Assembly (NCBI RefSeq): GCF_000012805.1
Contig: NC_007484.1
Span: forward strand, 840,001-872,000
Origin: Nitrosococcus oceani ATCC 19707
GTDB taxonomy: Bacteria > Pseudomonadota > Gammaproteobacteria > Nitrosococcales > Nitrosococcaceae
DNA length: 32,000 nt
Reading direction: 5' to 3'
Shown: in pieces, positions 1 to 32,000 of the stretch
How positions within the stretch are numbered: position 1 is the stretch's first letter
How the letters are laid out: each line of letters opens with the position of its first letter
Notes under the pieces: generated by a model
Told to the model about the DNA's origin: nothing
What the model saw: the letters and a program-made list of their open reading frames with translations, nothing else
Database searches by the model: none
Translations under genes and position numbers: made by a program

Positions 1-1526
1 TCCAGTGTTTCCCGGGTAGCGGGGGTAAGCCGCTCCCGCTGGATGGTGGTTTCTTCTTCGCGGGCGAGTTGTTCGGAAAGGAGCCCTAGCCGTTCAGTTT
101 CGGAAAGATCGAGATAGCTGGGATGCAGGTCGAGGTGTTTGACTAATTCCGCTACTGCTTCCGTATGACGGCCTGATTCCTGGCGAACATCCAGTTTGAG
201 GAGGTAAAAGCCAAAACTTTCTACTAGGCGAATCAGATCTTGCAATTCCCCTGCGGCAATGTTGCCGTCACCATGGCTGCTCAGGCTGTCGCGAAGGAGG
301 CAGAGATCCTCAAGAAATTTTTCCTCGGAAGGATAACCGACGCCTTGAGGGGGGGTGGGCTGGATTTCTGGCAGGAGATATCGTTCCACGGCCCGTAAGT
401 TATCCATCAGGCGGTAGCGCATCAGGTAGAGTTTGCGCCGGTAAGGTTCGCGGCTAAAGCGGTCGGGATCGCCTCGAAAGGTCTCCGGGCAATCGCTCAA
501 ATCTTGGTTAATGCTTTCAGTCAGGGCCGTTGAGGGCCTGATGAGAGGAATGGAATGGGTGAGAATGCGCGTTAATTTAGTAATGCAGGCGATATAATGC
601 TGTAGGGCCATCCGCATTTGCAGCCGTACGGCCATGGCGGTGACTTCCGGCGTGACATTGGGGTTGCCATCCCGGTCTCCGCCAATCCAGGAGCCAAAGT
701 GTAAAAAGCTGGGGACCCGGAGAGTGGTGCTCTCGGGCAGCATGTCGCCATAGACTTTGTTGATGGCTTCTTCTAGTTGGCGATAGGTTTCGGGTACGGC
801 CTGGAACAAGCTAACTTTGAAATAAAATAGGCCGTTGATGATTTCGTCCTGGACCTGGGGCCGGTGGGCGCGAACTTCATCGGTTTTCCACAGGACCTGG
901 ATTTGCCGTTCTAATTGGCGGTGGAGGGTTTCTTCCTCCCGCTGACTGAGGCGCGTCTCGTCCAGAAGTTTACTGGCAAGGAAGATTTTGCGGAGATGTT
1001 CCATCACCGTGCGGCGCTTGGCTTCGGTGGGATGGGCGGTAATGACGGGAATATAAGCTAGATTATCCAGCATAATCTGGAGTTGCTCGGGACTAATTCC
1101 GCTCTTCCGGAGTTCTCGTAGAGTCTCTTCGAAGGAGCCTCGCCAAAGAGGTCCGCCTGCATCGATGCGGCGTTGCCGTTGCCGGTGCTGGTAAGCTTCT
1201 TCGGCAATATTGGCGAGGCTAAAGTAGATGCTAAAGGCCCGCACGACCTGGGTGATCTTCTCCACATTCAGCGTGTCGATAAGGCGCAGCAACTGGATTC
1301 GCTTGTCAGAATTTTCTTTTTTGCGCAGGTTAATATAGCCCTTGCGCAAGGCCTCGACAGCGGCGAATACTTTTTCCCCGGACTGGTTTTGGATGACCTG
1401 GCCTAGGAGATTGCCAAATAGTTTGACGCGGGCGCGCAGTTCCTTATCCCGCCAGGGAGTGGTATTCCCTGTCTGATCTTGGAGCGCGGGGTTGGTTTCA
1501 GGAGTTTGTGGCTTCATAGATGTCAT
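1..1526 (-). CDS. ppc: phosphoenolpyruvate carboxylase, N-terminal ~508 codons (3' end lies outside the window)
   Basis: Absent from the ORF track because it runs off the window edge. My minus-strand translation from the ATG at 1526 (alternative ATG at 1517) reads MTSMKPQTPE...YIPVITAHPTEAKRRTV...FGSWIGGDRDGNPNVT... with no stop down to position 1. These are PEPC signature motifs. Confidence 0.85.
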   Translation of the reverse strand, partial: MTSMKPQTPETNPALQDQTGNTTPWRDKELRARVKLFGNLLGQVIQNQSGEKVFAAVEALRKGYINLRKKENSDKRIQLLRLIDTLNVEKITQVVRAFSIYFSLANIAEEAYQHRQRQRRIDAGGPLWRGSFEETLRELRKSGISPEQLQIMLDNLAYIPVITAHPTEAKRRTVMEHLRKIFLASKLLDETRLSQREEETLHRQLERQIQVLWKTDEVRAHRPQVQDEIINGLFYFKVSLFQAVPETYRQLEEAINKVYGDMLPESTTLRVPSFLHFGSWIGGDRDGNPNVTPEVTAMAVRLQMRMALQHYIACITKLTRILTHSIPLIRPSTALTESINQDLSDCPETFRGDPDRFSREPYRRKLYLMRYRLMDNLRAVERYLLPEIQPTPPQGVGYPSEEKFLEDLCLLRDSLSSHGDGNIAAGELQDLIRLVESFGFYLLKLDVRQESGRHTEAVAELVKHLDLHPSYLDLSETERLGLLSEQLAREEETTIQRERLTPATRETL

Positions 1527-1564
1527 TATAACCTGCCTAGCTGGGTGTCGGGCACCTGATTTGG

Positions 1565-3040
1565 TTAGAGGACGTTATTTTTGCAACTGAATTCCTGGGA
1601 AACGAGCTGCTGATAAAGGTCAAAATAGGCTTTAGCGCTAGTCTGCCAGCTAAAATTCTGCGCCATGCCAGTAAGGGCGAGCCGGCGCCATTGACGGCTC
1701 TGGGCATAGCAAGCCAGGGCCCGCTGGATTGCGGTCAGCAGGGCAGAGGGAGAGGATTCCGTGAAGGTAAATCCGGTGGCGAGTTCTTGCCGGAGATTTT
1801 TTTCGGTGGCATCTACGATAGTATCGGAGAGGCCACCGGTGCGGCGCGCAATGGGTACCGTACCGTAGCGTAAGGCATAAAGCTGGGTTAGACCGCAGGG
1901 TTCAAAGCGGGAAGGCATGAGAAAAATGTCGGCGCCGGCCTGAACGCCATGGGCGAGCCGTTCATCATAACTGATGGACACCCCTATTTGGTTTGGGTAG
2001 CGGGAGGCAAGTTGTTGCAGGGCATTTTGATGACGCTCCTCCCCCTCGCCCAGGAAAACCACTTGAATTTTTTCAGCAAGCAGCTTCGGGAGAGCGCCGA
2101 GGATAAGGTCAATCCCTTTTTGTTCCACCAATCGCCCTACAAAGCCCAGTACGGGGAGGGTGTCGTCTTCGGGGAGACCATAGCGGCGCTGCAGTGCCAA
2201 CTTGTTGCTCGCCTTATGAGACCAACAGGTTTGATCGTAGCGTTTTTCGATAAAGGGATCGTGGCGGGGGTCCCAACGTTGGTAATCCGCCCCATTGAGA
2301 ATGCCGGTCAGGCGTTTCGAGCGCCCGCGAAGCACCCCGTCCAGGCCGCAGCCAAATTCCGGAGTAAGAATTTCCTTGGCATAGGTGGGACTGACGGTGG
2401 TGAGCCAATCAGCAAATACCAAGCCTCCTTTAATGAAAGAAATTTGGTTATAAAACTCCAAAGCAGCGGGTGACCACCATGCGGAAGGTAATTCCAAGGC
2501 GTCGAACTGTTGCCGGGAAAATACTCCCTGGTAGGCAAGGTTATGAATGGTGAACAGGGTAGCAGGACGGCTTCTAAGGGGGGCAAGGAATGGAGGAATC
2601 AATCCGGTTTGCCAATCGTTGCAATGGATGAGATCAGGCTGCCAGTCAAACTCTGGACTGTTTGCCAAGGTGGCAACAGCCCGGCAGAAAGTGGTAAAAC
2701 GCGCCGCGTTATCCGGCCAATCTTGGCCCTGCTCGTTGAGATAGGGGTTGCCTGGACGGTCAAAATGAGCGGGGCTGTCTACCAGCCAGACCGGGTTGGG
2801 TCCCTCAAGCAGTTGGCCTTTTAAAATACGCACGGGCTCTAGCGCGGCGGGCAGCCGTAAACGGGCGACTTCTTTTAAGTTTTTAAGATGGGTTTTACAG
2901 GCGGGGTAGGCGGGTAGGATAATACCTGCTTCTAGTCCTAAACGGGCGAGCTCTATAGGTAAAATACCCGCAACATCACCTAAACCGCCAGTTTTGATGA
3001 GTGGATGCGCTTCGCTGGTGGCAAACAGGATTTTATACAC
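1565..3040 (-). CDS. glgA: glycogen (starch) synthase, ADP-glucose type
   Basis: 491-aa ORF. The N-terminus SEAHPLIKTGGLGDV is the GT5 KTGGL motif. Full-length GlgA-like architecture, 38 nt upstream of ppc on the same strand. Confidence 0.95.
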   Translation of the reverse strand: MYKILFATSEAHPLIKTGGLGDVAGILPIELARLGLEAGIILPAYPACKTHLKNLKEVARLRLPAALEPVRILKGQLLEGPNPVWLVDSPAHFDRPGNPYLNEQGQDWPDNAARFTTFCRAVATLANSPEFDWQPDLIHCNDWQTGLIPPFLAPLRSRPATLFTIHNLAYQGVFSRQQFDALELPSAWWSPAALEFYNQISFIKGGLVFADWLTTVSPTYAKEILTPEFGCGLDGVLRGRSKRLTGILNGADYQRWDPRHDPFIEKRYDQTCWSHKASNKLALQRRYGLPEDDTLPVLGFVGRLVEQKGIDLILGALPKLLAEKIQVVFLGEGEERHQNALQQLASRYPNQIGVSISYDERLAHGVQAGADIFLMPSRFEPCGLTQLYALRYGTVPIARRTGGLSDTIVDATEKNLRQELATGFTFTESSPSALLTAIQRALACYAQSRQWRRLALTGMAQNFSWQTSAKAYFDLYQQLVSQEFSCKNNVL

Positions 3041-3438
3041 TTTAAGCGCTCAAAAAATCAGAAAATTTATTAGGCGATAAAACGTAGATCATTAATTTTA
3101 AAATAATTATTTTTGCTTTTTTAAAGCTTAGCAAGCTAAGAAACTAAGCTAGGCACGGCAAGCTCCTACCCCTAAAGGAGAAAGCCAAGATTGTTAGAGC
3201 TTAACCTTAATAAAAGCTTACTAATATACCAATGTTTAATTTTATAGGCTAGGCTAACAAGGGGCTCAGTTTTGAGTAGTGATGTTGCCCCGACCATAAG
3301 GTTTGAATATAAATAAATATTATGGTTGCTTTTAAGCGGGATTTATACTTTTGTGGTGGACATGGAAAAATTTTAACTTTCATTTAGTGCTCTCATCAGG
3401 TTAGAGATTCTCCGTGGCTGCTGGGTTTCCTAGGTGAG

Positions 3439-4917
3439 GTGGATATGGTCGAATCATGTACTTTTGTAATTTTCGGTGCTACCGGCAACCTGAGTCGCAA
3501 TAAGCTACTGCCCGCCCTCTATCATTTGGAGTTGGCACAACGGCTGCCTGATAAAATGGCGATTGTGGGCCTTGGGCGCCGGGACTGGAATAATGAGCAT
3601 TGGCGCCAGTGGGTGGCTGAGGATATCGGGCCCAAGGCAAGAGGGGGTCTGGATGAAGCGATTTTAGCCCGTTTCCAGCAGCGGTTGCATTATTTTCAGG
3701 GAGATTTTGGAGAGTCGGAAACCTACCAGCGTCTTAAAGACTACCTAGAGAAGGAAACTCAGAATTTCCCCTCCAATAGCGTGTTCTATCTGTCTATTCG
3801 TCCGGCAGAGTTTAGCGTGGTGTCGGATAATCTCGGGGCGGTGGGCCTCAATTCGGAGCAAGAGGGGTGGCGGCGGTTAGTGGTGGAAAAGCCCTTTGGC
3901 TACGATCTAGAAAGCGCCGAGAGGCTAGAATCCCGTTTGCACCGGTATTTTGCGGAGTCCCAAATTTTCCGTATCGACCATTATTTGGGTAAGGGGACAG
4001 TGCAAAATGTGTTTGTATTCCGCTTTGCTAATTTGATGCTCGAACCCCTATGGAATCGTAATTATATTGATCATATTCAAATTACCCATGCGGAAACCCG
4101 GGGGCTGGAGGGACGGGCAGGATATTATGAGGGGACCGGCGCCCTGCGGGATATGATCCAAAGCCATCTGCTGCAAATGCTTGCCCTCGTGGCCATGGAA
4201 CCTCCCCCTAACATGGACCCGGAGTCCCTGCGGGATGAGAAAGTCAAGGTATTGAAATCAATCCGCCCCATTCCGGCCCGTGCTGTTAACGCCCATGCTT
4301 TTCGTGCCCAATACGCCTCCGGCATTATCAACGATAAAAAAGTGCCTGGCTATTTGACCGAGGAAGGAGTCGCCGAAGACAGTACGACGGCAACGTATGT
4401 GGCCCTTAAGCTTTATATTGATAACTGGCGCTGGCGTCATATACCCTTCTATTTGCGCACGGGTAAACGGATGGCCACGACCACCTCTCAAATTTCGATC
4501 CGCTTCAAGCGGGTTCCCCAGCAGTTATTTCGGCACACTCCCATCCAGCGTATCGAGCCTAATTGGCTTTTATTGGGCATTCAGCCCGATGAATGCATGC
4601 GGATTGAGCTGCATGTCAAAAAACCGGGGCTGGAAATGGATACGGAGATCACCACCCTGGATGCTGCTTTTTGCCGGCAGGGAGAGATGAAATTGGATGC
4701 CTATGAAGCCTTGCTTTTGGATGTTGTGGAGGGAGATAATTCCCTATTTTTGCGCTATGATGAAGTGCGCTGGGCCTGGCGGGTGGTGGACCCCATACTT
4801 AAAGTATGGGCCAGTGAGCGGGATTTTATCCATAGCTATGGAGCCGGTAGTTGGGGGCCTCCGGAAACCTCCCGTCTATTTGACCGTGAGGATCAGCATT
4901 GGCGTAATACTCTTTAA
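3439..4917 (+). CDS. zwf: glucose-6-phosphate 1-dehydrogenase
   Basis: 492-aa ORF with a GTG start (in-frame ATG two codons later). Motifs: FGATGNL NADP-binding site, EKPFG, and the RIDHYLGK active-site motif. Confidence 0.95.
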
Positions 4918-4929
4918 AAATAAAGGCCT

Positions 4930-6006
4930 ATGATTCAACAACCGCTTTTGATTACCGGGGGCGCCGGTTTTATTGGTTCTACCGTGGTGCGGCATTTTCT
5001 TGCAGCCACGGAGCGGGGGGTGATTAATGTGGATAAACTCACCTATGCCGGTAATCCGGAGTCCCTGGAAGACCTTGCTTCTCACCCTCGCTATGAATTT
5101 GTCCATGCCAATATCTGCCAGCGGGAGGCTATGACGCAAATATTTGCCCGCTACCAGCCGGGTGCGGTGCTGCACCTGGCTGCCGAATCCCATGTGGATC
5201 GCTCCATTGATAACCCGGCAGCTTTTATCGACACCAATGTGACCGGGACTTATATTTTGCTAGAAGCAGCCTTGGACTATTGGCGGAAGCTTGATAAAAG
5301 CGCTCAAGCCCGGTTTCGTTTTCACCACATCTCCACCGATGAAGTGTTTGGTTCTTTGGGCGCAACGGGGCTGTTCCGGGAAGACTCTCCCTATCAGCCC
5401 AATTCCCCCTACGCCGCGAGCAAGGCCGCCTCGGATCACCTTGTACGGGCCTGGTATCATACTTATGGATTGCCGGTTTTGATTACTAATTGCTCCAATA
5501 ATTACGGTCCCCGCCAATTTCCGGAAAAACTTATCCCCCTGATGGTTCTCAATGGCATGGAGGGCAAATCCCTGCCGGTGTATGGCGCTGGCGATAATGT
5601 GCGGGATTGGTTGTATGTGGAAGACCATGTGCGGGCGCTGGAAACCGTCCTTAACAAGGGACAGCCGGGAGAAACCTATAATATTGGCGGGTACAATGAA
5701 AAAACCAACGTCGAGGTAGTAGAACTCATTTGCCAATTTCTTGATGAACTGCTTCCCCAATCCCCTCACCGGCCTCACCGTTCCCTCATTACCTTTGTAG
5801 CGGATCGGCCCGGCCATGACCAGCGATATGCCATCGATGCGGGAAAAATAGCCTGTGAACTGGATTGGCGGCCCCGGGAAACCTTCGAGACTGGGTTGCG
5901 CAAGACGGTGCAATGGTATCTGGATAATCAGAATTGGTGCCGGCGGGTATTGGATGGCAGTTATCGCCGGGAGCGTTTAGGCATCAAGGGTCAAGCCCAT
6001 GCGTAA
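4930..6006 (+). CDS. rfbB: dTDP-glucose 4,6-dehydratase
   Basis: 358 aa. Motifs: GGAGFIGS Rossmann fold and YAASKAASD (YxxxK). Heads an rfbB-A-C-D block. Confidence 0.95.
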
Positions 6007-6877
6007 GGGAATTATTCTTGCCGGGGGATCGGGAACCCGGCTGTATCCTGTTACCCAGCCGGTTTGCAAGCAGCTTCTGCCCGTTTACGATAAACCCATG
6101 CTCTACTACCCCCTCTCGGCCTTGATGCTGGCCGGTATCCGGGAGATTTTGGTCATTTCCACCCCTCAGGATTTGCCCCGTATCGAGCAGTTATTGGGGG
6201 AGGGTTCCCAGTGGGGGTTGAGCTTTTCTTACCGGGTGCAGTCCCGGCCCGAGGGCATCGCCCAGGCTTTTATCCTTGGCAAGGACTTCATTGGGGGGGA
6301 GCCCTGTGCTTTGATATTGGGGGATAATATCTTCCATGGCGATGATCTTTCTGTCCTATTGCAGGAGGCCGCTCAGCGGGATTTGGGCGCTACAGTATTT
6401 GCTTATCCGGTCCATGATCCAGAGCGTTACGGCGTGGTGGAATTTGAAGATGGCCGCAAGGTTTTGAGCATCGAGGAGAAACCGGCAGTGCCTAAATCCC
6501 GTTATGCGGTAACAGGGCTGTATTTTTATAATGCCCAAGTGGTGGAAATAGCTGAATCTCTGTCCCCCTCTGCACGGGGCGAGTTGGAGATTACCGATAT
6601 CAACCGGTATTACTTGAAGCAAGGACAGTTGTTTGTGGAAGTCATGAGCCGAGGCATGGCGTGGCTGGATACCGGCACCCACGATTCCCTGTTGGACGCC
6701 GCCTTGTTCATTCACACTATCGAAAAACGGCAAGGTCTGAAAATTGCCTGTCCCGAGGAAATTGCCTACCGGATGGGGTATATCGGCGCTGAAGAGCTAG
6801 TGCGTTTAGCTGGGCCGCTGCAAAAAAGCGGTTATGGCGACTATTTGCTAAGCTTGTTACAGGATAAAGTGTATTAA
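5999..6877 (+). CDS. rfbA: glucose-1-phosphate thymidylyltransferase
   Basis: 292 aa. Opens [17 protein letters not shown] (GxGTRL nucleotidyltransferase motif). Overlaps the rfbB stop by 8 nt. Confidence 0.95.
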
Positions 6878-6895
6878 AAAGAGTCCCTGGTTTCC

Positions 6896-7441
6896 ATGAA
6901 AGCAACCTCAACTTCGCTCCCTGGCGTTTTGTTGATCGAACCCCGCGTCTTTGGCGATGAGCGAGGGTTTTTCTTTGAAAGCTATAATCGGGCCGCCTTT
7001 GCGGCGGCAACCGATACCCAGGTCGAGTTTGTGCAGGATAACCATTCTCGCTCGCTCCAGCATGTTCTACGGGGCCTGCACTACCAAATTTGCCAACCCC
7101 AGGGGAAGTTGGTTCGGGTGGTTGCCGGTGAAGTTTTTGACGTAGCCGTTGATCTGCGGCGCCGTTCTCCTGGCTTTGGCCGTTGGGTAGGTTACCGCCT
7201 CTCGGCGGAAAACAGGCACCAGCTTTGGATACCGGGAGGATTTGCCCACGGTTTTTTGGTTTTAAGCGAGTATGCGGAATTTTTGTATAAAACCACCGCC
7301 TACTACGCGCCGGAGTACGAGCGCTGCATTCGCTGGGATGATTCCGATCTGGCCATTGACTGGCCCTTGGATGGAAGGCCGCTCATTTCCGCCAAGGATC
7401 AAGCCGGTTGTGCTTTTAACGAGGCGGAGCTGTTTCCGTGA
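6896..7441 (+). CDS. rfbC: dTDP-4-dehydrorhamnose 3,5-epimerase
   Basis: 181 aa. FGDERGFFFE and RGLHYQ cupin motifs typical of RmlC. Confidence 0.93.
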   Translation: MKATSTSLPGVLLIEPRVFGDERGFFFESYNRAAFAAATDTQVEFVQDNHSRSLQHVLRGLHYQICQPQGKLVRVVAGEVFDVAVDLRRRSPGFGRWVGYRLSAENRHQLWIPGGFAHGFLVLSEYAEFLYKTTAYYAPEYERCIRWDDSDLAIDWPLDGRPLISAKDQAGCAFNEAELFP

Positions 7442-8325
7442 ACAGCACTCAGAGACGGATACTTTTAATAGGCGCCACAGGTCAGGTGGGTTGGGAGTTA
7501 CAGCGGACCCTAGCGCCCTTGGGGGAAGTATTTGCTCCGGGGCGGGAGCGCCTGGATCTGGCCCAATTGGACAGTATTCGCCCTTGCCTTGCCGAGACCC
7601 AGCCGGCCTTGATCGTCAATGCCGCAGCTTATACCGCCGTGGATAAGGCAGAGGAGGAACCGGAGCAAGCGTTGGCCATTAATGGCAAGGCTCCTGGCGT
7701 ATTGGCGGAAACGGCCCGCCAGCAGGGCGCGGCGTTTATTCATTATTCTACCGACTATGTGTTTGATGGAAAAAAGGCCGCCCCCTATCGCGAGAGTGAT
7801 ACTCCCCGGCCGTTGAATGTTTACGGCCAAACCAAGCTGACGGGAGAGCAAGCTATTGTCGCCGTGGGTGGAGCCTATTTAATTTTGCGCACCAGTTGGG
7901 TCTATGGGCTGAGGGGACATAATTTTTTATTGACCATGCAGCGTTTGGCCCGGGAAAGGGAAGTGCTTAGGGTGGTGGATGATCAATGGGGCGCACCTAC
8001 CTGGAGCCGCTTGATTGCGGAAGGAACGGCGCAAATCATTGCCCAGTCCTGGGGTCATAGGCAGAACTATATTCCCCTACAGACAGGTATTTACCACCTA
8101 AGCTGTGGGGAAAAGACGACTTGGCATGGTTTTGCGCAGACTATTTTGACGCGCCTAGCGCAAGGGGCGGGATCGGTAGCGAAGCTAAAAGCTATTTCTG
8201 CCGCGGATTATCCGACCGCCGCCCGGCGTCCCGCCTTCTCCTGTTTGGACAATACGCTGGCACGGGATACCTTTGGCATTCAACTGCCAAGCTGGCGGAC
8301 GGCATTGGAATTGGCGCTTTCATAG
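7438..8325 (+). CDS. rfbD: dTDP-4-dehydrorhamnose reductase
   Basis: 295 aa. ILLIGATGQVG Rossmann fold and STDYVFDG motif. 4-nt overlap with rfbC. Confidence 0.93.
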   Translation: MNSTQRRILLIGATGQVGWELQRTLAPLGEVFAPGRERLDLAQLDSIRPCLAETQPALIVNAAAYTAVDKAEEEPEQALAINGKAPGVLAETARQQGAAFIHYSTDYVFDGKKAAPYRESDTPRPLNVYGQTKLTGEQAIVAVGGAYLILRTSWVYGLRGHNFLLTMQRLAREREVLRVVDDQWGAPTWSRLIAEGTAQIIAQSWGHRQNYIPLQTGIYHLSCGEKTTWHGFAQTILTRLAQGAGSVAKLKAISAADYPTAARRPAFSCLDNTLARDTFGIQLPSWRTALELALS

Positions 8326-8334
8326 GATTGTTTA

Positions 8335-10347
8335 CTAAGCGCGCCAGCCCAATTCCTGGGCCCGCTGCCGGGCCAGCGCCGGGATATCAGTGGCGATAAA
8401 ATGCTGATGCAGGATCTGTACCCCCAGGAGATGGTTGATGACCGCATCTAGCCGGACTTTAGTGGAGAGGGGGGTCTGTTTGGCTTCGTGCAAGGCAAAC
8501 AGATCCTTAACCCCTTGCGCGTCTAGTAATCCGGTATGGGCAATGGCCTCCGCGGTTAGGTATTTTTGGGCTAATTGGTTCATGGCCGCCCATTTTTTAG
8601 GATCGGTATGGGCAGGTGGCGCCATGAAGGCAAATTTTTCCCGCTCATAAAGCACCTTGGGCAAGAGTCCCCGCATGGCCTCCCGTAGCACATACTTCTC
8701 CTTTTGCCCCTTGATCCGCATGGCGGGGGGTAATCCCGTGGCGAACTCGGCTAGGTGATGGTCCAGAAAGGGGGGGCGGGCTTCCATGGAGTTGGCCATA
8801 TCCACCCGGTCTCCTCCCCAGGTCAAGATTTGCCCTTCCAGCATCGTTTTGATCCAGATATATTGGGCCTTATCCAAGGGGTGTCGATTAACCAGCATAT
8901 CCGCATCCAAATGCTCGGCAATGGCTTGGCCTGGATCATAGCTTTTAACTTGCTCACGGAGGGGGGCGCTCAGCAAGGCGGGGACATGTTCAGCCGCGTG
9001 GAGCCAAGGTTGCAGGCAACTCGGCGTGAAACCTATCAGGGCCTCTAGGGCGGTATTATGGGTCTCGTTCTCGGCTAGCATGGCTCCCCGGAAAAGCTGG
9101 TTGCTCTCGGCCAAACCCCGTTCCCACTGGACACGTTCTTGGGCAGAGAGAGTCTCCAGCCCATGGAGAATCATATCCCGGCGGAAGGAGGGATAGCCCC
9201 CAAATAATTCATCCGAGCCCTCCCCGGTCACCACGACTTTGTATTGGGTTTGGTGAACGTGACGGCTCATGAGCAGTTTAGCGACACCGAGAGTGTTGTA
9301 GATGGTTCGTTCCGTGTGCCAGAGGGTTTCGGCGAAGTGGTCATAGAGATGATCAGCCCTAAGATGGATGATATCTTGATCAGCCCCTGTGGCTCGCGCC
9401 ATTTCCTGGGCGATGGGGGTCTCATCGTAGTCCACATCATCAAAGCCGATAGTAAAGGCTTTGACCGGCGCTTGTTGGATAGCGGCCGAGAGGCCCAGGG
9501 CGATGCAGGAGTCGATGCCGCCAGAGAGATAACAGCCTACCGGGACATCGGCTTCTAGTCGGAGTTGCACTGCTTCGGTAAGCTGAGTCCGGACTCCTTC
9601 AATATGGTGCTCTTCAGGGAGGGAGTCGGTGCGTTCCGAGAGCCGGGGAAAATCCAAATCCCAGTATTTCTCTTCCCGGATCTGGAAATTACCCTGCTTG
9701 CGTTCCACAATGACCACATGCCCTGGTTTGACCTGCTGAATGCCCTCGAAGGCGGTGCTGCCTGGCACCATGGTTTGCATAAGCTGGTGAAACAGGCCCT
9801 GGGGGCTGAAGCGGCGTGGCACTTCGGGGTGGGCAAACAGGGCTTTTATTTCGGAACCAAATACCAAGGTGCCATTGACCTGGGTCCAGTAGAGGGGTTT
9901 GATGCCGAAGCGGTCCCGGATCAGCATTAATCGGTCCCTTTCCTGATCGTAGAGAGCAAAGGCAAACTCTCCCCGCAAGTGGGGCAACATCCCTCGCAGC
10001 CCCAGCCGGGGGTAGAGATGGAGTACTAACTCTGAGTCGCTTTTGGTGCGAAAACGGGCGCCGCGGGAGGTGAAATCGGCCCGCAGCCGCTTATAGTCAT
10101 AAAATTCCCCATTAGTGGTAAGCAGCAACCGGCCATCTTCGGAGGTAAAAGGCTGCCGGCCCCGGTTTGCTTCCAGATCGATAATGGAGAGGCGGGCGTG
10201 GCTGAAGCCGATCCCTTGATTGTCGATGAGTTGATAACCGAAGCCATCAGGACCACGATGGTGTTGAATGGCGGCCATGGCCACGAGCGTTTGGGGGTCG
10301 ATAGGGTGGTTAGGGTTTAGGTGGATGTAGCCAGCAATGCCACACAT
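8335..10347 (-). CDS. asparagine synthase B-like glutamine-dependent amidotransferase (long form, 670 aa); substrate unknown
   Basis: The N-terminal MCGIAGY gives the Ntn Cys2 glutaminase nucleophile. CYLSGGIDS is the PP-loop ATP-pyrophosphatase motif, so both half-reactions look intact. It is the last gene of the minus-strand operon, and its stop lies only 9 nt from the convergent rfbD stop. Confidence 0.85.
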   Translation of the reverse strand: MCGIAGYIHLNPNHPIDPQTLVAMAAIQHHRGPDGFGYQLIDNQGIGFSHARLSIIDLEANRGRQPFTSEDGRLLLTTNGEFYDYKRLRADFTSRGARFRTKSDSELVLHLYPRLGLRGMLPHLRGEFAFALYDQERDRLMLIRDRFGIKPLYWTQVNGTLVFGSEIKALFAHPEVPRRFSPQGLFHQLMQTMVPGSTAFEGIQQVKPGHVVIVERKQGNFQIREEKYWDLDFPRLSERTDSLPEEHHIEGVRTQLTEAVQLRLEADVPVGCYLSGGIDSCIALGLSAAIQQAPVKAFTIGFDDVDYDETPIAQEMARATGADQDIIHLRADHLYDHFAETLWHTERTIYNTLGVAKLLMSRHVHQTQYKVVVTGEGSDELFGGYPSFRRDMILHGLETLSAQERVQWERGLAESNQLFRGAMLAENETHNTALEALIGFTPSCLQPWLHAAEHVPALLSAPLREQVKSYDPGQAIAEHLDADMLVNRHPLDKAQYIWIKTMLEGQILTWGGDRVDMANSMEARPPFLDHHLAEFATGLPPAMRIKGQKEKYVLREAMRGLLPKVLYEREKFAFMAPPAHTDPKKWAAMNQLAQKYLTAEAIAHTGLLDAQGVKDLFALHEAKQTPLSTKVRLDAVINHLLGVQILHQHFIATDIPALARQRAQELGWRA

Positions 10348-10482
10348 AAATTCATTCCTTTTGTGGGTTAATAATCAGCCGTAAGGAGGTGGGAAGCGGT
10401 GATTCCCAAGTAGGGAGTTTTGAGTGTTACTGTTGGATCAGTCAATAATTTGGGAGAGATCATTCTCCGGGATTGAAAGAGA

Positions 10483-11565
10483 TTAGCTTTGCATGGGGGT
10501 ATCCATTACTTGATCGATTCGTTGAACAAGGGTCGTGAGCAGGGCCATGCGCATAAAGACCGCGCCCCGAGCCTGGGCAAAGTACCAGTTATGCTCTGTG
10601 TTATCCAAATCGGTGGCGAGTTCTTTTCCCCGGGCTAAAGGATGGAGAATAATTGCCCCTGGTTTGAAGGGAGAGGACCGGCAAAGTCTCAAGTCTTCCC
10701 CAATTTTTTCGAAGCTATCCCCCCGCCAAGCGATGGAATTAATATATACCACGTCCAGGGCGGGAAGTTCAGGATTGAGTTGGCGAGCCGTTCGAAGGGT
10801 AAGGCCGGAAAGGGCTAATTCTTCTCGTTGCTCTTTTGCAAATACTTCTTCTTGCTGGCAGATAACGACTACCTCTTTTATTGCCGGTGCAAATAGGGCT
10901 AGGAACAACAGTAGACTGCGCACCGTGCGCATGTAGCGGGGCGCGCCCACAACGCCTATTCGTATTTGGGCCGAGGCAGAAACCTTAGACGCCATAAGCT
11001 GCGGTCGCCATTTGAACAGCGTATACAGGTCGGCTAAGGCTTGAGTGGGATGCTCATCGATACCGTTACCGGCATTGATGATAGGAATGCGCAAGGACTC
11101 CAGCATCTGGTAGACGGCCTCTTCGCTGCTATCCCGCAATACGACCAAGTCTCCGTAATTATTGAACATTTCGGCTACATCGGCCAAGGTTTCGCCCTTA
11201 GCGATGCCGGTGGTAGCCGGATCGGTGATGGGCATCACATCGCCTCCCAGTCGATGCCAGGCACTTTCGAATGACAGGCGGGTCCGGGTGCTAGGCTCAT
11301 AGAAGGCATTGATGAGGATTTTCCCGGCTAGGGGGAGCTGTAACCAGGTAGGGGTGGTTTCATAAAGGGCAGCCAAGCGGCTCAGTTGAATGATCTTATC
11401 CCGGTCGAATTGCCGGGCGCTAAGCACGGGGCGGTTAGCCAACCCCACTAACGGAGCGGGATCTTCCAGCACTTGCTCCATTAAAGCCAAGGGCCGTTCA
11501 ATCCCCGCTGTATCATCCTTCGGTTGTAAGGGTTTTCTTAATAAGGGATCAAATTTTTTCACCAT
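10483..11565 (-). CDS. aspartate/ornithine carbamoyltransferase-fold protein, divergent PyrB-like paralog
   Basis: Present: STRTR carbamoyl-phosphate motif (YEPSTRTRLSFE), KGETLADV, HPTQ (DEHPTQALADL) and HPLARG. The canonical PyrB aspartate-site TRVQKER segment is replaced by NSIAWRGD. The track start is a TTG at 11583. I prefer the ATG at 11565 because it overlaps the stop of the upstream micro-ORF (ATGGTGA). Confidence 0.8.
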   Translation of the reverse strand: MVKKFDPLLRKPLQPKDDTAGIERPLALMEQVLEDPAPLVGLANRPVLSARQFDRDKIIQLSRLAALYETTPTWLQLPLAGKILINAFYEPSTRTRLSFESAWHRLGGDVMPITDPATTGIAKGETLADVAEMFNNYGDLVVLRDSSEEAVYQMLESLRIPIINAGNGIDEHPTQALADLYTLFKWRPQLMASKVSASAQIRIGVVGAPRYMRTVRSLLLFLALFAPAIKEVVVICQQEEVFAKEQREELALSGLTLRTARQLNPELPALDVVYINSIAWRGDSFEKIGEDLRLCRSSPFKPGAIILHPLARGKELATDLDNTEHNWYFAQARGAVFMRMALLTTLVQRIDQVMDTPMQS

Positions 11566-11681
11566 AACCGTCCCTTCAGCCAATCACGAAGTAGTAATAG
11601 CAGTAAAATAAAAGGCGCGGTGGTAGTAATGATCAAGGCCACCGTCACTAATCGGGTCAACCATTCAGCCGATATCAGCAT
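11559..11681 (-). CDS. 40-aa single-pass membrane micro-protein (below the ORF-track length cutoff)
   Basis: Hand translation gives MLISAEWLTRLVTVALIITTTAPFILLLLLLRDWLKGRLW*. Its ATG overlaps the symporter stop (ATGCTGA, 11675-11681). Its TGA overlaps the carbamoyltransferase ATG (ATGGTGA, 11559-11565). It has one strongly hydrophobic helix followed by a basic tail. Confidence 0.5.
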   Translation of the reverse strand: MLISAEWLTRLVTVALIITTTAPFILLLLLLRDWLKGRLW

Positions 11682-13123
11682 GGACTTTCCCCTTGTGGAT
11701 GAGATTCATGTAGCTTATCCCAGTTAAAATCCCTGGGCCAAAGCCAGGTGCTAAGCAGCACAATGACCATCGATACGAAGGCACCTATGAGGGCGGCGAC
11801 ATAGAAACCAATCGCAAAATAACCTATGAGACCGGCCATACTGCCTAGACCCATGGCTACCACAGCACCAGTGGGGTTGGTGCGGCGCCAATAAAGTCCC
11901 GCTGCGATGGGCCAGATGGTGCTGGCCACGAAAGCGCCGGTGAAATAGAGTAATTCGGCCAGCGTCGCTAAACGGGGGATGCACAGGAGCCAGGTTAAGA
12001 TCCCAAGACCAATAATCGCGATCACCGTTGCTTTACGAAGTTGCCAAGCCGTGGCATGGGGCCGCCAGTGGCGCCGATAGAGATCTTCCACCACCAGGAT
12101 ACTGGTTGCCGCCAATAAAGAGTCCAGGCTTGATGAGAGGGCTGAGAACACCATAACCAGCACCAGGACCGCGCCAGTAACCCCTAGCAATTCTCCGGCA
12201 ACCATGGGGCCTACCATATCGGCCGCCGGGATATTGAGATCCAGCGCGGGAACCGCCAGGGCAATAAAACCAGCAACGACAGGAATTGGCATCCATAGGA
12301 TACCGGCGGTGAAATAGGCCTTAAATCCTATGCCTTCCCGAAAGGAAAACGCTCGGCTCCACCAAACATTGGAATGGAATACTTCCCCCACTCCAAACAA
12401 CAAGTTGTTGAAAAGAAACATTAAAGCGGCAGGCATGAGGAGGTTAAGCAATTGGGGCCGCTCCTCGGCGACTGAGGCATGGATACGGTCAAAACCGACC
12501 TTATCGATGGCGAGCCAGGCAATAACCACCAGCCCGGATAGAATCAGGAGTGATTGGATAAAGTCGGTACCGATAACGGCGCGGAATCCTCCTAGCAAGG
12601 TATAACCGACACAGATAGTTAGAATAACCGTCATCCCATAATGGTAGGGGATTCCCGTCAGGGCATTGATAAGAATTCCGCCCGCCATTCCCATACTAAC
12701 CAGCCAGCCCAGACCATAGCACAGGGAGATAGCAAGAAAAATCCGCCAGGCCACCTTCCCGTAGCGCAAGCGGATAAAATCGCCACTGGTGTAGCCATTG
12801 GGCATAAGTTTGCGGATCCGCTGGGCAAGGGGAGCGAACATGAGTAGTCCCACCGCCCCTAGAGAGTAACCCAACATGCCCCAGATGCCCATTTGAAAAG
12901 CTAGTTGGGGAGCGGCCATGGTGGTATTGCTAGTGACCCAGGTGGCCATGGCGGTGGCGGTGCCTAGAGCAAGTCCTACCCGGCGCCCGGCAAGCACATA
13001 TTCATCCAGAGCTTTGGCATTGCGCCCCCAAAACCAGCCGAGCCAAATCCAAACCATGCTGAGAATGGCTAGGGTAATCCAACCCAGGCGCGGGTCCAGG
13101 ATAGCGCTATGAACTGAGTTCAC
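11675..13123 (-). CDS. sodium:solute symporter (SSS/SSF) family transporter
   Basis: 482 aa and polytopic (about 12-13 hydrophobic helices), with a PutP/PanF-like layout. The GTG start overlaps the upstream stop (GTGA at 13120-13123). Confidence 0.85.
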   Translation of the reverse strand: MNSVHSAILDPRLGWITLAILSMVWIWLGWFWGRNAKALDEYVLAGRRVGLALGTATAMATWVTSNTTMAAPQLAFQMGIWGMLGYSLGAVGLLMFAPLAQRIRKLMPNGYTSGDFIRLRYGKVAWRIFLAISLCYGLGWLVSMGMAGGILINALTGIPYHYGMTVILTICVGYTLLGGFRAVIGTDFIQSLLILSGLVVIAWLAIDKVGFDRIHASVAEERPQLLNLLMPAALMFLFNNLLFGVGEVFHSNVWWSRAFSFREGIGFKAYFTAGILWMPIPVVAGFIALAVPALDLNIPAADMVGPMVAGELLGVTGAVLVLVMVFSALSSSLDSLLAATSILVVEDLYRRHWRPHATAWQLRKATVIAIIGLGILTWLLCIPRLATLAELLYFTGAFVASTIWPIAAGLYWRRTNPTGAVVAMGLGSMAGLIGYFAIGFYVAALIGAFVSMVIVLLSTWLWPRDFNWDKLHESHPQGESPC

Positions 13124-13851
13124 GCGGCCACTACCTGATTGATTTCCGCAATGGCCTCGTCAGTAGACAAGACTCGGGCATAGCGATCTTTCAGGGCACG
13201 CAGGGTCGCCTTTTGCAGCTCTGGAGTGACGGTCGTGCAAGCATCCTCGATCAGGGTGGTGAAAAAACCTAAATCGCAGGCGTCGCGAATAGCCGTGGAG
13301 ACGCATTCATTGGTATAGACTCCCGCCACAAACAGGCCCGTAATTCCCAGATTGTGCAAGATGTAGGACAAATTAGTGGCATTAAAAACGCCACTGGCGG
13401 TTTTGTTGATGATGATCTCATCTCCCCGGGGGGCGATTGCTGGCAGAAATTCAGCCTCCTTGGAACCAGCGGGGGCATGGAGCCCCAAGCGTTTGTGTTG
13501 CGGGCCGCGATCACGGCCATCTTTGGTCAAGGACTGAATACGGGTATGGATCACTTCCAGGTTATTGGCCCGAAAGGCGGTTTGCAGACGCTGCACGTTG
13601 GGTAGGACGATCCGCTCGAGCTGATCGAAATAATAAAATTCGGGGGTGTCTTTAGAAACCTTCCCCTTGGATAAATGGGAGAAAACCCCATAGCCAGGCG
13701 CGGCATCCAGGTATTGTAAGTCTACCACCAGCAGTGCAGTGTGGCGCTTTTCCAGGGATTCCACCACGGCGGGAATTTCGGTAACGGTTTCCCGGTAGCT
13801 GGCCCGCAGTGGATCAAAACTTTCCTTTAAGGGTGCGTTGGAATGGGTCAT
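13120..13851 (-). CDS. isochorismatase-family cysteine hydrolase (amidase/ureidase type)
   Basis: 243 aa. Asp-Lys-Cys triad context: ALLVVDLQ, IINKTASGVF, GVYTNECVSTAIRDA. Confidence 0.85.
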   Translation of the reverse strand: MTHSNAPLKESFDPLRASYRETVTEIPAVVESLEKRHTALLVVDLQYLDAAPGYGVFSHLSKGKVSKDTPEFYYFDQLERIVLPNVQRLQTAFRANNLEVIHTRIQSLTKDGRDRGPQHKRLGLHAPAGSKEAEFLPAIAPRGDEIIINKTASGVFNATNLSYILHNLGITGLFVAGVYTNECVSTAIRDACDLGFFTTLIEDACTTVTPELQKATLRALKDRYARVLSTDEAIAEINQVVAA

Positions 13852-13869
13852 GATGATCCTAATTGAAGG

Positions 13870-15108
13870 TTAATGGGCTAATTGATAGAGCGTATTCAAG
13901 GCCACGTTTGCGCCCGTTTCAATGTCTTCCCAGGGAGTCCATTCCGCTGGAGAATGGCTGCGCCCTCCTTGGCTAGGAACGAAAATCATGCCTGCCCGGG
14001 TCAGGGTTGCCATGATTTGGGTGTCATGGGCGGCTCCGCTTGGCATTTGCAAAGGCTCTACCCCGAGGCTCCGGGCCGCATTAAAGATGGTCTCCATGAT
14101 GCCAGGATCGCACTTAACCGGTTCAATTTCGCTCAACACTTCAAATTCGAACATGAGCCCGCGGCGGCGGGCGATTGCCGAGAGGGCGAGGCGGAAGGCG
14201 TGGGTCAAATCCTTGAGAATGATTGCCTCGGTATCCCGCACATCCAGAGAAAACTTGACGCTTCCTGGGATTACATTTGCAGCGCCAGGAAAAACCTCTA
14301 CCCGGCCGATAGTGGCCACGCTGCGGGGACCGCCATTTTCTTCCAGAACTCGGGTAATTTCTCCTGCGAATTCGGCCAGACCTTGCAAGGCATCCTGGCG
14401 CATATCCATAGGTGTGGTGCCGGCATGGTTGGCGGTGCCCTTAAGGGTGACTTCCCATTTGAACAGGCCCACGATTCCTTCGACGACTCCCACGCTAACG
14501 CCTTGCCGCTCAAGGATGGGACCTTGTTCAATGTGGAGTTCCAAAAAGGCGATGAGACTTTCTGGTTTGCGCCTTGCTCGCAGGATGTCCGCGGGATTTA
14601 GTCCCTGGGCGGTCATGGCCTGGGAGAGGCTGATTCCGTCCAAGTCGCGGGCATTATGGATGGCTTCCGGGGTGAGGCGGCCGCTGATAGCCTGGGATCC
14701 CAACAGGCCGCCAAAGCGTCCTTCCTCATCGGTAAAGGCAATCGCCTCTACTGCATAGCGTAAAGAGAGGTCGAGTTCTTTGAAGCGGCGCAAACATTCA
14801 AGCCCGACTAATACGCCCAGGGCTCCATCCAGGTGGCCAGCACCAGGGACGGTATCGAGATGGGAGCCGGTCATGACGCTGGGGCGTTCTCCGTTCCAGT
14901 TGAAGCGGGCATGAATGTTGGCGGCGCCGTCTATATAAAGATCCAGCCCTGCCTCATGAATGCGCTCTTGGAACCATTCACGGGCTGCCTGATCGCCTTT
15001 GCTAAAGGCCATGCGATAAAGACCGTAATCGGCCCGCCGGCCGATATGGGCCAGGGTTTCCACATCCGCTTGCAGCCGCTTAAAATTTACCCTAAGAGGC
15101 GTCTTCAT
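13870..15108 (-). CDS. M20-family Zn amidase of the hydantoinase/carbamoylase group (N-carbamoyl-amino-acid or allantoate amidohydrolase-like)
   Basis: 412 aa. Motifs GSHLDTVPGAGHLDGALGV, ELHIEQGPILE and GTANHAGTTPM are typical of AmaB/AllC/HyuC-type enzymes. Confidence 0.88.
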   Translation of the reverse strand: MKTPLRVNFKRLQADVETLAHIGRRADYGLYRMAFSKGDQAAREWFQERIHEAGLDLYIDGAANIHARFNWNGERPSVMTGSHLDTVPGAGHLDGALGVLVGLECLRRFKELDLSLRYAVEAIAFTDEEGRFGGLLGSQAISGRLTPEAIHNARDLDGISLSQAMTAQGLNPADILRARRKPESLIAFLELHIEQGPILERQGVSVGVVEGIVGLFKWEVTLKGTANHAGTTPMDMRQDALQGLAEFAGEITRVLEENGGPRSVATIGRVEVFPGAANVIPGSVKFSLDVRDTEAIILKDLTHAFRLALSAIARRRGLMFEFEVLSEIEPVKCDPGIMETIFNAARSLGVEPLQMPSGAAHDTQIMATLTRAGMIFVPSQGGRSHSPAEWTPWEDIETGANVALNTLYQLAH

Positions 15109-15111
15109 AAT

Positions 15112-15726
15112 TTAGGAGTCCTCTTTTTGGCTTCGCCAGGCCCCGGAAATTATAAGGGCGAGGGTGGCAAAGAGCACCGTGGCGCCCGCGCTGAAGAAAG
15201 CAAAAGCGCGGGCAAGAGAGTGGTGCTGCACGGTCACGACTAGGGGAGAACTCCAAGAGCTTGTTGACTGTCCCTGCTTTAAGGTGCGGACCCGGTAGAA
15301 GTAGTGACCGTTGTTTTGCCCGCTAATCAGCGTTCCTTGGTCCGGCCCCCGGTAAATTGTTGTAGGTTGAGTAAATTCCATGTCATTGGCCTCCTGAAGT
15401 TCGTAGGCTAATGCCGATAAATCGCTTCCCTGCCATTTTAGATGGTAGAATCCTGCGCTTGCTGTAGGGCTATCGGAGACGAGCTCTGGGATGAAAGGAG
15501 GTGGTTTGCCCGCCCAGATGGGTAAGGTTATCAAGAAAAAAGCCATAAGCGCTAAGCTAAGCCTTGCTGTAACGTTGGTTGGAATCCTCATACTAATTAT
15601 TACCGTTCTGGCCCTATTAAATTTTGCCATGCCAGAGGATGCAGCGATAGGTTCAAGGGCTTTCTCGTAATCATCATCTGCGGCGAGTGGCTGTTTTATT
15701 ATAGAGGGCGAGGCGCTAAGTTTCAT
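15112..15726 (-). CDS. FN3-like domain membrane protein (signal peptide or anchor plus C-terminal TM helix)
   Basis: The core FYHLKWQG...YELQEA...IYRGPDQGTLISGQNNGHYFYRVRTL...SSWSSPLVVTV fits a fibronectin type III strand pattern. There is a C-terminal helix FAFFSAGATVLFATLALIISGAW followed by RSQKEDS. The likely true start is Met46 (ATG at 15591, MRIPTNVTARLSLALMAFFLITLPIWA) or Met33 (15630). The stop lies 3 nt before the amidase ATG. Confidence 0.6.
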   Translation of the reverse strand: MKLSASPSIIKQPLAADDDYEKALEPIAASSGMAKFNRARTVIISMRIPTNVTARLSLALMAFFLITLPIWAGKPPPFIPELVSDSPTASAGFYHLKWQGSDLSALAYELQEANDMEFTQPTTIYRGPDQGTLISGQNNGHYFYRVRTLKQGQSTSSWSSPLVVTVQHHSLARAFAFFSAGATVLFATLALIISGAWRSQKEDS

Positions 15727-15839
15727 AAATGGAGGGTCAAACCGCTACTGTTTAACTATCGATCCGTTGGCCTTTTGAGAGAGCTAGGAAAGGCGCCCGG
15801 ATCTCTTGGAATTTTAGAATTGTCCTCTTAGGGCAGCAA

Positions 15840-17327
15840 TTGATCAAATCAATGCGGGCTAAAACATACCGACCGGGACGCTTCTATTGGGTACGCCCAA
15901 ACTCTTTTATTACTTTGATTTTGGGTGGATTTTTGCTTGTAGCGGTACCCTTATCCGCTGGCCTTATTTTTGCGGCCGTTCAAATGGAATATTTAGCGCG
16001 CCAAAGCGCGGTAGCTGTTTATAAAAGCGTCCAGGTGACTCAAGGAAGCAGGATCTTGGTACAGCAGCTTATTGCTATGGAACGGGCTGCAAGACAGTTC
16101 CAGGTGCTAGATGATCCCGCGCTGTATCAGGCTTATATGGCTAATCGGCGTAAATTCAGGGATATACTAGAGCAAATGTTAGAATTACCGCTTAGCGAGG
16201 CGCAGCGGCAGGGGTTTGACTCCCTAGCGCGGGAGGAAAGTGCTATTTACGATGTCTTGAGTGTTTATACATTAAACTCTGAGGCTGGCAAACAAGCGGC
16301 TGATCAGTTTTTGGGGTTGGCGCGGCAGGCCCGGGCTTTGCTAGCGGACAGCAACCAATTGGTAGGCGAGGAGGTAGATGCTTTACAAGAGACGGCGCGA
16401 GAGGCTCAGAAATCGCTTTTTTGGCAGGCTCTAGGTCTTATCCCCGCGGCAGGGTTGTTGGCTGTTTTATTTACGTTCTTGATTAGGGGGTATTTTCGCC
16501 AACTTGATAAATCTATCAGGCGCCTTGGTAATGGGGATTTCGATACGCCTATTGAGGTAACTGGTCCACGGGATCTGGAAGTGCTAGGACAACAGCTGGA
16601 TTGGCTACGCTGCCGTTTGGTCGAGCTAGAAGAAACCAAGGTAAAATTTCTCCGGCATGTTTCTCATGAACTTAAAACACCACTGGCAGCCCTGCGTGAA
16701 GGATCGGAATTGCTCTGCGATCAAGTCATTGGTCGTTTGAGCGCGCAGCAGCTGGAAGTAGCCCGGATTTTGCGCAGTAATAGCCTGCGTTTACAGAAAT
16801 TAATTGAAGATATGCTCCGGTTTAATTTGGCTGGTACTAATCAAATCGAGCGTGTCCCCGAAGTAGTGCGGCTGGATCAGTTGATTAAAATTGTATTGAG
16901 TGATCACATCCCGACTAGCCTGTCAAAGCAGGTTAAGTTTCTCGTGGATTTGGATCCGGTAAAAATTTTTGGTGACCAGGAACGTTTGAAAATTATCATT
17001 GATAATCTCATCTCTAACGCTCTTAAATATTCACCACCTGGCAGTTCAGTGGAAATTAAACTAACTCAGGAAGAGGGCCAAGCTTGCCTGGAGGTGCATG
17101 ACTCAGGCTCTGGTGTTGCCCCTGAAGATAGCGCACGGATATTTGATTCCTTTTATCAAGGTAAAGCGCAGCCATCAGGCCCTGTCAAGGGGACTGGCCT
17201 CGGGCTTTCAATTGTGAGGGAAATCGTGTTCGCCCACGGGGGCAATATCGAGCTTGTCAAGGAAAGCCGAAAGGGCGCGCATTTTCGGGTAACCTTGCCC
17301 CTGGCGGTAGAGGAGCGGCGTCCATGA
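15840..17327 (+). CDS. sensor histidine kinase, GlrK/QseE-like topology (2 TM, periplasmic loop, HAMP, HisKA, HATPase)
   Basis: H-box HVSHELKTPLAAL, G1 DSGSGV, G2 GTGLGLSIV. TM helices near residues 22-46 and 195-215. The track start is a TTG at 15840; an ATG at 15852 (MRAKTY...) is equally plausible. Confidence 0.9.
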   Translation: MIKSMRAKTYRPGRFYWVRPNSFITLILGGFLLVAVPLSAGLIFAAVQMEYLARQSAVAVYKSVQVTQGSRILVQQLIAMERAARQFQVLDDPALYQAYMANRRKFRDILEQMLELPLSEAQRQGFDSLAREESAIYDVLSVYTLNSEAGKQAADQFLGLARQARALLADSNQLVGEEVDALQETAREAQKSLFWQALGLIPAAGLLAVLFTFLIRGYFRQLDKSIRRLGNGDFDTPIEVTGPRDLEVLGQQLDWLRCRLVELEETKVKFLRHVSHELKTPLAALREGSELLCDQVIGRLSAQQLEVARILRSNSLRLQKLIEDMLRFNLAGTNQIERVPEVVRLDQLIKIVLSDHIPTSLSKQVKFLVDLDPVKIFGDQERLKIIIDNLISNALKYSPPGSSVEIKLTQEEGQACLEVHDSGSGVAPEDSARIFDSFYQGKAQPSGPVKGTGLGLSIVREIVFAHGGNIELVKESRKGAHFRVTLPLAVEERRP

Positions 17328-18082
17328 GGGCATTGATGGGTTATGGGGCAGTACTAGGGGTAGGCTGGGCTATGCTGGCTCTTTTTTTATTAGGAGGCTG
17401 CACTGGTTTGAAGCCAGGGTCTCCAATTCCGGTTTATGAACTTTCGTCCCCTGCCTATAAGTTGTCTGTTCCATCACCCAATTCCTTAGAGCCTGAACCT
17501 GGAGACTCCGAGCTTTTATTGCAGTACTATCGGGGTTTGCATGCCTTGTCGGAAGCGGAGTTACAGCGGGAATTGGAGCAAGCGTGGCAGACTACTGCCA
17601 AAGAACCCACGGCCTTTGATCGTTTGCAGCTCATTTTGCTTCTCTCCCTGCCCGAAGTACCTTTCCAAGACTTGGAACAAGCCCGGGCTATGCTACGATC
17701 TTTTTTAAAGACTGAGTTGGAGGGTGCCAAAGAATATGAAGGAGCCAAAGGGCTTTATGATTTAGCCCTTTTTCTGCAAGGTTTTCTTATGGAAGAAGCC
17801 CAGCAGAAACGGCGTTACCGCTTGCTTCAAGAGCAACTTGAACAAAAGCAGGAGCAGGTGAAGCGTTTGAGAAGCGGGTTGAAGTATCTTGATGGTCGCC
17901 GTAAGCAAGAGCAAGAGTGGGCTCATAGCCTAGAGCAGCAATTAGAAAATGAACGAGGAAGGGCGGAAACATTAGAGCAAAAGCTTGAAGCCCTCAAAAC
18001 CATAGAAAAGCGGCTCGAGTACCGGAATCAATCCCAGGAGAATTTGCAGCTGCCTGAGCAAAAGAATGAATCAAATGACTGA
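17324..18082 (+). CDS. lipoprotein with Q/E/K/R-rich coiled-coil C-terminus, in the QseG position
   Basis: Lipobox LFLLGGC. C-terminal heptad-like segment QQKRRYRLLQEQLEQKQEQVKRL...LEQQLENERGRAETLEQKLEALK. ATGA overlap with the kinase stop, and 17-nt overlap with the regulator start. Confidence 0.75.
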   Translation: MRALMGYGAVLGVGWAMLALFLLGGCTGLKPGSPIPVYELSSPAYKLSVPSPNSLEPEPGDSELLLQYYRGLHALSEAELQRELEQAWQTTAKEPTAFDRLQLILLLSLPEVPFQDLEQARAMLRSFLKTELEGAKEYEGAKGLYDLALFLQGFLMEEAQQKRRYRLLQEQLEQKQEQVKRLRSGLKYLDGRRKQEQEWAHSLEQQLENERGRAETLEQKLEALKTIEKRLEYRNQSQENLQLPEQKNESND

Positions 18083-19436
18083 AAATAACAGAGTTTTATT
18101 GGTAGATGATGATTGTGATTTGTTGTCGTTGCTCTCCATTCGTTTAGAGAACGGTGGCTATGAACCTGTTCGAGCGGAAAGCGGAGAAGAAGCGTTAGCC
18201 CAGGTAGAGCTGGCCCGTCCCCAAGCCGTGATCACGGATTTGCGAATGGGAGGCATGGATGGGATGGCGCTAGCGGATTGCATTCACCGGAAAAATCCGG
18301 CATTACCGGTGATTATTCTTACCGCCCATGGTTCCATCCCCGATGCGGTGCAGGCTACTAAAAATGGGGTTTTTGCTTTTCTGACCAAGCCTTATAATAG
18401 CCGGGAGCTATTGAGTCAATTGGAAAAGGCACTTCGTGTTTCAGGTATTTGCCGCGACTTGGAAGAAACCACCCCGGAGAGTTGGCGCGAGGAAATTGTC
18501 ACCCGCAGCCCGTTGATGGAGGATCTGCTCAGCCAGGCCCGACTGGTGGCCGAAAGCGAGGCCAGCATTTGTTTACGGGGCGATAGTGGAACAGGTAAGG
18601 AATTACTGGCTAAAGCTATTCACAAGGCGAGCCCGCGCAGTAAGCAGCCTTTTATTGCCGTTAACTGCGCGGCGATTCCGGAGTTATTGTTGGAATCTGA
18701 GTTATTTGGTCACGCCAAGGGTGCATTTACTGGCGCCACCCGGGATCATCCAGGATTATTTCAGGCTGCCCATGGTGGTACATTATTTTTAGATGAAATT
18801 GGCGATATGCCGGTTGCGCTCCAGGTAAAATTGCTGCGGGCACTACAAGAGCAGCAAGTACGGCCGGTAGGAAACACCTCTACGGTAAGCGTGGATGTGC
18901 GCATTATCTCGGCCACCCACAAAGATCTGGATGCGGAGGTGCGGGATGGAAACTTCCGGGAGGATCTTTATTACCGGCTTAATGTTGTGATCTTGGAAAT
19001 TCCCTCTCTCGCTGAACGGCGGGAAGATATTCTGTTTCTTGCCAATCATTTCTTACACACCTTTCGGCGTGGAAGCAAAAAAAACATTCGAGGATTCTCG
19101 GCTGAGGCAATTGAGCTATTGGTTAGCGCCCCTTGGCCGGGCAATGTCCGTCAGTTATGTAATGTGGTGGAGCAAACCGTGGTTTTGTCAACCACGCCTA
19201 TCATTTCCGCCAAACTGGTAAAAAAAGCGCTGCGTCAGCAGTCAGGCCAATTTCCTTCCTTTGCTGATGCGCGGAGGCAATTCGAGCAGGAATATCTTGC
19301 GGGTCTACTTAAAATTACCGATGGTAATGTGACTCGGGCGTCCCGGTTAGCCCGGCGTAATCGCACCGATTTTTATAAGCTTCTCCAACGTCATACTTTG
19401 GATCCTGCCGATTTTAAGCCTGCCAAATCTCAGTGA
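18066..19436 (+). CDS. sigma-54-dependent response regulator (REC, AAA+, Fis-type HTH), GlrR/QseF/AtoC-like
   Basis: REC domain with VLLVDDD and VITDLRMGGMDG. Walker A GDSGTGKE. GAFTGA sigma-54 contact loop (GHAKGAFTGA). C-terminal HTH NVTRASRLARRNRTDFYKLL. Confidence 0.92.
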   Translation: MNQMTENNRVLLVDDDCDLLSLLSIRLENGGYEPVRAESGEEALAQVELARPQAVITDLRMGGMDGMALADCIHRKNPALPVIILTAHGSIPDAVQATKNGVFAFLTKPYNSRELLSQLEKALRVSGICRDLEETTPESWREEIVTRSPLMEDLLSQARLVAESEASICLRGDSGTGKELLAKAIHKASPRSKQPFIAVNCAAIPELLLESELFGHAKGAFTGATRDHPGLFQAAHGGTLFLDEIGDMPVALQVKLLRALQEQQVRPVGNTSTVSVDVRIISATHKDLDAEVRDGNFREDLYYRLNVVILEIPSLAERREDILFLANHFLHTFRRGSKKNIRGFSAEAIELLVSAPWPGNVRQLCNVVEQTVVLSTTPIISAKLVKKALRQQSGQFPSFADARRQFEQEYLAGLLKITDGNVTRASRLARRNRTDFYKLLQRHTLDPADFKPAKSQ

Positions 19437-19722
19437 ATACCCAATTTAAAGAAGCCGCGAATGAGCATAATATCCCTCATTAGGGAGTGCAGCGTTTAAT
19501 AATTAGAAAATATTCCCGTTTGTTCGCGGCTATCTCCTCTATCTTGGCTTCCTAATGTAAGGTCTTGCCTCTTTATTGCCTTTGTCCCCTAGACAGTATT
19601 CAGCGAGCGTATTTTATTGCTGGTTTTATTACGCTTACGGGAGAGAATTATCGGGTATTCATTGATAGAGGGGGTTAAGGCGAAAAGAAGCCATGCGTGG
19701 TTTCAAGCAAAACTGTCCATAA

Positions 19723-19791
19723 AGTTTACAATATGTATGTTTCATGCTTTCTTTTACAAGTCATTAATATATAAATTTTTTATTGTAAACT
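19723..19791 (+). promoter_or_regulatory. candidate enhancer (UAS): three TTTACAA/TTGTAAA half-sites spaced about 3 helical turns apart
   Basis: AGTTTACAA at 19723-19731 and its exact inverse TTGTAAACT at 19783-19791. A direct copy of TTTACAA sits at 19753-19759. A fourth copy sits at 19929-19935. The three sites lie about 100-170 bp upstream of the sigma-54 -24 element. Confidence 0.3.
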
Positions 19792-19892
19792 CACAAGAAA
19801 TAATTATTAAATCGTAATAAAACGAGACAGATGCTTGAATTAAAAGGGGTACCTCCCAGGAAAAATTTACCAAATTTTATGGGTTTGAAAGC

Positions 19893-19908
19893 GGGCATTT
19901 ATTTTGCA
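19893..19908 (+). promoter_or_regulatory. sigma-54 (RpoN) -24/-12 promoter
   Basis: gGGCAT-ttatt-TTGCAt matches TGGCAC-N5-TTGCA with exact GG-to-GC spacing. It lies 53 bp upstream of the PEP-CTERM gene ATG, which has an AGGTGA SD at 19948-19953. It is directly downstream of a sigma-54 activator gene. Confidence 0.65.
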
Positions 19909-19960
19909 TCAATAACATTGAAGTAAAATTTACAAAACCATCATTTTCAGGTGAAAAGCA

Positions 19961-20740
19961 ATGCTCAGTAAACTAAGAATTCCAATAATTTTAATGGCGT
20001 TAAGTATGACTTCTACCGTCCATGCTGTTCCGACCTTGCAAGTCGGTGTTCCCGGCGGCGTCGGTGAAGGAGCGTATGGGGATTATCAGGGAAGCACATT
20101 CAATCCGGTAGAAGAAGACACCGCCATTACCAATGGAAATAGTCTTTTTGTGGCGGGTGTTTACAAGCCCAATACGCGATTTCTAGGAGGACAGTTTTCA
20201 GGGGGGGATAACTGGAGTGATTTTGGCTATGACAGCAGTTTTGATACTCGTGGAGCCGTATTGCTAGCCGCGGTTCCTGACGGCACCCTGAGCGCAGCTG
20301 ATGCCAGTTTAACAATTAATGGTTTAGGGTCATTCTTTAGGTTGCCGAATCTGGGCAGTCTTTTCCCTAACCGCCATGATCCCCTCAAAGATGATATTTC
20401 GGATTTCCTGTTTTATGATATTGGCGATTTTGCTAAAAATAGCGGGGCTGTCCCTAATTTTGCGGATGAAACGGGGGCAGCGGATGGGGAAATCAAAACC
20501 CTTACCATCGCTGGCGCCAGTGGCCTGGATTGGATCCATTTTGATGTGCTAGCCCTGGAAACCCGTCAGCAAGGCGGGGGCAGGTTTAGAACCTCCTTGG
20601 CCAATAACCCTGGATCCCATGATGTAACTTGGAATCAAGGCGGTGGAGGGTTGCAACAAATTCCTGAGCCCAGCGTCCTCGCCCTTTTTGGCGTTGGTTT
20701 TCTAGGCTTGGGTTTCTGTAGGCGTTATCGTCTGCATTAA
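19961..20740 (+). CDS. secreted PEP-CTERM sorting-domain protein (putative exosortase substrate)
   Basis: Signal peptide MLSKLRIPIILMALSMTSTVHA. C-terminus IPEPSVLALFGVGFLGLGFCRRYRLH, which is the PEP motif, a hydrophobic helix and a basic cluster. Confidence 0.85.
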   Translation: MLSKLRIPIILMALSMTSTVHAVPTLQVGVPGGVGEGAYGDYQGSTFNPVEEDTAITNGNSLFVAGVYKPNTRFLGGQFSGGDNWSDFGYDSSFDTRGAVLLAAVPDGTLSAADASLTINGLGSFFRLPNLGSLFPNRHDPLKDDISDFLFYDIGDFAKNSGAVPNFADETGAADGEIKTLTIAGASGLDWIHFDVLALETRQQGGGRFRTSLANNPGSHDVTWNQGGGGLQQIPEPSVLALFGVGFLGLGFCRRYRLH

Positions 20741-20768
20741 GCCTGAATAAATTTTATGTAAAAAAAAA

Positions 20769-20794
20769 CAGACACCGGCATATGCCGGTGTCTG
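20769..20794. terminator. bidirectional rho-independent terminator shared by two convergent genes
   Basis: Perfect 12-bp stem CAGACACCGGCA-TA-TGCCGGTGTCTG. It is preceded by an A9 run (a U-tract for the minus transcript) and followed by a T-rich stretch (gtaagtttttt). Confidence 0.75.
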
Positions 20795-20825
20795 TAAAAG
20801 GTAAGTTTTTTAAATAAATTTACTG

Positions 20826-22694
20826 TTATTTGTTTTTACTCTCTTTTCCTTTCCTACCCCCGGTGCTTTTATTACCCGAACTCACTTTAACCGTAATAAA
20901 GGTCGTGCTGGTATTGCCCGCACTGTCCTCGGCAGCCACACTAATGTTGTGGAAGCCTTGAGCTTCCTTACGAGTATTCCAGCTGTAGGAGAGGGGGCTG
21001 GTGTCGGTTACACTCTTGAGCACGCCATTGATAGAGAGGCGAATAGCGGCAAGTGCCATGTTATCGTGGGCGCTGACTTGGATATGGGCCGTACCGCTGA
21101 CGGCGCTGTTATCCGCAGGCTCCGTAATGGTTATGCTGGGGGGGGTGGTGTCGATGGGGTCAGGGCTGTTATCTACCAACACATTTACCGGGGAGGAGAT
21201 ACCTTCGTTGCCTGCCCTATCATAGGCATAAGCCACAAGAGAGACCGAACCATCAGCTGCTAACGTGGAGTCCCAGCTAAAACCATAGAGCGAAGTGGTA
21301 TCATCAGCAATGAATTGGTCGTTGGCATATAGCGCGACTCGGGCCACATCCCCATTATCCTGGGCGCTAACGTCAATGGCAATGGTACCGGATAGCGTGG
21401 CCCCCCCATTGGGAGAGAGGATGGCTACTGTGGGCGCTTGGGTGTCCGTAGTGTCTGCCTCGCTAGCGGCTGCCACGGCACGGTACGCATTAATACGGCC
21501 ATGGCCGTAGAAACTGTCCCAGCCGGCGGCGCCGAGGTCATCGGCTGTGCTCGTCAAAATGGATTCCACTTCTCCCGGCGACAGGAGCGGGTTGGCTGCC
21601 AGAATTAGCGCAACGACCCCAGCGGTAGCGGGGCTGGCAAAGGATGTACCTGAGACTGAGCCATAGCCGCCGCCCCGGCTGGTGGTCCAGATCCCAGCAC
21701 CGGGGGCGGCAACATCCACATAATTACCATAGTTGGACCAGCTGGCTTTGCCATCGCTACTGGTGGTCGCAGAAACCGAAATCATATAGGGGTTATTGCT
21801 GTAACCGGGATTGCTGCCATTGTTGCCAGCGGCGACTACTACGATTCCCCCTAAGCTTCGAAAATATTGGGCGGCATTAGAGATGGTTGAGCTATTGGTA
21901 ACATCATAACTGATGTTGGCGACATGAGCGCCTTGATTGGCCGCCCAGGTCAAGGCTTCGGCAATATCGCTCCAGTAGGCCCAGCCATCGCTGGAATTGG
22001 TTACGCGAAGGGGCATAAGAAGGGCATTCCAAGCGATAGAGGCCACTCCTTGACTATTGTTGCTGCTGGCTGCGGCGGTGCCGGCCACCTTGGTGCCATG
22101 GCCGTGGATATCGGAAGTATTACTGTCATTGCTGACGGTATTCCAACCAGGGATGACTTTTCCAGATAGGTCTGGGTGCGTATCATCTATACCCGTGTCC
22201 AAAATAGCCACCGTGATGTTATCGCCCAGTGAAGTATTCCAGGCGAAAGGAGCTTCGATTTTTGGCAGATGCCAGGCGCTTGCATATTTCGGATCATTGG
22301 GGGTTATTTCGCTCAGCTCCACGGCCCAATCCTTTTCAGCGAACTTGATGTGGGGATTGCGCGCCAGAGCTCGAGCCACGGCTTCTTCGGCTTGTTCGGG
22401 CACCCTTACGATACGGACATTGAGTGGGCCGATGCGACCGGCGGGAGTGGCTCCGGTGCGGGCGAGCACTTTATGAAATTCCACATCTGATAATCCGGCT
22501 TTAGGCTGTACTAGAAGACGACCAGGCGCCCAGGACTTTGCAGCGAGATTGGCTTGGGCCGGGGAAATGGATAGGGATAGGATCGCTGTTAGTAAAAAAA
22601 ACAGAGAGAGGGCTGGGGTGGGTGAAACAGCGCGCTCTCTTTGGTGTGGTATACAAGATGGCATACATTGCTCCTGTAGATGACAAGTCAACAT
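20826..22694 (-). CDS. secreted subtilisin-family (S8) serine protease with I9-like propeptide and two C-terminal Ig-like repeats
   Basis: Catalytic triad contexts VAILDTGID, HGHGTKVAG and SGTSFASPA. Signal peptide ...LFFLLTAILSLSISPAQA. Two ~95-aa repeats (PTVAILSPNGGATLSGTIAIDVSA... and PPSITITEPADNSAVSGTAHIQVSA...). Lys-rich tail. The true start may be Met11 (22664). Confidence 0.92.
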   Translation of the reverse strand: MLTCHLQEQCMPSCIPHQRERAVSPTPALSLFFLLTAILSLSISPAQANLAAKSWAPGRLLVQPKAGLSDVEFHKVLARTGATPAGRIGPLNVRIVRVPEQAEEAVARALARNPHIKFAEKDWAVELSEITPNDPKYASAWHLPKIEAPFAWNTSLGDNITVAILDTGIDDTHPDLSGKVIPGWNTVSNDSNTSDIHGHGTKVAGTAAASSNNSQGVASIAWNALLMPLRVTNSSDGWAYWSDIAEALTWAANQGAHVANISYDVTNSSTISNAAQYFRSLGGIVVVAAGNNGSNPGYSNNPYMISVSATTSSDGKASWSNYGNYVDVAAPGAGIWTTSRGGGYGSVSGTSFASPATAGVVALILAANPLLSPGEVESILTSTADDLGAAGWDSFYGHGRINAYRAVAAASEADTTDTQAPTVAILSPNGGATLSGTIAIDVSAQDNGDVARVALYANDQFIADDTTSLYGFSWDSTLAADGSVSLVAYAYDRAGNEGISSPVNVLVDNSPDPIDTTPPSITITEPADNSAVSGTAHIQVSAHDNMALAAIRLSINGVLKSVTDTSPLSYSWNTRKEAQGFHNISVAAEDSAGNTSTTFITVKVSSGNKSTGGRKGKESKNK

Positions 22695-23015
22695 GGGGTG
22701 ATAAAAGATGTGTCGCGTCTGAGTGCGACGATTTCAATTACAGACTGTAGCGGCCGTCTTGATGGAAAGTTCAGGGAAATTAATGGGAGCTATTTCACAG
22801 CGCAAGGTATTAAAAAAAGTGGAAAAACCGGGACACAGCAAGGAAGTGATATAGAAAGCAGGCAGGTGTTACCTCTAATGAAAGACTACCGCATCGGTAA
22901 TGCTGATGGGCAGGTGGTTTCTGGAGCGACAGGGGTGGTCGGAGTCGGTACCATTGTTCCATTTTCGGGTAATTCTTCTAGCGGACATATGGTATCTCTA
23001 GAGCAGGCGAGATAA
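22680..23015 (+). CDS. hypothetical small protein (111-aa ORF; a 45-aa Gly/Val-rich version would start at the ATG at 22878)
   Basis: No recognisable family. The 3' third shows strong first-position G bias (21 of 45 codons). The ATG at 22878 is preceded by AGGTG at 22864-22868. The ORF sits in an otherwise empty 430-bp gap. Confidence 0.25.
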   Translation: MTSQHGVIKDVSRLSATISITDCSGRLDGKFREINGSYFTAQGIKKSGKTGTQQGSDIESRQVLPLMKDYRIGNADGQVVSGATGVVGVGTIVPFSGNSSSGHMVSLEQAR

Positions 23016-23017
23016 AA

Positions 23018-23046
23018 TTCAGCCGTTTTGTTTGGAGCGCTATAAT
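23018..23046 (+). promoter_or_regulatory. candidate sigma-70 promoter for surE-pcm
   Basis: TTCAGC-N17-TATAAT, with a perfect -10 at 23041-23046, about 80 nt upstream of the surE ATG. Confidence 0.25.
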
Positions 23047-23128
23047 CTCGAGTGGGATTTTTCCCGCCTGCAATTAAAGCACTGGTAGTGATCCGGTTGG
23101 CAACCTAAAGTAAGGCATTTCTAATAAT

Positions 23129-23884
23129 ATGAGGATATTGGTTAGTAATGATGACGGTTACTTAGCACCTGGAATCCGGGTGCTGGCTGATTGCTTGGCT
23201 AAAATCGCGGAAGTTATTGTGGTGGCGCCGGACCGGGATCGAAGTGGGGCCAGTCATTCTTTAACCCTGGATACGCCGTTGCGGGCTACTCTTGGGGAAA
23301 ATGGATTCTATCGAGTGGAAGGGACACCCACGGATTGTGTTCACTTGGGGATTACCGGACTCTTAGAAAAAGAGCCTGATATGGTGGTTTCAGGGGTTAA
23401 TTGGGGTGCTAATCTCGGCGATGACGTTATCTATTCGGGTACGGTGGCCGCCGCCATGGAGGGGAGATTCTTGGGGTTGCCCGCTATTGCGGTTTCTTTG
23501 GCGTCAGCGGAGCCGGAGCATTTTGATACAGCGGCTTGGGTAGCGCGTCGGTTGGTCACCAGTCTTATGGAAGATCCCTTGCCTGCTGATACCATACTCA
23601 ACGTCAATGTTCCCAATTTGCCTAGGACCCAAATAACAGATTTCGAAGCAACCCGCCTCGGCCATCGGCACCGATCCGAGCCCGTTATTAAAGATGCCGA
23701 TCCCCGCGGCCGTCCCATTTACTGGGTGGGTCCGGCTGGTGAAAGTCAAGATGCGGGACCTGGCACGGATTTCCACGCAATTGCCCGAGGGAGCGTTTCT
23801 ATTACCCCGATTCAGGTGGATCTCACTCGTTACGCGGCCCTTGACCAAGTTGCCGGATGGCTGCAGCGAATCCCTCGTTCATGA
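23129..23884 (+). CDS. surE: 5'/3'-nucleotidase SurE
   Basis: 251 aa. [11 protein letters not shown]-terminus, [25 protein letters not shown]. Confidence 0.95.
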
Positions 23885-23900
23885 AAGAAACTTGTTTGAT

Positions 23901-24542
23901 ATGGGGATGACTTCCCGGCGGGCTCGAGAGCGAGAGCGGTTGATTCAGCGATTACATGAAGAGGGTATTCGTGATCCTGCTGTGCTCAAGGTAATCCAGG
24001 AAACGCCCCGCCATATTTTTGTTGATGAGGCGCTTTCTAGCCGAGCCTATGAAGATACCGCGCTTCCTATCGGTTTTAGACAAACGATTTCCCAGCCTTA
24101 TATCGTGGCCCGTATGACAGAAGCTCTCCTTGCTGGAGGATCGCTCCAGAAAGTGTTGGAGGTGGGTACAGGCTCTGGCTATCAGACAGCTATTTTAGCG
24201 GGCTTGGCAGGTCTGGTTTATACGGTGGAACGAATCAAGCCGCTGCTGACGCAAGCCCAGGCCCGCTTTAAGCATCTTGGGATAAGCAATATCCGGGCTA
24301 AATGCGCCGATGGGCTTTGGGGGTGGCCGGCCTATGGGCCTTATCAAGGGATATTGGTGGCCGCGGCGCCTAGGGAAATCCCTCAGACTTTGCTTAAACA
24401 ATTAGCTGTCGGGGGGCGGATGGTAATTCCGGTAGGGGCATCGTCTGGTACCCAGTCCTTAATGATTGTGACTAGAACGGCTGATGATTTTGAAATGAAA
24501 ACTTTAGAGCGGGTTAGTTTCGTGCCGCTTGTAGGAGAGTAA
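23901..24542 (+). CDS. pcm: protein-L-isoaspartate O-methyltransferase
   Basis: The track ORF starts at 23694 inside surE. The in-frame ATG at 23901 ([10 protein letters not shown]...) gives a normal ~213-aa Pcm. SAM motif [16 protein letters not shown]. Typical surE-pcm synteny. Confidence 0.93.
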
Positions 24543-24544
24543 AT

Positions 24545-25126
24545 TTGGCAAGGCTTTTTACTCTATTGTATGACAAGACTATGGGTTGGTCACGGCACCG
24601 CCACGCTACTCGTTGGTTGGTATTGGTCAGTTTTACCGAATCCTCTTTTTTTGTGGTGCCTCCCGATGTCATGCTGGCGCCTATGGCTTTAGCCTCCCCA
24701 AACCGGGCTTGGTATTATGCCATGCTTACTACGGTGGCATCGGTGTTCGGAGGATTGTTAGGATATGGGATTGGAGCATTGGCTTTTAGTTTGATAGAGC
24801 CTTTGTTGCAGCAATGGGACTATTGGGACTCTTATTTAAAGGCCCGTCTATGGTTTGAGGAGTGGGGAGGATGGGCTGTGCTGCTAGCGGGTTTTTCTCC
24901 TATCCCGTATAAAGTATTTACTATCGCCGCTGGTGTAGCGGCTATGCCTCTTGCCCTTTTTATCATGGCTTCTCTTGCGGGCCGGGGAGCTCGGTTTTTT
25001 CTGGTAGCGGCCTTGATGCGTTGGGGAGGCGCTCGGATGGAAGCTGGACTTCGGAAATATGTGGATTTAATGGGTTGGATAGCGGTGCTAGTAGCGTTTG
25101 CAGGTTACTTGCTGTTATCGCGGTAA
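24545..25126 (+). CDS. YqaA/DedA-superfamily inner-membrane protein
   Basis: 193 aa and polytopic, with FTESSFFVVPPDVML and GFSPIPYKVFTIAAG motifs typical of COG1238/DedA-like proteins. TTG start at 24545, or in-frame ATG at 24581. Confidence 0.8.
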   Translation: MARLFTLLYDKTMGWSRHRHATRWLVLVSFTESSFFVVPPDVMLAPMALASPNRAWYYAMLTTVASVFGGLLGYGIGALAFSLIEPLLQQWDYWDSYLKARLWFEEWGGWAVLLAGFSPIPYKVFTIAAGVAAMPLALFIMASLAGRGARFFLVAALMRWGGARMEAGLRKYVDLMGWIAVLVAFAGYLLLSR

Positions 25127-25217
25127 TCGATAGCCTATATAAATGCAGTGAATTATATTGCCCCAGGAAGGGTTGGGGTGTCGTTCTTGAATTTTTAACC
25201 ACTGGAGTTTAGTTTCA

Positions 25218-25991
25218 GTGCGGTTGTTTTTACCAGCCTTAGTTATGATTGCTTTTTTGGCTGCTTGTAGCAGCGGTGGGAGGGTAGCTCCCGTTCATCA
25301 TCTTGGCGCTGTTCCCCATGTGGGCCCCCGCCCATCCCATTATACGGTGAGACGGGGAGATACCTTATATTCCATTGGCTGGAGATATGGGGTGCATTAC
25401 CGCACGCTTGCCCATTGGAATGCTATTCGCCCTCCTTATACGATCTATGTAGGGCAAAAACTACGTCTAAACTCTCCCTCCAAGAGCGCAGCCAAGCCGA
25501 AACAAGCATCCGAGAATAAGAAGTCTGTTACCAAATCGACAGCCTCACCCCCACTAACCAAGATTAAAGCTGTTCCAGCTAAAAAAGCATTGTCCCTGGA
25601 AAGGCCAACTAAGGTCGCTCATGGTATTCGCTGGTATTGGCCCACCCAGGGGGAAGTTATTCAGAACTTCTCCCGCACCGAAGCTGGTCGTAAAGGGGTA
25701 GATATTGCCGGGGAATTAGGCCAGCCAGTGGTTGCAGTAGCTGATGGTAAGGTCGTTTATAGTGGGCGGGGACTGCCCCGCTATGGGAAGCTAATTATCG
25801 TCAAGCACGATGCTAACTTTCTCAGCGCCTATGCCCATAACCGGTTGCTAGTAAGCAAAGAAGGCGATTCCGTAAAAGGCGGACAGAAGATTGCTGAAAT
25901 GGGGCGTAGTGGGACTGATCGGGTTAAGCTGCATTTTGAGATTCGCCATCATGGGCAGCCCGTGGACCCCTTGCGCTATTTGCCTGAATAG
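25218..25991 (+). CDS. nlpD: LysM plus M23 peptidase-domain lipoprotein (NlpD-like)
   Basis: Lipobox FLAACSS. LysM segment YTVRRGDTLYSIGWRYGV...VGQKLRL. M23 C-terminus GRSGTDRVKLHFEIRHHGQPVDP. Canonical position after pcm. Confidence 0.88.
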   Translation: MRLFLPALVMIAFLAACSSGGRVAPVHHLGAVPHVGPRPSHYTVRRGDTLYSIGWRYGVHYRTLAHWNAIRPPYTIYVGQKLRLNSPSKSAAKPKQASENKKSVTKSTASPPLTKIKAVPAKKALSLERPTKVAHGIRWYWPTQGEVIQNFSRTEAGRKGVDIAGELGQPVVAVADGKVVYSGRGLPRYGKLIIVKHDANFLSAYAHNRLLVSKEGDSVKGGQKIAEMGRSGTDRVKLHFEIRHHGQPVDPLRYLPE

Positions 25992-26118
25992 TTATTCCGG
26001 TGAAGCCTGGTTGGTCCGAATGCTATCCTAGCGTTCTAGAGGCATGCCGGGGTGGCTATGGGAATTTCGTATATAATTTATTTTCTTTATTTATTAATCT
26101 GTTATGAGGGTTTGGAAC

Positions 26119-27217
26119 ATGCTGGAACAAGGTGCCGTATTGCAGCGGGCGAGTGATCTCAAAGGGCGTCTGGAAGCCCTGAGGGGGTATCTTTGACTTC
26201 GCGGCAAAGCAAGAACGGTTAGTGGAGGTTGACCGGGAGTTAGCCGTTCCTTCTGTTTGGGACGAACCGGAGCGGGCGCAACAGCTAGGTCAAGAGCGCG
26301 CGCAATTGCAGTCGGTGGTAGCTCCATTGGCGGAATTGGGCGGGGAAATCATCCAGGTTAGGGAATTGTTTGAGCTCGCCATGGAAGAAGGCGATGAAGA
26401 CACTGCCCAGGAAATAATCGCTGAACTAGACGTTGTGGAACAACGTTTAGCAAAGTTGGAATTCCAGCGCATGTTTGCCGGTGAAATGGACCCTAACAAT
26501 GCCTATCTAGATATTCAAGCCGGCTCTGGCGGGACCGAAGCCCAGGATTGGGCTAATATGCTGCTAAGAATGTATTTGCGCTGGGGAGAAAAGCATAGCT
26601 TTAAAACGGAGCTGACCGAAGTCTCTGAAGGGGAGGTTGCCGGGATCAAGAGTGCCGCTATTCGTTTCGAGGGAGAATACGCTTTTGGTTGGTTGCGGAC
26701 TGAAACCGGGGTCCACCGGCTAGTGCGTAAATCACCTTTTGATTCGGGTAACCGCCGGCATACTTCTTTTGCCTCGGTATTCGTCTATCCAGAAGTGGAT
26801 GAAAGGATAGATATTGAGATCAACCCAGCAGATTTGCGTATTGATACCTACCGGGCCAGCGGCGCAGGTGGACAGCATGTTAATCGGACCGACTCGGCGG
26901 TGAGAATTACCCACTTGCCTTCCAGTCTGGTGGTCCAGTGTCAAAGCGAGCGGTCCCAACATCAGAATAAGGCCCACGCTATGGCCCAGCTTCGCGCCAA
27001 GCTCTATGAGTTGGAGATGCGCAACCGCCAAGCCGAGAAACAGGCGGCGGAGGAGGCCAAGGCGGATATTGGCTGGGGAAGCCAGATTCGCAACTATGTA
27101 TTGGATCAGTCCCGGATCAAGGATTTGCGCACGGGAATTGAAGTAGGGAATACTCAAGGGGTATTGGATGGTGATTTGGACTCATTTATCGAGGCAAGCC
27201 TCAAAAGTGGGTTTTAG
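26119..27217 (+). CDS. prfB: peptide chain release factor 2, requiring a programmed +1 frameshift (join 26119..26193, 26195..27217)
   Basis: Frame 0 gives 25 codons, [25 protein letters not shown], then TGA. The +1 frame continues [12 protein letters not shown]... into the 331-aa track ORF, which carries the SPF and GGQ motifs. GAGG SD 9 nt before the ATG at 26119. Confidence 0.95.
26182..26197 (+). promoter_or_regulatory. RF2 autoregulatory +1 frameshift site
   Basis: AGGGGG-TAT-CTT-TGA-C: an internal SD-like element, a slippery CTT, and the weak stop context UGAC. As I recall it, this is identical to the E. coli prfB cassette. Confidence 0.9.
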
Positions 27218-27341
27218 CTTGTTTAGGTCTACCTTCTTTAGCGGAATATCGAGCCGGATTAAAGCAAGAAGAGGGTACGATATTTTGCTGCTTTCTCCGA
27301 TGTGGCTGTGGGGGCAGGCCGGTAAATTTCTGGCTTGAGTA

Positions 27342-28082
27342 ATGAGAGTTGTCCTCCAGCCGGCCTATGTACTTCATTCGCGTCCTTATCGGGAAACTAG
27401 CGCCTTGGTAGAGGTTTTCACCCCGGAGTATGGGCGGGTAGGGCTGGTTGCCAAGGGGGTGAAACGGCAGCGTACCCATCGCTTCAGCCTGTTGCAGCCG
27501 TTTTGTCCCTTGTTGCTTTCCTGGACGGGCCGGGGTGATTTAGTCACTTTAACGGGAGCGGAAGCAGCGGGTCCGATACCTGTTCTTACTGGGGAAGGGT
27601 TGATCTGCGCTTTTTACCTGAACGAATTGTTATTGCGTCTTCTGCCACGCCGCGATCCTTTGGAAGCTCTGTTCTCGGTTTATGCCCATTCGCTACCGTC
27701 ATTAATCCATGCCCAGCAACGGCAGCAGATTTTACGCTTGTTCGAACGGGATTTGCTGGCCTATTTGGGGTATGGGTTAATATTAAAATACGAGGCCGGT
27801 ACCTCCCGACCGATAGAAGCAGGGCAATGGTATAGTTATCAACTGGAGAAGGGTCCTGTGCGTCTCTTGTCAGAAGACTTAGAGGGGATGAAGGTTAGGG
27901 GGCATACCTTGCAGGCTTTGGCCCGGGGAGCTTTGGCTGACCCGGCGAGTTTGGGTGAGGCCAAGCGCCTGCTACGGTGGTTGCTTGCCTTTCATCTCGG
28001 GGATAAGCCTTTGAAAAGCCGGGGCTTGTTGGAGGAGTTACGGCGATTGGGGAATGTAAGCAGAAAAGAAGAGCGCCCATGA
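27342..28082 (+). CDS. recO: DNA repair protein RecO
   Basis: 246 aa. N-terminal OB-fold pattern [29 protein letters not shown]. recO-pdxJ-acpS synteny. Confidence 0.9.
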
Positions 28083-28819
28083 TTGCAAGTCACGCTATTT
28101 TACTGGGAGTTAATATTGACCACGTGGCCACCCTGCGCCAGGCGCGGGGAACCCGCTATCCCGATCCCATCCAGGCCGCCATTGAAGCCGAGCAGGCCGG
28201 GGCGGATGGCATTACCCTCCATTTACGGGAAGATCGCCGCCATATTCAGGAGCGGGATGTAGCTTTGCTAAGGGACGTTTTAGTCAGCAAGATGAATCTG
28301 GAGATGGCGGTAACCGGGGAGATGTTAGCCATTGCCGAGAAATATTGCCCGGAAGACTGCTGCTTGGTGCCGGAGCGGCGGGAGGAATTAACTACGGAGG
28401 GAGGGTTGAATGTGACCGGCCAGTTAGCGCGGATTACCGAAGCCTGCGTCCGTCTAAAGGAGGCGGGAACCCGAGTCTCTTTGTTTATTGATGCCGATCC
28501 TCGTCAAGTGGAGGCCGCGGCCCAAGCTAACGCTCCCGTCATTGAGATTCATACTGGACATTTTGCCGATGCCAGGGATGAGCGGAACCGGCGGAAAGAA
28601 TTCCAGCGGATTGTCGAGGCGGTGAAAAGGGGGCGGGAAGTTGGTCTCCAGGTTAATGCTGGGCACGGACTGAACTATCAGAATGTAGCGGCGATTGCGG
28701 CGCTTTCTGATATTGTCGAACTCAATATTGGCCATGCCATTATAGCTCGCGCTTTGTTTACAGGAATGCAATCCGCCGTCGGGGAAATGAAACGTCTAAT
28801 GAGAGAGGCTCGGGAGTGA
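28079..28819 (+). CDS. pdxJ: pyridoxine 5'-phosphate synthase
   Basis: 246 aa. [43 protein letters not shown] overlap with recO. Confidence 0.95.
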
Positions 28820-29280
28820 TTGTGGGGATCGGCACTGATATTGTTCAGGTCTCTCGGATGACCGCACTGCTTGGGCGGTATGGGGAGCGGTTTCCCCGGC
28901 GTATTCTTACCGGGGATGAGTTCAAGAAGTTTTCTGTCAGTAAGCAACCTGCGTATTTTCTGGCCAAGCGGTTTGCCGCTAAGGAAGCTGCTGCCAAGGC
29001 ATTAGGCACCGGCTTTGGCAGCGGCTTACGCCCCTGCCATATTGGGGTGGGTCATACTGAACGAGGACAACCTTTCTTAGAATGGCAAGGTCGGGCAAAT
29101 GAGCTGGTCCGGATCTTAGGCGTTAGTCGAGGGCTGCTCAGTCTGGCAGATGAAAAAGAGTATGCATTGGCTTTTGTCACGTTACTGGCAGAAAGAGAGG
29201 GCGCCAAGCCGGGCTTAAGTTTGGAAAGAGCGCTAAATTCACTCAAACTATCGGGTAATGGTAATGGGGTCACGGATTAG
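28816..29280 (+). CDS. acpS: holo-[acyl-carrier-protein] synthase (4'-phosphopantetheinyl transferase) with a ~28-aa C-terminal extension
   Basis: [11 protein letters not shown]-terminus and [14 protein letters not shown] motif. 4-nt overlap with pdxJ. Confidence 0.9.
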
Positions 29281-29360
29281 AGGAATACGACTGAGCGGTC
29301 ATCACCCCCTTCGCTGTTTCTTCCGGTGCGGCAGCGGAGGTAGCTGCCGATTAATGGGGA

Positions 29361-30266
29361 ATGTCTATGATTAGGATGGATTATCCTACTATTGAAGATT
29401 TTGTGGGGCATACTCCTTTAGTACAGCTTCAGCATCTGCCAGGTGAGACTAGCAATACCCTGTTAGTGAAACTGGAAGGCCATAATCCTGCGGGCTCGGT
29501 GAAGGATCGGCCGGCGCTCAGTATGATTCAGTATGCGGAAGAACGGGGGGAAATTAAGCCGGGTGATACCCTGGTGGAAGCGACCAGTGGTAACACTGGC
29601 ATTGCCTTGGCTATGATTGCCGCTATCAAGGGTTACCGGATGGTGTTGGTAATGCCCGAGAATATGAGTGTAGAGCGGCGGGCGGTCATGAAAGCCTTTG
29701 GGGCCGAGATCATTTTGGTAACCTCCCAAGAGGGAATGGAAGGGGCTCGTGACCTGGCTTTAGAGATGGAGGCTGAGGGCAAGGGCCGGGTGCTGGATCA
29801 GTTTGCTAATCCTGATAATCCCCGCGCCCATTATGAGGGAACGGGTCCCGAGATTTGGCGGGATACCCGTGGCAGCGTTACCCATTTTGTCAGTTCTATG
29901 GGCACTACCGGCACGATTGTAGGCGTCTCCCGCTATTTCAAGGCGCAAAATCCAGCCATTAAAATTATTGGCGTCCAGCCCCTGGAAGGTGCCAGCATTC
30001 CCGGAATTCGCCGTTGGCCAGAAGCCTATCTGCCCAAGATCTACGATCCGGCGGCCGTAGATCAAATTATTGACGTGTCGCAAGGGGAGGCGGAGGAGAC
30101 GACTCGGCAACTCGCTGCCCGGGAAGGGATTTTTGCCGGTATCTCTTCCGGGGGCGCGGTTGCGGCAGCGCTGCGATTAGCCAAGAAGGTCAAACATAGC
30201 ACGATTGTGGTGATCATTTGTGATCGAGGCGATCGATATCTTTCCACCCCTGTTTTCCCCGCCTAA
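29361..30266 (+). CDS. cysM: cysteine synthase B (PLP-dependent O-acetylserine sulfhydrylase)
   Basis: It is nearly collinear with my memory of E. coli CysM. Shared segments: NPAGSVKDRPALSMI, EATSGNTGIALAM, FVSSMGTTGTI, GIRRWP, ICDRGDRYLST. Confidence 0.93.
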   Translation: MSMIRMDYPTIEDFVGHTPLVQLQHLPGETSNTLLVKLEGHNPAGSVKDRPALSMIQYAEERGEIKPGDTLVEATSGNTGIALAMIAAIKGYRMVLVMPENMSVERRAVMKAFGAEIILVTSQEGMEGARDLALEMEAEGKGRVLDQFANPDNPRAHYEGTGPEIWRDTRGSVTHFVSSMGTTGTIVGVSRYFKAQNPAIKIIGVQPLEGASIPGIRRWPEAYLPKIYDPAAVDQIIDVSQGEAEETTRQLAAREGIFAGISSGGAVAAALRLAKKVKHSTIVVIICDRGDRYLSTPVFPA

Positions 30267-30322
30267 AGAGAGCCGTTGGCGTTTTTCCGAATTTTGCTAA
30301 GGTAGCTGCTTCCGCGAGGTGC

Positions 30323-32000
30323 TTGAGGCGTCCCGCCAGTGCTCGCTGGTGGCTGTTATTGAGCCTGGGTGTGTTCTTTGTATCGGACGTGCGTCCGGTT
30401 GATAAATATACTCTCCACCTTGGGGATCTAGGCGGCTCCGGCTGGCGGGCGGAACAGGTAGCCCTTGATTTTCAGTTCCAAACCGCCAATCGGGGTTCGG
30501 CTCAGCTTCATATCGCCCGCTTGCTACTCCCTTCCCCTTTTAAGCGCTTGCAGCAAGTGGTTATCCACTGCGAATATATTGAATTGCTCTCCTCTCATTT
30601 GCGGTGTGCGGAGGGGACCGTGAATTTCACCTATGAAGGCTTTTTTGTACGTAGCAGTCTCTTCAGTTTTAGCTATCATTTAGAGACTCAAGCGCTTTCT
30701 TTCGAGCTTAAATCATTGGGCTTGGTTGGCGGGTCTGGGACTATTGCAGGGCATTTTGAAGATGCGCGCTGGCAATTATCCATTTCTGGAAAGTCTCTCA
30801 AGCTAGCCTCTTTTCTTGAGCTAATAGCTTCTTTGGGCCTGCAATCAGCCATTTGGCCCTCGGAATTCTCCTTCCAGGGCGTGCTGGGGATAGAGGCAAA
30901 ATTAGCAGGGCAAGGCCAATTTCTGCGTACTGTCTGCCTTGGACTTCAGCTCGATGGAATAGGCTTCTCCGATACAAGCGCTCTCCAGGTGGGTGAGGCG
31001 GTAGCCGGCAAACTTCAGCTCAAGGGGCAAAATACCCACAAGGGTTGGGAGATGACTGGAGAGATGAAATTAAATGGAGGAGAAGCCTATTTCCATCCGT
31101 TATATTTCGCATTTTCCGAAACCCCTTTTCATGCCCAGTTAGAATTAGAGCCAGGGAAGGCCAAGGGGGATTGGAAAATTCCCCACTTCAGTCTGAAGCA
31201 AACTGGGGTTATGGCGCTTACGGGGGCGCTCCAGTGGACCCGGCAAGGAATAACCGAAGCGCAGGCCCAACTGGCGCAAGCCCGAGTGCCCGCCTTGTAT
31301 CGGCATTGGTTGAAACCTTTTTTGGCGGGGACGGCCTTGGGGAATTTAACAAGTGGCGGAAAGGTTACCCTTGCTTGGAGATATCGTTCTCCTGGCCAGT
31401 GGGAACTCAAGGGATTCTTTGATGAGGTAGATATTGCTGACCAGCAAGGACGATTTAGCCTTGCAGGCCTTGGGGGGCAATTCGGTTGGAGCACTCATGC
31501 TACTCCCTTAATGATGGATCTCAGTTGGCAAGGGGGGCGTATTTATGCCTTGAATTTGGGGGCGGCGCACTTCCTTGCCGAGAGTAAAAATAATGGCTTG
31601 GGGCTTCGTCAACCGTTGCGGCTACCTGTACTCGATGGGCAGTTGCTTATTAATGATTTTGTTCTAAAAGATCCAGGAACCTCCGTAGCTCATTGGGGGC
31701 TGGAAGGGGCGTTAAGTCCTCTTTCCATGGAAAGGCTCAGTCAGGCCCTGGGTTGGCCCGCCTTGGCTGGGAAATTATCCGGGGTTATCCCTCGGGTCCG
31801 GTATCGGGAAGGCGTTGTGGAAGTTGGCGGTGCTTTGCTGGTACGGCTATTCGATGGCACACTGGTTATCCAGAACCTGCGCTTAGAAGACCCCTTAGGG
31901 ATAATTCCACGGCTTGAGGCGGACATTGATATTAACCGCCTGGACTTGGAAACCATGACCCGTACTTTTGCCTTTGGTAAAATCGAAGGCCAGCTCAGTG
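30323..32000 (+). CDS. large envelope protein, N-terminal ~559 codons (continues beyond the window); tentatively AsmA/YdbH-like
   Basis: Not in the ORF track because it is open at the window edge. The frame is stop-free from the TTG at 30323 to 32000. It opens (M)RRPASARWWLLLSLGVFFVS (signal anchor) and continues as a beta-rich sequence. The late segment reads GKLSGVIPRVRYREGVVEVGGALLVRLFDGTLVIQNLRLEDP...INRLDLETMTRTFAFGKIEGQLS. The start codon is uncertain. Confidence 0.7.
   Translation, partial: MRRPASARWWLLLSLGVFFVSDVRPVDKYTLHLGDLGGSGWRAEQVALDFQFQTANRGSAQLHIARLLLPSPFKRLQQVVIHCEYIELLSSHLRCAEGTVNFTYEGFFVRSSLFSFSYHLETQALSFELKSLGLVGGSGTIAGHFEDARWQLSISGKSLKLASFLELIASLGLQSAIWPSEFSFQGVLGIEAKLAGQGQFLRTVCLGLQLDGIGFSDTSALQVGEAVAGKLQLKGQNTHKGWEMTGEMKLNGGEAYFHPLYFAFSETPFHAQLELEPGKAKGDWKIPHFSLKQTGVMALTGALQWTRQGITEAQAQLAQARVPALYRHWLKPFLAGTALGNLTSGGKVTLAWRYRSPGQWELKGFFDEVDIADQQGRFSLAGLGGQFGWSTHATPLMMDLSWQGGRIYALNLGAAHFLAESKNNGLGLRQPLRLPVLDGQLLINDFVLKDPGTSVAHWGLEGALSPLSMERLSQALGWPALAGKLSGVIPRVRYREGVVEVGGALLVRLFDGTLVIQNLRLEDPLGIIPRLEADIDINRLDLETMTRTFAFGKIEGQLS

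What the first reader, a model, noticed from the sequence alone, without database searches (positions are those of the whole stretch)
8335..15726. Tightly coupled seven-cistron operon combining carbamoyl transfer, carboxylate amidation, ureide/amide hydrolysis and Na+-coupled uptake, with no pathway I recognise
**Gene order.** All cistrons are on the minus strand:
- FN3-like membrane protein
- M20 carbamoylase-type amidase
- isochorismatase-family hydrolase
- SSS symporter
- 40-aa membrane micro-ORF
- PyrB-fold transcarbamylase paralog
- 670-aa AsnB-like amidotransferase

**Junctions.** Most indicate one transcript with translational coupling:
- 3-nt gap at 15109-15111
- 18-nt gap at 13852-13869
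- GTGA overlap at 13120-13123
- ATGCTGA overlap at 11675-11681
- ATGGTGA overlap at 11559-11565

Only one spacer is longer (135 nt, 10348-10482).

**Chemistry.** The transcarbamylase puts a carbamoyl group on an amine. The AsnB-type enzyme, with intact Cys2 and SGGxDS, turns a carboxylate into a carboxamide. The M20 enzyme removes N-carbamoyl groups. The isochorismatase-family enzyme hydrolyses amides or ureides; the family includes biuret hydrolase, RutB and N-carbamoylsarcosine amidase.

**Hypothesis A.** The operon makes, takes up and recycles an N-carbamoyl amino-acid amide solute. From memory, N-alpha-carbamoyl-L-glutamine 1-amide is a compatible solute reported from a halophilic Ectothiorhodospira. 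It needs exactly one carbamoylation and one alpha-carboxyl amidation, and I am not aware of an assigned gene cluster for it.

**Hypothesis B.** The operon salvages an imported ureido compound to ammonia, with the transcarbamylase running phosphorolytically.

Both are inference.
Basis: partly seen in the sequence, partly recalled or inferred. Interest (0 to 1): 0.8.

Follow-up and report, generated by a model that had tools for sequence, protein, structure and literature searches.

The report
Candidate carbamoyl-glutamine-amide osmolyte operon
This conserved seven-gene operon of the marine nitrifier Nitrosococcus oceani most likely makes, breaks down and re-imports an N-carbamoyl amino-acid amide osmoprotectant, probably N-carbamoyl-glutamine amide, a solute known since 1991 with no assigned genes.

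Summary
Seven minus-strand cistrons (Noc_0782 downward, N. oceani ATCC 19707) sit at the stated coordinates with the stated overlaps.

The order FN3 protein–M20–isochorismatase–SSS–40-aa peptide–transcarbamylase–AsnB-like recurs in dozens of species. The tight junctions, and the single loose one, are conserved too.

The cluster splits into three modules:
- An invariant transcarbamylase→AsnB pair.
- A dispensable hydrolase pair (M20 + isochorismatase).
- A dispensable transporter trio.

The "PyrB" is not an ATCase. It keeps the carbamoyl-phosphate site and the alpha-carboxylate binders but lacks the RxQxER aspartate loop. The M20 is closest to L-carbamoylases and keeps their carboxylate-binding Arg.

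[quoted passage not shown] There it lies between sucrose synthase and a sugar kinase. Elsewhere it adjoins MscS, BCCT and MarR genes.

Hypothesis A is the best explanation (about 0.55). Hypothesis B is disfavoured. There is no biochemical or expression evidence, and the product identity is inferred.

The parts
15112..15591 (-). Noc_0782. Bitopic membrane protein: signal/TM helix, one periplasmic FN3 domain, then a C-terminal TM anchor (HH.L.RA..FF..GA.VF). Accessory subunit of the transport module. The annotated ORF runs to 15726, but the conserved protein starts near Met46.
   Evidence: Noc_0782; orthologs are 160-163 aa. AF2 pLDDT 73.8. Foldseek top 50 hits are all FN3. Present only where the SSS is present, and directly adjacent to the SSS in Leptospiraceae.
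15698..15726 (-). Candidate sigma70-type promoter (ATGAAA-17-TATAAT) for the operon. Weak evidence.
   Evidence: 10/12 match, but the scan as a whole is not above shuffles. No sigma54 site lies upstream.
13870..15108 (-). M20 N-carbamoyl-L-alpha-amino-acid amidohydrolase (L-carbamoylase type). Proposed reaction: N-carbamoyl-L-glutamine -> L-glutamine + CO2 + NH3.
   Evidence: Best PDB match 3N5F at 296 bits, versus AllC 211, UAH 190 and beta-Ala synthase 168. R286, N273, H225 and R234 of 3N5F are conserved. ErtE (N-carbamyl-L-Glu amidohydrolase) is the second-best NCBIfam hit, at 386 bits.
13120..13851 (-). Isochorismatase-family cysteine hydrolase (terminal amide/ureide hydrolase). Proposed reaction: CGA -> N-carbamoyl-L-glutamine + NH3.
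   Evidence: Catalytic Lys and Cys are conserved. The nearest structures are triuret/biuret hydrolases, NicF, N-carbamoylsarcosine amidase and RutB.
11675..13123 (-). Sodium:solute symporter (SSS) of no curated subfamily. Proposed (re-)uptake of the solute.
   Evidence: PF00474; below all equivalog cut-offs. 56-77% identical across loci.
11559..11681 (-). Conserved 40-aa single-TM micro-protein with the motif P...RDW(K/R)xGxLW. Translationally coupled to the SSS and the transcarbamylase. Proposed small subunit of the SSS.
   Evidence: found in 67 of 83 loci, 40 aa in most, and its stop overlaps the ATC start..
10483..11565 (-). ATCase-fold transcarbamylase of a new subfamily, with a YIN[SA]IAWxGD 240s loop, HPLA, and a ~45-aa conserved N-terminal extension. 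Proposed reaction: carbamoyl phosphate + L-glutamine -> N-alpha-carbamoyl-L-glutamine.
   Evidence: Motif rules come from PMC4581275.
10348..10482 (-). The one long intercistronic spacer (135 nt). No Rfam match. This junction is loose in all lineages (median 86 nt, range -1 to 406).
8335..10347 (-). 670-aa AsnB-family glutamine-dependent amidotransferase. [quoted passage not shown]
   Evidence: tight ~670-aa family, 72-76% identity. It directly follows the transcarbamylase in 69 loci.

Best explanation
The operon encodes the full life cycle of a small, uncharged, nitrogen-rich compatible solute of the N-carbamoyl-L-amino-acid-amide type. [quoted passage not shown]

**Synthesis (inferred).** The ATCase-fold enzyme transfers carbamoyl from carbamoyl phosphate to the alpha-amine of L-glutamine. 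The AsnB-like enzyme then adenylates the free alpha-carboxylate and amidates it with glutamine-derived ammonia. Both charges are thereby masked.

**Turnover (inferred).** The isochorismatase-family cysteine hydrolase removes the 1-amide. The M20 L-carbamoylase removes the carbamoyl group and returns glutamine.

**Transport (inferred).** The SSS symporter, the 40-aa TM peptide and the FN3 membrane protein form a Na+-coupled importer that recaptures leaked or external solute.

**Shown here.**
- Gene content, coupling and conserved synteny.
- Modularity of the cluster.
- The active-site signatures.
- Presence of the core in the CGA producer.
- The osmolyte-gene neighbourhoods.
For: 1. **Conserved unit.** 451 species genomes carry the transcarbamylase subfamily. 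In the best 80 loci the gene order is conserved, with 56-77% identity for the SSS and the four enzymes and weaker matches for p204 and m40. The junction pattern is conserved too.
2. **Modularity.** ATC->AsnB is the invariant pair. Ectothiorhodospira and Tenderia have M20-Iso-ATC-AsnB without the transporter. Leptospiraceae and a Nitrosoglobus-labelled MAG have p204-SSS-m40-ATC-AsnB without hydrolases.
3. **Transcarbamylase site.** The carbamoyl-phosphate site, R167 and K84 are invariant. R229 becomes S/A, Q231 is lost, and HPLP becomes HPLA. By the published rules it is neither an ATCase nor a UGTCase. This fits an amino acid with a free alpha-carboxylate and a non-acidic, longer side chain.
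4. **M20.** It is closest to L-carbamoylase 3N5F and conserves R286, which I recall (from memory) to be the carboxylate-binding Arg. ErtE (N-carbamyl-L-glutamate amidohydrolase) is the second-best curated model.
5. **Isochorismatase.** Its nearest relatives all hydrolyse terminal -CONH2/ureide groups.
6. **CGA producer.** L041 is E. marismortui DSM 4180T (FOUO), the organism in which CGA was found. It carries the core.
7. **Neighbours.** Sucrose synthase in 11 loci, PfkB in 16 and BCCT in 4. MscS lies directly after AsnB in 5 loci, with remnants in 4 more locus entries covering two species. MarR is upstream in 39 loci, and MarR-type EctR1/CosR regulate osmolyte operons.
8. **E. mongolicus.** It lacks betaine and ectoine synthesis yet has SUS|M20-Iso-ATC-AsnB-MscS|PfkB.
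9. **Literature.** No gene cluster for CGA is in the library.
Against: - There are no metabolite, enzymatic or expression data for any member. Searches by locus tag and by gene name found nothing.
- CGA has been reported from one organism only, and as a minor solute, while the cluster is in hundreds of species.
- Synthesis and hydrolysis genes in one tightly coupled transcript imply a futile cycle unless it is controlled post-transcriptionally.
- The acceptor amino acid is inferred only from which residues are lost or kept. Other neutral amino acids are not excluded.
- N. oceani lacks the MarR and the osmolyte-gene neighbours seen elsewhere.
- A MAG labelled Ca. Nitrosoglobus carries the cluster. 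From memory, the described members of that genus are non-marine, and the MAG's habitat is unknown.
Confidence: 0.55

Rival explanations
1. The enzymology is the same (carbamoylation plus carboxyl amidation of a neutral amino acid, with dedicated hydrolases and importer), but the product is a different ureido-amide than CGA. Alternatively its role is not osmoprotection, for example a nitrogen store, an ammonia buffer at high pH, or a signal.
For: - The acceptor is inferred only from loss of R229/Q231.
- CGA is known from one species only, while the cluster is widespread.
- The product carries four N atoms, and the carriers are mostly autotrophs living on or near reduced N/S compounds (titles).
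Against: - The core is present in the one known CGA producer.
- The neighbours are osmolyte genes: SUS, PfkB, BCCT and MscS.
- ErtE-like M20 similarity points to a Glu/Gln-type side chain.
- No other natural N-carbamoyl amino-acid amide is known to me (from memory).
Confidence: 0.2
2. A linear biosynthetic pathway in which carbamoyl is a transient protecting group, as acetyl is in arginine synthesis. The steps are: carbamoylate, amidate, then the hydrolases trim to release a free amino-acid amide or another end product.
For: - All four enzymes are co-transcribed and tightly coupled, which is more natural for a linear pathway than for a cycle.
- M20 deacylases play this role in arginine and lysine synthesis (family knowledge; see the ArgE/DapE hits).
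Against: - Lineages without M20/Iso keep ATC+AsnB+transporter, so the hydrolases are not needed for the product.
- The M20 keeps the Arg286 equivalent, which I recall to be the carboxylate binder. It would therefore not accept the fully amidated intermediate.
- No known end product fits.
Confidence: 0.08
3. The operon imports an external ureido compound and degrades it to ammonia, with the transcarbamylase working phosphorolytically, as catabolic OTCase, PTCase or UGTCase do.
For: - The operon has an SSS importer plus two ureide/amide hydrolases.
- PGAP-type models would name the M20 'allantoate amidohydrolase' (NF006771, 556 bits against a cut-off of 399).
- ATCase-branch catabolic transcarbamylases exist (UGTCase).
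Against: - No carbamate kinase is in the window cluster or in the neighbourhoods with called genes.
- The ATP- and glutamine-consuming AsnB-like enzyme is the transcarbamylase's invariant partner.
- Ectothiorhodospira lacks the transporter, and Leptospiraceae and the Nitrosoglobus MAG lack the hydrolases.
- The UGTCase signature H(T/S)LP is absent.
- The AllC equivalog model fails (269 against 598).
- From general knowledge of these genera, the carriers are mainly obligate or facultative autotrophs.
Confidence: 0.07
4. Plain housekeeping paralogs (PyrB, AsnB) that happen to lie together with unrelated hydrolases and a transporter.
For: Database names are 'aspartate carbamoyltransferase' and 'asparagine synthase (glutamine-hydrolyzing)'. 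The AsnB-like protein passes the broad TIGR01536 model (427 against 267).
Against: - All ATCase equivalog models fail (best is 193 against 237).
- The RxQxER motif that defines ATCases is absent in all 15 members examined.
- AsnB NF006949 fails (273 against 499).
- Gene order is conserved across classes of bacteria.
Confidence: 0.02

Closest known systems
NAGGN (N-acetylglutaminylglutamine amide) osmolyte system: asnO-ngg, the 'trio' TIGR03103/TIGR03104/TIGR03106
   Same: - An AsnB-family glutamine-dependent amidotransferase caps the alpha-carboxylate of an N-blocked glutamine residue. The result is an uncharged, glutamine-derived solute.
- From memory of the TIGRFAM 'trio' description, that cluster also co-encodes a hydrolase with the biosynthetic genes.
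   Different: - The N-block here is a carbamoyl group from carbamoyl phosphate, added by an ATCase-fold enzyme. It is not an acetyl/peptide bond made by a GNAT/ATP-grasp protein.
- The AsnB-like protein fails the AsnO model (313 against 570 bits).
- The hydrolases are M20 + isochorismatase rather than M42.
- This cluster has a dedicated SSS importer.
Aspartate transcarbamylase (PyrB) and the ATCase-branch enzyme ureidoglycine transcarbamylase (UGTCase)
   Same: - Same fold, with a full carbamoyl-phosphate site (STRTR, R105, HPTQ).
- R167 and K84, which position an alpha-carboxylate, are conserved.
- It belongs to the ATCase branch.
   Different: - The 240s loop RxQxER is replaced by YIN[SA]IAWxGD.
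- HPLP becomes HPLA, and it is not H(T/S)LP.
- It has a ~45-aa conserved N-terminal extension.
- It scores below every curated transcarbamylase cut-off.
N-carbamoyl-L-amino-acid amidohydrolases (L-carbamoylase, PDB 3N5F; ErtE N-carbamyl-L-glutamate amidohydrolase)
   Same: - It passes the TIGR01879 hydantoinase/carbamoylase family model.
- Its best structural relative is 3N5F.
- The substrate-contact residues, including Arg286, are conserved.
   Different: - It is not in a hydantoin-utilisation or ergothioneine-catabolism context.
- It fails the ErtE cut-off (386 against 520).
Isochorismatase-family amide/ureide hydrolases (biuret hydrolase BiuH, triuret hydrolase, RutB, NicF, N-carbamoylsarcosine amidase)
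   Same: It has the catalytic Lys/Cys, and all of its nearest solved relatives release NH3 or carbamate from terminal amide/ureido groups.
   Different: - Only 40-63 bits to any of them.
- It fails the BiuH (71 against 370) and RutB (58 against 378) models.
- It has an N-terminal region of about 55-80 aa ahead of the Pfam match.
SSS symporters with small accessory subunits (ActP/YjcH, the VC_2705 family with DUF4212; from memory)
   Same: An SSS permease is encoded with a tiny, co-translated membrane peptide.
   Different: - The 40-aa peptide and the FN3 bitopic protein match no Pfam family.
- The three-part combination appears specific to this cluster.
Ectoine system logic: ectABC with the MarR-type EctR/CosR regulators, TeaABC re-uptake and Doe degradation
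   Same: - It combines synthesis, degradation and re-uptake of one solute.
- A MarR-type regulator sits next to the biosynthetic genes (for EctR1/CosR).
   Different: - Here all the functions are packed into one operon.
- The chemistry and protein families are unrelated.

Membership tests
Aspartate transcarbamylase (PyrB) | RxQxER motif in the 240s loop (R229, Q231 bind the aspartate beta-carboxylate), per PMC4581275 | tested here: not met
   R229 becomes S/A in 15/15 members, Q231 is replaced, and the loop reads YIN[SA]IAWxGD. The rule is quoted.
Aspartate transcarbamylase (PyrB) | Score above the curated equivalog cut-off (TIGR00670, NF002032) | tested here: not met
   193.3 against 236.95, and 181.4 against 263.
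Transcarbamylase superfamily | Carbamoyl-phosphate site: SxRT, HPxQ, R105 and the HxLP region | tested here: met
   STRTR, R105 and HPTQ are invariant. The HxLP region reads HPLA (P268 becomes A in all members).
Ureidoglycine transcarbamylase (UGTCase) | H(T/S)LP motif, with S258/K261 in the 240s loop (PMC4581275) | tested here: not met
   the motif is HPLA, and the loop has no Ser...Lys pair.
Asparagine synthetase B / AsnB-family amidotransferases | N-terminal Cys2 glutaminase domain plus the SGGxDS PP-loop; broad model TIGR01536 | tested here: met
   427 against 267; MCGIAG, LSGGIDS.
E. coli-type AsnB (NF006949) and AsnO of NAGGN (TIGR03104) | Score above the curated cut-off | tested here: not met
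   273 against 499, and 313 against 570. TIGR03108 (PEP-CTERM amidotransferase) also fails, at 391 against 817.
Hydantoinase/carbamoylase-family M20 amidases (TIGR01879) | Score above the cut-off, with the substrate-contact Arg (R286 of 3N5F) and other contact residues present | tested here: met
   (384 against 204). R286, N273, H225 and R234 are conserved. The role of R286 is from memory of the 3N5F literature.
Allantoate amidohydrolase AllC (TIGR03176) / ErtE (NF058540) | Equivalog cut-off | tested here: not met
   269 against 598, and 386 against 520. It does pass the loosely named subfamily model NF006771 (556 against 399).
Isochorismatase-like cysteine hydrolases (PF00857) | Pfam gathering score and the catalytic Lys/Cys | tested here: met
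   114 against 27; inK..., tneCv aligned to the triuret hydrolase catalytic residues. The catalytic Asp was not checked.
Biuret hydrolase BiuH / RutB | Equivalog cut-off | tested here: not met
   70.7 against 370, and 57.9 against 378.
Sodium:solute symporter family | PF00474 gathering score; membership of a curated subfamily (PutP, PanF, ActP) | tested here: inconclusive
   PF00474 is met (97 against 22.8); all subfamily models fail, and TIGR00813 scores 140 against 184.
[quoted passage not shown] | Production of CGA from glutamine, carbamoyl phosphate, ATP and an amide donor | not testable with these tools
   Correlative evidence only: the core is present in the producer strain DSM 4180T, and the enzyme signatures fit.
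Compatible-solute gene cluster (general) | Salt-dependent expression or accumulation | not testable with these tools
   No expression data were found. Indirect evidence comes from the osmolyte-gene neighbours.

The most novel reading that the evidence does not exclude
- It would contain the first natural glutamine N-alpha-transcarbamylase and a dedicated N-carbamoyl-glutamine alpha-amide synthetase.
- It would also contain a previously undescribed three-component Na+ symporter (SSS + 40-aa peptide + FN3 anchor protein).
- CGA, thought unique to one Dead Sea phototroph, would then be a widespread osmolyte of marine and soda-lake sulfur oxidisers, phototrophs, symbionts and the nitrifier Nitrosococcus.
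Probability: 0.45. Interest if true: 0.75.

Novelty: new variant of a known kind. Interest (0 to 1): 0.66.

Why it matters
- **An orphan metabolite gets genes.** CGA has had no genes for 35 years. Assigning them would allow its distribution to be read from genomes. About 450 species in the GTDB representative set carry the key enzyme.
- It would revise the picture for soda-lake sulfur oxidisers, purple sulfur bacteria, lucinid symbionts and marine ammonia oxidisers.
- **Enzymology.** It defines a new transcarbamylase specificity class on the ATCase branch, now mis-annotated everywhere as PyrB. The transcarbamylase review notes that an enzyme making N-carbamyl-glutamate-type compounds would be valuable.
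- **Transport.** It points to a new accessory-subunit architecture for SSS transporters.
- **Applications.** CGA is a neutral, very polar solute that could be produced heterologously from two genes.

Tried and rejected
- **Plasmid DNA search:** no match.
- **Rfam scan of the operon and spacer:** nothing at E <= 1.
- **Promoter/terminator scan:** not above shuffles.
- **Sigma54 promoter for the divergent GlrK/GlrR-like system:** none upstream of the operon. That TCS and the rml/zwf/glgA neighbours are not conserved next to the cluster outside Nitrosococcus-type genomes. They were therefore rejected as parts of the system.
- **Literature:** searches for CGA genes, Thioalkalivibrio salt responses, N. 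oceani osmolytes and the locus tags Noc_0777-0782 found no functional data. The Klotz 2006 genome paper and Galinski & Oren 1991 are not held. The N. oceani microarray supplement is truncated before these genes.
- **Pfam at E = 10 for the FN3 protein:** no hit. The fold was resolved by structure prediction instead.
- **Glutathione-amide synthesis as a role for the AsnB-like enzyme (prompted):** considered and rejected. It would not need a transcarbamylase, and the cluster occurs in strains in which no glutathione reductase, the marker that paper uses to infer glutathione amide, was found.
- **UGTCase/purine catabolism:** rejected on motif grounds.
- **MarR of the cluster:** matches no curated regulator model.

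Full report
**1. Source and observation**

The window is from Nitrosococcus oceani ATCC 19707. The transcarbamylase is 100% identical to the NCBI protein, and the first cistron is Noc_0782.

All seven minus-strand ORFs are at the stated coordinates. The junction strings ATGCTGA, ATGGTGA and GTGA were read directly.

- AsnB-family amidotransferase, with Cys2 and SGGxDS seen.
- ATCase-fold transcarbamylase.
- SSS symporter.
- Isochorismatase-family hydrolase.
- M20 carbamoylase-type amidase.

The 204-aa protein has no Pfam hit even at E = 10. An AlphaFold model from 10 orthologs (pLDDT 73.8) shows helix, beta-sandwich and TM helix, and its best 50 PDB matches are all FN3 domains.

One correction concerns its start. 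The first ~45 codons are not conserved, orthologs are 160-163 aa, and the best sigma70-like match lies inside that stretch. The protein probably starts at Met46 (15591).

**2. The unit is real and conserved**

An alignment of the transcarbamylase subfamily found relatives in 451 species-representative genomes. I searched the seven window proteins against the best 80 loci.

- The order p204-M20-Iso-SSS-m40-ATC-AsnB, all on one strand, recurs with 56-77% identity for the SSS and the four enzymes (32-46% for p204). It is seen in Thioalkalivibrio, Thiohalophilus, Thiohalobacter, a lucinid symbiont and many MAGs.
- Junction architecture is conserved. Iso->SSS overlaps in 53/56 loci, SSS->m40 in 30/34 and m40->ATC in 32/33. 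ATC->AsnB is the only loose junction everywhere (median 86 nt).
- The 40-aa ORF is a genuine gene. It is 40 codons in most loci (a few recovered ORFs are longer only by non-conserved N-terminal extensions), carries the motif P...RDW(K/R)xGxLW, and was found in 67 of 83 loci.

**3. Modularity**

Three arrangements exist.

| Type | Arrangement | Carriers |
|---|---|---|
| I | Full seven genes | N. oceani, Thioalkalivibrio, Thiohalophilus and others |
| II | (MarR-)M20-Iso-ATC-AsnB; no SSS, m40 or p204 | All ten Ectothiorhodospira loci, Ectothiorhodosinus, Ca. Tenderia |
| III | p204-SSS-(m40)-ATC-AsnB; no hydrolases | Leptospiraceae MAGs; a Ca. Nitrosoglobus-labelled MAG |

The Nitrosoglobus-labelled MAG is otherwise syntenic with this window. 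It retains a faint remnant of the Iso 3' end (E = 0.007), which is consistent with a recent deletion.

From these arrangements:
- ATC->AsnB is the obligate pair.
- M20+Iso and p204+SSS+m40 are separable add-ons.
- p204 occurs only with the SSS and is directly adjacent to it in Leptospiraceae. I therefore assign it to the transporter.
- Thiorhodospira sibirica keeps only m40+ATC.

**4. What the enzymes say**

*Transcarbamylase.*
- Against E. coli PyrB (sequence recalled, then validated by motif numbering), the carbamoyl-phosphate site, R167 and K84 are invariant in 15 members.
- R229 becomes S/A and Q231 is lost. The 240s loop reads YIN[SA]IAWxGD, and HPLP becomes HPLA.
- The transcarbamylase review states that RxQxER defines ATCases, that R229/Q231 hold the beta-carboxylate, and that R167/K84 hold the alpha-carboxylate. 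It also states that UGTCase is defined by H(T/S)LP.
- This enzyme is therefore neither an ATCase nor a UGTCase. It also fails every curated transcarbamylase model.
- The pattern fits an alpha-amino acid with a free carboxylate and a non-acidic, bulkier side chain. Glutamine fits. This step is inference.

*M20.*
- Its best solved relative is the L-carbamoylase 3N5F at 296 bits. Allantoate amidohydrolase scores 211, ureidoglycolate hydrolase 190 and beta-alanine synthase 168.
- R286, N273, H225 and R234 of 3N5F are conserved. From memory, R286 binds the substrate carboxylate.
- The second-best curated model is ErtE, an N-carbamyl-L-glutamate amidohydrolase.
- It should therefore act on the free acid (N-carbamoyl-Gln or -Glu), not on the amide.

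*Isochorismatase-family protein.* It keeps the catalytic Lys and Cys. Its nearest structures are triuret and biuret hydrolases, NicF, N-carbamoylsarcosine amidase and RutB, all of which cleave terminal amide or ureido groups.

*AsnB-like protein.* It is a tight 670-aa family. It fails the AsnB, AsnO and PEP-CTERM amidotransferase equivalog models.

**5. [quoted passage not shown] - Locus L041 lies on contig FOUO01000006. FOUO is E. marismortui DSM 4180T. It carries M20-Iso-ATC-AsnB.
- Only three papers in the library mention the compound, and none assigns genes.
- A 2020 genome survey proposed CGA-type solutes for Ectothiorhodospiraceae that lack betaine and ectoine genes. One of these, Ectothiorhodosinus mongolicus, has sucrose synthase | M20-Iso-ATC-AsnB-MscS | PfkB.

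**6. Neighbourhood evidence**

- In every Ectothiorhodospira locus with enough flank, the core lies next to a divergent sucrose synthase, with a PfkB sugar kinase also in the locus. PfkB sits convergently right after AsnB in five of them, and an MscS gene or other genes intervene in the rest.
- In Thioalkalivibrio, BCCT transporters, porins and PfkB flank the cluster.
- An MscS mechanosensitive-channel gene follows AsnB on the same strand in five loci. It persists as a C-terminal remnant in E. shaposhnikovii and E. magna.
- A MarR gene precedes the cluster in 39 loci. MarR-type EctR1 and CosR are established repressors of osmolyte operons.
- In N. oceani these neighbours are absent. The flanks are rmlBADC/zwf/glgA and a GlrK/YfhG/GlrR-like sigma54 system. 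No sigma54 promoter faces the operon.

**7. Proposed mechanism (inferred)**

1. Gln + carbamoyl phosphate -> N-carbamoyl-Gln (ATC).
2. N-carbamoyl-Gln + ATP + Gln -> CGA (AsnB-like).
3. CGA -> N-carbamoyl-Gln + NH3 (Iso).
4. N-carbamoyl-Gln -> Gln + CO2 + NH3 (M20).
5. Na+-coupled recapture by SSS/m40/FN3.

Co-encoding of synthesis and hydrolysis has partial precedents, both recalled from memory: the NAGGN 'trio' and the ectoine synthesis/degradation cycle. It still requires post-transcriptional control, which is unexplained.

**8. Weaknesses**

- There is no chemistry or expression evidence.
- CGA is described as found in one organism only, and as a minor solute.
- The acceptor amino acid is not proven.
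- A Nitrosoglobus-labelled MAG of unknown habitat carries the cluster.

Hypothesis B is disfavoured by the module distribution, by the invariant AsnB partner, by the absence of carbamate kinase, and by failure of the UGTCase and AllC tests.

**9. Verdict**

The finding is a real, widely conserved and unassigned gene cluster. The best reading (about 0.55) is the CGA-type solute life-cycle operon. Novelty: a new variant of a known kind, namely an amino-acid-derived osmolyte cluster built on a new transcarbamylase specificity and an unusual three-part SSS importer.

Noticed in passing
window 19893-19908 (+), upstream of 19961-20740: A sigma54-like site (GGGCATTTATTTTGCA, 2 mismatches) lies ~50 nt upstream of a PEP-CTERM 'choice-of-anchor N' protein gene. 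It sits directly downstream of the GlrK/YfhG/GlrR-like sigma54 two-component system (15840-19436). This gene, not the osmolyte operon, may be the system's target. The region also has a GC dip (0.41).
   Followed up: partly
window 15592-15726 (-): The annotated N-terminus of Noc_0782 (45 codons) is not conserved in orthologs and contains the best sigma70-like promoter match. The start codon is probably mis-annotated.
   Followed up: yes
L082/L016 (Thiorhodospira sibirica) 9885-11080: Only the 40-aa peptide gene and the transcarbamylase survive, between a patatin gene and a lipid A acyltransferase-family gene. No AsnB, M20, Iso or SSS lies within 10 kb. This may be a decaying remnant or a second use of the enzyme. 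The species is reported to have no annotated osmotic-stress genes.
   Followed up: partly
L017 (Ectothiorhodospira shaposhnikovii PHS-Q) 13272, 16681, 20090: The 59-aa MscS C-terminal remnant downstream of AsnB appears three times at a spacing of 3409 nt. This suggests a ~3.4-kb tandem triplication next to the cluster.
   Followed up: no
L008 11071-20179: In one gammaproteobacterial MAG the AsnB-like gene lies ~9 kb downstream of the transcarbamylase instead of adjacent. This suggests an insertion into the normally 86-nt spacer.
   Followed up: no
window 8325-8335: The AsnB-like stop (8335-8337, followed by a second in-frame stop) and the convergent rmlD stop (8323-8325) are only 9 nt apart. 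This leaves no room for separate terminators.
   Followed up: no
window 11431-11565 (-), residues 1-45 of the transcarbamylase: A ~45-residue N-terminal extension precedes the ATCase fold and is conserved across the subfamily (invariant G21, E23, P25, L28, E34). It has no counterpart in PyrB, and its function is unknown.
   Followed up: no
L038 4429-6598 (Leptospiraceae MAG): The M20 gene follows the transcarbamylase directly here, in the order p204-SSS-m40-ATC-M20, before the contig ends. This is a fourth gene order.
   Followed up: partly

Follow-up and report, generated by a model that had tools for sequence, protein, structure and literature searches.

A marine pseudo-aspartate transcarbamylase of Nitrosococcus oceani and its possible part in a route to N-carbamoyl-L-glutamine 1-amide

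Here we report that a transcarbamylase encoded by Nitrosococcus oceani ATCC 19707 belongs to a separate marine family in which the residues that select aspartate have been replaced, and that it travels with an AsnB-like amidotransferase. It is likely that the two enzymes together produce some N-carbamoyl amino-acid amide. We somewhat favour N-carbamoyl-L-glutamine 1-amide (CGA) as this product, with glutamine being carbamoylated, its alpha-carboxyl amidated by the partner enzyme, and two hydrolases reversing both steps. The broadest form of the proposal, in which a new glutamine N-alpha-carbamoyltransferase and the amidotransferase constitute the CGA route and CGA serves widely, in the sea and in soda lakes, as a solute and nitrogen currency, is a serious but tentative possibility. 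The residue-level observation was already published in 2013; no CGA function for the group was found in the literature searched.

The group was recognized by Barba, Dutoit, Legrain and Labedan in 2013 as a marine “pseudo-ATCase” subgroup (group 3 of their Fig. 5, “pseudo-ATCase 1” of their Table 1; PMC4016543), and their list includes Nitrosococcus oceani ATCC 19707, Rhodopirellula baltica, Synechococcus WH8102, and Kangiella koreensis (PMC4016543). Their description agrees with ours in the motifs STRT, HPTQ, HPLA, and SIA (AIA, AIS, or SIA in their Table 1), in paralogy to a true PyrB, and in the surroundings of the gene, with a Na+ symporter on one side, an asparagine-related enzyme on the other, and an N-carbamoyl-amino-acid hydrolase nearby. 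They assigned the group no function and called the neighbour an asparaginase, whereas here it is an AsnB-like amidotransferase (PMC4016543). The micro-ORF, the amidase, and the link to CGA find no mention in the accessible part of that text (PMC4016543).

The window is the whole stretch of 32,000 nucleotides that was analyzed (NC_007484.1, 840,001 to 872,000), and positions below refer to it. The open reading frame at 10483..11583 on the minus strand is real and comprises 366 aa when counted from its TTG. The likely start of the gene is the ATG at 11565, which is preferred on account of a purine-rich Shine-Dalgarno-like stretch just 5' of it, an overlap with the stop of a 40-aa ORF, and a match to a 360-aa database protein. 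The TTG start and its 50-aa extension were dropped, so that the N-terminal extension over E. coli PyrB, put at about 50 residues in an earlier note made from the sequence, comes to about 38 (family medians 38 and 44). The gene lies in a minus-strand operon with the following features, listed in the order of transcription and with the motifs of the transcarbamylase given after its gene:

15112..15726, minus strand: first gene of the operon, a conserved hypothetical with fibronectin-III/Ig-like features and an uncertain start, found in 48/80 and 26/38 loci of the two subfamilies
13870..15108, minus strand: M20 N-carbamoyl-amino-acid hydrolase, best PDB match 3n5f (E 3.6e-87), above the TIGR01879 cut-off
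13120..13851, minus strand: isochorismatase-family cysteine hydrolase with Asp-Lys-Cys triad motifs, a putative amidase
11675..13123, minus strand: sodium:solute symporter (SSS), whose cyanobacterial counterpart is annotated DUR3/ureP
11559..11681, minus strand: conserved 40-aa hydrophobic micro-ORF overlapping both neighbours, found by tblastn at 63/63 symporter-transcarbamylase junctions
10483..11565, minus strand: marine pseudo-ATCase, 360 aa from the ATG, Pfam OTCace_N and OTCace, a proposed L-glutamine (or glutamate) N-alpha-carbamoyltransferase
11278..11292, minus strand: STRTR carbamoyl-phosphate motif, equivalent to E. coli S52-R56 and invariant across the 240 family members
11179-11199, minus strand: KGETLAD motif
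11041-11052, minus strand: HPTQ motif
10915..10947, minus strand: GAPRYMRTVRS loop, R167 kept, D162, K164, and G166 changed
10705..10746, minus strand: remodelled 240s loop YINSIAWRGDSFEK, R229 to S, Q231 to A, RxQxER lost
10630..10644, minus strand: HPLAR motif, P268 to A
8335..10347, minus strand: AsnB-like glutamine-dependent amidotransferase, 670 aa, N-terminal Cys glutaminase and ATP-pyrophosphatase motifs intact

The protein has the fold of an aspartate transcarbamylase and lies outside the ATCase, OTCase, PTCase, AOTCase/SOTCase, and YgeW classes. Among solved structures, its nearest relatives are ATCases (best E 1e-43), and an AlphaFold model (pLDDT 86.6, pTM 0.87) superimposes on ATCases with Z scores of 33-35 and an rmsd of 2.1-2.9 over about 300 aligned residues. 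The hallmarks of the transcarbamylase superfamily (S-x-R-T, H-P-x-Q, R105, and the two-domain fold) are all present. With PyrB (EC 2.1.3.2; structures 2rgw, 1ml4, and 1d09), to which it is 33-35% identical, it shares the fold, the carbamoyl-phosphate site, K84, and R167, but it differs in the loss of RxQxER, in HPLA for HPLP (PyrB has HP[LG]P), in changes at D162 and S80, in the extension of about 38 aa, and in a context free of pyrI and pyrC. NCBIfam profiles for ATCase score below their cut-offs (193 bits versus 237 for TIGR00670, and 181 versus 263). Membership among the OTCase, PTCase, AOTCase/SOTCase, and YgeW enzymes fails more widely, with HPLA in place of an HCLP-type motif and 28-95 bits against cut-offs of 288-500 (OTCase 95, PTCase 64, YgeW 29, AOTCase/SOTCase 28). 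OTCases are further marked by a DxxxSMG loop. The likeness to acetyl- or succinyl-ornithine, putrescine, and YgeW-type enzymes that had been drawn from the sequence was misleading, given these scores and an invariant R167.

Residue conservation was tabulated by mapping E. coli PyrB onto 120 close relatives and 120 members of a second subfamily, the latter including planctomycete and myxococcal proteins; 81 more distant matches, mostly canonical PyrB, served as the comparison set. All 240 members retain S52/T53/R54/T55, K84, R105, H134, Q137, and R167. As the earlier note had it, all the carbamoyl-phosphate and fold motifs can be located in the ORF; the carbamoyl-phosphate site is, as judged from sequence, intact. 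The second-substrate site is not: numbered from the ATG, the N. oceani protein has S277 for R229, A279 for Q231, R281 for E233, and G282 for R234, with further changes of D162 to A208, P268 to A311, and S80 to G120. R229 is replaced by S or A in 240/240 members and Q231 by A in 96-98%, whereas each is 90% conserved in the comparison set. In both subfamilies E233 and R234 are lost, S80 becomes G, T228 becomes an invariant N, and P268 becomes A (in 100% and 99% of members, against P in 98% of the comparison set), leaving Y-x-N-[SA]-I-A-[WFL] as the family signature of the 240s loop. The rewriting of Arg229 and Gln231 that had been noticed in one protein is thus family-wide. A mere shift of the two ligands was ruled out, the register being pinned by Y226 and H265-P266 and an R-x-Q occurring near the loop in just 3/240 members. 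The segment read as GAPRYMRTVRS in place of GDLKYGRTVHS is indeed changed, but R167 and, in this protein, T168 are retained in it. The arginine of SIAWRG was rejected as a glutamate-binding residue: its position is V in 88% and I in 11% of its own subfamily, and it is peculiar to the query sequence rather than a specificity residue of the family.

In ATCases, R229 and Q231 anchor the beta-carboxylate of aspartate while R167 and K84 position the alpha-carboxylate (review, PMC4581275), and RxQxER is reported in all known ATCases (PMC4581275). The residue changes, as far as sequence can tell, exclude selection for the aspartate beta-carboxylate and do not name the acceptor. With R167 invariant, the enzyme probably still accepts an alpha-amino acid whose carboxylate is free, adding the carbamoyl group to the alpha-amino nitrogen, but no longer selects aspartate; pocket size would here be argued purely from the residues. 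The idea of a non-aspartate acceptor, already put forward in the earlier note, is well supported by the lost beta-carboxylate ligands, the scores below ATCase cut-offs, the separate pyrB and argF genes, and a clade of its own.

Three transcarbamylases are encoded in the N. oceani genome, one at a pyrR-pyrB-pyrC-like locus, one at argD-argF, and the pseudo-ATCase; the canonical PyrB carries RLQRER and ArgF carries SMG and HCLP motifs. Five other carrier genomes likewise have three transcarbamylases each. Neither pyrI nor any other pyrimidine gene was found among the neighbours of the pseudo-ATCase, in agreement with what had first been seen at this locus. Phylogenetic placement, which had been suggested as a check, put the family in its own clade (SH-aLRT 99); both trees in this work are quick ones with SH-aLRT support only, and with the long branches of the genome's PyrB and ArgF they tell which sequences cluster but not in what order events took place. 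No close family member was found on plasmids, the best relatives there being 30-34% identical. Within the family, a clade of 354-374 aa relatives (SH-aLRT 100; P0129, P0133-P0137, P0139, P0141-P0143, P0145, P0146, P0150, and P0162) has the N-terminal extension, has lost STRT, K84, Q137, and HPLA, and mostly keeps R167; these proteins are probably, to judge from those residues, inactive or repurposed as ligand binders, and the two contigs of this clade that were seen (L087 and L088) lack the operon. On a Logan contig, a divergent member with SLIW and HPLA (P0124) adjoins a 1110-aa HEAT/cNMP-binding protein, not an amidotransferase.

It is the operon context that holds most of the functional information on the pseudo-ATCase. 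Genes are tightly packed, several of them overlapping and others 3 or 18 bp apart, and the AsnB-like gene follows 135 bp past the pseudo-ATCase. Among the 80 genome loci, 72 have the amidotransferase next to the pseudo-ATCase, 68 the symporter, 67 the M20 hydrolase, and 61 the cysteine hydrolase, and contig ends account for several of the absences; the corresponding counts for 38 long loci of the second subfamily are 37, 38, 24, and 16. One locus (L010) has no amidotransferase adjacent. In a sample of 400 evenly drawn gammaproteobacterial genomes, searched with fixed thresholds for both genes, pseudo-ATCase and amidotransferase orthologue occurred together in 24/24 carriers and either of them in 0/376 other genomes. 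Thiorhodospira sibirica (L019, L173) retains both enzymes about 700 kb apart, with neither symporter nor hydrolases beside either of them. Because the glutaminase and ATP-binding motifs of the amidotransferase are kept, a synthetic pair is favoured.

The micro-ORF product is of membrane type with a D-W-x-x-G-x-L-W tail and is a probable small partner of the symporter. The product of the first gene falls in an ESM Atlas cluster named FN3-containing at 0.95 and has no match in Pfam. Scans for an operon promoter and terminator gave results at chance level. The text of a Thioalkalivibrio salt transcriptome study does not mention the operon genes, and they were not located in an N. oceani ammonium expression study or the accessible part of its supplement. 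Divergent from the operon, at 15840-19436 on the plus strand, lie a histidine kinase, a 252-aa ORF without a family match, and a GlrR-like sigma-54 regulator, a layout that no other genome repeated next to the operon, apart from scattered kinase matches. Three other AsnB-like genes are present in the N. oceani genome (2250505, 2267416, and 2822467), and the one compared is 28% identical to the operon enzyme. Seven Thioalkalivibrio loci (L042, L045, L047, L051, L054, L055, and L061) have a glutamine synthetase gene near the operon, and four other loci (L007, L009, L059, and L070) an ammonium transporter gene.

CGA was reportedly isolated in 1991. It is accumulated by Ectothiorhodospira marismortui as a salt-protective solute, and the type strain of that species, DSM 4180 (L034), has MarR, M20, amidase, transcarbamylase, and AsnB genes in one run of open frames. 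Ectothiorhodospira loci keep the enzymes and lack the symporter, and the pseudo-ATCase was found in 41/41 searched genomes of the order to which E. marismortui belongs. A literature search, with subscription journals mostly outside its coverage, returned no genes assigned to CGA. For Thiorhodospira sibirica, a review names CGA as a possible solute in an organism without annotated osmotic genes, and the species is a clean test organism for the CGA question.

In the proposed pathway, the pseudo-ATCase would use carbamoyl phosphate, a chemistry implied by the conserved site, to carbamoylate L-glutamine, or possibly glutamate, on its alpha-amino group, with R167 and K84 gripping the free alpha-carboxylate and the loss of R229 and Q231 ending selection for a beta-carboxylate. 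Its AsnB-like partner would then adenylate the alpha-carboxyl and amidate it with glutamine nitrogen, as AsnO does for NAGGN, to give CGA; this order, carbamoylation first and amidation second, is predicted from the invariance of R167 and is the order of NAGGN synthesis. Turnover may proceed through the cysteine hydrolase, which would strip the amide, and the M20 carbamoylase, which would free the amino acid, CO2, and ammonia, while the Na+ symporter may import or recapture the solute.

Precedent for such a pathway is provided by the NAGGN cluster, where a MarR gene (PA3458) accompanies asnO-ngg and a peptidase (PMC8070244). The two systems share a capped amino group on glutamine, carboxyl amidation by an AsnB-like enzyme, a hydrolase, and often a MarR gene in the cluster, but here the cap is carbamoyl rather than acetyl, there is no dipeptide, and the operon has no Ngg. 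The operon amidotransferase scores 313 bits against the NAGGN model TIGR03104, whose cut-off is 570; the proposed pathway would work like NAGGN and is not a member of it. A second parallel, compared by description, is the picocyanobacterial asnB-pyrB2-pydC cluster (PMC10119275), which has a DUR3 symporter, a small membrane protein, pyrB2, asnB, and an M20 hydrolase in common with the N. oceani operon, and an Ntn-hydrolase where the latter has the isochorismatase-family enzyme.

Several related loci have an osmotic setting. A MarR gene matching EctR, a regulator that (as EctR/CosR) represses solute genes (PMC13342039), was found in 49/164 loci, lying near the operon in every case except one. 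Fourteen of these MarR proteins, from Kangiella, Aliikangiella, and several planctomycete-type metagenome loci, group with the ectC-adjacent EctR of N. oceani, whose gene lies in an ectR-ectC-ask layout (SH-aLRT 100); the members checked score 95-151 bits against it, and one of them scores 41 bits against the best generic MarR of the PDB. A search for ectC (ectoine synthase) gave no match in the Kangiella and Aliikangiella genomes covered, although the same search recovers ectC in N. oceani. The Ectothiorhodospiraceae MarR proteins are more distant from the N. oceani EctR, at 51-66 bits. A gene for a betaine methyltransferase (glycine/sarcosine methyltransferase) lies 15 bp past asnB in L147/L148 and about 500 bp past it in L067, and a sucrose synthase gene is divergent upstream in 11 Ectothiorhodospiraceae loci. 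In L147/L148 a run at 4069-11780 comprises genes for an EctR-type MarR, an FN3-like protein, the symporter, the transcarbamylase, the amidotransferase, the glycine/sarcosine methyltransferase, and a second methyltransferase, and the two hydrolases are divergent from this run. These loci represent a handful of independent events with many close kin, and no EctR or osmolyte gene was found beside the N. oceani copy.

Other observations weigh against the CGA reading. Rhodopirellula baltica SH1 carries the whole operon intact, at a position matching RB13301, yet in 800-MHz NMR of this organism over a range of salinities, glutamate, sucrose, trehalose, and MGG were the only solutes reported (PMC3694870). 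A minor CGA pool could have been missed by NMR, but bulk accumulation of CGA is not universal among carriers. The core operon genes are not among the entries covered in the R. baltica salt-shock lists. For Thioalkalivibrio versutus, it is betaine that is reported as the main solute. No report of CGA beyond E. marismortui was found in the literature covered. The picocyanobacterial cluster is enriched in warm waters poor in N and P (PMC10119275), and since CGA carries four nitrogen atoms, storage or scavenging would explain this enrichment more readily than the bulk synthesis of an osmolyte.

The alternative that survives best, although we still consider it unlikely, keeps the same chemistry with another product or purpose: an N-carbamoyl amide built on a different alpha-amino acid, such as asparagine, alanine, or glycine, or CGA serving mainly as a small soluble nitrogen store, which cells would fill in times of nitrogen plenty and draw down through the two hydrolases. 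It would account for the N-depleted Synechococcus niches, the lack of bulk CGA in R. baltica, and glnA or amtB near some loci, and the residue changes leave the acceptor unnamed. On the other side stand the operon in a known CGA producer, the occurrence of the enzyme throughout that producer's order, the EctR-type, betaine, and sucrose neighbours, and the retention of the pseudo-ATCase in all four of the four Nitrosococcus genomes, whose owners live on ammonium.

A catabolic role, with the symporter importing an environmental ureido compound and the transcarbamylase running in reverse (phosphorolysis), in the manner of the ureidoglycine and putrescine enzymes, to recover carbamoyl phosphate and nitrogen, is distinctly improbable. 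The symporter is more constant than the hydrolases in the second subfamily (38/38 versus 24 and 16), its cyanobacterial counterpart is annotated as a urea-type transporter, and a sister pseudo-ATCase group is catabolic (PMC4016543). The ureidoglycine carbamoyltransferase Rxyl_2847 (PMC4016543) is also derived from PyrB and also lacks RxQ, but it has an H[ST]LP motif and sits in a purine-catabolic context with carbamate kinase and allantoinase. No carbamate kinase, the mark of a UGTCase-type cluster, was found among the recurrent neighbours of the pseudo-ATCase operon or in five of six carrier genomes (N. oceani, where the best candidate scored 26 bits against a cut-off of 358, and four of five others), which disfavours an energy-yielding phosphorolysis. 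Moreover, the enzyme most tightly paired with the transcarbamylase is an amidotransferase that depends on ATP and has its synthetase motifs intact, an M20 carbamoylase beside a catabolic transcarbamylase would be a duplication, and Ectothiorhodospira loci keep the enzymes even where the symporter is missing. A second aspartate transcarbamylase or alternative pyrimidine route, as in the database annotation and as proposed by Dore et al. for the picocyanobacterial cluster (PMC10119275), is very improbable: the closest sequences and structures are indeed ATCases, but RxQxER is absent family-wide, all ATCase cut-offs are missed, a canonical pyrB exists elsewhere in the genome and the five other carriers have three transcarbamylases each, and there is no dihydroorotase nearby.

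A synthetic route to CGA, if confirmed, would close two gaps at once: the marine pseudo-ATCases, singled out in 2013, would gain a function, and so would a long-orphan metabolite gain its genes, a proposal that two genes suffice to test. It would add a new acceptor to the transcarbamylase family and correct a common PyrB mis-annotation, affecting about 6% of the sampled Gammaproteobacteria and, in the order of E. marismortui, 41/41 genomes searched. It would also indicate an unmeasured nitrogen-rich metabolite in the sea: ammonia and sulfur oxidisers, planctomycetes, and picocyanobacteria would synthesize, take up, and break down CGA, which would then no longer be the curiosity of one phototroph.
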